NCBI GenBank assembly: GCA_001767195.1
Contig: MEKU01000080.1
Location: 20,566 to 67,084, forward strand
Direction of reading: 5' to 3'
Length of the DNA stretch: 46,519 nucleotides
From: Acidobacteria bacterium RIFCSPLOWO2_02_FULL_67_21
Lineage (GTDB): Bacteria; Acidobacteriota; Vicinamibacteria; Vicinamibacterales; UBA2999
Shown here: piece after piece, positions 1 to 46,519 of the stretch
How the letters are laid out: every line of letters starts with the position of its first letter
Numbering within the stretch: the first letter of the stretch is position 1
Translations under genes and position numbers: made by a program
Notes under the pieces: generated by a model
What the model was told of the DNA's origin: nothing
Seen by the model: the letters and a program-made list of their open reading frames with translations, nothing else
The model's database searches: none

Positions 1-1042
1 CCGCGTTGTAGTAGGCGATCACCTGGTCCAGGATCTCGCCTGTGTCGCCGTCGAGGACGTCGTGGAGGCGATGGGTCGTGAAGTTGATGCGGTGATCCGT
101 GATGCGGCTCTGCGGAAAGTTGTAGGTGCGGATCTTCTCCGAGCGTTCGCCCGTGCCTACCTGCCCGCGCCGCTCCTTCGCGATCGCCTCCTGCTGCTTG
201 CGCATCTCCATCTCGTACAACCGCGCGCGCAGGACCTTCATCGCCTTCGCGCGATTCTTGATCTGCGACTTTTCGTCCTGCTGCGAGACCACGAGACCGG
301 TCGGGATGTGGGTGATCCGCACGGCCGAATAGGTGGTGTTGACGCTCTGGCCCCCGGGGCCGCTGGAGCAGAAGGTGTCGACGCGGAGGTCCTTCTCGTT
401 GATCTGGATGTCGACCTCTTCGGCTTCGGGCAGCACCGCCACGGTCGCGGTGGATGTGTGGATGCGGCCGCTCGCCTCGGTGGCCGGCACCCGCTGGACT
501 CGATGAACGCCGCTCTCGTACTTCAAACGGCTGTACACGCCGCGGCCCTCGATCGAAGCGATCACTTCCTTCAGGCCGCCCCCGGTGCTCTCGCTCGTCG
601 ACATTACCTCGAGACGCCAGCCCTGCCGCTCGGCAAACCGGCTGTACATCCGGAACAGGTTGGCCGCAAACAGCGCGGCTTCGTCGCCACCGGTGCCGGC
701 TCGAATTTCGAGGATGACGTTCTTCTCGTCGTTGGGATCGCGCGGAACGAGCAGCAGCTTCAGGTCGGCGAGGATCGCGTCCTGCTTCTGCCGGAGCGAC
801 GTGAGCTCCTCTTCGGCGAGCTCCCGCATGTCGTCATCGGCGGTGCGCAGGATTTCCTCGGCGCCCGCGATGTCCTTCTGCACCGACCTGTAGTCGCGGT
901 ACGTCTGCACGAGCGGCTCGATCTCGGACAGCTTCTTGGCGGACTTCCGGTACTCGGCGGGGTCGGACTGCACCTCGACCGTTCCGAGCCGCGTCATCAG
1001 CTCCTCGTACTGCGACTCCACCGCGATCAGCTTGTCGAACAT
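1..1042 (-). CDS. prfA: Peptide chain release factor 1 (3' end runs off the window)
   Basis: Hand translation from ATG at 1042: [12 protein letters not shown]...[12 protein letters not shown]...[20 protein letters not shown]...[10 protein letters not shown]; has the PxT (PAT) motif of RF1 and GGQ. Not in the ORF track because it has no stop in the window. Confidence 0.97.
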
Positions 1043-1057
1043 ATACTCCGGACCTGT

Positions 1058-1303
1058 TCATCCCCCCGACACCGGCGGCAGGAACGCCACCTCGTCGCCG
1101 TCGTGCACGGCGGCGGCCATTCGCGCGTACTCCGCATTGACCGCCACCGACATCGTCTGCTCGTACTGGGCGAGCCCCGGAATGTCGGCGGCCAGTGACG
1201 CCCACACGGTGCGTACCGTCGCCGGCTCCGGCACGTCGCGCACCAGCTCGCCCGTGCCGGCCAGATCCCGGAGCCGGGCAAACAGGCGGACCGTTACGCG
1301 CAT
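1058..1303 (-). CDS. moaD: Molybdopterin synthase sulfur carrier subunit
   Basis: MRVTVRLFARLRD...VAVN.EY...GDEVAFLPPVSGG; ubiquitin-like with C-terminal GG; overlaps the moaE stop. Confidence 0.95.
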   Translation of the reverse strand: MRVTVRLFARLRDLAGTGELVRDVPEPATVRTVWASLAADIPGLAQYEQTMSVAVNAEYARMAAAVHDGDEVAFLPPVSGG

Positions 1304-1770
1304 GCTGTCCTGTACGCGGCCTGCCGGGCGTCCTGGTCTTCGGGATCGGCCGTCGCGCCTTCGAGCCAGACCTCGCCGCCCTCGAAATGCTCCCGCTTCC
1401 AGATGGGGACGATCTGCTTCACGCGTTCGATGGCGTACCGGCACGCGGCAAACGCCGCGGCGCGGTGTGCCGAGACGGCGACAATCACCACGCTCGCGTC
1501 GCCAATCTCGAGGCGCCCGATCCGATGGTGAATGCCGAGCCGCGCATCAGGCCATGCCGCCTCCACCTCGCTGACGATCCGCTTCAACGCCTTGATCGCC
1601 AGCGGTTCGTAGGCCTCGTACTCGAGGAACCGCACCTGCCGGCCCTGATTGTGCGCGCGCACCAGCCCCGTAAACGTGGCGACCGCACCGTCGCCTGCGG
1701 ATCCGGCATTCAGCTCGCGCCCCAGCGATGCCGGATCCAGCGGCTCCGAGGTCACGGCGACCTGGACCAT
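1294..1770 (-). CDS. moaE: Molybdopterin synthase catalytic subunit
   Basis: GAVATFTGLVR, LEYEAY, HRIGRLEIG, SAHR, VPIWKRE motifs. Confidence 0.95.
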   Translation of the reverse strand: MVQVAVTSEPLDPASLGRELNAGSAGDGAVATFTGLVRAHNQGRQVRFLEYEAYEPLAIKALKRIVSEVEAAWPDARLGIHHRIGRLEIGDASVVIVAVSAHRAAAFAACRYAIERVKQIVPIWKREHFEGGEVWLEGATADPEDQDARQAAYRTACA

Positions 1771-1774
1771 GGGA

Positions 1775-2566
1775 TCAGTATAACGTTCGGTTCCAGAAGT
1801 GGTTCATGGGACCGTGCCCTTTCCCGAGGGCTGGAGCGGTCCGGATGGCTCCCGCCACATAGGCCTGCGCCAGCGGAATCGCCTCGTCCAGCGAGCGACC
1901 GAGTGCAAGATGCGCGGTCACGGCGGAGGCGAACGTGCAGCCCGTGCCGTGCGTGCTCCGCCCCGGCACTCGCGCCGTGCGAAACTCGGTGAAGCGCGCG
2001 CCGTCGTACAGCAGATCGACGATGTCGGCCGAGTCGAGATGGCCCCCTGTGATGATGACGGCGGCCGGACCGAGGGACGCGATGCGCCGCGCCGCCTCGT
2101 GCCGGTCGGCCTCGGTCCGAATCGGGGTGCCCGAGAGCGCTTCCGCTTCGGGGATGTTCGGCGTCACGACGAACGCGCGCCGCAACAGCTCCGTCTTCAT
2201 CGTCGCGACCGCTTCATCATCGATGAGCGCGGCGCCGCTCTTGGCGATCATCACGGGATCCACGACGAGCCAGGGAATCTCCAGATCGGCGACGGCTGCC
2301 GCCACGGCTTCGACGATCGCGGCTGTGGCGAGCATTCCAGTCTTCGCCGCATCCACGCCGATATCGGAGACGACGGCCTCGATCTGCGCGGCGACGAGAT
2401 CGGCCGACAGCGCTTCGAAGCTCGTGACGCCGAGCGTGTTCTGCGCGGTGACGGCGGTAATTGCGCTCACGCCGTACACGCCGTGCGCCGCGAACGTCTT
2501 CAGGTCGGCCTGGATGCCCGCTCCGCCGCTGGAATCGCTGCCCGCGATGGTGAGAGCGGTGTGCAT
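1775..2566 (-). CDS. thiD: Hydroxymethylpyrimidine/phosphomethylpyrimidine kinase
   Basis: ALTIAGSDSSGGAGIQADLKTF, VDPVM, TPNIPEA, HGTGCTFAS, GKGHGP. Confidence 0.96.
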   Translation of the reverse strand: MHTALTIAGSDSSGGAGIQADLKTFAAHGVYGVSAITAVTAQNTLGVTSFEALSADLVAAQIEAVVSDIGVDAAKTGMLATAAIVEAVAAAVADLEIPWLVVDPVMIAKSGAALIDDEAVATMKTELLRRAFVVTPNIPEAEALSGTPIRTEADRHEAARRIASLGPAAVIITGGHLDSADIVDLLYDGARFTEFRTARVPGRSTHGTGCTFASAVTAHLALGRSLDEAIPLAQAYVAGAIRTAPALGKGHGPMNHFWNRTLY

Positions 2567-2600
2567 TGGAAGGTGAGCGGTTGTCCGGAATTCGTCGGTC

Positions 2601-2639
2601 GTAGTGCCCGGCTTGAGCCGGGCTGAAGCCCGGCACTAC
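2601..2639. repeat. GTAG-type REP-like palindrome
   Basis: gtagtgcccggcttgagccgggctgaagcccggcactac: GTAG...CTAC ends with near-complementary arms; overlaps the bioY stop codon. Confidence 0.7.
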
Positions 2640-3256
2640 GTACGCTGACGGCCCAATATCGCCCAGGTGCCCGGCAGGACGCCCGCTGCCACGAGCAGCT
2701 TCATCACATCCGCAATCACGAAGGGATAGACACCTGCCGTGAGCGCGGCCTCGAGTCCCGCCGGCACGCCTGGGACAATGCGCGCTGCGAAGTAGCCGAG
2801 CCAGACCGCTCCGCACGCATAGACAATCACCAGGCCCGCGAGCATCGCGAGCACGGAGGTCAGATAGCGGCGATCGAAGCCACGCTCGGCCAGGTACCCC
2901 ACGACATACGCCGCAAAGGGGTAGGCCATCAGATATCCGCCCGTCGGGCCGAGGAGCCGCAAGATGCCCTGCGGCAGGGCTGCCGAGGCGGCAAATACCG
3001 GCAAGCCGGCGCAGCCCGCCACCAGATACAGCAACTGGCTGGCCGCGCCAAGTTTCGGCCCGAGCGCGAGGCCGCCGAGCAGCACCACCATCGGCTGAAA
3101 CGTGAACGGCACGGCGGTGAACGGCAGCGGGATACTGATCTGCGCGGCGGCGGCGGTCAACGCGGCGATGAACGAGACGGCCGCAACCTTGACTGCGCGC
3201 CGGCCGCTCTCGCGGCCGACGAGGACGGTTTCGACAAGCGTGGCGGAAGAGGACAT
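2636..3256 (-). CDS. bioY: Biotin transporter BioY
   Basis: AQISIPLPFTAVPFTFQ, GLPVFA, GPTGGYLMAYPFAA; hydrophobic helices. Confidence 0.93.
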   Translation of the reverse strand: MSSSATLVETVLVGRESGRRAVKVAAVSFIAALTAAAAQISIPLPFTAVPFTFQPMVVLLGGLALGPKLGAASQLLYLVAGCAGLPVFAASAALPQGILRLLGPTGGYLMAYPFAAYVVGYLAERGFDRRYLTSVLAMLAGLVIVYACGAVWLGYFAARIVPGVPAGLEAALTAGVYPFVIADVMKLLVAAGVLPGTWAILGRQRT

Positions 3257-3272
3257 TACTGGCGATTGTAGA

Positions 3273-3995
3273 TCAGCGTCCCAGTACCAGCAGGTACTGG
3301 TAGGGCAGCGTCTGCCGGCTGAGCACGCGCAGCCCCGCCGCCCGCGCGTCGTCTTCGACGGCGCTGACCTCGACCCGCGCGCCTTCGGCCGCGGCCGGTC
3401 CCGGACCGCCGCTGCCCGGCTTGTAGTTCACGATGCCGACGCGCCCTGTCGGTGTGAGCGCGGCAGCCAGGTTCTGCAGAAAGGCCACGCGACGTTCCAC
3501 CTCGGGGTAGACGTCCACGACGAGCACGGCATCGAGCGCGCCGCCCGGGAGATTGGGCGTGCTGTCCGAGCCGAGCCGCGTCTCGACATTACGAAGCCCC
3601 TCGCGCGCTACCCGCCGGCGAATCGCTTCGAGCATCTGGCGCTGGACGTCCTGCGCGTAGACGATCCCGTTCGGGCCGACGCGCCGCGCCAGGCGGATCG
3701 TGAACCATCCCGCGCCGGCCCCGATGTCGGCGACGGCCGAACCGTCGGCAATGCCGAGCGCATCCATGATCTCGTCGGGTTTCTGCCACGCTTCGCGGTC
3801 AGGCGCCTCCAGGAGGCCAAGGTCCTGCGGCGGAAACAGCCGGCCGTGGCGGGCGCCGGCTGCTTGGAACTCCCAAGCCCCAAATTCCGCCTCCGCCGAA
3901 GGCTGCGGCGAGACCTCGCCGAAGCTACGCGAAGGCGGGCCCAAATCCCCAACCCCGAGGCTCGCGATGAGCACACATGCGAGCACGCTCGTCAT
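3273..3995 (-). CDS. Class I SAM-dependent methyltransferase with signal-like N-terminus
   Basis: REAWQKPDEIMDAL, VADIGAGAGWF (motif I), VYAQDVQ. Confidence 0.88.
   Translation of the reverse strand: MTSVLACVLIASLGVGDLGPPSRSFGEVSPQPSAEAEFGAWEFQAAGARHGRLFPPQDLGLLEAPDREAWQKPDEIMDALGIADGSAVADIGAGAGWFTIRLARRVGPNGIVYAQDVQRQMLEAIRRRVAREGLRNVETRLGSDSTPNLPGGALDAVLVVDVYPEVERRVAFLQNLAAALTPTGRVGIVNYKPGSGGPGPAAAEGARVEVSAVEDDARAAGLRVLSRQTLPYQYLLVLGR
3868..3956. repeat. Degenerate heptamer array with a nested palindrome, in frame inside the methyltransferase gene
   Basis: aactccc-aagcccc-aaattcc, then ccgcctccgc...cggcgag-ac-ctcgccg...gcgaaggcgg, then aaatccc-caacccc. Confidence 0.6.
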
Positions 3996-5398
3996 CGCTT
4001 GACCTCGCCCGCAACGCCCGGGCGCGTCATGTGCTCCACCGACAGGATGCGCGCAAGCTGCCGCTCGTCCATGAGCCCCCGCTCAAGCACGATGTCGCGA
4101 ATCGGCCGGCCGGTGCGCACCGATTCCTTGGCAATGTCAGCCGTCTGGGCGTACCCGAGATGGGGACTGAGCGCCGTCGCCGTCGCGGTGCTGCGATCCA
4201 GCAGCTCGCGGCAGCGCGCGGGGTCGGCTTCGATCCCGTCGACACAGCGCAGCCGCAGCGCATTCATCGATTCCCGCAGGATGGTCGACATGTGAATCGC
4301 GTTCCACGCAATCACCGGCATCATCACATTGAGCTCCAGCTGGCCGGCTTCGGCAGCCGCCGCGATCGTCACGTCGCAGCCGATCGCCTGGTAGCAGACC
4401 TGGTTCACCATCTCCGGAATCGACGGATTGACCTTTCCCGGCATGATTGACGACCCCGGCTGGACGGCGGGAAGCGCAATCTCGCTGAGACCGGCTCTCG
4501 GGCCCATGCTGAGCAGGCGCAAATCGCTGGCGATCTTCCCGAGCTCGACCGACAGACGGCGCATCGCTCCGGCGTAGGCGACGATGTCGCCCATGCTCTG
4601 GGTCACGCCGAATCGGTTCGCGGCCGGCTTCAGGGGGAGCCCGGTGTCGCGGCTCAGATGGCGGATGGCGAGCGCGGCATATTCCTCCCCGGCATTCAGC
4701 CCGGTGCCGACGGCCGTCGCGCCCAGATTCAGCTCGTGCAGTGCTTTGGCGGCGTGCTGGAGACCGTCGACCGCGCGGGCGAGACAGTCCGCATAGCCGC
4801 CGAACTCCTGGCCGAGCGTCATCGGCACGGCGTCCTGCAGGTGCGTGCGGCCCACCTTCAGCACGCCGTCAAACGCCTTCGCCTTCCGCTCGAGTGAGAC
4901 CGCGAGCGCGCCTGCCGATGCGACGAGCGCGGCATGGATCGTCAGCAGGGCGAGGCGCGTGGCGGTGGGGAAGACGTCGTTGGTCGACTGGCCCATGTTG
5001 ACGTGATCGTTCGGATGCACGAGCGTGTAGTCGCCGCGCCGCCCGCCGAGGAACTCGGCGCCCCGGTTGGCGAGCACCTCGTTCGTGTTCATGTTGTGCG
5101 ACGTCCCCGCGCCCGCCTGGTAGACGTCGACGACGAACTGATCGCGCAGACGGCCCGCCAGCACTTCGTCGGCCGCCGCGACGATCGCATCGGCCAGGCG
5201 CTTGTCGAGGCGGCCGAGCGCCAGGTTGGCCTGTGCGGCCGCTTTCTTGATCAGGACGGTGGCAGTGACGAGATCCGCCGGCGCATGCAGCCCGCTGATG
5301 GGAAAGTTCTCGACGGCGCGCGCGGTCTGAATGCCGTAATACGCGTCGGCCGGAACGGCGAACTCACCGATCGGATCGCGCTCAATCCTCGACTGCAT
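3992..5398 (-). CDS. aspA: Aspartate ammonia-lyase (fumarase/aspartase superfamily)
   Basis: QAGAGTSHNMNTNE, HPNDHVNMGQSTND, GRTHLQDA, GSSIMPGKVNP. Confidence 0.88.
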   Translation of the reverse strand: MQSRIERDPIGEFAVPADAYYGIQTARAVENFPISGLHAPADLVTATVLIKKAAAQANLALGRLDKRLADAIVAAADEVLAGRLRDQFVVDVYQAGAGTSHNMNTNEVLANRGAEFLGGRRGDYTLVHPNDHVNMGQSTNDVFPTATRLALLTIHAALVASAGALAVSLERKAKAFDGVLKVGRTHLQDAVPMTLGQEFGGYADCLARAVDGLQHAAKALHELNLGATAVGTGLNAGEEYAALAIRHLSRDTGLPLKPAANRFGVTQSMGDIVAYAGAMRRLSVELGKIASDLRLLSMGPRAGLSEIALPAVQPGSSIMPGKVNPSIPEMVNQVCYQAIGCDVTIAAAAEAGQLELNVMMPVIAWNAIHMSTILRESMNALRLRCVDGIEADPARCRELLDRSTATATALSPHLGYAQTADIAKESVRTGRPIRDIVLERGLMDERQLARILSVEHMTRPGVAGEVKR

Positions 5399-5431
5399 GG
5401 TGGTGTCGCGCGCGTAAATTATACTGCTCGA

Positions 5432-6958
5432 ATGGAATCCGGCTTTTTCGACAGTATTCTCGCGCTCGTCGTGCGTACCTCGACGGACCTGCCGCCCGAC
5501 GTGCGCACGGCCATGAAGGCGGCGATGGCCGCCGAGGCGAGCGGCACGCAGTCTGCGCAGGCCCTGTCGATCATCGCGCAGAACGTGGATCAGGCCGCGG
5601 AGGGGGAGGGCGCGATCTGCCAGGACACGGGCATGCCGACCTTCGAGGTCAAGGCGCCGGTCGGCGCCAACCAGATCGTGATGCGCACGCAGATCCGGGA
5701 GGCCGTGGCGGAAGCCACGCGCCGCGGCAAGCTGCGCCCCAACTCGGTCGACTCAATCACCGGTGAGAACTCCGGCACGAACCTCGGTCCGGGGACCCCG
5801 ATCGTTCACTTCGAGCAGTGGGAGCGCGACGACATCGAGGTCCGGCTGATCCTGAAGGGCGGCGGCTGCGAGAACATGAACGCCCAGTACTCGCTGCCGC
5901 TGGAGCTGCCGGGGCTGGGCCGGGCGGATCGAACGCTCGAAGGGGTTCGCACGTGCATCCTGCACGCGGTGTGGCAGGCGCAGGGGAAGGGGTGCGCGCC
6001 CGGGGCCGTTGGCGTGTGCGTCGGCGGCGATCGCACGTCGGGCTACGTCCAGGCGAAGGAGCAGCTGTTCCGCACGCTCGATGACGTGAACCCCGATCGA
6101 CGGCTCGCCGACCTCGAGGCGTCGATCATGGGCGAGATCAACAGGCTGGGGATCGGCACGATGGGGTTCGGCGGGCGCACCTCGCTCATCGGCTGCAAGA
6201 TCGGCGTGCTGAACCGGCTGCCGGCGAGCTTCTTCGTCTCGGTCGCCTACGATTGCTGGGCGTTCCGGCGCCTCGGTGTCGTGCTGGATGGCCGAACCGG
6301 AGCGATCAGGCAGTGGCTCTACCGCGATCCCGCCACCCCGGTGGCGGCGATGGCGGATCAGGCCGGCTTCCCGCGGACGGGCCGCGAAGTCGCGCTGCAG
6401 ACGCCGCTCACCGAAGCTCAGGTACGGACCCTCCGCGTCGGCGACGTCGTCCTCGTCACTGGACGGATGTACACCGGGCGCGACGCCGTGCACGCGCATC
6501 TCATGAAGCATGCGCCGCCGGTGGATCTGTCGGGGTCGGTGCTCTATCACTGCGGCCCGGTCGTCTCGAAGGCCGGCGATCGATGGACGGTCACCGCTGC
6601 CGGGCCAACCACGAGCATCAGGGAAGAGCCGTATCAGGCTGACATCATCCGCCGATACGGCGTGCGCGCCGTGATTGGGAAAGGCGGTATGGGCGCGAAA
6701 ACGCTGGCCGCGCTGAAGGATGCGGGGGCCGTCTACCTCAACGCGATCGGCGGCGCTGCGCAGTTCTATGCGAGAACGATCGATCGCGTCGACGGTGTCT
6801 CGCTGCTGGAGTTCGGAACCCCCGAGGCGATGTGGCACCTCCAGGTGACCGAATTTCCGGCCATTGTCACGATGGACGCGCACGGGAACAGCCTCCATAA
6901 GGACATCGAGGAGAAATCGGCTGCAGAGCTGGCGGCGCTCGGCACGCCGGCGCGGTAG
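5432..6958 (+). CDS. Class I (Fe-S) fumarate hydratase, fused alpha/beta domains
   Basis: ICQDTG, KGGGCEN, GCAPG, GRDAVH, AGPTTSIR, IGKGG. Start moved to ATG 5432 because the upstream extension overlaps aspA. Confidence 0.92.
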   Translation: MESGFFDSILALVVRTSTDLPPDVRTAMKAAMAAEASGTQSAQALSIIAQNVDQAAEGEGAICQDTGMPTFEVKAPVGANQIVMRTQIREAVAEATRRGKLRPNSVDSITGENSGTNLGPGTPIVHFEQWERDDIEVRLILKGGGCENMNAQYSLPLELPGLGRADRTLEGVRTCILHAVWQAQGKGCAPGAVGVCVGGDRTSGYVQAKEQLFRTLDDVNPDRRLADLEASIMGEINRLGIGTMGFGGRTSLIGCKIGVLNRLPASFFVSVAYDCWAFRRLGVVLDGRTGAIRQWLYRDPATPVAAMADQAGFPRTGREVALQTPLTEAQVRTLRVGDVVLVTGRMYTGRDAVHAHLMKHAPPVDLSGSVLYHCGPVVSKAGDRWTVTAAGPTTSIREEPYQADIIRRYGVRAVIGKGGMGAKTLAALKDAGAVYLNAIGGAAQFYARTIDRVDGVSLLEFGTPEAMWHLQVTEFPAIVTMDAHGNSLHKDIEEKSAAELAALGTPAR

Positions 6959-7022
6959 TCCGGGGCGGCGCATATTCATGCAAGTCAAACGATGCCAACG
7001 GGTTACGTGTCTCCAGCGGGGC

Positions 7023-7051
7023 TTGCTGGGGGGTCACCCGGAGCATATAAT
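7023..7051 (+). promoter_or_regulatory. Sigma70-type promoter of the erpA/fur-fusion operon
   Basis: TTGCTG (7023-7028), 17-nt spacer, TATAAT (7046-7051); AGGAG upstream of ATG 7079. Confidence 0.6.
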
Positions 7052-7078
7052 CAATAAATACCAGGAGCACCCAGACCA

Positions 7079-7402
7079 ATGATCAACGTGTCTCAGACGG
7101 CGGCGTCCAAGATCAGCGAGCTGCTTGGCGAAGAAGGCAAGGCGGGCAGCGGCCTGCGCGTGTTCGTGCAGGGCGGCGGCTGCTCGGGTTTTCAGTACGG
7201 GCTCATGATCGAGGAAAACGGCGGTGACGCCGATCAGGTGTTCGAGTCCAACGGTGTGAAGCTGTACGTCGACCCGGTCAGCATCAGCTACCTCAAGGGC
7301 GCGGAAGTCGACTTCGTGGAGACCGTGACCGGCGGCGGTTTCACCATTCGCAACCCCAACGCCGTGTCCACGTGCGGGTGCGGCCAGTCGTTCACCGTGT
7401 GA
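7079..7402 (+). CDS. erpA: A-type Fe-S cluster carrier (ErpA/IscA, HesB family)
   Basis: LRVFVQGGGCSGFQY...F.IRNPNA.STCGCGQSF; three conserved Cys. Confidence 0.92.
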   Translation: MINVSQTAASKISELLGEEGKAGSGLRVFVQGGGCSGFQYGLMIEENGGDADQVFESNGVKLYVDPVSISYLKGAEVDFVETVTGGGFTIRNPNAVSTCGCGQSFTV

Positions 7403-7403
7403 C

Positions 7404-8381
7404 GTGACGGCCCTTCCAGATCTGACCCGCCTCAAGCCCGAAGGCGGCAAGCGATCCAGCAAGCGGGAGCAGATCGTCAATGTCTTCCTCCGGCAGGAAG
7501 GGCATCTCAGCGCCGACGATCTCGTCGACCTGATCCGTCAGGAGGATCACCGGATCAGCCGCGCCACCGTTTACCGGACGCTCCAGTGGATGGTGGATGC
7601 TGGCATCGCGCGCAAGGTCGATTTTGGCGAGGGGCGGTTCCGGTTCGAGCATTCGTACCGGCAACCCCGCCACTTCCATCTTATCTGCAAGAGCTGTCAC
7701 CGATCGTTCGAGTTTCTCAGCTCGGACATCGAAGCGCTGGTCGAAGAAGTGGCGTCGGCGCGCAGCTTTGCGGCGTCGCAGAGCGTGGTCCAGATCTACG
7801 GCACGTGCGACGAGTGCCGGACGGGCCGGCAGCCGACACAGGCCGACGGCCACAAGGATCTGCTCTTCGCGCGCGACGCCCTGCGGATCGCGATTGCCAC
7901 CGAGCGCAGCGGGCTCGAGTTCTACACCCGCGCCGCCCGGCTGACCCGCGATCCCCGCGGGCGCAAGGTCTTCGACGACCTCGCGCTCGAGGAGAAGGAG
8001 CATCTCACCAAGCTGGAGGCGCGCTACAACGAGCTGCTGCAGCGCGATCCGCAGCTCGAGTCGCAGCCGACGTTCCTTTTCTTCAAAGGCGCCGCGAACG
8101 GCCTCTTCGCGGAAGGCGCCGACCGGCTGCTCAAGGGCGTCAACGATCAGCAGGCGCTGCTCATCGGCATCCGCTGCGAGCGCGGGTCGCACCAGTTCTT
8201 CAAGAAGTACGGCGAGCGTTTCGACGACTCAGAGGGAAAGCAGATCTTCCTGGAGTTCGCCGACGAGGAGCGCCAGCACCTCGAGCTCCTCATCCGGGAA
8301 TACCGTGCGCTCCTGAAGCGCCAGGGCCGCAGACGGCGGGCCGGCCGGCCGGGCTCCCCGGCGGCGCGCGCCGCCCGGTGA
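7404..8381 (+). CDS. Fur-family regulator fused to a C-terminal rubrerythrin/ferritin-like diiron domain
   Basis: N-terminus: HLSADD, ISRATVYRTL, HFHLICKSC, GTCDEC (Fur). C-terminus: AIATERSGLEFY...LALEEKEH and GIRCERGSHQFF...FADEERQH (two E...EExxH halves). Confidence 0.88.
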   Translation: MTALPDLTRLKPEGGKRSSKREQIVNVFLRQEGHLSADDLVDLIRQEDHRISRATVYRTLQWMVDAGIARKVDFGEGRFRFEHSYRQPRHFHLICKSCHRSFEFLSSDIEALVEEVASARSFAASQSVVQIYGTCDECRTGRQPTQADGHKDLLFARDALRIAIATERSGLEFYTRAARLTRDPRGRKVFDDLALEEKEHLTKLEARYNELLQRDPQLESQPTFLFFKGAANGLFAEGADRLLKGVNDQQALLIGIRCERGSHQFFKKYGERFDDSEGKQIFLEFADEERQHLELLIREYRALLKRQGRRRRAGRPGSPAARAAR

Positions 8382-8391
8382 TCCGCCGATT

Positions 8392-9228
8392 CTGATCGAT
8401 CTCCATCTGCATACGACGGCGTCCGACGGGCTGTGCTCGCCGCGCGAGCTCGTCGAGCGGGCGTCGGCCGCTGCCGTGACCGCCATGGCGGTCACCGACC
8501 ACGACACGACCGCGGCCGTCGACGAGGTGCGCCGTCTCGCGGCCAGCCGCGGTATCGAAGCGGTGCCGGGCATCGAGATCACCGCCATGGACGACGGCCG
8601 CGACGTGCACGTGCTCGGCTACTTCTTCGACCCGGCCCACGACGGCCTCCAGGCATTTCTCACCGAACAGCGCCGCGCCCGCCGCGCGCGGATCGAGGAG
8701 ATGATCAGGCGCCTCGCCGTGCTCGGCATGCCGATCGACGCTGAGGCACTCGCCGAGGTGGAGGCCGGCGGCGCGGCCTCCGGGCGCTCGATAGGGCGTC
8801 CGCTGATTGCGCGTGCGCTGGTGCGCGGGGGCCACGTTGCCACGACCGATGAGGCGTTCGATCGATGGCTCGAGCGCGGCCGCCCGGCGCACGTGCCTCG
8901 CGCCGGTGCTCCCCCGGAACACGTCATCGACGTCATTCATGCCGCAGGTGGTCTGGCCTCCCTGGCGCATCCCGGCCACGAAGAGGCGGCGCCGCGTATT
9001 CGCGCGCTTGCGGAGGCCGGTCTCGACGCCGTCGAGGTCTACCACCCGGACCACGATGCGGCTGCGGTCGCCGGGATCCTCGCGCTGGCGCGTCACCTGG
9101 GCCTCTGTGTGACCGGGGGATCCGATTTTCACGGCGATCCAGCGTATGGACTGGGGCCGGGAGTGATGGGGCTGCCGCCGCAGGAGTTCGAACGGCTCAA
9201 GTCCGCGTGGCAGCATGCACGCCGGTGA
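8392..9228 (+). CDS. PHP-domain metallophosphoesterase (probable CTG start)
   Basis: In frame upstream of the listed ORF: ctg-atc-gat-ctc-cat-ctg-cat = (M)IDLHLHTTASDG; then TDHDT, PGIEIT, HVLGY, LAHPG, GGSDFHG. Confidence 0.88.
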   Translation: MIDLHLHTTASDGLCSPRELVERASAAAVTAMAVTDHDTTAAVDEVRRLAASRGIEAVPGIEITAMDDGRDVHVLGYFFDPAHDGLQAFLTEQRRARRARIEEMIRRLAVLGMPIDAEALAEVEAGGAASGRSIGRPLIARALVRGGHVATTDEAFDRWLERGRPAHVPRAGAPPEHVIDVIHAAGGLASLAHPGHEEAAPRIRALAEAGLDAVEVYHPDHDAAAVAGILALARHLGLCVTGGSDFHGDPAYGLGPGVMGLPPQEFERLKSAWQHARR

Positions 9229-9952
9229 GGTCCTTCTGCGGCTTCGCGCCGTCCGCAAGGATTACGGCGCCCTGCGCCCGCTGCGGGTGGAGGCGTTCGA
9301 GCTGCGGGAGGCAGAAACGGTCGGCGTGGTGGGCTTGGATAGTGCGGCGGCCGAGGCCCTCGTCAATCTGATTACGGCTGCAACGCTTCCAGACGAGGGG
9401 CAGATCGATATATTCGGCGCACCAACCGTGGAGATCGCCGATGCCGACACGTGGCTTCGTTCGCTCGACCGCTTTGGTCTGGTGAGCGAACGGGTGGCGC
9501 TGGTGAATGAACTGTCCATCGAGCAGAACCTGGCGTTGCCGCTGTCGCTCGACGTGGCGGACATGGCCCCGGACCTCCGCGGCCGCGTTCAGCAGCTGGC
9601 CGCCGAGGTCGGGATGACGTCGGCCGACGCTGAGCGGCCCTTGTCGGCTGCCACAGCTGACCTGCGACAGCGGATACGTCTTGCGAAAGCTCTGGCGCTG
9701 GATCCAAAGATCCTGCTGGCGGAACATCCGAACGCCGCCGTGCCGCGACAGGCCGCCGGACGCCTCGCCTCGGACATGGCGGCGATCGCGGCGCGCCGCC
9801 GGATCGCGATGCTTGTGTTGACGGCGGACACGGCATTTGCGCGCGCCGCCTGCGCGCGGGTCATGACCTGGCAGCCTTCAACCGGAAGCGTGACGCTATT
9901 GCCGTGGTGGCGCCGGTCGTCGCGCAGGCCGGGGAGCGCAGCTCAACCGTAA
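9215..9952 (+). CDS. ABC-ATPase-like protein with degenerate catalytic motifs
   Basis: ABC scaffold is recognisable (LSIEQNLALPL, RQRIRLAKALALDPKILL), but Walker A = GLDSAAAE, signature = LSAAT, Walker B = LLAEHP, H-loop = LTAD. Confidence 0.75.
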   Translation: MHAGEVLLRLRAVRKDYGALRPLRVEAFELREAETVGVVGLDSAAAEALVNLITAATLPDEGQIDIFGAPTVEIADADTWLRSLDRFGLVSERVALVNELSIEQNLALPLSLDVADMAPDLRGRVQQLAAEVGMTSADAERPLSAATADLRQRIRLAKALALDPKILLAEHPNAAVPRQAAGRLASDMAAIAARRRIAMLVLTADTAFARAACARVMTWQPSTGSVTLLPWWRRSSRRPGSAAQP

Positions 9953-10016
9953 CGTGGAACAGAACTTGGATTCGCCTTTCCGGGCCGTCAGGGGACGGCT
10001 GCGGAGGTTACTCGAC

Positions 10017-10229
10017 GTGGCGAGCGGTACGATTAAGCGGTTGGTCCGCGATCGCGGGTTCGGCTTTATTCGAGACGATGGCGGGCAGGAATGGTTCTTT
10101 CACCGGAGTTCGGTGAAGGAACCGTCGTTCGAGGAATTGAACGAGGGACAGCGGGTCGCGTTCGATGAGGAGCCGTCGGCCAAGGGGCCGCGGGCTGGAA
10201 ATATCCGATCCGACTCAACGGCAGCCTAG
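10017..10229 (+). CDS. Cold-shock domain protein
   Basis: GGAGG RBS then GTG; GTIKRLVRDRGFGFI (RNP1), WFFHRS (RNP2), KGPRA. Confidence 0.93.
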   Translation: MASGTIKRLVRDRGFGFIRDDGGQEWFFHRSSVKEPSFEELNEGQRVAFDEEPSAKGPRAGNIRSDSTAA

Positions 10230-10278
10230 ACATCCGCCGCACGGCCGGTGTCATACCCACAGGTCTGACCGGGCAGCC

Positions 10279-10929
10279 CTATGCCCCCAATCCAAGTACG
10301 TACGCCACCAGCCTGGGGAGCTCCTGGACGACGCTGCGGACGTCGCTTCGATACCGCCACCAGCGCGCCGGCTCCGCGGTTTCGTACCTGGTGGCGCGCA
10401 TGACCACGGCGACGGCCGTTCCCTCCAGCTCCCGCCGAAAGGCAAACGCGGAACGTCTGAGGTGGTAGGGCGACGAGACGATGATGACGCGGTCCCAACC
10501 GCGCTCCTGCGCCATGGCTCGAAGCGTCTGGGCTTCCGCTGCTGTGCTCCTGTGCTCCCGTAGGGGAACGATCACGGCCTTGGCTGGAATGCCCATCCTT
10601 CGAAACACGTCCTGCGCGCGGGCGACATCATCGGGAACGCTGACGCCACGCCTGGTAAGCTCCGCGAAGCCGCCTTCGGTCGACTCGCGCGACAGCACGA
10701 GGAACGGGCCGTAGCCGGCCAGGTACAGATCGGCGCCTTCGAGCGCGCGGCGCATCGGAGTTCCGGCGAGCACGAAGATCGCGTCAGCCTTCTGAAGCGG
10801 GTCTTCGCGGGCGAGAAACGGACCGAGCTCGATGAAGCCGTACGCAGCAGCCAGAAGAAGGAGCGGCGTGGCAACCAGGAGAGCGCGGCGGGATGTGCCG
10901 CCTGGCGCGCGTGCGGCTGGCGGCATCAC
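10279..10929 (-). CDS. YdcF/ElyC/SanA (DUF218) family protein
   Basis: N-terminal TM helix, ADAIFVLAG, STAAEA, IIVSSPYHLRRS. Confidence 0.88.
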   Translation of the reverse strand: MMPPAARAPGGTSRRALLVATPLLLLAAAYGFIELGPFLAREDPLQKADAIFVLAGTPMRRALEGADLYLAGYGPFLVLSRESTEGGFAELTRRGVSVPDDVARAQDVFRRMGIPAKAVIVPLREHRSTAAEAQTLRAMAQERGWDRVIIVSSPYHLRRSAFAFRRELEGTAVAVVMRATRYETAEPARWWRYRSDVRSVVQELPRLVAYVLGLGA

Positions 10930-10974
10930 GTCGGCGGGTGTCCCGGCCCCGGCCGGGGCCGGGCGAAATCGGTA

Positions 10975-11181
10975 TCAGCTTTCAATCAGGCGAACGTCAC
11001 CCGCCCGCGGACCCTTCGTGGAGTCCTCCGACGTGAATTCCACGCGCTGCCCCTCCCGCAGCAGCTCGAATACCGCGCCGCGCACGGCACTGCGGTGGAA
11101 GAAATGTTCGATGCCGCTCTCATCGCGAATGAAGCCGAACCCCTTGTCGATGAGGAGGCGTGCGATTGTCCCGGTTGGCAT
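10975..11181 (-). CDS. Cold-shock domain protein
   Basis: GTIARLLIDKGFGFI, FFHRS, EGQRVEF, KGPRA; GGAGG RBS. Confidence 0.93.
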   Translation of the reverse strand: MPTGTIARLLIDKGFGFIRDESGIEHFFHRSAVRGAVFELLREGQRVEFTSEDSTKGPRAGDVRLIES

Positions 11182-11305
11182 GGCCCTGTCCTCCGATGCG
11201 CTAGCCTAGGCGAAATCCCAGACGCTCCATGGACCGCTGTGAGCGAACTATGAAGCCACACTGCAGTGGCGGTCCCTGTGCGCACCGGCGCGCCGAAGCG
11301 CGGCC

Positions 11306-11335
11306 AGTGTAGGGAGTCCCGACAGGGAAAGTCAA
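11306..11335 (-). promoter_or_regulatory. Probable promoter of the minus-strand csp gene, implying a ~120-nt 5' UTR
   Basis: Minus strand reads TTGACT-N18-TACACT. Confidence 0.5.
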
Positions 11336-11401
11336 GGAGTGCCCGAACTCCTTGCGAATCTGCAAATTGCGCTCCGTGTACAGTGCCGGTACGATGGGCC
11401 C

Positions 11402-12016
11402 GTGCCGTCCGAGGGCGTCGCCGCCATCATCCTGGCCGCCGGGGCGTCCACCCGCATGGGGCGCACCAAGGCCCTTCTCCCCGATCCCGACGGGTGCCCT
11501 TTTGTGGCCCGTCTGGTCCGGACGTTTGCCGACGCGGGGATCCGTCACATCGTTGTGGTCACCGGCGCGGAGTCCTCGTCCATCGCCGGGGCCCTTGCGG
11601 CCGACCGCGCTGTCGTCGACCCGATGGTCGTCGTCAACCCCGATCCGGCCCGGGGGCAGCTCTCCTCGTTGTGGGCCGGGCTCGACGCGGTGCGGCCTCT
11701 GGACCCGGCCGCCGTACTGGTCATCCCGGTGGATATGCCGCTCGTGCGGGCCGCAACCATCCGTCAGCTCCTCGAGTCGTGGCGCCGATCGCGGGGAACG
11801 ATCGTGCGGCCGGCTATCGGTGAGCGGCACGGCCATCCCGTACTGTTCGATCGCGCCCTGTTCGATGAGCTGCGGCGCGCCCCGCTCGACGAGGGCGCCC
11901 GCGCCGTCGTCCATGCGCACGCGGCCGACATCGTCGATGTGCTGGTAGACGATGAGGGCTGTATCGCCGATATCGATACGCCGGAGGACTACGAGACGCT
12001 GATCAGGAAAGGATGA
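11402..12016 (+). CDS. MocA/MobA-like nucleotidyltransferase (likely Moco cytidylyltransferase)
   Basis: AIILAAGASTRMGRTKALL, GQLSSL, PVDMP, GHPVLF, DIDTPEDY. Confidence 0.85.
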   Translation: MPSEGVAAIILAAGASTRMGRTKALLPDPDGCPFVARLVRTFADAGIRHIVVVTGAESSSIAGALAADRAVVDPMVVVNPDPARGQLSSLWAGLDAVRPLDPAAVLVIPVDMPLVRAATIRQLLESWRRSRGTIVRPAIGERHGHPVLFDRALFDELRRAPLDEGARAVVHAHAADIVDVLVDDEGCIADIDTPEDYETLIRKG

Positions 12017-12026
12017 ACAACCGATG

Positions 12027-12099
12027 AAATCCCAAACCCCAAATCCCAAATCCTAAAATCAGTTGAAAGTTGGGATTTGGTCATTGGGATTTGGGATTT
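12027..12099. repeat. Inverted heptamer-repeat element (AAATCCC)n...(GGGATTT)n between convergent genes
   Basis: aaatccc aaacccc aaatccc aaatcct, spacer, gggattt ggtcatt gggattt gggattt. Confidence 0.85.
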
Positions 12100-12106
12100 G
12101 ATCGCG

Positions 12107-12889
12107 CTACTGTCTTTGCACCAGCTCGATGCGGACGCCGTCGGGCCCTTCGATGAATGCCAGCCGCATCGACACCCCGCTCGGCAACGTCAACGGCCGA
12201 GGCTCGGTCGCAATCTTCACGTTGCGCCCCTTCAGCTCCGATACCGCGGCATCGACATTCAGCGGGCGAAACCCGATGTGGTCGATGGAGTGACCTTGAC
12301 TGGGCGTGGCGTCACCCTGACGGGCGAGCAGCCACACGCCGCCGTAGTTGATGCCGTCGATCCGATCCTTGAGCTTGCCGGGGCGTCCGCCGAACGTGCT
12401 GGCGTACCACGCTAACGCCGCTGCCGGATCGGGCGCGCGCAGATGCACGTGGTGCAGGCCGAGCTTCTCAGGGTCCTGGGTGACCTCGATGCGAGTCCCC
12501 CAGGGGTCCTCGACGAACGCCAGCTTGAACAGGCCCGGGGCATCGCGCACCGGCTCGAGGACCCTGGCGCCGCCGGCCTGTAGCGCCCGCATCGTCGCAT
12601 CGATGTCGGGCACCGAGAAGCCGATGTGATCGAGGACGCTGCCGGTGCTCGGCTGCGCCTTCTCACTACGCTGGACCAGCAGGCGCGTGTCGCCAAACAG
12701 CAGCCGATCCGGGCCCTCCGTCATTGTCTCGCCGCCGAAGTGCTCGTGGTACCAGGCGACTGCCTTTGCCTGATCTGGTGCGGCCAGGTGAATGTGGTCG
12801 ACGATCGGGCGGAATCCAGTCTGCGCCAACGTGGGAACCTGCAGTGCTGCGATACCGCACGCGCACAGCGCGAGGACGTGCCTACCCAT
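12107..12889 (-). CDS. Secreted tandem-VOC (glyoxalase-like) protein
   Basis: Signal peptide; repeated DHIHL/HHVHL, DHIGF, F.EDPWG.RIE and FIEGPDGVRIELV. Confidence 0.88.
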   Translation of the reverse strand: MGRHVLALCACGIAALQVPTLAQTGFRPIVDHIHLAAPDQAKAVAWYHEHFGGETMTEGPDRLLFGDTRLLVQRSEKAQPSTGSVLDHIGFSVPDIDATMRALQAGGARVLEPVRDAPGLFKLAFVEDPWGTRIEVTQDPEKLGLHHVHLRAPDPAAALAWYASTFGGRPGKLKDRIDGINYGGVWLLARQGDATPSQGHSIDHIGFRPLNVDAAVSELKGRNVKIATEPRPLTLPSGVSMRLAFIEGPDGVRIELVQRQ

Positions 12890-12961
12890 GAGCGCCTCCT
12901 CCTGAACGTTCGGGTCGGCCCTGAAGCTACAAGGAAACGGGGCCGCGCGGCAAGCGTGAGC

Positions 12962-12977
12962 GAAGGATGGTGGACCT
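12962..12977. repeat. Distal att-like direct repeat (copy of tRNA-Ala 3' end plus 6 nt)
   Basis: Identical to 19074-19089. Confidence 0.85.
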
Positions 12978-13067
12978 ATCTTGGTCCGATTCGAACCAGA
13001 TCATCCTATGGTTGAGGCGGATCGACGGGCTCCGCACCGGAGGCGTCACGAACCTGGCGTAATCGAC

Positions 13068-13276
13068 TTATGCGCTGAGTGCCCGCACGGCCGGGCGGTC
13101 CGCTGGCGTCGCACGGCCACCGTATTACCGATCATGTCGAAGAACTCGACTGAGTATCCTTCGTCGGCTAATCCGGTCACGGCGTGTCGTTCCACGACTG
13201 TACCAACATCGCCCGCGCGCAGCCACGTTCGGCGATATCGCGTCAGAATCACGTCGCTGTACACCTCGAATGCCAT
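13068..13276 (-). pseudogene. DUF4926-like gene with internal deletion and frameshift
   Basis: MAFEVYSDVIL...LRAGDVGTVVERH...GYSVEFFDMIGNTVAV; a plausible tail TPADRPAVRALSA* lies in another frame. Confidence 0.7.
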
Positions 13277-13340
13277 GTGCCGACCGTGGGTACATGGTAA
13301 TGAATCGGGGCACGTCGCTTCCACCCTCAATCTGCCAGAT
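13277..13340 (-). pseudogene. C-terminal remnant of a DUF6883-like gene
   Basis: WQIEGGSDVPRFITMYP directly upstream of the DUF4926-like gene, where I recall this partner usually lies. Confidence 0.5.
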
Positions 13341-13432
13341 TAGGCAGAAACGCGCGATCCTTCCGCTCGGCGTCGTCTCGGTCCATCGGGGCGTGCATGG
13401 GCACGAGCCGGTGGTACCATCGGCCGAGGCTG

Positions 13433-13699
13433 ATGCCGCTCAACCCAACCCTTCCCGAGTGGTGGAACTGGGAGCTGTCATTCACCGCTCACGCGGAGCT
13501 TCGTATGGAGCAACGTGGGGTGACGGAAGTGGACGTCCGAGCTATGCTGGAGCGAGCGACACGATACGAGCCGAGCGTCGTCGAGGGCCGTTTCATGATT
13601 CACGCTGCTCATCAACAGCTTCCGTGGATCGTGATCGTTGAGCCCGACGTGGACGCGAGGCTCCTCGTTGTCGTGACGCCATACGAGGTGTCCCAATGA
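13433..13699 (+). CDS. DUF4258-like putative toxin
   Basis: LSFTAHAELRMEQRGVTEVDV...LLVVVTPY; ATGA overlap with the next gene. Confidence 0.75.
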   Translation: MPLNPTLPEWWNWELSFTAHAELRMEQRGVTEVDVRAMLERATRYEPSVVEGRFMIHAAHQQLPWIVIVEPDVDARLLVVVTPYEVSQ

Positions 13700-13968
13700 C
13701 CGAGCGTTCGCTGCAGGTTACGTATCGGAAGGGCCGACCGTTCGCCGCCTACCTACACCTGTCGCACGCAACGGGTGAAAAGAGCGCCAAGACGGTTCCA
13801 GCGCCTGACGGCCTGCTCGTAGTGGACTACGCCGGGAGCGGGCGGCCCATTGGTGTGGAGATTACGGCGCCACTGGCCGTACCCCTGGAGCGACTGAACC
13901 GCCTGCTTGCCGATCTGGGCGAGCCGCCACTGAGCGAACAGGACTACTTGCCTGTTCGAGCGGCGTGA
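13696..13968 (+). CDS. DUF2283-like putative antitoxin
   Basis: AAYLHL...LVVDYAGSGRPIGVEI. Confidence 0.72.
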   Translation: MTERSLQVTYRKGRPFAAYLHLSHATGEKSAKTVPAPDGLLVVDYAGSGRPIGVEITAPLAVPLERLNRLLADLGEPPLSEQDYLPVRAA

Positions 13969-13987
13969 ACACGAGCCATCCGAAGAA

Positions 13988-14119
13988 ATGAAGCAAGCAA
14001 ACTTTCCGGAAGGCTGGGACGAAGAACGCGTTCGTCGGGTGCTCGAACACTACGACAAACAGTCAGATGAAGAAGCCGTAGCAGAGGACGAGGCGGCCTA
14101 CCCGAGACGCGACAGATAG
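13988..14119 (+). pseudogene. Apparently truncated small acidic protein of a type often seen in TA-like pairs
   Basis: Hand translation MKQANFPEGWDEERVRRVLEHYDKQSDEEAVAEDEAAY, then an abrupt junction (PRRDR*). Confidence 0.55.
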
Positions 14120-14232
14120 CCTTCGCAGTCTTCCCACGTAAGGCCGAATTCGCGCACGTCCGCGAGGCCGAGTCTGGCCGTAATGTCACGGAGCGCGTCG
14201 AGATCACGGTCGTCGAACCCTTCGTCCATCAA

Positions 14233-14268
14233 TATGGACTTTACTACATATGCCTCCGCAGCCATAAT
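14233..14268 (+). promoter_or_regulatory. Tandem operator-like palindromes and -10 box of the TA operon
   Basis: TATG-N10-CATA at 14233-14250 and 14249-14266, overlapping CATAAT 7 nt before GTG 14276. Confidence 0.55.
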
Positions 14269-14275
14269 ATCGGTT

Positions 14276-14390
14276 GTGGCTTGGGCTGTCGACCTGCACG
14301 ACCAGTTCATGTCGGAGTTCGAAGCGTTGCCGGAGACAGTACAAGACGAGCTGCTGGCCCACATCGAACCAGGAAGGGGAAGCGACGACC
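14276..14390 (+). pseudogene. RelE/HigB(Tad)-like toxin, internally deleted
   Basis: (M)AWAVDLHDQFMSEFEALPETVQDELLAHIE, only ~31 codons before the antitoxin RBS. Confidence 0.72.
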
Positions 14391-14720
14391 ATGAAGAACT
14401 TGGATCACGTTCGGAAGCAATTGAGCACAGCTCGTCGCAAGAAGGTCGCAGCGCGGGCCGCGGCTCTGATCGCTGAAGAGAGGACGCTTCAAGAACTGCG
14501 GCAGGCACACAAACTCACCCAGAAGCGGATGGCGGAAGTCCTCGGCATCGGTCAGGACAGCGTGTCGAGGCTCGAGCAGCGTAGCGATCTTCTCATCTCC
14601 ACGCTGCGTGGATATGTCGAGGCGATGGGCGGACGTTTGTCGCTAATTGCGGAATTTCCAAATCAGGAGCCCGTCATTCTGGCCGGCCTGAAGGCGATCG
14701 AGGCAGAGCAGAGTCGATAG
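14391..14720 (+). CDS. XRE-family HTH antitoxin (HigA/Ata-like)
   Basis: TLQELRQAHKLTQKRMAEVLGIGQDSVSRLEQRSDLLISTLRGYVEAMGGRL. Confidence 0.88.
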   Translation: MKNLDHVRKQLSTARRKKVAARAAALIAEERTLQELRQAHKLTQKRMAEVLGIGQDSVSRLEQRSDLLISTLRGYVEAMGGRLSLIAEFPNQEPVILAGLKAIEAEQSR

Positions 14721-15063
14721 CGCTCAGACCTTGAATTACTGGGGTTGGTGTTCCGTACTCAGGCCAGCGACTCTGGACGCCGGACGAGCGCAAGCGCATC
14801 GCGTTTCCCATTCTCGGTGCTTCACCGTGTGAGGGTGTCCCGCAATCGTCTTCGGACGGCGATCTGATTTCTTAGGCTTTCGGAACAGTTAAGACGGTGT
14901 GGGGCGTGTCCCGCAAACAGGTGTTTCCGGGACAGACACCACCAGGCCCGGTACCGGGAAGGGCCGCCGCAACCGAAGTCGCGATGCGTCTGCAACACCG
15001 TTTGTTCACGTCGTTGACTCACCATTCGGAATTGCGGTGATCAGCCCAGCCGTAGGAGGACGT

Positions 15064-16484
15064 ATGCGGCGAATGTCGAACGTGATCCTGTCAGGTCTCA
15101 TTCTTTTCGTCGCAGGGTGTGCCGCTCCACCAGCCAGCCGCCAGCGGCGGCACGAAGCGCCACACTATTCGAGGGCGCGCGGCTGATTATCGGTGACGAG
15201 GCCCCGCCCATCGAAGATTCCGCGTTCGTAGTGCAGGATGGCAAGTTCACTTCTGTCGGCCGACGCGGTCAGGTGCAGGCCCCGGACGGGGCCGCTCGGG
15301 TCGATCTGACGGGCAAGACCGTCATGCCCGGCATCATCGAGGCACACGCACACCTGGGGTACTGGAAAGATCTAAAACCCTCGGGGGAAAACTTCACGCG
15401 CGAGCAACTCCTCCAGGATTTGCAGCGCTTCGCGTACCACGGCGTCGTCGCGGTCCACAGCATGGGAGCGGACCGCAGAGAGATCGCGTGGCCGTTGCGC
15501 GATGAGCTCCGGGCGAATCCGCGCCCCGATGCGGCGATGTATCTCTCGGCCGGTGGGTTCTCCACGCCGAAGGGCGGACCCGCGCCGCCTCTCGACGCGG
15601 CCGTTCGCGTGGTGACGAACGAGGAGGAAGTGCGAAAGGAGATTCAGGAGCTGGTTGCGAAGAAGGCCGACTTCGTCAAAGTGTGGCAGGACATCCGGCG
15701 TGAGCTGATGCCCAGGCCTGTGATTGAATTCCTCATCGCCGAGGCCCACAGGAACAACCTCCGCGTCGTGGCCCATACTCACGCGATGTCGGATTTCAAG
15801 CACCTGCTGCGAGCCGGGCTCGACGCGTTCGCCCATCCGACGTGGCGCCAGACAGAAGTCGAACCGGTGGACGATGAGCTCATCGCGCTGTTCAAGGCGC
15901 ATCCGAACGTGCCGGTGATGCCCGGCTTCTGGACACCGCGCCACGAGATCTACGGTGCGCGGCCTTACTGGCTCGACGATCCGCTGCTTGCCGAGACGTT
16001 CACGCAGGCCGAGATCAAGGCGTTGGAGAATCCAAAGATACCCAGTGACGCGCCTCAGACGTGGGCGAGCGGCCCCGTGCCCCGGAGTATGAAGAGGCTC
16101 AAAGCGGCGGGCGTTCGGTTCGTGCTTGGGACCGACATGGGCGGAGGCTTTTCACTTGAACACGACCCTACACCCGCCTATCTGGGATGGAGCACGCACA
16201 TCGAGATGGAGAGCATGGTGAAGGCCGGTCTGACGCCGAGCGAGGTCATAACAGCGGCCACGCGCAACTCCGCTCAAATCCTCGGGCTCGATCAACTTGG
16301 CACGGTGGCCTCTGGCAAGAACGTCGACTTCCTTGTGCTCGACGCGAATCCGCTGGACAACATCGCCAACACGCGCCGGATCTCGCGCGTGTACCTGCGG
16401 GGCGGGCAAGTCGACCGCGCGGCACTGAGAACACAGTTGAAGGGCGGGTCTGCAGCCGCAACGCGTCCGCCGACAACCGATTGA
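15064..16484 (+). pseudogene. Amidohydrolase-family lipoprotein, frameshifted just after the lipobox
   Basis: AGGAGG RBS and ATG 15064 give MRRMSNVILSGLILFVAGC; the catalytic body (DLTGKTVMPGIIEAHAH, VAHTH, FAHP, LGTD) is in another frame from ~15130. Confidence 0.75.
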
Positions 16485-16495
16485 CGCCGAGTTTG

Positions 16496-17200
16496 ATGGC
16501 GACGTCAGATCATGCGAACACGACAGTCTCCCGGCGCAGCTTTCTTGCGGCCTGCGCGGCGCTTGACACCGTGGCCACCCATGACGGAGATCTCGATGCT
16601 GTCTGGCGAGAAGCGTTTGGCGAAGGCCAATTGCTTCCGGTCGGCACTCGCAGTTTGATTGCGCAGGGCGTCCTCGTTTTGCGGGAGTTCTCCAGCGGCC
16701 AATGCGAAGTGGTGTCGGGCCCGGAGATTCAAGGTTGTCGTAAAGCCTTGGTTGCAATGGCACTCGTAGAGCCCTTTATTCACGGATTTTCTGGGACTGC
16801 GACGCGGCCAAGAACGCAGCCTTCCCTGGTCAATGGTTGGGTGGAGGTCGAGGGCTGCGAGGTTCGACAGGTTGACTACCTGCCAAAAGGGCTTGAGGCG
16901 GTAACCCAGTTGCTCCGCACGATGAGCCCGCCTTCCGTAACCTTGGTCGGGGGAGTACACACTCCCGGTGGGTTTCTGCTCGTTCCAAACTTTCTTCCGA
17001 GCGTGAGGGCCCCGGACGTCGGATCAATGTACGTGGTATTCGGCGACGGCGGTTCACATCCGTGCATCCAGAGTGTCGATAAACCTGGTGAATGGATCCT
17101 TCCCAAGAGCGTGGACCAGCCCGGACTCTTCACGTTGCGCGCGTCCTGGTCCATTCGAACAGAAGCGGGCCCGGTAGAGAGAACTAGCGACAAGGCAGAA
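16496..17200 (+). pseudogene. Internal fragment of a large unknown protein
   Basis: Open, protein-like frame with atypical codon usage, no clear start, junctions at both ends. Confidence 0.45.
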
Positions 17201-17358
17201 CCTATCCACCTAGCCGCGTACGGGCCGCGCTGCCGACGTGCTATCCGGCATCCTCGTCGGCTGATTCGATCGCGGAACCTTACCTGAACGGCTCAGCGGT
17301 TGAGAACCTGACCACGCGCTCCTTCGAACGGCGTCGTGTGCTGTGGATGTGAATTAGC

Positions 17359-18171
17359 TCAAAAGGCGACGGTGACGCGCAGAAAGGTTGCACGAATCGA
17401 GGTGGCGCCTTTGACCTCGCTCGTGTTCTGGCCCTCGAAGAGAGCCTCGAGCTCCTTTTGAAGATCCGCGGCTTTGCCGCTCTGTTCTGCGGCGGCGAAC
17501 GCATTCATCGTGGGCCCGTAGTAGTTTCTGAAGTCAGCGACAAACGCAGATGGTGAGCCGGGAGGCCTAAAAGTATATGTGTCTCTGAAGAAGGAGATCT
17601 TCTCGGCTGGAACCCCCACCGCCGCAAATCGCTCGATCACGTTGCTCTCGATCCCCCACGTCATTGGACTGACAAAGCCCTCTGGCGGTGGCGGCGAGTA
17701 GGAGGAGCTGATTTTCAGAATCTGCGCGACCAGCGTCGGATCGCCAGGAATCCAGTTCCCCATGACGATGCGGCCGCCGGGCCTGGTCACGCGCACCATC
17801 TCCTTCGCCACGTCGAACGGTTTGGGCGCGAACATGGCGCCGAAGATGCTCACGACCAAATCGAAACTGTGATCGGCCAGTTCGCTCAAGTTGGTAGCAT
17901 CGCCTTCCTGGAACCGGCAGTTCGTCAGGCCTTCTTGCTGCGCGCGTTTGTTCCCGGCTTCTACAAGATTGCTCGCGATGTCGACGCCGAGGACGTCGGC
18001 GCCCAGCCTGGCCTCGGGCAGGGCCGTCGTTCCGTCGCCGCATCCCAGATCCAGCACCTTCAATCCCGGGGTAATGCCCAGTCCGGCGACGACCGCCTCT
18101 CCGCTCTCCCGCATGCTCGCCGCGATCCGCGTGAAGTCACCCTTTTCCCACAATGCCTTGTTCGGATTCAT
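17359..18171 (-). CDS. Class I SAM-dependent methyltransferase
   Basis: GGAGG RBS; MNPNKALWEKGDF, VLDLGCGDG, FDLVVSIFGAMFAP, TRPGGRIVMGNW. Confidence 0.92.
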   Translation of the reverse strand: MNPNKALWEKGDFTRIAASMRESGEAVVAGLGITPGLKVLDLGCGDGTTALPEARLGADVLGVDIASNLVEAGNKRAQQEGLTNCRFQEGDATNLSELADHSFDLVVSIFGAMFAPKPFDVAKEMVRVTRPGGRIVMGNWIPGDPTLVAQILKISSSYSPPPPEGFVSPMTWGIESNVIERFAAVGVPAEKISFFRDTYTFRPPGSPSAFVADFRNYYGPTMNAFAAAEQSGKAADLQKELEALFEGQNTSEVKGATSIRATFLRVTVAF

Positions 18172-18249
18172 GTGACGTTGTTCCTCCAGCGCAGCGCTTA
18201 GTGTAAGGCGATAAAATCTTGATGGCGACGTGACGTGTCGGATTTGCTG

Positions 18250-18451
18250 TCGGTCGCGCAACGCGACTTAAGAAGCCCTCGACAACGTCGTTAGCACTGC
18301 CTAAATCAACCCCGGCTACCATCACGAGTTCTTCGGGCGTTGCCGTGATGCGTTCGACCGGCACGTCGAGGTCTTCTGGTGCTCGCACGGCCAATACATA
18401 CTCGGCGAGCTTTTGGTTCCACTCACGGTAAATCCAGCGAAGCCAGTCCAA
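18250..18451 (-). pseudogene. N-terminal fragment of an unknown protein
   Basis: (M)DWLRWIYREWNQKLAEYVL...RITATPEELVMVAG...VEGFLSRV, then degenerates. Confidence 0.4.
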
Positions 18452-18759
18452 ATGTGTTTCGTCTCCGTCCGCGTGGTCTTTCGTAGGTCACGCTAGGGAC
18501 CCCCGGATTGAGCCTGCAGGCCGGAGTATAGCCGGATGAGCTTCGGTTGAGGCGAGGCCGAAGCATTGATTTGAACGCCTGAGCGCCGCCCAGCCCCGAG
18601 GCGTTCTATTTGGGCGAGGGCGCTCGGGCACGGACGATCTGCGTCAGGCAGGGCTGGAGTTCACATCCTACGCAAATTGCGTACTCATGATGTAGGCAAG
18701 GCGCCTCTGAATAGAGCGCAGCGCAGTTCGATTCGCGTGACGGTCGCCACGCCGACTCG

Positions 18760-18987
18760 TCATTGTCGAGATCGATGCGCATGACGCTTTCGGATCGAAA
18801 CGATGGCGGCGCCCTGCTTCGGTTTTTCGGTCAGGATCGCGGTAAGCGCCCGGTCCCACGCCTTTAGCGCCATCCGCTTTTCTGCATCGTAAGAATGCCG
18901 GTCATAGACGCGCGTCGCGCGGGCCCCGCCTTCAACATGGTTGAGTACCTTGGAAATGTGGTCTCGTGGGATTCCCGCCTCGGCCAT
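18760..18987 (-). pseudogene. C-terminal remnant of a tyrosine integrase
   Basis: AEAGIPRDHISKVLNH...TRVYDRHSYDAEKRMAL.AW: late His and catalytic Tyr region; HxxR and everything upstream are missing. Confidence 0.85.
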
Positions 18988-19044
18988 CCGCGCAGCGCAA
19001 ATCGTGTCCGCGGAAACATGCCACGCTGATTGACGCGACCGCGG

Positions 19045-19065
19045 AGTGCTACCCCAGTGCTACCC
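19045..19065. repeat. Tandem 10-bp direct repeat, arm-type integrase-site-like
   Basis: agtgctaccc-c-agtgctaccc, 8 nt from the att repeat. Confidence 0.6.
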
Positions 19066-19079
19066 GAGAAGTTGAAGGA

Positions 19080-19155
19080 TGGTGGACCTGACCGGGATCG
19101 AACCGGTGACCTCCTGAATGCCATTCAGGCGCGCTCCCAACTGCGCTACAGGCCC
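19080..19155 (-). tRNA. tRNA-Ala(GGC)
   Basis: GGGCCTGTAGCGCAGTTGGGAGCGCGCCTGAATGGCATTCAGGAGGTCACCGGTTCGATCCCGGTCAGGTCCACCA: 76 nt, anticodon GGC, G3:U70 pair, TTCGA loop, encoded CCA. Confidence 0.98.
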
Positions 19156-19226
19156 ACGTCGGGTAGGAAATTTCATCCTAACATGGCCTGTGTGACCTCG
19201 GGTGTCACCGCCCCCGGCTACAGTGC

Positions 19227-19448
19227 CTACGAGGCCGTCTCTACAGGGGAATGGCGGCGATGGGCCAGCGAGAGCCACTCCGTGAGCAGCTGCGCGGCTT
19301 CGTCCGGCGTCGGGCCGTAAAACGGCATCATCGCCGAGGGAACCCCCGGCGCGCGCAACAGCTGCGCCCGCCATCGGTTGCTGACGGGCATCACCTCGAT
19401 CAGGTACGTACGCCCGCCGATGGTTTGTTCGAAGCGATGAACGGTCAC
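19227..19448 (-). CDS. Small hypothetical protein
   Basis: GTG start; (M)TVHRFEQTIGGRTYLIEV...WRAQL...MMPFYGPTPDEAAQLLTEWL; host-like codon usage. Confidence 0.7.
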   Translation of the reverse strand: MTVHRFEQTIGGRTYLIEVMPVSNRWRAQLLRAPGVPSAMMPFYGPTPDEAAQLLTEWLSLAHRRHSPVETAS

Positions 19449-19610
19449 GTCGTGCTGTTTCTGAGTGAATGAGCGAGATGAGTAACGGCGCACGATCTTA
19501 CCCGTCGAGCGGTACCGATCAAGCGAAGCGCCACACGAAGGCGGCATCCGCAGCGCCTGCGGCGCCGGCCACAGAAGACAGCGCGCCGAAAAAAACTTTC
19601 GGCGCGCAGC

Positions 19611-19652
19611 TTCTCCACAAGTTTTACACGCTTCATCCACAGCTTTTCCACA
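19611..19652 (+). promoter_or_regulatory. Four DnaA-box-like 9-mers at exact 11-bp spacing
   Basis: ttctccaca (19611), ttttacacg (19622), tcatccaca (19633), ttttccaca (19644); each within 1 mismatch of TTWTNCACA. Confidence 0.7.
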
Positions 19653-19717
19653 CCTGCGTCCGGTATCGGATCGCGGCGGCCCGCAGAGGAGTAGAATGGG
19701 TCACCGCACCAACATCT

Positions 19718-21091
19718 GTGATCAAGAAGGTCTGCGTCTTCCTGTTCGTGTGGCTTGCGATTCCGTGCACGGCCGCGCCGGCGTCGGATGCCATGCTGCT
19801 CCGACTGTACCTCACCGACGGCAGCAGCATCGTCAGCTACGGCGAGTTTGCGCGCGTCGGCGAGCAGGTGATTGTCTCGATGGTGATGAGCGGCGCCGAC
19901 GAGCCGCGGCTGCACGCGGCCACGCTGCCGGCCAGCGCCATCGATTGGATGCGCACGGACCTTCATGCCGCATCGGCGCGGTATCAGTGGTACGCGCGCA
20001 CACGCGGCGAGGACGATTTCAGGCGATTGACCGACGACGTGGCGTCCGTGCTCAATACCGTCGTGTCGAGCAAAGACCGTGCCCGGGCCCTCGAGTTTGC
20101 CGAGAAGGCGCGCGCCACGCTGGCGGAGTGGCCCCGGCAGCATTACGGATACCGGCAGCGCGACGTCCGCGAAATTCTCGCTGTCCTGGACGAGGCCATC
20201 TCGGACCTTCGAGCGGCGACCGGTGCCAGCGCCTTCAATTTGTCGCTGGTCGCCGACCCGCCGGATGTTCCGCTCGAGCCGCTGGCGGTCCTCCCGACGG
20301 CTCGCGAGCAGATTGACCAGGCCCTGCGCGTCGCCGGCCTGACGGTCCGTCCGGCCGAGCGCGTCGCGCTGCTGCAGGCCGTCTTGCAGCTGCTCGATGA
20401 AGCCGGGGCCACGATTCCGTCGGGCGACGCGGCGGTCTGGCGGCGTTCGGCTGAGGCGGTCATCGCCGAGGAGCAGACCGTCGATGCGCGCTACGCGGAG
20501 ATGACGCGTCGCCTGATGACGGATGCGACACGCGGCGCGGCGCGTGCGCAGGTCACCTCGGTCGAGCGCGTGCTCAGCCGGATTCCCCGTGAGGACGCGC
20601 GGCTCGGACGCCGGCGTCCCGAGGTCATGCAGGCACTGTCCGCATCGGTCCAGGGACAGCTGGACGCGGCCCGGCGTCTCCGCCTTCTGCGGGACCAGTG
20701 GGCGATCCGGCGTTCGCTCTACACCGAGTACCAGCGGAAAGTCGGCGCTCAGGTAATCCAGCTCGTCAAAGCCCAGCCGGCGCTCGAATCGATCAGGCGC
20801 CTCGACGGTCCGCCGCCCGAAACACTTCTGACCGTTCAAGCGGGGTTGCGCGGCGGCGCTGAACGTCTGGACCGCGTCGATCCGCCCGTCGATCTTCGAA
20901 CCGCGCACGAGCTGCTCATCGGCGCGTGGCGGTTTGCGGAAAGCGCCGTGGCCGGACGGTTTCAGGCGGCCCGCACCGCCGACGTGCCGGCAGCCTGGGA
21001 GGCCTCCTCGTCCGCCGCCGGCGCGCTGCTGCTCCTGTCGCGGTTCCAGCAGGAGCTTCGCACGCTTCTGGAGCCCCCGCAGCTGCAGTGA
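19718..21091 (+). CDS. Hypothetical protein with signal peptide, largely alpha-helical
   Basis: (M)IKKVCVFLFVWLAIPCTAAPASDA signal; LRLYLTDGSSIVSYGEFARVG; stop overlaps the addB-like GTG. Confidence 0.75.
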   Translation: MIKKVCVFLFVWLAIPCTAAPASDAMLLRLYLTDGSSIVSYGEFARVGEQVIVSMVMSGADEPRLHAATLPASAIDWMRTDLHAASARYQWYARTRGEDDFRRLTDDVASVLNTVVSSKDRARALEFAEKARATLAEWPRQHYGYRQRDVREILAVLDEAISDLRAATGASAFNLSLVADPPDVPLEPLAVLPTAREQIDQALRVAGLTVRPAERVALLQAVLQLLDEAGATIPSGDAAVWRRSAEAVIAEEQTVDARYAEMTRRLMTDATRGAARAQVTSVERVLSRIPREDARLGRRRPEVMQALSASVQGQLDAARRLRLLRDQWAIRRSLYTEYQRKVGAQVIQLVKAQPALESIRRLDGPPPETLLTVQAGLRGGAERLDRVDPPVDLRTAHELLIGAWRFAESAVAGRFQAARTADVPAAWEASSSAAGALLLLSRFQQELRTLLEPPQLQ

Positions 21092-23988
21092 CGCAGGTCA
21101 CCGCCCGCACGACGCGGCTCGTGCGGGCGCCGGATCTCGCCGCCTTCCGGCACGAGGCGGTGGCGCTGGCCTGCGAGGGGACCGCCGCCGACGTCGGTGA
21201 CCGACTGGTGGTGGTGCCCACCCGCGCCGCGGCCGCCTACCTGACCCGTGCCATCGAGCGGCGCCTGCTCGGCGAAGACCAGGCGCTTCTCCTGCCGGCG
21301 TTCGTCACGCGTGCCGAGCTGCATCGGCGGCTGGCCGAGCGGCTTCCGGGCGAGCTGCGGCAGCTTGGCAATCCGGAAAGGGAGGTGCTGATGGCCGTCG
21401 CCTGCCGCCGTGCCATCCGCGACGGCGCGGTCCCGCCGTTTCAGCTGCGGCCAGGACTGGTCGGCGAAATCGTCGACTTCTTCGACACGCTTCATCGCAA
21501 CCTCAAACCGGTCGACGCATTCGAGCGGCTCGCGCTCGGAGCTCTGGAGCCAGGGGCCGGCGACGATCGGGGCGCCGAACGGCTGATCCACCAGACCCGC
21601 TTTCTCGCCGCCGCGTTCCGGCATTTCGAGCGGCTGTGCGAAGAGACGGGGGCGCCCGACGAACACCGGCTTCGCGCCATGCTGATCCGTGAGCCCAGCC
21701 CGCGTCCCTGGAGACATGTGGTCCTTGCCGTGGGTGACCGAGCGGGCGACGAGTACGGCCTCTTTGCGGCGGACTGGGACCTGCTGGCGCGGCTTCCGGG
21801 CCTCGAACGAATCGACGTGCTGGCGACCGACGCCACGATAGCGGGCGCGTTCCATGAACGCATCCATCACGTGCTTCCAGGCATCGAAGAGACCCGCGCG
21901 GACTCGGCCGCCCCATCACCGTCGCCGCGGCTGCTCGTGCCTCCCGGCGGTGCCAGCGTGCACCCGGCGCGGGATCGCGAGGACGAGGTGGCAGGCTTTG
22001 CGCGATGGGTGCGGCACGAGCGGTTGCCCTTGGAGGACACCGCGCTGGTCGTCCGGCGCCCGCTCCCCTACGCGTACATCACACGCGAGGTACTCCGTTC
22101 CGCCGGGGTGCCGCTGCAGATGTGGGATACGCTTCCGCTGGCCGCCGAGCCCTTTGCGGCGGCAATCGACCTGGTGTTTGCGTGTGTGGTCCGCAATTGT
22201 GCGCGTGGACCGGCCGTCGAGCTGCTTCGCTCGCCGCATTTCAACTCTGGGCTGCCGCCGCGCTCGATTGCCCGCCTCGAACGTGCGCTCAGCGAAGCGG
22301 GCTATGCCGGAGGGCTGGATGCCCTGGAGGTCCTGCTCCGGACATGGGAACAGGTTGCGCCCGAACGCTCGGACGTCCTGCTCGAGGGCGCGCGAGTGCT
22401 GCGTACGGTGGCGGCGGAGCTGGCGCCGCTCCGGGAGCCGGCCCCTTGCCACCTTCATCTCGATCGCGTCCTCGCGTTCATTCAGGCGCGCGAGTGTCTG
22501 CCGGCTGCCGGAGACCCGCTGCGGCCACGCCTGCTGCGCGGCCGTGCGGCGATCCTCTCGGTGCTCACGGGCCTTCGGGATGCGCATGCGAGATTCGACG
22601 AGGAGGCCGTCGACTTCGAGACGGTAGCCGCCCTGGTCAAACGTTCGATTGAGGCTCGCACGTTTGCACCGCGGACTGGGGAAGGCGGCGTCCATCTCAT
22701 CGACGCCGGCAGCGCGCGCTTCGGCGACTTCGCGCACGTGCAGCTTGCCGGCCTGGTGGACGGCGAATGGCCGGAGAATCCCAGGCGCAACATCTTCTAC
22801 CCGCCGTTTCTGCTCCGCGATCTGGGCTGGCCCCCGGAGTCCGAACGGCTCGATGCCGCGCGGGCTGCGTTCACCGATCTGCTGCGCCTGCCGTCCGAGC
22901 AGCTCGTGATGTCCACGTTTTCGCTCGAGGGCGACGCGCCGGTCTCGGTCTCGACGCTGGTCGATCTGGCCGCTGCTTCCGGGCTCGATAGCCGCGAATG
23001 CACGATCCCGCAGGACCGCATCTTCGAGCAGGAAGCGGTCGCGCTCGATCCGGTCGACATGCGGCCCCTTGGTGCCGCGGCGCGGGCGGCCGTGTGCCGT
23101 CGGATCGAGGCGGCCGCCCGTCCGGGTCGCCGCGCAGGCGCCACCAGCGGCCACCGCGCGTCGGCGTACTCGGTCAGCTCTCTCGAACGGTACCAGGATT
23201 GCCCCTTCAAGTTTTTCGCAGCCAACGTGCTGCGGATACCCGAGCCCTCCGACGATCGGGCGCGGGCGCCGCGGCTGCGGGGACAGTTCCTGCACCAGCT
23301 CTTCCAGCGCTTCTTCGAGGTCTGGGAGGCTCGCGGCGGGGGCACCGTCACCGTGGGCCGGATCGACGAGGCGCGAGCCCTGTTCGAGGAAGTGGCGGCA
23401 CCGGTGCTGGCGGAGCTGCCCGAAGCGGAAACGGCGCTCGAGCGCGCCGCGCTGTTCGGGTCGGCCGTCTCGCCAGGGACCGTCGACCTGGTCCTCGGGT
23501 TGGAGGCATCAGGACCGGAGGCGGTACTCGAGCGGCGGCTCGAATACCCCCTGAAGGGCGAGTTCTCGCTGGGCTCCGACGACGGCCGGCGGGTGGCGCT
23601 CAGGGGAGTCGCCGATCGGATCGACCTTCTCGCCGGCCGGCGTCTTCGCGTCATCGATTACAAGTCCGGCGTGGCGCCGAATCCCAAACGGGCGCTGCAG
23701 GTGCCGATCTACGCGCTGTGCGCCCTGGAAGATCTCGGCGAGGGCGACGGCAACTGGACCGTGCACGAGGCCATGTATGTCGCGTTCTCGGGCCGGCGCT
23801 CGCTCGTGCCCGTCGTGGATGCCGGCGCGGATCCGGATCCGCCGCTTGCGGCCGCACGCGACAGACTGCATGCGGTGCTCGACGGCGTGGAGCGGGGCGA
23901 ATTTCCGCCGCGCCCCCACGACATCCGCATCTGCAGCTACTGTGCCTATCCATCGGTGTGCCGGAAGGATTACGTCGGCGATGAGTAG
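21088..23988 (+). CDS. addB: AddB-like subunit: inactive helicase-like domain plus PD-(D/E)XK nuclease with Fe-S Cys motif
   Basis: SVSSLERYQDCPFKFFA, RGQFLH, LRGVADRIDL, VIDYKSG, LQVPIYA, CSYCAYPSVC. Confidence 0.85.
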   Translation: MTQVTARTTRLVRAPDLAAFRHEAVALACEGTAADVGDRLVVVPTRAAAAYLTRAIERRLLGEDQALLLPAFVTRAELHRRLAERLPGELRQLGNPEREVLMAVACRRAIRDGAVPPFQLRPGLVGEIVDFFDTLHRNLKPVDAFERLALGALEPGAGDDRGAERLIHQTRFLAAAFRHFERLCEETGAPDEHRLRAMLIREPSPRPWRHVVLAVGDRAGDEYGLFAADWDLLARLPGLERIDVLATDATIAGAFHERIHHVLPGIEETRADSAAPSPSPRLLVPPGGASVHPARDREDEVAGFARWVRHERLPLEDTALVVRRPLPYAYITREVLRSAGVPLQMWDTLPLAAEPFAAAIDLVFACVVRNCARGPAVELLRSPHFNSGLPPRSIARLERALSEAGYAGGLDALEVLLRTWEQVAPERSDVLLEGARVLRTVAAELAPLREPAPCHLHLDRVLAFIQARECLPAAGDPLRPRLLRGRAAILSVLTGLRDAHARFDEEAVDFETVAALVKRSIEARTFAPRTGEGGVHLIDAGSARFGDFAHVQLAGLVDGEWPENPRRNIFYPPFLLRDLGWPPESERLDAARAAFTDLLRLPSEQLVMSTFSLEGDAPVSVSTLVDLAAASGLDSRECTIPQDRIFEQEAVALDPVDMRPLGAAARAAVCRRIEAAARPGRRAGATSGHRASAYSVSSLERYQDCPFKFFAANVLRIPEPSDDRARAPRLRGQFLHQLFQRFFEVWEARGGGTVTVGRIDEARALFEEVAAPVLAELPEAETALERAALFGSAVSPGTVDLVLGLEASGPEAVLERRLEYPLKGEFSLGSDDGRRVALRGVADRIDLLAGRRLRVIDYKSGVAPNPKRALQVPIYALCALEDLGEGDGNWTVHEAMYVAFSGRRSLVPVVDAGADPDPPLAAARDRLHAVLDGVERGEFPPRPHDIRICSYCAYPSVCRKDYVGDE

Positions 23989-26900
23989 CGTGAGTCTGCC
24001 CTTTGACGCCGACCCGCGCGACGCCCGCATCGCGGCTCGTGATCAGGAGGCGCGGGCGCGGGCCGTTGACCCGCGCTTCAACGTGGCCCTCGAGGCCTCG
24101 GCCGGCACGGGCAAGACGCGAATCCTCGTCGACCGGTATATCAACCTGCTGCGGGCCGGCGTGGCCCCCGCAAACATTCTGGCCATCACCTTCACCCGCA
24201 AGGCGGCGGCAGAGATGCGTGACCGCATCATGGCGACGCTCCGCGCCGCGGCGGCGCGTGGAGAGATCGCGCCGGCGCGGTGGCGCGATCTGCGGGATCG
24301 CACGGCCGACATCGCCATCTCCACGATCGACGCGTTCTGTCTGTCGCTGCTGCGCGAGTTTCCGCTCGAGGCCGACCTGGAGCCGGGCTTCTCGCTCGCC
24401 GACGAATCCGAGCTGCCGAGGCTGCGCGACGAGGCGCTCGATGCCGCGGTGCACATCTGCCGCGCCGCGGCCCGCGCCGATGAGGACCTGACGCTCGTGT
24501 TCGCGCAGCTCGGGGAGCGCCGCGTACGGGCGGCGCTGGCGGCGCTGCTCGAACGCCGGCTTGTCGCTCCCCGTGTGCTGTCCGCGTTTCTGGCGCAGGG
24601 GCCGCCGCCCGCAGACGGCGCCGCCGCCAGCCTCAACGCGGCAGTGCGGCTCGGCGATGTCTTCGACGCCATGCGCGGCGGACTCGATCGGTTCGTCGAC
24701 ACAGGGCCGCTCCACGCGCGCTTCGACCTGCTCGTCCATGATCTTCGGGGCCTGCGGGGGGGGCGTCCGGGCCGGCCCGGGCTCGTGCAGGCGGTGTTCA
24801 CCCGGGTTCGCGCGCACTTCCTCACGCACGAGGGCCGTCCGCGCCGCCGGCAGCCGTTTCGCCGCGACCTTTTTGCCAGCGCCGCCGACTGGAACGCGCA
24901 CACCGCGCTCGTGGTGGAGCATGCGCCGGCCATCGCAGCCATCGACGCGGCCTATCGCCGCGACGTCAACGCGCTGCTCTCGCGGGGGATCCGGCGTATG
25001 TTCGCGATCGCGGCCGCGGAGTACCGGCGGACCCTGGATGCGCACGCCGCGCTGGACTTTCCGGATCTGCTGCTCCGTGCGCTCGAGCTCCTGCGCCGGA
25101 TGGACGAGTTCTCGCGAAGCCGCTACCGTCTCGAGTCGAGGTATCACCACGTGCTCGTCGACGAGTTTCAGGACACGAGCCGCGCACAGTGGGAACTGGT
25201 GTCGCTGCTCGTGCAGTCATGGGGTGAAGGCGCCGGGCTTGCCGCCACCGGGCCGCTGCAGCCGTCCATCTTCATCGTCGGCGACCGCAAGCAGTCGATC
25301 TACGGCTTCCGCGACGCCGACGTCTCCGTGCTGCGTGAGGCCGCGCGCCACATAGGGACCCTTCGTGGAGACCCGGACGTTCGCCGCGCCATCTCGCGCA
25401 GCTTCCGTGCGGCGCCGGCGCTGCTCGCGTTCGTGAATGATGTCTGCGAGGACATGCCGAAAGGCAGCGGCGACGAGGCGTTCCAGTATGAAGAGACGGA
25501 CCGCTTTCCACTGGAGCCACCGGCGCCGGATCCGGGGACGGCTCGGGCAGATCCCCCGATCGGTCTCGTGGCAGCCCCTGCGGTCGAAGAGTGCGCAGAA
25601 ATCACCGCCGCGGAAATTGCCCGTCTACTGACCGCGGCGGTCGAGATTCGCGACCGCGACACCGGGCTGCCGCGCCCGATATCGCCCGGCGACATCGCCA
25701 TCCTGTTTCGCTCGCGGGAGAGCCACCGCGAGTTCGAGGCGGCGCTCGCGCGCCGCCGGATCCGCGCGTCCGTCTACAACGGCCTGGGCTTCTTCGACGC
25801 CGACGAAGTCAAGGACGTCCTGGCGCTCATCGGGTATCTGGCGGATTCGGCATCGGATCTGCGCGCCGCGGCGCTGATGCGCTCGCGAGTCGTCGGGCTC
25901 TCGGACGAGGCGCTGCGCCTGCTGGCGCCCGCGCTTGCCGGGACGCTGGCGTGCGAGAACCCTCCGGACACCGCGCCGCTCCTCGCGCCGGCGGATCGCG
26001 CGGCCCTCACCGAGGCACAGACCGCGACGGCCCGCTGGCGCGCGCTTGCCGATCGGATGCCGCCGGCCGAGCTGGTCGATCTCGTGCTCAGCGAGTCGGC
26101 GTATGCATTCGAGTTGCGAGGGCCGCGGGTCGCACAGGCACGCGAGAATCTGAAGAAGCTTCGCGACTGGCTCCGGCGGCTCCAGAATCGCGGCTATGTG
26201 ACGTGCGCCCGGCTGGCGGCGCAGCTCGGCCGGCTCGCCGTGGGCGGCGAGGCCAATGCAGTCATGGATGCCGGTGACGCCGTCAGTCTGATGACCATTC
26301 ACGCGGCCAAGGGGCTCGAGTTCCCGGTCGTATTTGTGGTGAACCTGGGCCGCGGAACAGGCGGCCCGCGCGATTCCGTCCGGCTGTGGGGCGACGAGGC
26401 GGCGGCGGTCGCCGTGGGCGACTTTCAATCGGACGCCGACGCAGAACAGCCTGCGCGGGAGCGTGAGGAGACGAAGCGGCTTCTCTACGTCGCGTTGACA
26501 CGTGCGCGAGACCGGCTGTACCTCGGCGCAACGCTGAGAGAAGGTCGGGTTCCCGCATCCCGAGGCAGTCTCGCCGAGGTCCTGCCCTCCGCCCTCGTCG
26601 AGCGGCTTGGGGCGGCCGGACAGGACCTGGCGGTGTGGCGTGCCTCATCCGGCGTCGAACACGCGTTCCGTGTGTGTGATGCACGCGAACCGGGCGGCGC
26701 GCTGCCGCAGGGCGAGCTTCCCGAGCGTGAAGCTCCGGCGTGCGATTTCGCGGCGCTCCAAGCACCTTCGCCGGCACGCACCGTGGCGGCACTGGCAGAA
26801 GAGGGGTCGGAGCCCTTCGACGAGACGTCCCCGACCGATGATTCGGGCCGGCTTCTGGGTCTCATCGTTCATCGCCTCCTGCAGCGATATGGCTTCGATG

Positions 26901-27322
26901 CGGGCCCGGAGGTCGACGCGGATACGGCACTCAGCATGCTTCGGCCTGACGAAGTGACGAGCGCCGTGTCGCGTTCTCCTCTCGAGCTGGCGGCCGCAGC
27001 CGGCAAGGCCTATCGCGCCATCACCGGGCAAGACGACATCCGCGCGCTGTACACCTCGGGCGAGCGGCTGGACGAGGTTCCGTTCACGATGCGCGTCGCC
27101 GGCGTCGCCGTGCGCGGCACGATTGATTGTCTGGTGCGCGCGGGATCCGATCGGCTGCTCGTGCTGGAGTTCAAGACGGGGAGTCCGCGCCCGGCGCATC
27201 GCGTGCAGCTCGATCTCTATCGCCGTGCCGCCGAACGGCTGTTCCCTGGTATGGCGGTCGACGCGCGCCTGGTGTACGCGCACACCTTCCGGGGCTCGGC
27301 GGGCGGCGGTCATGTGCGCTGA
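23981..27322 (+). CDS. addA: AddA-like UvrD helicase with C-terminal nuclease
   Basis: EASAGTGKT, AITFTRKAAAEM, LVDEFQDTS, VGDRKQSIYGFR, MTIHAAKGLEF, LLYVALTRARD, GTIDCL, LEFKTG, QLDLY. Confidence 0.92.
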   Translation: MSSVSLPFDADPRDARIAARDQEARARAVDPRFNVALEASAGTGKTRILVDRYINLLRAGVAPANILAITFTRKAAAEMRDRIMATLRAAAARGEIAPARWRDLRDRTADIAISTIDAFCLSLLREFPLEADLEPGFSLADESELPRLRDEALDAAVHICRAAARADEDLTLVFAQLGERRVRAALAALLERRLVAPRVLSAFLAQGPPPADGAAASLNAAVRLGDVFDAMRGGLDRFVDTGPLHARFDLLVHDLRGLRGGRPGRPGLVQAVFTRVRAHFLTHEGRPRRRQPFRRDLFASAADWNAHTALVVEHAPAIAAIDAAYRRDVNALLSRGIRRMFAIAAAEYRRTLDAHAALDFPDLLLRALELLRRMDEFSRSRYRLESRYHHVLVDEFQDTSRAQWELVSLLVQSWGEGAGLAATGPLQPSIFIVGDRKQSIYGFRDADVSVLREAARHIGTLRGDPDVRRAISRSFRAAPALLAFVNDVCEDMPKGSGDEAFQYEETDRFPLEPPAPDPGTARADPPIGLVAAPAVEECAEITAAEIARLLTAAVEIRDRDTGLPRPISPGDIAILFRSRESHREFEAALARRRIRASVYNGLGFFDADEVKDVLALIGYLADSASDLRAAALMRSRVVGLSDEALRLLAPALAGTLACENPPDTAPLLAPADRAALTEAQTATARWRALADRMPPAELVDLVLSESAYAFELRGPRVAQARENLKKLRDWLRRLQNRGYVTCARLAAQLGRLAVGGEANAVMDAGDAVSLMTIHAAKGLEFPVVFVVNLGRGTGGPRDSVRLWGDEAAAVAVGDFQSDADAEQPAREREETKRLLYVALTRARDRLYLGATLREGRVPASRGSLAEVLPSALVERLGAAGQDLAVWRASSGVEHAFRVCDAREPGGALPQGELPEREAPACDFAALQAPSPARTVAALAEEGSEPFDETSPTDDSGRLLGLIVHRLLQRYGFDAGPEVDADTALSMLRPDEVTSAVSRSPLELAAAAGKAYRAITGQDDIRALYTSGERLDEVPFTMRVAGVAVRGTIDCLVRAGSDRLLVLEFKTGSPRPAHRVQLDLYRRAAERLFPGMAVDARLVYAHTFRGSAGGGHVR

Positions 27323-27547
27323 GGCCAGATGGCGGCAGTGCCAGCCGGTACGACCGTCCAGTCTCCGGCCCTGGTCTGATCCCTCAAAAAGGCGCTCTTC
27401 CGCTGAATTCAACGAATTCCGGGATAGTCCAGCTGGCTTACTTTCTGCATTGCGCTGGCCGGATCGCATCTCCTACAATCGAACTCAAGATGTGCCATAG
27501 ATGTTCGGATGGAGAGTAAGCCGTTGACGATTAAAGAGGAGACGCGC

Positions 27548-27769
27548 GTGGCGCTGACCTGCCCGAGCTGCGGGAACGACGGGAACTTCCTCGTCAAGAC
27601 GCTCCAGATGCATGTGGTGCACCTGGACGACTCACGGGTGGAAGTGTCCGAAGAAGGGCGGCCGGCTGTCCTCGAGCTGCTCTGCGACGAGTGTGAGACC
27701 CCGCTCAATCTCGACGATCTGGATGAGGGGCTTCGCAAGGAGCTGCTGCTGACGCTGGGGGCCCGTTAA
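27548..27769 (+). CDS. Small Zn-ribbon/rubredoxin-like protein
   Basis: GAGGAG RBS then GTG 27548 (alternative ATG 27509); CPSC...CDEC. Confidence 0.75.
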   Translation: MALTCPSCGNDGNFLVKTLQMHVVHLDDSRVEVSEEGRPAVLELLCDECETPLNLDDLDEGLRKELLLTLGAR

Positions 27770-27857
27770 GGACCCACGGCTTCAGCCTTGCCCGCCTGAG
27801 TTTTCTCTACGCAAGGTTGACTTCTCGTCTTCCCGGCCCCTAAGGTATCCACAGGTC

Positions 27858-28313
27858 ATGAGCGGGCACGTCTTCCGGCCGTTTGGCGGAGGCTCTCTCG
27901 GTCTTGCGGGAGCTGTCGAGACGGGCGCCGACGCCAGCTGCTTCGCCGATGAGGTTGTGGTCGACTTCCCATCGGTCGCGCCGGCCGTCGAACGCATCCG
28001 GCGCGCGTTTCTGGCAGACGAGCGTACCGGCGCGCTGCGCGCGACGATCCAGCTGTCGGCCCGTGAGGCCCGGGAAGGCGCGACCGTGCCGCTCGAGGTG
28101 GCGGTCCACTGCACCTGCCGTGGGTGCGGCGGGCGTGGCGAGACATGGACCGAGCCGTGTGGCTGCTGCAACGGCAGCGGCGCGGAGATGCGGCCGCATC
28201 AGCTGCACGTCGCCGTGCCGGCCGGCGTGCCCGACGGCGCGCGTTTCAACTTCACGGTCACGCCCCGCCACGATCCGCCTACTCGAGTCGAGCTTCGCGT
28301 GCTCGTCGTGTAA
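27858..28313 (+). CDS. DnaJ-like Zn-finger/C-terminal-domain protein lacking a J-domain
   Basis: LSAREAREG, CRGCGGRG, CGCCNGSG, VAVPAGVPDG; no HPD motif. Confidence 0.75.
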   Translation: MSGHVFRPFGGGSLGLAGAVETGADASCFADEVVVDFPSVAPAVERIRRAFLADERTGALRATIQLSAREAREGATVPLEVAVHCTCRGCGGRGETWTEPCGCCNGSGAEMRPHQLHVAVPAGVPDGARFNFTVTPRHDPPTRVELRVLVV

Positions 28314-28709
28314 GTGGAGCGCCACGTCCGCCTTCTCGGCATCCTTGCAGTTGTCTGGGGCGCGCTCGCCGCGCTCGTCGGGGTCTCGATGCTGCTGCTG
28401 GGCGCCGGCGCCTGGAGCCTCGTGGCCAATCCGGACGCTGAGGCCGTGTCGCTGGCCGCCGGCCTGACCGCCGCCGTGTTTGCGTCTGTCGGCGTCTTCT
28501 CGCTGGTGTGGGGGGCCGTTCATCTCTGGGTGGCGGTGCAGCTCCGCCGGCGCCAGCCGCTGGGCCGCATCGTGATGCTCGGTCTGGCCGTGATCAATCT
28601 GCTCGTCTTTCCCTTCGGCACGGCCCTTGGCGGCTACGCGCTCTGGATTCTGCTTTCCAACGACGGCCGCCACGTGTTCGAGCCGCTGCCCAGCGAGGCG
28701 ATAAGATAG
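28314..28709 (+). CDS. Small integral membrane protein
   Basis: Three to four hydrophobic segments; FPFGTALGGYALWIL. Confidence 0.78.
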   Translation: MERHVRLLGILAVVWGALAALVGVSMLLLGAGAWSLVANPDAEAVSLAAGLTAAVFASVGVFSLVWGAVHLWVAVQLRRRQPLGRIVMLGLAVINLLVFPFGTALGGYALWILLSNDGRHVFEPLPSEAIR

Positions 28710-28713
28710 GTTC

Positions 28714-29817
28714 ATGTCCTCGCTCGATCGCGACGCGGTATTGAACGCCCTCAAGACGGTTGTCGATCCGGATCTTCGCCGCGACATCGTGTCGCTCGGC
28801 TTTGTGAAGAGCCTGGCGATTGACGGCGGCGGCCGCGTCTCATTCACGATCGAGCTCACCACTCCCGCGTGTCCGGTGAAGGATCAGCTGCGCGACCAGG
28901 CGGTCGCGGCCGTCCGGGCCCTGCCAGGGGTCAGCGATGTCGAGGTGCAGATGACGGCCAGCGTACGCTCCGTCTCGGCGCCCGAGACGGGACGGACGCC
29001 ACTGCCGGGCGTCAAGAACGTCATCGCCGTCGGCGCGGGAAAAGGCGGCGTCGGGAAGACCACGGTCGCGGTCAATCTCGCACTGGCGCTCGCGAAATGC
29101 GGCAGCCGCGTCGGGATTCTGGACGGCGACATGTACGGACCGAATGTGCCGCTCATGATGGGGCTGGAGACGCAGCAGCTCACGACCGATGGACAGCGGA
29201 TCGTGCCTGCCGAGAAGTACGGCGTGCAGGTGGTGTCCATCGGGTTCATGACCGGCGATGATGCCGCGGTGATCTGGCGCGGTCCAATGCTGCACCAGGC
29301 CATCCAGCAGTTCTTCCGGGAGGTGGCGTGGCACGACCTCGACTATCTGATTGTCGACATGCCGCCCGGAACCGGGGACGTCGCCCTGAGTCTGAGCCAG
29401 ACCGTGCCCGTGGCGGGGGCCGTCCTCGTGACCACGCCGCAGCAGGTCTCGCTGGCGGACACGAGGCGGGCCATCCGCATGTATCAGAAGCTCAACATCA
29501 AGCCGATCGGCGTCGTCGAGAACATGAGCTACTACGCCTGTCCGAACTGCCATCACGAATCCGACATCTTCGGATACGGCGGCGGCGAGTCCCTTGCGCA
29601 ATCGATGGAGGTCCCGTTTCTGGGCCGGCTGCCCGTGTACCAGCCGATCCGGGAGGGGAGCGACACCGGTGTGCCCCTGATTGTGAGCGAGCCAGGGTCA
29701 CCGGCCGGCCGGGCCTTTATGACTGTGGCGGAGCGGACGGCCGCGCAGCTCTCGATTGAGGCGCTCAAAGTGGCGGAAGCCAACAAGGGGAAAATCCCGC
29801 TCATTCCGGTTCGATAG
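28714..29817 (+). CDS. mrp: Mrp/ApbC (NBP35) Fe-S carrier ATPase with N-terminal DUF59
   Basis: DPDLRRDIVSLG, LTTPACP, GKGGVGKTT, VIWRGPM, DMPPGTGD, ENMSYYACPNC. Confidence 0.95.
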   Translation: MSSLDRDAVLNALKTVVDPDLRRDIVSLGFVKSLAIDGGGRVSFTIELTTPACPVKDQLRDQAVAAVRALPGVSDVEVQMTASVRSVSAPETGRTPLPGVKNVIAVGAGKGGVGKTTVAVNLALALAKCGSRVGILDGDMYGPNVPLMMGLETQQLTTDGQRIVPAEKYGVQVVSIGFMTGDDAAVIWRGPMLHQAIQQFFREVAWHDLDYLIVDMPPGTGDVALSLSQTVPVAGAVLVTTPQQVSLADTRRAIRMYQKLNIKPIGVVENMSYYACPNCHHESDIFGYGGGESLAQSMEVPFLGRLPVYQPIREGSDTGVPLIVSEPGSPAGRAFMTVAERTAAQLSIEALKVAEANKGKIPLIPVR

Positions 29818-29872
29818 CCCGGGCCTGGCGCCCTTCACGCCGACCCATCCAACGCCGACTCAAGATTCCTAA

Positions 29873-29929
29873 TTGACAAACCCAAGAGGTCGGATATAGC
29901 CTGAGGCTGATATTAAGACTCAGTCTCAA
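29873..29929 (+). promoter_or_regulatory. Sigma70 promoter followed by a Fur-box-like operator
   Basis: TTGACA (29873) - N16 - TATAGC (29895); gatattaagactcagtctcaa (29909-29929) upstream of iron-uptake genes. Confidence 0.65.
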
Positions 29930-29954
29930 AGTTATGGTTCGGAGGGTTCAGGTC

Positions 29955-32393
29955 ATGGCGAAAACGCTTGTGGTGCTGCTGGTGGTGCTCGGGGCGGCAT
30001 GGCCCGCTGCCGCGCAGGGTGAGCCGACGATTCTGGGGCGGGTCGTATCGCCGGGGGGCGCTGCGGTCGCCGGCGCCGAGATCGTCCTGCGCTCCGCTCT
30101 GGGGGAAGAGACCGTCACAACGGCCGGCCCGGAAGGGCAGTTCGAGTTTCAGCGCGTCCCGGCCGGTGTGTACCGGCTGCTTGCCTCAGCGATCGGCATG
30201 TCCCCGATCGCGCAGCCGCTGACGGTCGCGGCGGGTCAGCCGCTGTTCGTCACGATCGAGCTGCCCGAGGTGGTGCGGGAGCGCGTCAACGTGGTGGGCC
30301 ACTCGTCGGCGGCCGGCCGTATTCCGGGTGCCGCGCGGATCATCGAGCCTGACGAGATGCAGAAGCTCCAGATCGCCACCGACGACGTCCATCAGATGCT
30401 GCGCCAGATCCCGGGGTTGAATATTCAGGAGGAGGAGGGCTACGGCCTGCGGCCCAACATCGGGATGCGCGGAACCGGCACCGACCGCAGCAGCAAGATC
30501 ACCCTGATGGAGGACGGCGTGCTCGTCGCGCCCGCGCCCTATTCGGCGCCCGCGGCGTACTACGCACCGGTGCCCGGCCGAATGGAATCCCTCGAGGTGC
30601 GCAAGGGATCGAGCCAGGTGAAGTACGGCCCGATTACCACCGGCGGCGTGCTGAATTACGTGTCGACGTCGATACCGTCCGCCTTCCGGGTCCGCGGCAA
30701 CGTGGCCACGGGCGCGGATCGCACCGGCAAGATTTCGGTCAACGTGGGCGACGAGTACCGGAACTTCGGCTGGCTCGTCGAAACCTTCCAGCTTCGCAAC
30801 GACGGGTTCAAGACGCTCGACGGCGGCGGCGACACCGGCACCGACCTGCAGGACTACATGGGGAAGCTGCGCTTCAATACGACGCCCTCATCCACGTTGT
30901 ATCAGGAAGTTGAGTTCAAGATCGGCCGCACCGAGCAGGTCGGCAACGAGACGTATCTCGGGCTGACCGACGAGGACTTTGGCCGCACGCCGCTGCGGCG
31001 CTATGCCGCTTCGCAGCACGACGTCATCAACTCGACTCACGAGCAATACCACGTGCGCCATCTGCTCGCGCGCCGCAACTGGGACGTGACGACGGTCGGC
31101 TACCGGAATGACTTCCAGCGTGCCTGGTACAAGTTGGAAAGCGTGCTCGGGTCTGGGCTGGGGGGTGTGCTGGCCGCGCCCGATCGCTTCCCGCAGCACC
31201 TGGCCGTCCTGAAAGGCGGAGACAGCGCGCCAAACGCGCTCGTCATCCGGAACAACAACCGCGCGTACTTCGGCGCCGGCGTGCAGTCAGTGCTCGGCGT
31301 CTCACTCTCCGGTCCGCGGGTGGACCACAAGGTGGAGGCTGGTCTCCGCTACCACCGCGACGAGGAAGACCGGTTCCAGCAGGATGACGCGTATCAGATG
31401 ACAGCGGGGCGCATGACCCGGACCCGTGCCGGCGCGCCGGGGAGCCAGACGAATCAGGTGGTGGGCGCCTCGGCGGTTGCCGTGTTCCTGTCCGACACGA
31501 TCACCTGGGGCAGCTGGTCGTTCGCGCCCGGTGTCCGCTACGAGACGATCGATTTCGAGCGGATCGACTACTCGCGCTCGGATCCCACCCGCACCGCCGG
31601 GTCTGCCGCCTTGGACACGTCGGTTGACGTCGTCGTCCCTGGCGTCGGCGTCACGTACGAGGTTCGTCCCGGGATGGTGGCGTTCGGTGGAGTGCACAGA
31701 GGCTTTGCTCCCCCGGGACCGGGGTTGGCGCCAGAGACGAACTCTGAAGAGAGCGTGAACTACGAGCTCGGCTCGCGGGTCGAGCGGGGCGCGCTCCGTG
31801 GAGAGCTGATCGGCTTTTTCAACGACTATTCGAACCTGTTGGGGCGGGACACGCTGTCGACGGGCGGCACGGGCGACGGAGACCTGTTCAACGGCGGCGA
31901 AGCGCTGACTGCCGGTCTCGAGGCGGCAGTCGATTGGAATCCGCTGGCCGGACGGCTCGGGGCCTTTGCACTGCCGGTGCGCCTCGCCTACACCTTTACC
32001 CGCGCCGAGTTCCGCAACGATTTCCAGAGCGCCTATGGACCATGGGGAACCGTGCGCGTGGGCGACGGTCTTCCGTATGTGCCGCAACACCAGCTGCACG
32101 CGAGCGTCGATCTCGATCGAGGCCGCTGGCGGGCCCGCCTGGACTCGACGTACCTGGGCCGGATGCGCACGCGCGCAGGCCAGGGCGCGCACGTCGCCAC
32201 GGAATCGACCGAGGCGTATCTGGTCGTCGGCCTGTCCGGCGAGTATGCGCTCGGCGGCGGCGCGGGCCTCTTTGCGAGCGTCCAGAACGTCACCGACAAC
32301 AGCTACATCGTGTCCCGGCATCCCGCGGGGGTTCGTCCCGGCCTGCCGCGGCTGTTTCTCGCCGGCCTGAAGTTCGATGTCGGACGGCGGTAA
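29955..32393 (+). CDS. TonB-dependent receptor, FecA-like, with N-terminal carboxypeptidase-regulatory-like domain
   Basis: GGAGG RBS then ATG 29955; signal peptide; plug EEEGYGLRPNIGMRG, KITLMEDG, EVRKG..QVKYGP; C-terminal RPGLPR. Confidence 0.92.
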   Translation: MAKTLVVLLVVLGAAWPAAAQGEPTILGRVVSPGGAAVAGAEIVLRSALGEETVTTAGPEGQFEFQRVPAGVYRLLASAIGMSPIAQPLTVAAGQPLFVTIELPEVVRERVNVVGHSSAAGRIPGAARIIEPDEMQKLQIATDDVHQMLRQIPGLNIQEEEGYGLRPNIGMRGTGTDRSSKITLMEDGVLVAPAPYSAPAAYYAPVPGRMESLEVRKGSSQVKYGPITTGGVLNYVSTSIPSAFRVRGNVATGADRTGKISVNVGDEYRNFGWLVETFQLRNDGFKTLDGGGDTGTDLQDYMGKLRFNTTPSSTLYQEVEFKIGRTEQVGNETYLGLTDEDFGRTPLRRYAASQHDVINSTHEQYHVRHLLARRNWDVTTVGYRNDFQRAWYKLESVLGSGLGGVLAAPDRFPQHLAVLKGGDSAPNALVIRNNNRAYFGAGVQSVLGVSLSGPRVDHKVEAGLRYHRDEEDRFQQDDAYQMTAGRMTRTRAGAPGSQTNQVVGASAVAVFLSDTITWGSWSFAPGVRYETIDFERIDYSRSDPTRTAGSAALDTSVDVVVPGVGVTYEVRPGMVAFGGVHRGFAPPGPGLAPETNSEESVNYELGSRVERGALRGELIGFFNDYSNLLGRDTLSTGGTGDGDLFNGGEALTAGLEAAVDWNPLAGRLGAFALPVRLAYTFTRAEFRNDFQSAYGPWGTVRVGDGLPYVPQHQLHASVDLDRGRWRARLDSTYLGRMRTRAGQGAHVATESTEAYLVVGLSGEYALGGGAGLFASVQNVTDNSYIVSRHPAGVRPGLPRLFLAGLKFDVGRR

Positions 32394-32421
32394 CGGATCG
32401 ACTATTTAGGGAGAGCCTGGA

Positions 32422-33534
32422 GTGATGACGTCGCTCGTATCGGTCGTGGATGCTCCGCGTGGAATGCCGGTGAGCCCGGTGGCCATGCCGATGGTGGCGG
32501 TCGACCGGGTGACGGTGGCGTTCGGCGACCTGCTGGCGCTCGACGGCGTGTCGCTCGAGGTGGAAACCGGCGAGATCGTGTCGCTCGTGGGGCCTTCGGG
32601 ATCGGGAAAGTCGACGCTGCTGCGGGTGATTGCCGGAATCACGCGCCCGACCCGGGGGCGCGTGCGCCTCGCGGGGAGCGAAGTCGCGGGTCCGGCCACG
32701 TTTGTCGAGCCAGAACACCGCCGGGTCGGCCTGGTCTTTCAGGATTACGCGCTCTTCCCGCATCTCACGATCGCCGCCAACGTGGCGTTCGGTCTCAAGG
32801 GGCTGGACCGGCGCGTCGTGCGGCGCACCGTAGGCGAACTGCTCGAGCGGTTCGGCCTCGCGCGCTATGCGGAGAGCTACCCGCACATGCTGTCGGGCGG
32901 CGAGCGGCAGCGAGTGGCGCTCGCACGAGCGTTGGCGCCGCAGCCGCGCGTGATCCTCATGGACGAACCGTTTTCCGGCCTCGACAGCCGGCTTCGCGAT
33001 CGCGTCCGCCAGGAGACGTTGGACGTCCTGCGCGAGACGCACACGACGACCCTCGTCGTGACACACGATCCAAGCGAGGCGATGCGTGCCGCGGATCGTG
33101 TGGCCCTGCTCCACGACGGACGGCTGATCCAGTACGGTCCGGTCGAAGAGGTCTACGCGCATCCGGCGACGGCGTTTGCGGCGCGGTTCCTGAGCGAGGT
33201 CAACGAGCTTTCAGGTACCTGCTGCTGCGGCCGTGTGGACACTGCGCTTGGATCGTTTGCGGCCCCCCACCTTCCCGAGGCGTCGCCAGTACGGGTGTGC
33301 ATCAGACCCCATCACGTGCGGGTGACCGATCGGCCGACCGGTATCCCGGCGATGGTGGTCTCCTCGGAGTTTCTTGGGGAGAGCGATCGGATGATGCTCG
33401 AGGTGCCGGGCCTGGATCGGCCTCTGTGCCTCAGGACCTTCGGTCGCGCGCACATGGCGCCCGGGCACCGTGTGTTTCTGGATGTCGATCCCGCCGGCGT
33501 TGTCGTCGTACCCGACGATGACCGGCCGGCATAG
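32422..33534 (+). CDS. Fe3+ ABC transporter ATP-binding protein (FbpC-like)
   Basis: GPSGSGKS, FQDYALFPHL, LSGGERQR, LMDEPF, VTHD; TOBE-like tail. Confidence 0.9.
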   Translation: MMTSLVSVVDAPRGMPVSPVAMPMVAVDRVTVAFGDLLALDGVSLEVETGEIVSLVGPSGSGKSTLLRVIAGITRPTRGRVRLAGSEVAGPATFVEPEHRRVGLVFQDYALFPHLTIAANVAFGLKGLDRRVVRRTVGELLERFGLARYAESYPHMLSGGERQRVALARALAPQPRVILMDEPFSGLDSRLRDRVRQETLDVLRETHTTTLVVTHDPSEAMRAADRVALLHDGRLIQYGPVEEVYAHPATAFAARFLSEVNELSGTCCCGRVDTALGSFAAPHLPEASPVRVCIRPHHVRVTDRPTGIPAMVVSSEFLGESDRMMLEVPGLDRPLCLRTFGRAHMAPGHRVFLDVDPAGVVVVPDDDRPA

Positions 33535-33558
33535 ACGGTTTTCTACCGAGGCCTCGTT

Positions 33559-34587
33559 ATGACACTTTCACTTGTGCGGTTCTTGAAGGCGGCCCTGCCG
33601 GGCGCCGCCGTGCTTCTGTGTGCCGCGACGGCGTCGGCACAGGAGGTCAATCTCTACACCACCCGTGAGCCCGGCCTCATCCAGCCGCTGATGGACGCCT
33701 TTACGAAGGCGACGGGCATCAAGGTGAACAGCATCTTCGTGCGCGACGGACTCGCCGAGCGCGTCGCGGCGGAAGGGACGCGGTCCCCGGCCGACGTCCT
33801 GATGGACGTCGACATCGGCGCGCTGATCACGCTGGTGGATCGCGGGCGGACGCAGCCGGTCCGGTCGAGCGTGCTCGAGGCGGCGGTGCCGGCGAACCTT
33901 CGCGGGAGCGACGGGTCGTGGTTCGCGCTGTCGCTGCGCGCCCGCGTGCTGTACGTGCAGAAAGACCTGAGCCTGAAGTCGTTCACCTACGAGCAGCTCG
34001 CCGATCCGCAGTGGAAGGGCAAGATTTGCACACGCGCTGGCCAGCATGCCTACACCACCGCGCTGATTGCCGCGTACATCGCCCATTACGGCGAAGCGCG
34101 CGCGGAGGCATGGCTGAGAGGGCTCAAGAGCGGCCTGGCGCGGGCCGCGGCGGGGGGCGATCGTGACGGCGCCCGCGACATCATGGGCGGCATCTGCGAT
34201 CTGGCCCTCGGCAATTCCTACTATGTCGGCCTGATGCGGAGCGGCGCCGGCGGCCCGGATCAAGAGAAGTGGGGGTCGGCGATCCGCATCATTCTGCCCA
34301 CGTTTGAGAACGGCGGGACGCACGTGAACGTGTCGGGCGCCGCAATCGCGAAGAACTCGCCGAACAGGGCGAACGCTCTCCGGTTCCTCGAGTTCCTGGT
34401 GTCCGACCAGGCGCAGAAGATGTATGCCGAGGCGAACTTCGAGTACCCGGTGAAGGCCGGCGTTGCCGCGCATCCGATTATTGCCGCCCTTGGACCGCTG
34501 AAGGTTGATGGGCTCCCGCTGGTCGAGATTGCGAAACACCGCGCGACCGCCAGCAAGCTCGTGGACAAGGTCGGATACGACCGCTGA
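33559..34587 (+). CDS. Fe3+ ABC transporter substrate-binding protein (FutA/FbpA-like)
   Basis: Signal peptide; EVNLY, SPADVL, GGDRD, GNSYY, HVNVSG, NFEYPV. Confidence 0.9.
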   Translation: MTLSLVRFLKAALPGAAVLLCAATASAQEVNLYTTREPGLIQPLMDAFTKATGIKVNSIFVRDGLAERVAAEGTRSPADVLMDVDIGALITLVDRGRTQPVRSSVLEAAVPANLRGSDGSWFALSLRARVLYVQKDLSLKSFTYEQLADPQWKGKICTRAGQHAYTTALIAAYIAHYGEARAEAWLRGLKSGLARAAAGGDRDGARDIMGGICDLALGNSYYVGLMRSGAGGPDQEKWGSAIRIILPTFENGGTHVNVSGAAIAKNSPNRANALRFLEFLVSDQAQKMYAEANFEYPVKAGVAAHPIIAALGPLKVDGLPLVEIAKHRATASKLVDKVGYDR

Positions 34588-34597
34588 TCCCCGTGTG

Positions 34598-36256
34598 ATG
34601 CTCCGGAGGCCGGGCCGTGGAAGCCCGTGGCTCGCCGCCTCCGGCATCGTCGCTCTCCTCGTTATCGCCCCCATCGCGGCTCTCGCGCTCACGGCATCGC
34701 GGGGGTCGGCCGATCTCTGGCAGCACCTGATCGCCTATGTCCTGCCGGTGGCCGTGCGCGACACCTTCGTCCTGCTCCTCGGCGTCGGGCTGCTGACGGC
34801 GGCTGTCGGCACGACGATGGCCTGGCTGGTCACCGCGTACGATTTTCCCGGGCGCCGCGTCATCGACTGGGCGCTGTTGCTGCCGCTGGCGGTGCCGACC
34901 TACGTGGTCGCGTACGCCTATCTCGATATCCTGCATCCCGTCGGCCCGGTGCAGACCGCGTTGCGCGCGCTGCTCGGCATCGACGACCCGCGCGATTTCC
35001 GGCTGCCGGATATCCGATCCATGGCCGGCTGCGTCGTGCTGCTCGGGTTCGTGCTGTATCCGTATGTCTATCTGACGACCCGAGCCATGTTTCTGATGCA
35101 GACGGCGAATCTGGTTGAGGTGGCGCGCACGCTGGGCATCAGCCGGCGCGGGGTGTTTCTGCGTGTCGCGTTCCCGCTGGCGAGACCCGCGGTGGCCGTG
35201 GGCCTCAGTCTTGTCCTGCTCGAGACGGTCAACGACATCGGCGCGTCGGAATTCCTCGGCATCCGCACGTTGACCGTGTCCATCTATGCGACCTGGATCA
35301 CGCGGTCGGATCTGGCGGGCGCCGCGCAGATGGCGCTGGCCATGCTCGCTGTGGCGCTTGGAGTCGTGCTTCTGGAGCGGTGGGCCCGGCGGCAGCGCCA
35401 GTATGCCAACGATGCGCAGCATGCCCGCCCGCTCGAACCACAGCGGCTTGCGGGCTGGCGCGCGGGCGCGGCGCTGGTCGCCGCCATCACCCCGGTCGCG
35501 ATCGGATTTGCGATTCCTGCGGCGTATCTGGTCGACGAGGCGCTCGCCCGCGTGCGTTTCGCAGGGGTGTCTCGAGTCATCCTGTCGGAGACAAGCGCGA
35601 CCATTGGGCTTTCACTCGTGGCGACGGCGCTGACCGTGCTGGCGGGCCTCGGCGTCGCGTACGCCGTACGGGCGACGGGCCGCGCGGCCGCAGGCGTGCT
35701 CGCGCGCATCGCATCGCTCGGCTATGCCATCCCGGGCACGGTGCTGGCGATCGGGCTGCTTCCGGTCGTCACCGGCATCGAGGCCTTCGTCGATAGCGGT
35801 GCTCGCGCGGTACTTGGGGTGTCCACCGGCCTGCTGCTGCTCGGCAGCGGCGCCGCACTCATCTATGCGTACGTCGTCAGATTCCTGGCGCTCGCCGTTG
35901 GCGGCGTCGAGGCCGGCCTCAGCCGCGTCCCGGCATCCCTGGACGAGGCGGCTCGCACGTTGGGGGAGTCGGCAGGCGGCCGCCTGCGGCGTATCCACCT
36001 GCCGCTCGTGCGCCCGGCTCTCGCGACGGCAGCGCTGCTGGTGTTTGTCGACTGCATGAAGGAGCTGCCGGCGACGCTGCTCCTCCGGCCGCTCGGCCTC
36101 GAGACGCTGGCGACACACTTGTACGGGGAAGCGGTGCGCGGCACGTACGAGGACGCTGCGATTGCCGCACTGTTGATTGTGGCGGCTGGGCTCGTTCCAG
36201 TGGTCATCCTCGCGCGTGTCAGTCGCGCGCGCATCCACGCAGGTCCCCTCTTGTAG
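34598..36256 (+). CDS. Fe3+ ABC transporter permease (FbpB-like)
   Basis: LLLPLAVPTYVVAYAY, two EAA loops (EVARTLG, EAARTLG), KELPATLLLRP. Confidence 0.92.
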   Translation: MLRRPGRGSPWLAASGIVALLVIAPIAALALTASRGSADLWQHLIAYVLPVAVRDTFVLLLGVGLLTAAVGTTMAWLVTAYDFPGRRVIDWALLLPLAVPTYVVAYAYLDILHPVGPVQTALRALLGIDDPRDFRLPDIRSMAGCVVLLGFVLYPYVYLTTRAMFLMQTANLVEVARTLGISRRGVFLRVAFPLARPAVAVGLSLVLLETVNDIGASEFLGIRTLTVSIYATWITRSDLAGAAQMALAMLAVALGVVLLERWARRQRQYANDAQHARPLEPQRLAGWRAGAALVAAITPVAIGFAIPAAYLVDEALARVRFAGVSRVILSETSATIGLSLVATALTVLAGLGVAYAVRATGRAAAGVLARIASLGYAIPGTVLAIGLLPVVTGIEAFVDSGARAVLGVSTGLLLLGSGAALIYAYVVRFLALAVGGVEAGLSRVPASLDEAARTLGESAGGRLRRIHLPLVRPALATAALLVFVDCMKELPATLLLRPLGLETLATHLYGEAVRGTYEDAAIAALLIVAAGLVPVVILARVSRARIHAGPLL

Positions 36257-36325
36257 GGGTCGCCACGCGACGGGGTTTGCCGATGTGCTTCCGGCAGAGC
36301 CGCTAAATCGACATAAGATCGCGAT

Positions 36326-37639
36326 GTGTCCGACCTCGAGTTGCCCTTTGCGAAAAAGACACTCCACAACGGCCTGGATGTCATCGTTCATGAGGACCAT
36401 CACGTCCCGGTCGTGGCCGTAAACATCTGGTACCACGTCGGTTCCAAGGATGAACGGCCCGGGCGTACTGGATTTGCGCATCTCTTCGAGCACCTGATGT
36501 TCGAGGGCTCCGAGCATCACAACTCGGGGTACTTCCCGCCACTTCAGCAGGCCGGAGCCCTTCTGAACGGATCCACGAACACCGACCGGACCAATTACTG
36601 GGAGGTCGTGCCGACGAGCGCGCTCGACCTGGCGCTCTGGATGGAGTCGGACCGCATGGGGTACCTCCTGCCTGCCCTCACCCCCGACCGTTTCGAGACG
36701 CAGCGGGACGTCGTGCTCAACGAGCGGAGGCAGAACTACGAGAATCGCCCGTATGGGTTCGCACTCATGGCGATCGTCGCAGCGCTGTTCCCGCCCGATC
36801 ACCCGTACCACTGGCTCACGATCGGTGCGGCCGAAGACCTCCGCTCGATGCGCCTGGACGAGGTGCAGGAGTTCTTTCGAACCTACTACCACCCCGGGAA
36901 TGCGTCGCTGGCGCTCGCCGGTGATATTGATGCGCCGCGCGGCTTCGAGCTGGCCGAACGGTACTTCGGCGACCTGGCCGGAGGCCGTCGCCCCGAGCGC
37001 CTTCGCAGCCCGGCCGCGCTCGAACGCGAGGTGCGGCTCGTGCTCGAAGATCGCGTCCAGATGCCGCGCCTCTACATGGCGTGGCATTCGCCGGCCATGT
37101 TCGCCGAGGGCGACGCCGAGATGGATCTGCTTGCCGATCTGCTGGCAAGTGGCAAGACGTCGAGGTTGTACCGAAGACTGGTGTACGAGCAGCGCGTGGC
37201 CCTCGACGTGTCGGCCTACCAGAACTCACGGGAGCTCGCCGGGTTCTTTCTGCTCGCCGCCACGGTGGCGCCCGGGATCTCCCTGACCGAGATTGCCGCC
37301 ACGATTGATGCCGAGCTTCAGCAACTGGCGGACGCCGGCCCCACTGCGAGCGAGATGGAGCGCGCCCGCGCGCAGACCGAGGCGCACTTCATGTACCGCA
37401 TTCAGACGGTGGGAGGGTTCGGCGGCAAGTCCGACCAGCTGAACGCGTACAACGTGTTTCGCGGCGATCCCGGGTTCTTCCAGACAGACCTGTCACGGTA
37501 CCGGGATGCGACAGGTCCCGCCGTGCGTGCGGCGGCGCGCCGCTGCCTGCCGTTCGATCGCCGTGTGGTGCTGAGCGTGGTGCCTGCCGGACAGCACGCG
37601 GCGGCCCTTGCCGGGTCGGTGCCGGTCTCCGTCTCATGA
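36326..37639 (+). CDS. M16 zinc peptidase, catalytic subunit
   Basis: GFAHLFEHLMF (HxxEH), NGST, LWMESDRM, NERRQ. Confidence 0.94.
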   Translation: MSDLELPFAKKTLHNGLDVIVHEDHHVPVVAVNIWYHVGSKDERPGRTGFAHLFEHLMFEGSEHHNSGYFPPLQQAGALLNGSTNTDRTNYWEVVPTSALDLALWMESDRMGYLLPALTPDRFETQRDVVLNERRQNYENRPYGFALMAIVAALFPPDHPYHWLTIGAAEDLRSMRLDEVQEFFRTYYHPGNASLALAGDIDAPRGFELAERYFGDLAGGRRPERLRSPAALEREVRLVLEDRVQMPRLYMAWHSPAMFAEGDAEMDLLADLLASGKTSRLYRRLVYEQRVALDVSAYQNSRELAGFFLLAATVAPGISLTEIAATIDAELQQLADAGPTASEMERARAQTEAHFMYRIQTVGGFGGKSDQLNAYNVFRGDPGFFQTDLSRYRDATGPAVRAAARRCLPFDRRVVLSVVPAGQHAAALAGSVPVSVS

Positions 37640-39006
37640 TGCGCGTCGATCGCTCGCGGCTTCCCGAGGTCGGCCTAGACCCGATCTTCCGGTTTCCCCG
37701 GATTGCCCGTCACACGCTGGAAAACGGGCTCGATGTCCGCACGGTCGAGCACCGGACCGTCCCGGTGTCCACCTTCGTCCTCACGGTCGCTGGAGGGCTT
37801 GGAGCCGATGCTCCCGGCCAGGAAGGGCTTGCCGCCGTCACGGCCGACATGGTCGACGAGGGGACGGGCGAGTCGGATGCCATCGAAGTCTCCGAGGCCC
37901 TCGCCAGGATTGGTGCCGATTACGATGTCGACGTCGGGGCGGATGCCACGCTCTTCACCATCACGACGCTGTCGCGGTTTGCCGAGCAGGGCGCACGCCT
38001 GCTTTCGGCCATCCTCACGCAACCGAGTCTCCGCCAGGCCGATTTCGACCGTGTCCGGCAGCTGAGGCTCGACCGCCTGCGGCAGCTCAACGATCTGCCG
38101 CCTGCGGTCGCCGAGCGGGCGTTCCTTCGCCTCCTCTATCCAGAACACCCGTATGGGCACCTCGCGATCGGGACGTCCACGTCGCTGCGCTCGCTGGCGC
38201 TGGACGACGTGACGCGATTCCACGCCGGGACGTTTCAGCCGGATCGCTCGACCCTCGTCGTTGCGGGACCCGGCTCCCACGACGAGCTCCGGCAGCTCGC
38301 CGAAGCCACATTTGGGGGATGGTCGGCCAGCCGCGCCGTCGCCCCGGCCGCGGCATCCGACGTGGAGCCGGCCGTCTCGCTGCAGCGCCTGGCTATCGTG
38401 CCTCGGGAAGGCGCCGCGCAGTCCGAGCTGCGGATCGGCCACCTGTCGGCGCGCCGCAGCACGCCCGACTACGCGGCGCTGCTGGTGATGAATGCGGTCC
38501 TCGGAGGCCAGTTCGTCAGCCGTGTCAACCTGCGGCTTCGCGAGGAAAAGGGCTACACCTACGGTGCGCGGACAGGATTCGACTGGCGCAGGGGCCTGTC
38601 GCCCTTTTCGCTTCAGGCGAGCGTCCACACGGCCTCGACCGCGGATGCCGTCCGTGACACGCTCGCGGAGTTCGACGCGATCGGAAGGTCGCGGCCGCCT
38701 TCGGACTCGGAGCTGGCGCTTGCCAAAGCGTCGCTGACGCGCGGCTATCCGCGCAACTTCGAAACCGTGCAGCAGGTGGCCCGCGCCGCGGCGCAGCTCG
38801 CTCTCTACGACCTGCCCGACACCTACTTCGAGGCGTTCATCCCCCGCATCAACGCCGTCGGAACCGACGACGTGGTCAGTGTGGCGGCACGATATGTCGA
38901 CGCCGCCCGGGCGACGACCTTGATCGTCGGCGACCATGCCGCAATCGGCGAGTCGCTCGCATCGCTCGGGCTCGGAGAGCTCCAGGTGTTGCCGGCGGAG
39001 TCCTAG
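37636..39006 (+). CDS. M16 peptidase, non-catalytic subunit
   Basis: No HxxEH; LGGQFVSRVNLRLREEKGYTYG (R/Y motif); ATGA coupling to the previous gene. Confidence 0.9.
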   Translation: MMRVDRSRLPEVGLDPIFRFPRIARHTLENGLDVRTVEHRTVPVSTFVLTVAGGLGADAPGQEGLAAVTADMVDEGTGESDAIEVSEALARIGADYDVDVGADATLFTITTLSRFAEQGARLLSAILTQPSLRQADFDRVRQLRLDRLRQLNDLPPAVAERAFLRLLYPEHPYGHLAIGTSTSLRSLALDDVTRFHAGTFQPDRSTLVVAGPGSHDELRQLAEATFGGWSASRAVAPAAASDVEPAVSLQRLAIVPREGAAQSELRIGHLSARRSTPDYAALLVMNAVLGGQFVSRVNLRLREEKGYTYGARTGFDWRRGLSPFSLQASVHTASTADAVRDTLAEFDAIGRSRPPSDSELALAKASLTRGYPRNFETVQQVARAAAQLALYDLPDTYFEAFIPRINAVGTDDVVSVAARYVDAARATTLIVGDHAAIGESLASLGLGELQVLPAES

Positions 39007-40037
39007 AGGCTCTTCAACAGAAACCGTGTCAGCACGTAGCCGTCCAGATACTTGAACGGCGCCGACCCTGTCGAGTAGTGGCCGCAGGGCAGCACGCGCA
39101 CGTCGTGCGGCAGCCCGCGATGTGCGAACTCGCGGGCGATCTCCTGCGAGAGGTCCACAGGGAACGTCAGGTCATAGCGGGCATAGACCAGCAGCGTCCG
39201 GGCGTGCCCCACGCGATCGAAATACGCAGAGGGGCTGATCGGACGCCACAGCCGGCGAAGCAGGTCCAGGTCGATGTGCCCCTCCAGCCCCTGCCGGACG
39301 TGGCGGGTTGAGAGGCCCCGCCACACGACGTCGGCGAAGCGCGGGGAGACGTGGTTGAGCGCCTGCGCTCGCACCAGTGGCTCGTGTGCCGTGGTCAGCA
39401 TCGCGAGGCACGAGCCGAGGCTCGTGCCGAGAATGCCGATGCGCTCATATCCCTGGCCAGCCAGCCAGGCAATCGCGCGCCGGGCGTCGAGCACCGCCTG
39501 CCGGCACACCTGCACCGTCCGGGCGATGTTCGCGCTCACGATGTAGTCGGCGCGGGTGAGCTCGGGCGGCATGCGGACGTCGTGGTAGGGGAGGCTGAGC
39601 CGCAGGGCCGAGATGCCGAACCGCGCCAGCAGCCGCGCGAGGCCGACGTGGCCCTCCGCATCCGAGTTCCACTGCGGCAGCACGAGCACCGCGCGGCCGC
39701 GAGAGCCGGCCGGAAACCAGCGGGCGGACACGATGTTGTTGGTCTCGTGCGGGGTCGTCAGCACGCTTGGAAACCGCAGCGTGCCCGCCTCGCCGAGGCG
39801 CCGGCGCTCGTCCCCGGCCTCTTCGAACTGGTACTCGGCTGTCGGCGGCGCATCGAAGAAGTGAGCCGTGTCTCCCATCGCCTCTCCAATCCAGTGCTGG
39901 AGGCGCTCGGCGGGCGTCTGGCTCATGTGTCCGTTCTGCGGAATCCAGTCGAGTCCCCAGTCGAATGGCCGGACGATGCGGTCGGTGCTGATCGAGGCAA
40001 GCCGCCGTTCCCACGCGTGGAACAAGGGCGCGATCAT
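39003..40037 (-). CDS. Alpha/beta hydrolase
   Basis: GTSLG nucleophile elbow, RYDLTF, PCGHY; start MIAPLFHAWE at 40037. Confidence 0.85.
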   Translation of the reverse strand: MIAPLFHAWERRLASISTDRIVRPFDWGLDWIPQNGHMSQTPAERLQHWIGEAMGDTAHFFDAPPTAEYQFEEAGDERRRLGEAGTLRFPSVLTTPHETNNIVSARWFPAGSRGRAVLVLPQWNSDAEGHVGLARLLARFGISALRLSLPYHDVRMPPELTRADYIVSANIARTVQVCRQAVLDARRAIAWLAGQGYERIGILGTSLGSCLAMLTTAHEPLVRAQALNHVSPRFADVVWRGLSTRHVRQGLEGHIDLDLLRRLWRPISPSAYFDRVGHARTLLVYARYDLTFPVDLSQEIAREFAHRGLPHDVRVLPCGHYSTGSAPFKYLDGYVLTRFLLKSL

Positions 40038-40092
40038 CGGCTCATCCTGATGGCGGCCCGAGGGCCGTCGCCGTGCCCGATCGTCCCGAGCC

Positions 40093-41445
40093 TCAACGGG
40101 ATGCCCCCGGGCCCAGGTAGCCTTCGACGGCCCGCGCGAGGTCGAGCAGCGCGGCCGTTTCGCCGAGGCGGCCAACAAGCTGCGCCCCAATCGGCAGCCC
40201 TTCCGGAGACATTCCGCAGGGGATCGTGATTGCGGGATGCCCGGTGAGGTTGAACAGCTGGGTCAGACGCAGCATCGCGCCGCGCACGGGTTCCTCAGTC
40301 CCGCCCACACGCACCGTTTCCACGCCGAGCCGCGGCGCCAGGATTGGCAGGGTCGGCAGGAGCAGCGCGTCACACCCGGTCAGCGCGGAATCCACCTCCG
40401 TCCTCAGGACCTCGCGCCCGTGGAGCGCGCGCATGTAGTCCTCGGCCAGGATGTAGCGGCCCATTTCGAGCCGCATCCGGACGTTCGGGGTGTAGGCGTC
40501 CGCCGCGCGCTCGAGCGTGGGCGCGTGGTACGCTGCCGCCTCGACCAGCACGATATGCAGGTAGACGGGAGCGATGTCGCCGGCGTGCGGGATGATGGCG
40601 TCACACAGCTCGACGCCGGCCTCGCGCAGCCGGGTGCACGCCTGCGCGAAGGCCGAGGCCACCGCCGGGTCGAGCAGTGCCGTGAAGTCGTCGTGCAGCC
40701 GTGCGAGCTTCAGGGGCCGGCTGGCGGGCGATCTGGCGGCCGAACCGGCGCCGCCCAGCGCCGCGTGCAGGATCTGCGCATCCTCGACGGAGCGGCAGAT
40801 CGGCCCCACGTGATCCATCGTGGGGCTCAGAGGCACGACCCCGCCGGTCGGGATCTCGCCGAGTGTCGGCTTGAGGCCGACGAGCCCGCATGCCGCTGAC
40901 GGAATACGGATCGACCCGCCGGTATCGGTGCCGATTGCCGCATACGCCATTCCAGATGCCACGGCGGCCGCCGAGCCGCCTGACGAGCCGCCGGGCGATC
41001 GATTGGCGTCGAGCGGGTGCCGCGCGGCGCCAAAGGCCGAATCCTCGTTCGTGGTCCCGAAGGCGAATTCGTGGAGGTTGTTCTTGCCGATCAGCACTGC
41101 ACCGGCTGCCTTGAGCCGCGAGACGACCGGCGCGTCCGCCGCCGCGATGTGTCCCTCTCGCACGCGGGAGGCGGCGGTCGTCGCGACGCCGCGCAGGTCG
41201 ATGATGTCCTTGAGTGAAACGGGGACGCCGTGCAGGGGGCCGCGATACCTGCCGGCCGCGATCTCGGCGTCTGCCTGCCGCGCCTGCGCGCGTGCCTCGT
41301 CCGCCAGGACGGTGATGAACGCGTTCAGCGACGCGTTACGCGCCGCGATGGTGCTCAGGCACCGTTCGGTCGTCTCGGCGGCCGTGACGGCGCCAGACCT
41401 GAGCGCGTGCGCCAGCTCGGCGAGTGTCCGGGGCTCAGCGTCCAT
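40093..41445 (-). CDS. Amidase-signature family enzyme (GatA/AtzE-like)
   Basis: PLHGVPVSLKD, GGSSGGSAAA, GTDTGGSIRIP; start MDAEP at 41445. Confidence 0.93.
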   Translation of the reverse strand: MDAEPRTLAELAHALRSGAVTAAETTERCLSTIAARNASLNAFITVLADEARAQARQADAEIAAGRYRGPLHGVPVSLKDIIDLRGVATTAASRVREGHIAAADAPVVSRLKAAGAVLIGKNNLHEFAFGTTNEDSAFGAARHPLDANRSPGGSSGGSAAAVASGMAYAAIGTDTGGSIRIPSAACGLVGLKPTLGEIPTGGVVPLSPTMDHVGPICRSVEDAQILHAALGGAGSAARSPASRPLKLARLHDDFTALLDPAVASAFAQACTRLREAGVELCDAIIPHAGDIAPVYLHIVLVEAAAYHAPTLERAADAYTPNVRMRLEMGRYILAEDYMRALHGREVLRTEVDSALTGCDALLLPTLPILAPRLGVETVRVGGTEEPVRGAMLRLTQLFNLTGHPAITIPCGMSPEGLPIGAQLVGRLGETAALLDLARAVEGYLGPGASR

Positions 41446-41608
41446 CCGGCCTGTGCGGTTCGAGCTGGCCGCTGGCGTCGGCATTCCAGTCGGCCATTCT
41501 GAGCGCCGACGTCGCGCGCGCCAGCGTCTCGAGCAGCGGGCGCAGGGCGGGGAGCCCGCGGCGCTCCGCGTCCTGAACGGCATTCTCCAGCCAGAGCGTG
41601 ATCGTCAT
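41435..41608 (-). CDS. 57-aa small protein overlapping the amidase start (missing from the ORF track)
   Basis: Hand translation MTITLWLENAVQDAERRGLPALRPLLETLARATSALRMADWNADASGQLEPHRPDGR*; host-like codons; fills the gap between pyk and the amidase. Confidence 0.72.
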   Translation of the reverse strand: MTITLWLENAVQDAERRGLPALRPLLETLARATSALRMADWNADASGQLEPHRPDGR

Positions 41609-41628
41609 CTGCGGTAGGATCGGCCTCC

Positions 41629-43044
41629 GTGCGGCGCACCAAGATCATAGCGACAATCGGTCCGGCGTCGAGCGCCGAGCCGACGCTTGACGAGCTCGTC
41701 ACCGCTGGTGTTGATGTCTTTCGCCTCAACTTCTCGCACGGCACACACGAAAGCCATCGGGACGCGGCGCAGCGAATCAGGGCGGCCGCCGCGCGTCAGG
41801 GACGGCCGGTGGCCATCCTGCAGGATCTCGCCGGTCCGAAGATCCGCACAGGCCGCCTGCGAGGCGGTGCGCCCATCGATCTCCGTCAGGGCGATGCGCT
41901 GCGGATCGCGGTCGGCGATGAGCTCGGCGGGCCCGGGCGCGTGTCGACCTCGTACGCGGACCTCCCGCGCGTGGTGCGGCCTGGCGATGCGCTCCTGCTC
42001 GACGATGGCCGGATCCAGTTGAGGGTCGAGCACGTCGGCGACGACGAGATCGGAACGGTGGTCGTCGACGGCGGCCCTCTCGGCGAGCACAAGGGGATCA
42101 ATGCGCCAGGTGTGAGCTTTCCGTCGCACGGCATGAGCGAGAAGGACGCCGTCGACCTCGCCTTCGGCGCAGGCATCGGTGTCGATTTCGTCGCGCTCAG
42201 CTTTGTTCAGTCCGGCGCGGATCTGCGGCAGGCACGGGAACGGCTGCGCGGCATCGGCGCGCCCGACGTGCCGCTCGTCGCCAAGCTCGAACGTCCCGAA
42301 GCCATCGCCCGGCTCGACGAGATCCTGCAGGAGTCGGACGCCGTGATGGTAGCGCGCGGCGATCTCGGGCTGGAGCTTCCGCTCGAGCGTGTTCCCCGCA
42401 TTCAGCGGGAAGCGACGCGCGGGGCGCGGACGGCGGGCATTCCGGTGATCGTGGCGACGCAGGTGCTCGAATCGATGCGTACGGAGCCGCGCCCGACACG
42501 CGCCGAAGTCAGTGATGCCGCAACCGCGGTGGACGAGGGCGTGGACGCCATCATGCTGGCGGGGGAGACCGCCGTGGGGCTGTATCCCGTCCGGACGGTT
42601 CAGACGCTCGACCTCATCATTCGGGAGGCCGAGGCGATGCCGCCGGCCGCGGGCGTCGCGCCGCACGGCTCACGGCTGCTGGCCGGCCACGGCCGCGCGA
42701 TCTGCGAGGCGGCTGTGACGCTGTCGGCGCGGGGCGACGCCATCGCCATCGTGGCAATCACCCGTGGCGGCAAGACGGCCCGGATGCTTGCAGCGCTCCG
42801 GCCGCCGGTCCCGGTGTTTGCCGCCACCGACAGTCAGGAGATGGCGCGCCGCCTGGCGCTGGTCTGGGGCGTCGTGCCTGTCGTCGCCGATCTCGCCGGC
42901 GACGTCACCGAAGCTGCAGGCCGCATCGGGGCCATGCTGGTGGAGCGCGGATCGATCCCGAGGGGATCGGCGGTGGTCCTGGTCAGCATCACGCCCGACC
43001 TCGCGGCCGGGCCGTCGAACTTCCTGAAGCTCCAGCGGGTGTGA
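41629..43044 (+). CDS. pyk: Pyruvate kinase
   Basis: RRTKIIATIGPAS, RLNFSHG, DLAGPKIR, AKLE, MVARGDLG, ATQVLESM, PTRAEVSD. Confidence 0.97.
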   Translation: MRRTKIIATIGPASSAEPTLDELVTAGVDVFRLNFSHGTHESHRDAAQRIRAAAARQGRPVAILQDLAGPKIRTGRLRGGAPIDLRQGDALRIAVGDELGGPGRVSTSYADLPRVVRPGDALLLDDGRIQLRVEHVGDDEIGTVVVDGGPLGEHKGINAPGVSFPSHGMSEKDAVDLAFGAGIGVDFVALSFVQSGADLRQARERLRGIGAPDVPLVAKLERPEAIARLDEILQESDAVMVARGDLGLELPLERVPRIQREATRGARTAGIPVIVATQVLESMRTEPRPTRAEVSDAATAVDEGVDAIMLAGETAVGLYPVRTVQTLDLIIREAEAMPPAAGVAPHGSRLLAGHGRAICEAAVTLSARGDAIAIVAITRGGKTARMLAALRPPVPVFAATDSQEMARRLALVWGVVPVVADLAGDVTEAAGRIGAMLVERGSIPRGSAVVLVSITPDLAAGPSNFLKLQRV

Positions 43045-43045
43045 G

Positions 43046-43510
43046 CTACGTCCAGCGTTCTTCCAGGTAGCTCTTCAGGGTCGTGAGCGCCAGCAGCCAG
43101 CCGTTCGACATGAAGTCGTAGTAGCGCTCCCACCGCTCGTTCGTCTCGTCGTACCCCGACTGCCGCAGGTGCAGAATCGTCGACTCGCCCTGCAGGCGGC
43201 AGCGGGCCTCCAGCGCCATCGGCCCGATCGGCTCCCCGTCTGGCGGATGCCAGTACAAGTCGGCAATGAAGAACTCGCGGCCCGGCGCAAAGTCGACGAC
43301 CGTCCCATGAAACGCGCCGCCGAGCCGGCCGAGGAGGTCGTCCCGCCATGCGGTCGGCTCCCACTCCACCGCGTAGCTGCCGAACGGCCGGGGCACGCAC
43401 ACCGATCGCGACACCTCCCACCACTCCGAGAGCGCCTCCGGATCGAAGAACGCGTCGAGCACCGCGGCCGGCGGGGCATTGATGAGCAGGCTGTGCGCGA
43501 ATTCCCGCAT
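43046..43510 (-). CDS. SRPBCC/AHSA1-like domain protein
   Basis: INAPPAAVLDAFFDPEALSEWW...LHLRQSG...GWLLALTTLKSYLE. Confidence 0.82.
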   Translation of the reverse strand: MREFAHSLLINAPPAAVLDAFFDPEALSEWWEVSRSVCVPRPFGSYAVEWEPTAWRDDLLGRLGGAFHGTVVDFAPGREFFIADLYWHPPDGEPIGPMALEARCRLQGESTILHLRQSGYDETNERWERYYDFMSNGWLLALTTLKSYLEERWT

Positions 43511-43547
43511 CTTGGCGACTCCCGCATTGTGCCCCGATAATCGCCGG

Positions 43548-44405
43548 ATGCAGCCACTTGCCTACATGGACCGCGAGTTTCTCGACAGCGATGAGGCCCG
43601 CCCGCTCCGGATCCTGGCCGAATACCTCGAGCCGCTGCGGCGCTTCAAGGCGCAGAACATCCAGGACACCGTCGTCTTCTTCGGCTCGGCCCGGATCCAC
43701 AGCCGAGAGCACGCGGAGCAGACGCTCCAGCGCCTCATGCGGCGGGTGGTCGGGAAGGACGCGGAGCCGCCGGACGAGCACCTCCTCCGCGGACGCAAGG
43801 CGCTCGAGTGGTCGCGGTATTACGAGGACGCGCGCGAGCTCGCGCGCCTGCTGACCGAATGGTCGCTCCCGCTCGCCTCGCCGCACCATCGGTTCGTGGT
43901 CACCTCCGGCGGCGGCCCCGGCATCATGGAGGCGGCCAACCGGGGCGCCATGGAGGCCGGCGGCAAGACGATCGGGCTCAACATCAGGCTGCCGTTCGAG
44001 CAGGGCGCCAACCGCTACATCACCGACGGCCTGCACTTCGAGTTCCACTACTTCTTCATGCGCAAGTTCTGGTTCGCGTATCTGGCGAAGTCGCTGGTCG
44101 TCTTTCCGGGCGGCTTTGGAACGCTTGACGAGATGTTCGAGATCCTGACGCTCATGCAGACCGAGAAGCTCGCCAAGCAGATCCAGATCATCCTGTACGG
44201 AACCGACTACTGGAACAAGGTCCTCGACCTCGAGCCGCTGCTGGATTGGGGCGCGATCTCCCCGCCGGACCTCGCGCTCCTGCAGCGGGCCGACAGCCCG
44301 CAGCAGGCGTTCGAGTTGTTGAAGGCGCACCTGACCGCGCATCATGTCGAGCCGGCCACGGAGCAGGAAACCAAGGCGCCGGGGATCGCGAAGACGCGCT
44401 CCTAG
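43548..44405 (+). CDS. LOG-family nucleotide 5'-monophosphate nucleosidase-like protein
   Basis: VFFGSAR, SGGGPGIMEAANRGA, YFFMRKFWF, PGGFGTLDE. Confidence 0.92.
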   Translation: MQPLAYMDREFLDSDEARPLRILAEYLEPLRRFKAQNIQDTVVFFGSARIHSREHAEQTLQRLMRRVVGKDAEPPDEHLLRGRKALEWSRYYEDARELARLLTEWSLPLASPHHRFVVTSGGGPGIMEAANRGAMEAGGKTIGLNIRLPFEQGANRYITDGLHFEFHYFFMRKFWFAYLAKSLVVFPGGFGTLDEMFEILTLMQTEKLAKQIQIILYGTDYWNKVLDLEPLLDWGAISPPDLALLQRADSPQQAFELLKAHLTAHHVEPATEQETKAPGIAKTRS

Positions 44406-45583
44406 TAGAGCAGGAACGGCTTCCGCACTTCGGCGAACGCCCGCTCGTCGTCGCGCCAGCTGTCGACAATCTCGGCGAGCGGCGCACCCTCTTCGACCTG
44501 CCGCCGGAGCCGATCGGACCCGGCCAGGATGTCGATCGGCAGCTTGTCGTGCTCGTATTCGTACGGCGGGAGGCGCCAGGCGAAGTGTGCCGGGTCCAAT
44601 TGCCGGAAGGTCTGCAGGAGCGCAACGCCGGTCGCCACGGGCCGGAACGCGTCGCGATCGGACACGTGGATCTGGCACCCGCCGCAGGCGCGTTGAGCAT
44701 GCTTCTGGAACGTCGGCTCGAAGACGGCCGGCCTGAAATACACGCCGGGAAGGTCCAGCGCATTCATCCCGGCCGCGAAGCGGTCGGCGTCGATCCAGGG
44801 CGCCCCGACCAGCTCGAACGGCCTCGTCGTCCCGCGGCCTTCCGAGAGCAGCGTGCCTTCGAACAGGACGGTGCCCGGATAGACGACGGCCGTCTCGAGC
44901 GTCGGCATGTTCGGCGACGGCATGACCCAGGGCAGGCCGGTCCGGTCCGCGTACATCGACCGCTGCCAGCGCTCCATTCTGGCGATCTCGAGTGACGCGC
45001 CGGCGCCGAACCGCTCGTTGAAGAGCGCCGCCAGCTCGCCGATCGTCATCCCGTGCCGCATGGGAATGGGAAACTGCCCGACGAACGATTCGAAGCCTGG
45101 CGCGAGCGAGGCGCCTTCGACCCCCCGCCCGCCGATCGGGTTCGGCCGGTCGCAGACGATCACGGGAATACGGTGGCGGGCGGCTGCGCGCAGGCAGTTC
45201 GCCATCGTGTAGATGAACGTGTAGATCCGGGCGCCGATGTCCTGCAGGTCGATGACCAGGACCTCGACGTCCCGCAGCATGTCGGCGGTCGGCTCGCGGG
45301 TTTCGCTGTAGAGCGAACAGACCGGCACCCGGCGCGAGGCATCCTCGCGGTGCGGCGTTTCGACCATGTTGTCCTGCACGTCGGACCGGAAGCCATGCTG
45401 CGGGCCGAAGATGGCTGCCAGCCGGACGTCGCCCGACTCGGCCAGCCGATCGACGATGTGGCGGAAGGCGTGGTCGACCGAGGCGTGATTGCAGACGACG
45501 CCGACGCGGGCGCCGCGAAGGCGCCGCGATCCCAGCAGAACATCGGAGCCCAGACGTACAGCGCCGGCCGCGGTCAGGAGCAT
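44402..45583 (-). CDS. namZ: Exo-beta-N-acetylmuramidase NamZ (DUF1343)
   Basis: FGPQHGF, DLQDIGARIYTF, DRPNP, RHGMTIGELA, PSPNMP, SEGRGTTRPFE; start 45583 or 45592. Confidence 0.9.
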   Translation of the reverse strand: MLLTAAGAVRLGSDVLLGSRRLRGARVGVVCNHASVDHAFRHIVDRLAESGDVRLAAIFGPQHGFRSDVQDNMVETPHREDASRRVPVCSLYSETREPTADMLRDVEVLVIDLQDIGARIYTFIYTMANCLRAAARHRIPVIVCDRPNPIGGRGVEGASLAPGFESFVGQFPIPMRHGMTIGELAALFNERFGAGASLEIARMERWQRSMYADRTGLPWVMPSPNMPTLETAVVYPGTVLFEGTLLSEGRGTTRPFELVGAPWIDADRFAAGMNALDLPGVYFRPAVFEPTFQKHAQRACGGCQIHVSDRDAFRPVATGVALLQTFRQLDPAHFAWRLPPYEYEHDKLPIDILAGSDRLRRQVEEGAPLAEIVDSWRDDERAFAEVRKPFLLY

Positions 45584-45699
45584 GCCGACCATTATCAGCG
45601 AGCTCGACTGTATCAGCGGCGAACTCAGCCGTATGCGGGATCGAGCGGGCGCGCCGGGATGCTATTGCCGGGCTCGCGTGCGGCCGATACGACCATCAA

Positions 45700-46095
45700 A
45701 TGTTTCAACCCAGTCCATCGGTTTCTCGGGTGGCGGCCGCCTGTCTGCTCGTCTGTGTCCTCCCGGCCGCCGCGGCCGCTCAGGAGAAGCGTCTGACGCT
45801 TCCGACGTTTGTGGCCAGCAGCGCCGCAGCCGCCGATTGGGTGTCGACCTATCAGGCTCTGAAGTTCTACAAGGTCCGAGAGACCAATCCCATGCTCCGT
45901 CCGTTCGAGCGATCGCCGGCATCGCTTGTCGCCGTCGGCGCACTGATCGACGTCGGATCCGTGAGCGCCTGGAACGTCATCGTCGGCCGCCGGCACGAGC
46001 GCGTGGCGGTCGCCGGGCTGTGGGCGATGGCCGCCTTCCGGACCTACATCACGCTTCACAACATGCGGAACATGCGCCGCGCCGAGCGCCGGTAA
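45700..46095 (+). CDS. Hypothetical exported/membrane protein
   Basis: Signal peptide; ADWVST...RETNPML; hydrophobic C-terminal helices. Confidence 0.65.
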   Translation: MFQPSPSVSRVAAACLLVCVLPAAAAAQEKRLTLPTFVASSAAAADWVSTYQALKFYKVRETNPMLRPFERSPASLVAVGALIDVGSVSAWNVIVGRRHERVAVAGLWAMAAFRTYITLHNMRNMRRAERR

Positions 46096-46243
46096 ATCGC
46101 CGGACGCCCTGATTCTCGCCGAGCCGTTCGACCTGCAGCCGCGCATGCTCGCCCGCGCCGATGCGATTCGCGCCTCGCTCAGACGCCGGGGCTGGCGGGA
46201 CGCGGGCGAATCCTGACCGGCGTTGGTCTGCCTCCGGCGCGGG

Positions 46244-46519
46244 TCACACGGTCTGCAGGTACTGATGGATCATGCTGACGGTGGCCGACCCTTCGCCGAC
46301 GGCGGCGGCGACACGCTTGCTCGAACCGCGGCGGGCGTCGCCGGCGGCGAAGACGCCCGGCACGCTGGTTTCAAACAGGAACGGGTCGCGATCGGCGGTC
46401 CACGCCTTCGGCCAGCGGCCGTCCACCAGCAGGTCGCGGCCGGTCAGAATGAATCCCTGGGCATCCCGCTCCACCAGGTCGGCCACCATCCCCGTACGGG
46501 GTGCCGATCCGATGAAGAT
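46244..46519 (-). CDS. Thioredoxin-reductase-like FAD oxidoreductase, C-terminal part only
   Basis: IFIG.APRT...ETSVPGVFAAGDARRGSSKRVAAAVGEG. Confidence 0.88.
   Translation of the reverse strand: MFIGSAPRTGMVADLVERDAQGFILTGRDLLVDGRWPKAWTADRDPFLFETSVPGVFAAGDARRGSSKRVAAAVGEGSATVSMIHQYLQTV

Follow-up and report, generated by a model that had tools for sequence, protein, structure and literature searches.

A single gene at positions 7404..8381 (+) of the window, by which we mean the whole 46,519-nucleotide stretch of Acidobacteria bacterium RIFCSPLOWO2_02_FULL_67_21 DNA analyzed here, encodes a Fur module joined to a ferritin-like four-helix bundle. This fusion is a real gene and no assembly artefact; it is conserved in soil Acidobacteriota and is often their only Fur-type regulator. 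On balance, we favor the reading that it acts as the main iron-responsive Fur repressor of this lineage, and not as an accessory paralogue, with the bundle as a second input.

The fusion gene and its distribution

The ORF listing and translation give one unbroken frame of 325 amino acids, with a GTG start and a TGA stop at 8379-8381. Pfam places FUR (PF01475) at residues 14-132 with 90.4 bits (cut-off 23.1), covering profile positions 3-121 of 121, and Rubrerythrin (PF02915) on two matching stretches with 44.1 bits (cut-off 22.8). The AlphaFold2 model of the chain (pLDDT 87.8, pTM 0.79) likewise shows a Fur fold followed by four long helices (151-180, 184-214, 248-271 and 277-314), so that the domain order given in a preliminary description of this DNA, a Fur domain and then a four-helix bundle in one 325-residue ORF, is borne out by listing, profiles and structure prediction alike. 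The motifs named in that description are also present in the translation: two CxxC pairs (C95xxC98 and C135xxC138), the RHFH cluster (R89-H90-F91-H92) and both E...EExxH halves (E167...E196-E197-x-x-H200 and E259...E288-E289-x-x-H292). As it stated, the frame begins 1 nt after the stop of an erpA-like ORF (TGA at 7400-7402), which NCBIfam identifies as ErpA.

The concern that relatives might encode the two halves separately, and the fusion be an assembly artefact, is answered by two observations. Contigs from three runs of three studies span the domain junction with 0-1 differing letters (covering window positions 7568-8181, 7288-8045 and 7709-8181), and the fusion is a single ORF in 103 unique genome copies; in 32/32 loci this ORF is 306-334 amino acids long. 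The earlier statement that no protein of this architecture has been characterized also holds within our searches. Each of 31 matching PDB sequences covers one module only and none covers both, a literature search returned no paper on a Fur and ferritin-like fusion, and no Fur fusion is mentioned in the available parts of PMC5114695, on rubrerythrin evolution, and of PMC10817205. At present, annotation of the fusion proteins goes no further than 'Fur family' or 'transcriptional repressor'.

Of 24 sampled relatives from the same order, 23 carry the fusion, as do at least 23 further Acidobacteriota genomes. Among 16 genomes checked, 11 have no other FUR-family match (G073, G258, G260, G112, G190, G309, G304, G307, G086, G198 and G316). 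The genome from which the window comes has one other Fur, directly upstream of katG, whose best NCBIfam matches are PerR types.

The Fur module and its candidate operator

The standard bacterial iron regulator of the textbooks, Fur, is portrayed as having two domains and a length of ~140-160 residues. The Fur module of the fusion (residues 14-140; 7443..7823, +) consists of a winged-helix DNA-binding domain and a dimerization domain, as judged from Pfam FUR and Foldseek, and its best Foldseek matches are metal- and DNA-bound Fur structures, e.g. 4rb2_D (E 8e-9, TMt 0.74). It has the Pfam FUR domain, the S1 Cys4 site and the S2 His/Glu site in common with the canonical Fur proteins of M. gryphiswaldense (4rb1/4rb2), P. 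aeruginosa (1mzb/6h1c), E. coli (8j6w) and C. jejuni (4ets), from which it differs by ~185 extra residues that make up a linker, the ferritin-like diiron bundle and a basic tail. The two CxxC pairs that define S1 in the available part of PMC11353095 correspond to C95, C98, C135 and C138, kept in 102-103 of 103 copies. The S2 pattern given there for Fur, a His from the DNA-binding domain followed by a Glu, two His and a Glu, agrees with H34, E82, H90, H92 and E103 of the fusion, and all five are kept in 102/103 copies. The accessory S3 site (His, Asp, Glu, His) is unmatched in the window protein, which has R89, F91, E110 and Q126 there; positions 89 and 91 are His in most other copies, and the replacement of these two of the four S3 positions is a feature of its own order.

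Dimerization of the fusion is predicted to use the C-terminal Fur subdomain, as in canonical Fur. The modeled homodimer interface involves Fur residues 91-139 only (score 0.59, best control 0.00), with at least 86% contact agreement and a partner pLDDT of at least 72. The pass mark was reached by 20/30 proteins solved as one-chain pairs and by 1/23 solved as single chains, and the pass of the fusion probably reflects resemblance to solved Fur dimers.

No NCBIfam Fur, PerR or Zur model reaches its cut-off for the fusion, the best being NF051892 with 70.1 bits against 220. By these profile scores it is a divergent Fur and not an equivalog of the modeled ones. Ferric-uptake Fur models rank first (70.1, 68.3 and 65.9 bits), with PerR at 61.3 and Zur at 60.3, and these slightly lower scores, together with the missed cut-offs, leave a little room for a regulator of PerR, Zur or Mur type in place of an iron Fur. 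Rubrerythrin genes are classic PerR targets, and PerR-rubrerythrin gene pairs link a Fur-family regulator to a diiron protein, as the fusion does. A Bacillota Atlas cluster (FUR+Rubrerythrin+RUBY_RBDX; 91 members, score 0.82), which we treat as a lead only, even has FUR fused to a true rubrerythrin, rubredoxin domain included; because of that domain and the different phylum, it is probably an independent fusion. We nevertheless regard a PerR, Zur or Mur identity as very improbable. PerR has Asp at the last S2 position, whereas position 103 of the fusion is Glu in 102/103 copies; a separate PerR-like Fur stands beside katG in the same genome; and the genes next to the candidate operator described below serve iron transport and storage rather than peroxide or zinc functions. 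A classical Fur role with this operator appears likely.

Across the order, a 7-1-7 palindrome, TGAGACTnAGTCTCA, is found upstream of feoAB, FTR1, TonB-receptor and bfr genes, and is put forward here for the first time as a candidate Fur-box-like operator. Its counterpart in the window, TAAGACTCAGTCTCA (29914..29928, no strand assigned), has 1 mismatch to TGAGACTnAGTCTCA and lies 41 nt before the ATG of a receptor gene, with a TTGACA -35-like hexamer upstream of it at 29873-29878. The putative target operon (29955..36256, +) encodes, by Pfam, a TonB-dependent receptor (29955-32393, +), an ABC ATPase with TOBE_2 (32422-33534, +), a solute-binding protein (33559-34587, +) and a double permease (34505-36256, +), and has the appearance of an FbpABC-like Fe3+ uptake system. 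Homologous receptor genes are preceded by the palindrome in 4 relatives, and among TonB-receptor homologues it occurs at ≤2 mismatches in 5/6 loci that include upstream DNA. It is also upstream of feoAB at ≤2 mismatches in 4/20 loci and of bfr in 3/9, and is missing from 14/20 feoB loci and 6/9 bfr loci.

A blind pattern scan of 5 complete genomes of the order returned 7 sites at ≤1 mismatch, whereas the reversed control yielded 0, and 6/7 lie just upstream of iron-transport genes: feoA-feoB three times, FTR1, a TonB receptor and a CbiX+Plug protein. A second partial copy of the palindrome at a 6-bp offset is common, in agreement with the '7-1-7 offset by 6' Fur model set out in the available parts of PMC7536154 and PMC11353095. 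Compared with the classical half-site TGATAAT (E. coli box as given in the available part of PMC7536154), the candidate half-site TGAGACT carries two symmetric changes, so 10/14 specified positions are common to both. Like canonical Fur at its 7-1-7 inverted repeats, the fusion has a candidate repeat before iron-uptake genes, and it probably controls these genes through a variant Fur box.

Within its own genome the pattern gives 6 matches at ≤2 mismatches against 0 for the reversed pattern, but block shuffles give 3-6; the candidate operator is thus not enriched within this genome alone, and its weight lies in position and cross-genome recurrence. A scan of the same genome with the classical E. 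coli Fur box gave as its best site C5:122227, which has a leuA-like gene on one side and a LysR regulator on the other and was rejected as a Fur site; the Fur-box-like matches C56:53533 and C79:82151 were rejected on position (convergent genes, or ~550 bp from bfr). A DtxR-family regulator, present in 6/6 genomes tested, could in principle bind the palindrome. One genome, G178, carries the palindrome before feoAB yet has no FUR-family match (99% complete, 30 contigs); an erpA orthologue is also missing from it (best match 38% identity), so the locus may simply be unassembled. In five genomes of a distant fusion clade the operator was not found as such, with 1 match against 2 for the control pattern, this sole match being at a Phd/YefM-like antitoxin promoter (read by eye); the feoB upstream regions of that clade show no Fur-like palindrome.

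The gene neighborhood of the fusion is stable inside the order only. There, erpA (7079..7402, +), encoding an A-type Fe-S cluster insertion protein of 107 residues (NCBIfam NF010147, 131.7 bits, cut-off 117; Pfam Fe-S_biosyn), is the first gene of an erpA-fur-PHP unit and immediately precedes the fusion in 12/12 same-order loci, against 0/20 fusion loci of other families. The third gene (8392..9228, +), a PHP-family phosphoesterase that probably starts at CTG, has partial NCBIfam matches to 3',5'-nucleoside bisphosphate phosphatase and RNase RNM, and follows the fusion in 10/12 same-order loci. No conserved neighbors were found outside the order, where the largest neighbor cluster accounts for 12/80 loci and the varying contexts include Macro domain, M24 peptidase, RecJ and other genes. 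Regarding autoregulation, no operator match at ≤3 mismatches occurs in the 12 erpA-fur loci (47.5 kb); 93 upstream regions of the fusion in other clades, and likewise the erpA upstream regions, share only -35/-10-like elements, and the erpA upstream regions have only a TATAAT-like -10 element in common. The tie to Fe-S delivery suggested in the preliminary description is therefore weak, the adjacency being order-specific and the erpA-fur loci being without a candidate operator; of its proposed check on taxonomic spread and erpA synteny, the first part came out in favor, with the fusion wide in Acidobacteriota, and the second did not extend past the order.

The ferritin-like bundle and its diiron site

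Pfam Rubrerythrin and fold matches place the four-helix bundle at residues 153-312 (7860..8339, +), an extent also given as ~150-312. VIA-align matches for residues 148-312 include 8w1d_A (Z 16.1), 2oh3_A (Z 15.9) and 2vzb_A (Z 15.5). The bundle is preceded by a variable linker (residues 141-152; 7824..7859, +; pLDDT 71 for block 141-150) and followed by a basic C-terminal tail, RRRRAGRPGSPAARAAR (8340..8378, +). The tail is variable in sequence (identity 0.33) and always K/R-rich in the order, with 9-10 K/R in the last 25 residues of 12/12 same-order proteins, and is absent from the distant fusion clade. Same-order copies share 0.85 identity in Fur, 0.80 in the ferritin-like domain and 0.39 in the linker, and both modules are, judging by this conservation, under purifying selection. 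All six diiron ligands (E167, E197, H200, E259, E289 and H292) are kept in 98/103 copies and the second-shell residue Y174 in 101/103. We consider it likely that the bundle binds iron.

In rubrerythrin sensu stricto, the third helix contributes one more Glu ligand (ExxE). Helix C of the fusion reads C-E259-R-G-S-H, where position +3 is not Glu, and its diiron ligands form a symmetric E/ExxH pair as in single-domain ferritin-like proteins. True rubrerythrin also has a rubredoxin domain, for which there is no Pfam family match in the fusion, only the basic, Cys-free tail after residue 312. The earlier label 'rubrerythrin-type' thus stands at the level of the Pfam family and does not extend to the rubredoxin module or the ligand set. 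Neither does the fusion match, in NCBIfam or Pfam, a model of bfr or ferritin, the families that assemble into 24-mer cages, whereas the true bfr genes of the genome score 166-177 bits. The bundle is closer to single-domain rubrerythrin-like or ferritin-like proteins (COG1633; PDB 2oh3, 1vjx and 2fzf; 'erythrin'), with which it shares the four helices, the E, ExxH, E, ExxH ligands and PF02915; the Atlas clusters closest to it comprise unfused proteins 154-170 residues long, and in the fusion it is attached to a DNA-binding regulator. A ferritin-like diiron module attached to an iron-handling partner is also seen in MbfA, an erythrin-VIT1 iron exporter, and in encapsulin ferritin-like cargo. 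There the partner is a membrane exporter or an encapsulin shell and here a transcription factor, and the fusion scores far under the NCBIfam cut-offs of both (MbfA 33 bits against 450, EncB_fam 35.2 against 90).

The conservation of the diiron ligands and of the second-shell Tyr would suit a one-component allosteric sensor, in which diiron load or redox state is the primary signal and turns the Fur module on or off by way of a specific contact between the domains. The bundle is nearly as conserved as Fur, R157, D158, F173, P222 and F266 are invariant in a 40-sequence alignment, and the pTM of the two-module chain hints at a defined relative orientation. We hold this reading to be doubtful, since the classical sensing site S2 is fully kept in 102/103 copies, so a second primary sensor is not required; moreover the linker varies in sequence and length, the dimer model contains no confident contact between the bundle and another chain (which is not proof that the bundle makes none), and one clade has lost ligands and kept the domain.

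Five copies (L032, L033, L035, L036 and L116) have lost diiron ligands and show that the domain can persist without a full metal site, which would fit a structural scaffold whose metal site is incidental and whose bundle drives higher-order assembly, e.g. dimers of dimers on operator arrays, or partner docking. The B-C loop of ferritins forms a two-fold interface, and its counterpart in the fusion carries a conserved P222-x-F-L motif; the top structural match, 8w1d_A, is a dimeric Dps-like protein. Still, the six ligands are kept in most copies even in pairs 30-40% identical overall, a pattern hard to explain without metal binding, and the predicted homodimer shows no bundle-bundle interface. 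A pure scaffold is accordingly improbable in our estimate.

The best NCBIfam match of the bundle is NF009413, the ferritin domain of a multidomain redox protein (E 2e-16), so this type of domain gets reused as a redox module. Together with the ferroxidase-type ligand set, the Tyr and structural neighbors among Dps-like proteins, DPSL, thioferritin and bacterioferritin, this match could indicate a tethered ferroxidase or peroxidase that, as a Dps-like shield, would keep Fenton chemistry away from the Fe2+-loaded repressor and the DNA around it and leave regulation unchanged. Dps, whose chains and Dps-like relatives are among the top fold matches (Z 13-16), does place a ferritin-like fold on DNA. 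It is, however, a dodecamer with non-specific DNA binding and inter-subunit ferroxidase sites, whereas the fusion has its site within one bundle and would take its DNA specificity from Fur. There is also no electron-donor module such as rubredoxin and no conserved reductase neighbor in the varying contexts outside the order, and one site per repressor molecule offers little catalytic capacity; a guard role of this kind seems unlikely to us.

Proposed role and significance

In the reading that we favor, an iron-responsive Fur repressor with the bundle as second input, the Cys4 zinc site would hold the dimer of Fur modules together, and this dimer would close when Fe2+ (or Mn2+) occupies S2, the His/Glu regulatory site. 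The closed dimer would then bind the 15-bp inverted repeat TGAGACTnAGTCTCA in the promoters of genes for iron uptake and storage (feoAB, FTR1, TonB-dependent receptors, the Fbp-like ABC system and bfr). A flexible linker would tether the bundle with its complete ferroxidase-type diiron site (E, ExxH, E, ExxH and Tyr), which we infer to bind two irons and so to provide a second, iron- and oxidant-dependent input to the repressor. The bundle could capture or oxidize Fe2+ near S2, or its conformation could respond to iron load or redox state, and repression would then depend on both iron supply and oxidative state. That the bundle modulates DNA binding is the less secure part of this scheme, and we put it forward as a possibility at somewhat below even chances.

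In FBXL5 hemerythrin and in bacterial hemerythrin-coupled signaling proteins, the output of an attached module is governed by how a diiron site is loaded or oxidized. These sensors may offer a working analogy; their fold is that of hemerythrin and not ferritin-like, and their output is not Fur DNA binding. More speculatively, the ferritin-like centre might be a true sensory cofactor, such that S2 Fe2+ and diiron load or oxidation are read in one polypeptide, a one-component integrator that reaches the promoters of iron-uptake genes by way of a re-tuned Fur box, and its operon partner ErpA might deliver iron or Fe-S to Cys95/Cys98, or repair it there, in Vicinamibacteria-like lineages; we offer this extended proposal only tentatively.

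Since the sole Fur-family protein of many genomes carries a diiron domain, iron sensing in these organisms may differ from the textbook. The predicted operator and target genes make the question testable at the bench with a defined DNA site, and the operator also gives a starting point from which iron regulons could be reconstructed in Acidobacteriota metagenomes. Acidobacteriota are a major and poorly cultivated soil phylum, in which iron sensing may be coupled to oxygen or peroxide. If the proposal is correct, the Fur of a whole soil phylum would integrate iron supply and oxidative state in one component.

Architecture and ligand sites of the fusion

The Fur/ferritin-like fusion gene is real. 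It occupies 7404-8381 (plus strand), where one open reading frame beginning with GTG encodes 325 aa. Because the TGA of the preceding erpA gene (7079-7402, plus strand; NF010147 ErpA, 131.7 bits, cut-off 117) lies at 7400-7402, only 1 nt separates the two genes, as the preliminary description had it. The complete Fur domain and both E...EExxH halves proposed there are also borne out. Both domains exceed their Pfam cut-offs, FUR with 90.4 bits over residues 14-132 and Rubrerythrin with 44.1 bits split over two stretches, and the translated ORF contains C95xxC98, C135xxC138 and R89-H90-F91-H92 in the Fur module and the diiron motifs E167...E196-E197-x-x-H200 and E259...E288-E289-x-x-H292. The two halves are neither separate genes nor an assembly artefact: in three runs, drawn from three studies, contigs span the junction with 0-1 letters different, and the fusion is one ORF of 306-334 aa in all 32 loci fetched. 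Of 8000 proteins scored in a word-index search, 5416 were similar at E ≤ 1e-3; the top 120 are all 316-333 aa long with PF01475 and PF02915. No PDB sequence spanning both modules was found among the 31 that matched, each covering one module, and the portions of the Fur and rubrerythrin literature consulted contain no description of such a fusion.

In the AlphaFold2 model (pLDDT 87.8, pTM 0.79), the closest structural counterparts of the Fur part are Fur proteins with metal and DNA bound, such as 4rb2_D (E 8e-9, TMt 0.74), and residues 148-312 form a ferritin-like bundle. The top fold match of the bundle is 8w1d_A (Z 16.1, rmsd 2.5, 136 aligned), followed by 2oh3_A (Z 15.9) and 2vzb_A (Z 15.5). 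Below these, at Z 12-15, come many chains of Dps, bacterioferritin and ferritin, so the fold is clear and the subfamily is not.

Ligands were counted over 103 unique genome-derived copies. All six diiron ligands are kept in 98 of these, and Y174, seven residues past E167 and presumably the counterpart of the ferroxidase-centre Tyr, in 101. Five copies (L032, L033, L035, L036 and L116) have lost diiron ligands and retain the domain. With Fur metal sites defined as in PMC11353095 (section 6), the cysteines of the Cys4 structural site are kept in 102-103 of the 103 copies and all five regulatory-site ligands (H34, E82, H90, H92 and E103) in 102. The accessory site is not retained in the order of the source genome, which has R89, F91 and Q126; most other copies have His at 89 and 91. 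Within the order, identity is 0.85 for the Fur module, 0.80 for the bundle, 0.39 for the linker and 0.33 for the tail, which despite this value has 9-10 K/R in its last 25 residues in 12 of 12 proteins.

Distribution and gene neighbourhood

Among 301 sampled genomes of the phylum, full-length matches occur in 23 of the 24 of the same family or order (67-89% identity) and, at 33-42% identity, in 23 or more genomes from other families. The latter count omits the unpublished G049, which also has full-length matches; the unpublished G024 and G152 enter overall tallies only. The two genomes of the same class match over the Fur part only. When 185,579 species genomes were scanned by pattern with the alignment of the distant fusion-bearing clade, 111 relatives were confirmed, 80 of which were kept. 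Their record titles read Acidobacteriota, Terriglobia, Aminicenantes or Versatilivorator, plus six labelled "uncultured Acidimicrobiia"; Acidobacteria is also the label of P0202, a divergent representative, and of members of the P0150 cluster. Source annotations of the fusion proteins say "Fur family..." or "transcriptional repressor" only. In a Bacillota cluster of the Atlas (91 members, ~313 aa), RUBY_RBDX, a rubredoxin domain, accompanies FUR and Rubrerythrin. Scored at 0.82, this cluster is no more than a lead; in it, a true rubrerythrin may have been joined independently to a Fur-family regulator. Three representative proteins of similar length (P0212, P0267 and P0269) are tandem Fur-Fur proteins, with two Fur modules per chain.

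Synteny with erpA holds within the order, where erpA lies directly 5' of the fusion in 12 of 12 loci and a PHP gene lies 3' in 10 of 12. It does not extend to other families: in 20 of 20 loci neither gene occurs within 4 kb, and the neighbours are varied housekeeping genes. Linkage to erpA is thus a trait of the lineage rather than of the design. Fur is reported to bind [2Fe-2S] via Cys93 and Cys96 (PMC11353095), the counterparts of C95 and C98; speculatively, the operon with an A-type Fe-S carrier hints at Fe-S on C95/C98.

The PHP-family gene (8392-9228, plus strand) has a CTG 10 nt past the fusion stop as its probable first codon. Its conserved N-terminus, LIDLHLHTT, lies upstream of every in-frame ATG, GTG and TTG, and CTG 8392 aligns with the GTG/ATG/TTG starts of 7 of the 10 loci compared (window included); the same position is CTG in locus L016 and GCG in L008. 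The gene probably uses a CTG start or reinitiation. We further note a concentration of Fe-S and iron genes in the window: erpA, an ApbC/Mrp-type Fe-S carrier gene (28714-29817) and the adjoining TonB-receptor/Fbp-like operon with its candidate operator (region 28714-36256).

A candidate operator

A candidate palindrome was first noticed upstream of feoB in relatives and then refined to TGAGACTnAGTCTCA. It precedes feoAB at ≤2 mismatches in 4 of 20 loci and at 4 mismatches in two more; 14 lack it, nine of them having the other feoB type. It also precedes TonB-receptor homologues in 5 of the 6 loci that include upstream DNA, with a perfect copy in genome G312 and, in the window, a match at 29914-29928, 41 nt before the ATG. 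Downstream of the window's receptor gene come genes for an ABC ATPase with TOBE_2, a solute-binding protein and a double permease, which together look like an Fbp-like Fe3+ system. Similarly, bfr has the palindrome upstream in 3 of 9 loci, including the source genome. When five complete genomes of the order were scanned blind, 7 sites turned up at ≤1 mismatch and the reversed control had 0; six of the 7 immediately precede feoA-feoB (three), FTR1, a TonB receptor and a CbiX+Plug protein. In the source genome alone the palindrome is not enriched: at ≤2 mismatches there are 6 hits, where block shuffles give 3-6 and the reversed pattern 0. The erpA-fur loci have no site.

Of the 14 positions that the palindrome specifies, 10 agree with the E. 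coli Fur box (7-1-7 core, as quoted in PMC7536154). A partial second copy 6 bp away is frequent, in agreement with the "7-1-7 offset by 6" Fur model as described in PMC11353095 and PMC7536154.

The palindrome was not found in five genomes of the distant clade, whose recognition helix differs (TVFRTLKAL versus TVYRTLQWM). Repeated GGCGAC-N6-GTCGCC-like palindromes upstream of feoA in two distant-clade loci (L181 in G260 and L182 in G088) may be a different operator.

Elsewhere in the source genome, operator-like repeats, two in number and overlapping (TTGAGAATGATTCTGAGACTGAATCTCC; G000:C79:61211-61237; L154 3712-3738), lie upstream of a 409-aa ORF without Pfam family; a strong hairpin comes after them. 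An AT-rich Fur-box-like stretch at G000:C5:122227, between a homocitrate/isopropylmalate-synthase-like gene and a divergent LysR regulator, was set aside as probably a LysR site.

The fusion as a probable iron-responsive Fur

Of 16 genomes checked, 11 have the fusion as their sole FUR-family match. G312 has three, and G218, G228 and the source genome two each. G178, of the same order (99% complete, 30 contigs), has the feoAB palindrome, and neither a FUR-family match nor an erpA orthologue was found in its assembly; the absence of erpA too suggests that the erpA-fusion locus is unassembled there. NCBIfam ranks ferric-uptake Fur models first for the fusion, all under cut-off. The second Fur of the source genome (99.5% complete) has 162 aa and the motif HHHLICRICG, its best NCBIfam models are PerR types, and it lies directly upstream of katG (1296.6 bits) on the minus strand of contig G000:C11 (L122 3510-6191); this furA-katG-like pair probably holds a peroxide-responsive paralogue. 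A DtxR-family gene was found in 6 of 6 genomes tested, and such genes flank the second feoB type, without palindrome, at G307:C3:726337-728558, G073:C1:658539-660671 and G304:C1:180527-183991, suggesting that two feo systems are divided between DtxR-type and Fur-type regulators.

A homodimer model scored 0.59 against 0.00 for the best control (contact agreement ≥86%, partner pLDDT ≥72), with an interface of residues 91-139. Among proteins solved as one-chain pairs 20 of 30 reach this mark, and among those solved as single chains 1 of 23; the model probably does so because it resembles Fur dimers already solved.

These observations give good support to a reading in which the fusion would be the lineage's iron-responsive Fur, dimerising through the classical Fur interface and acting on a re-tuned Fur box, the candidate palindrome. 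More tentatively, the bundle might bind two irons and add an iron- or oxidant-dependent input; its role could instead be structural, or that of a protective ferroxidase. What this analysis adds are the counts of the fusion as sole Fur-family gene, the order-specific erpA synteny, the loss of diiron ligands in one clade, and a candidate operator with its putative iron regulon.
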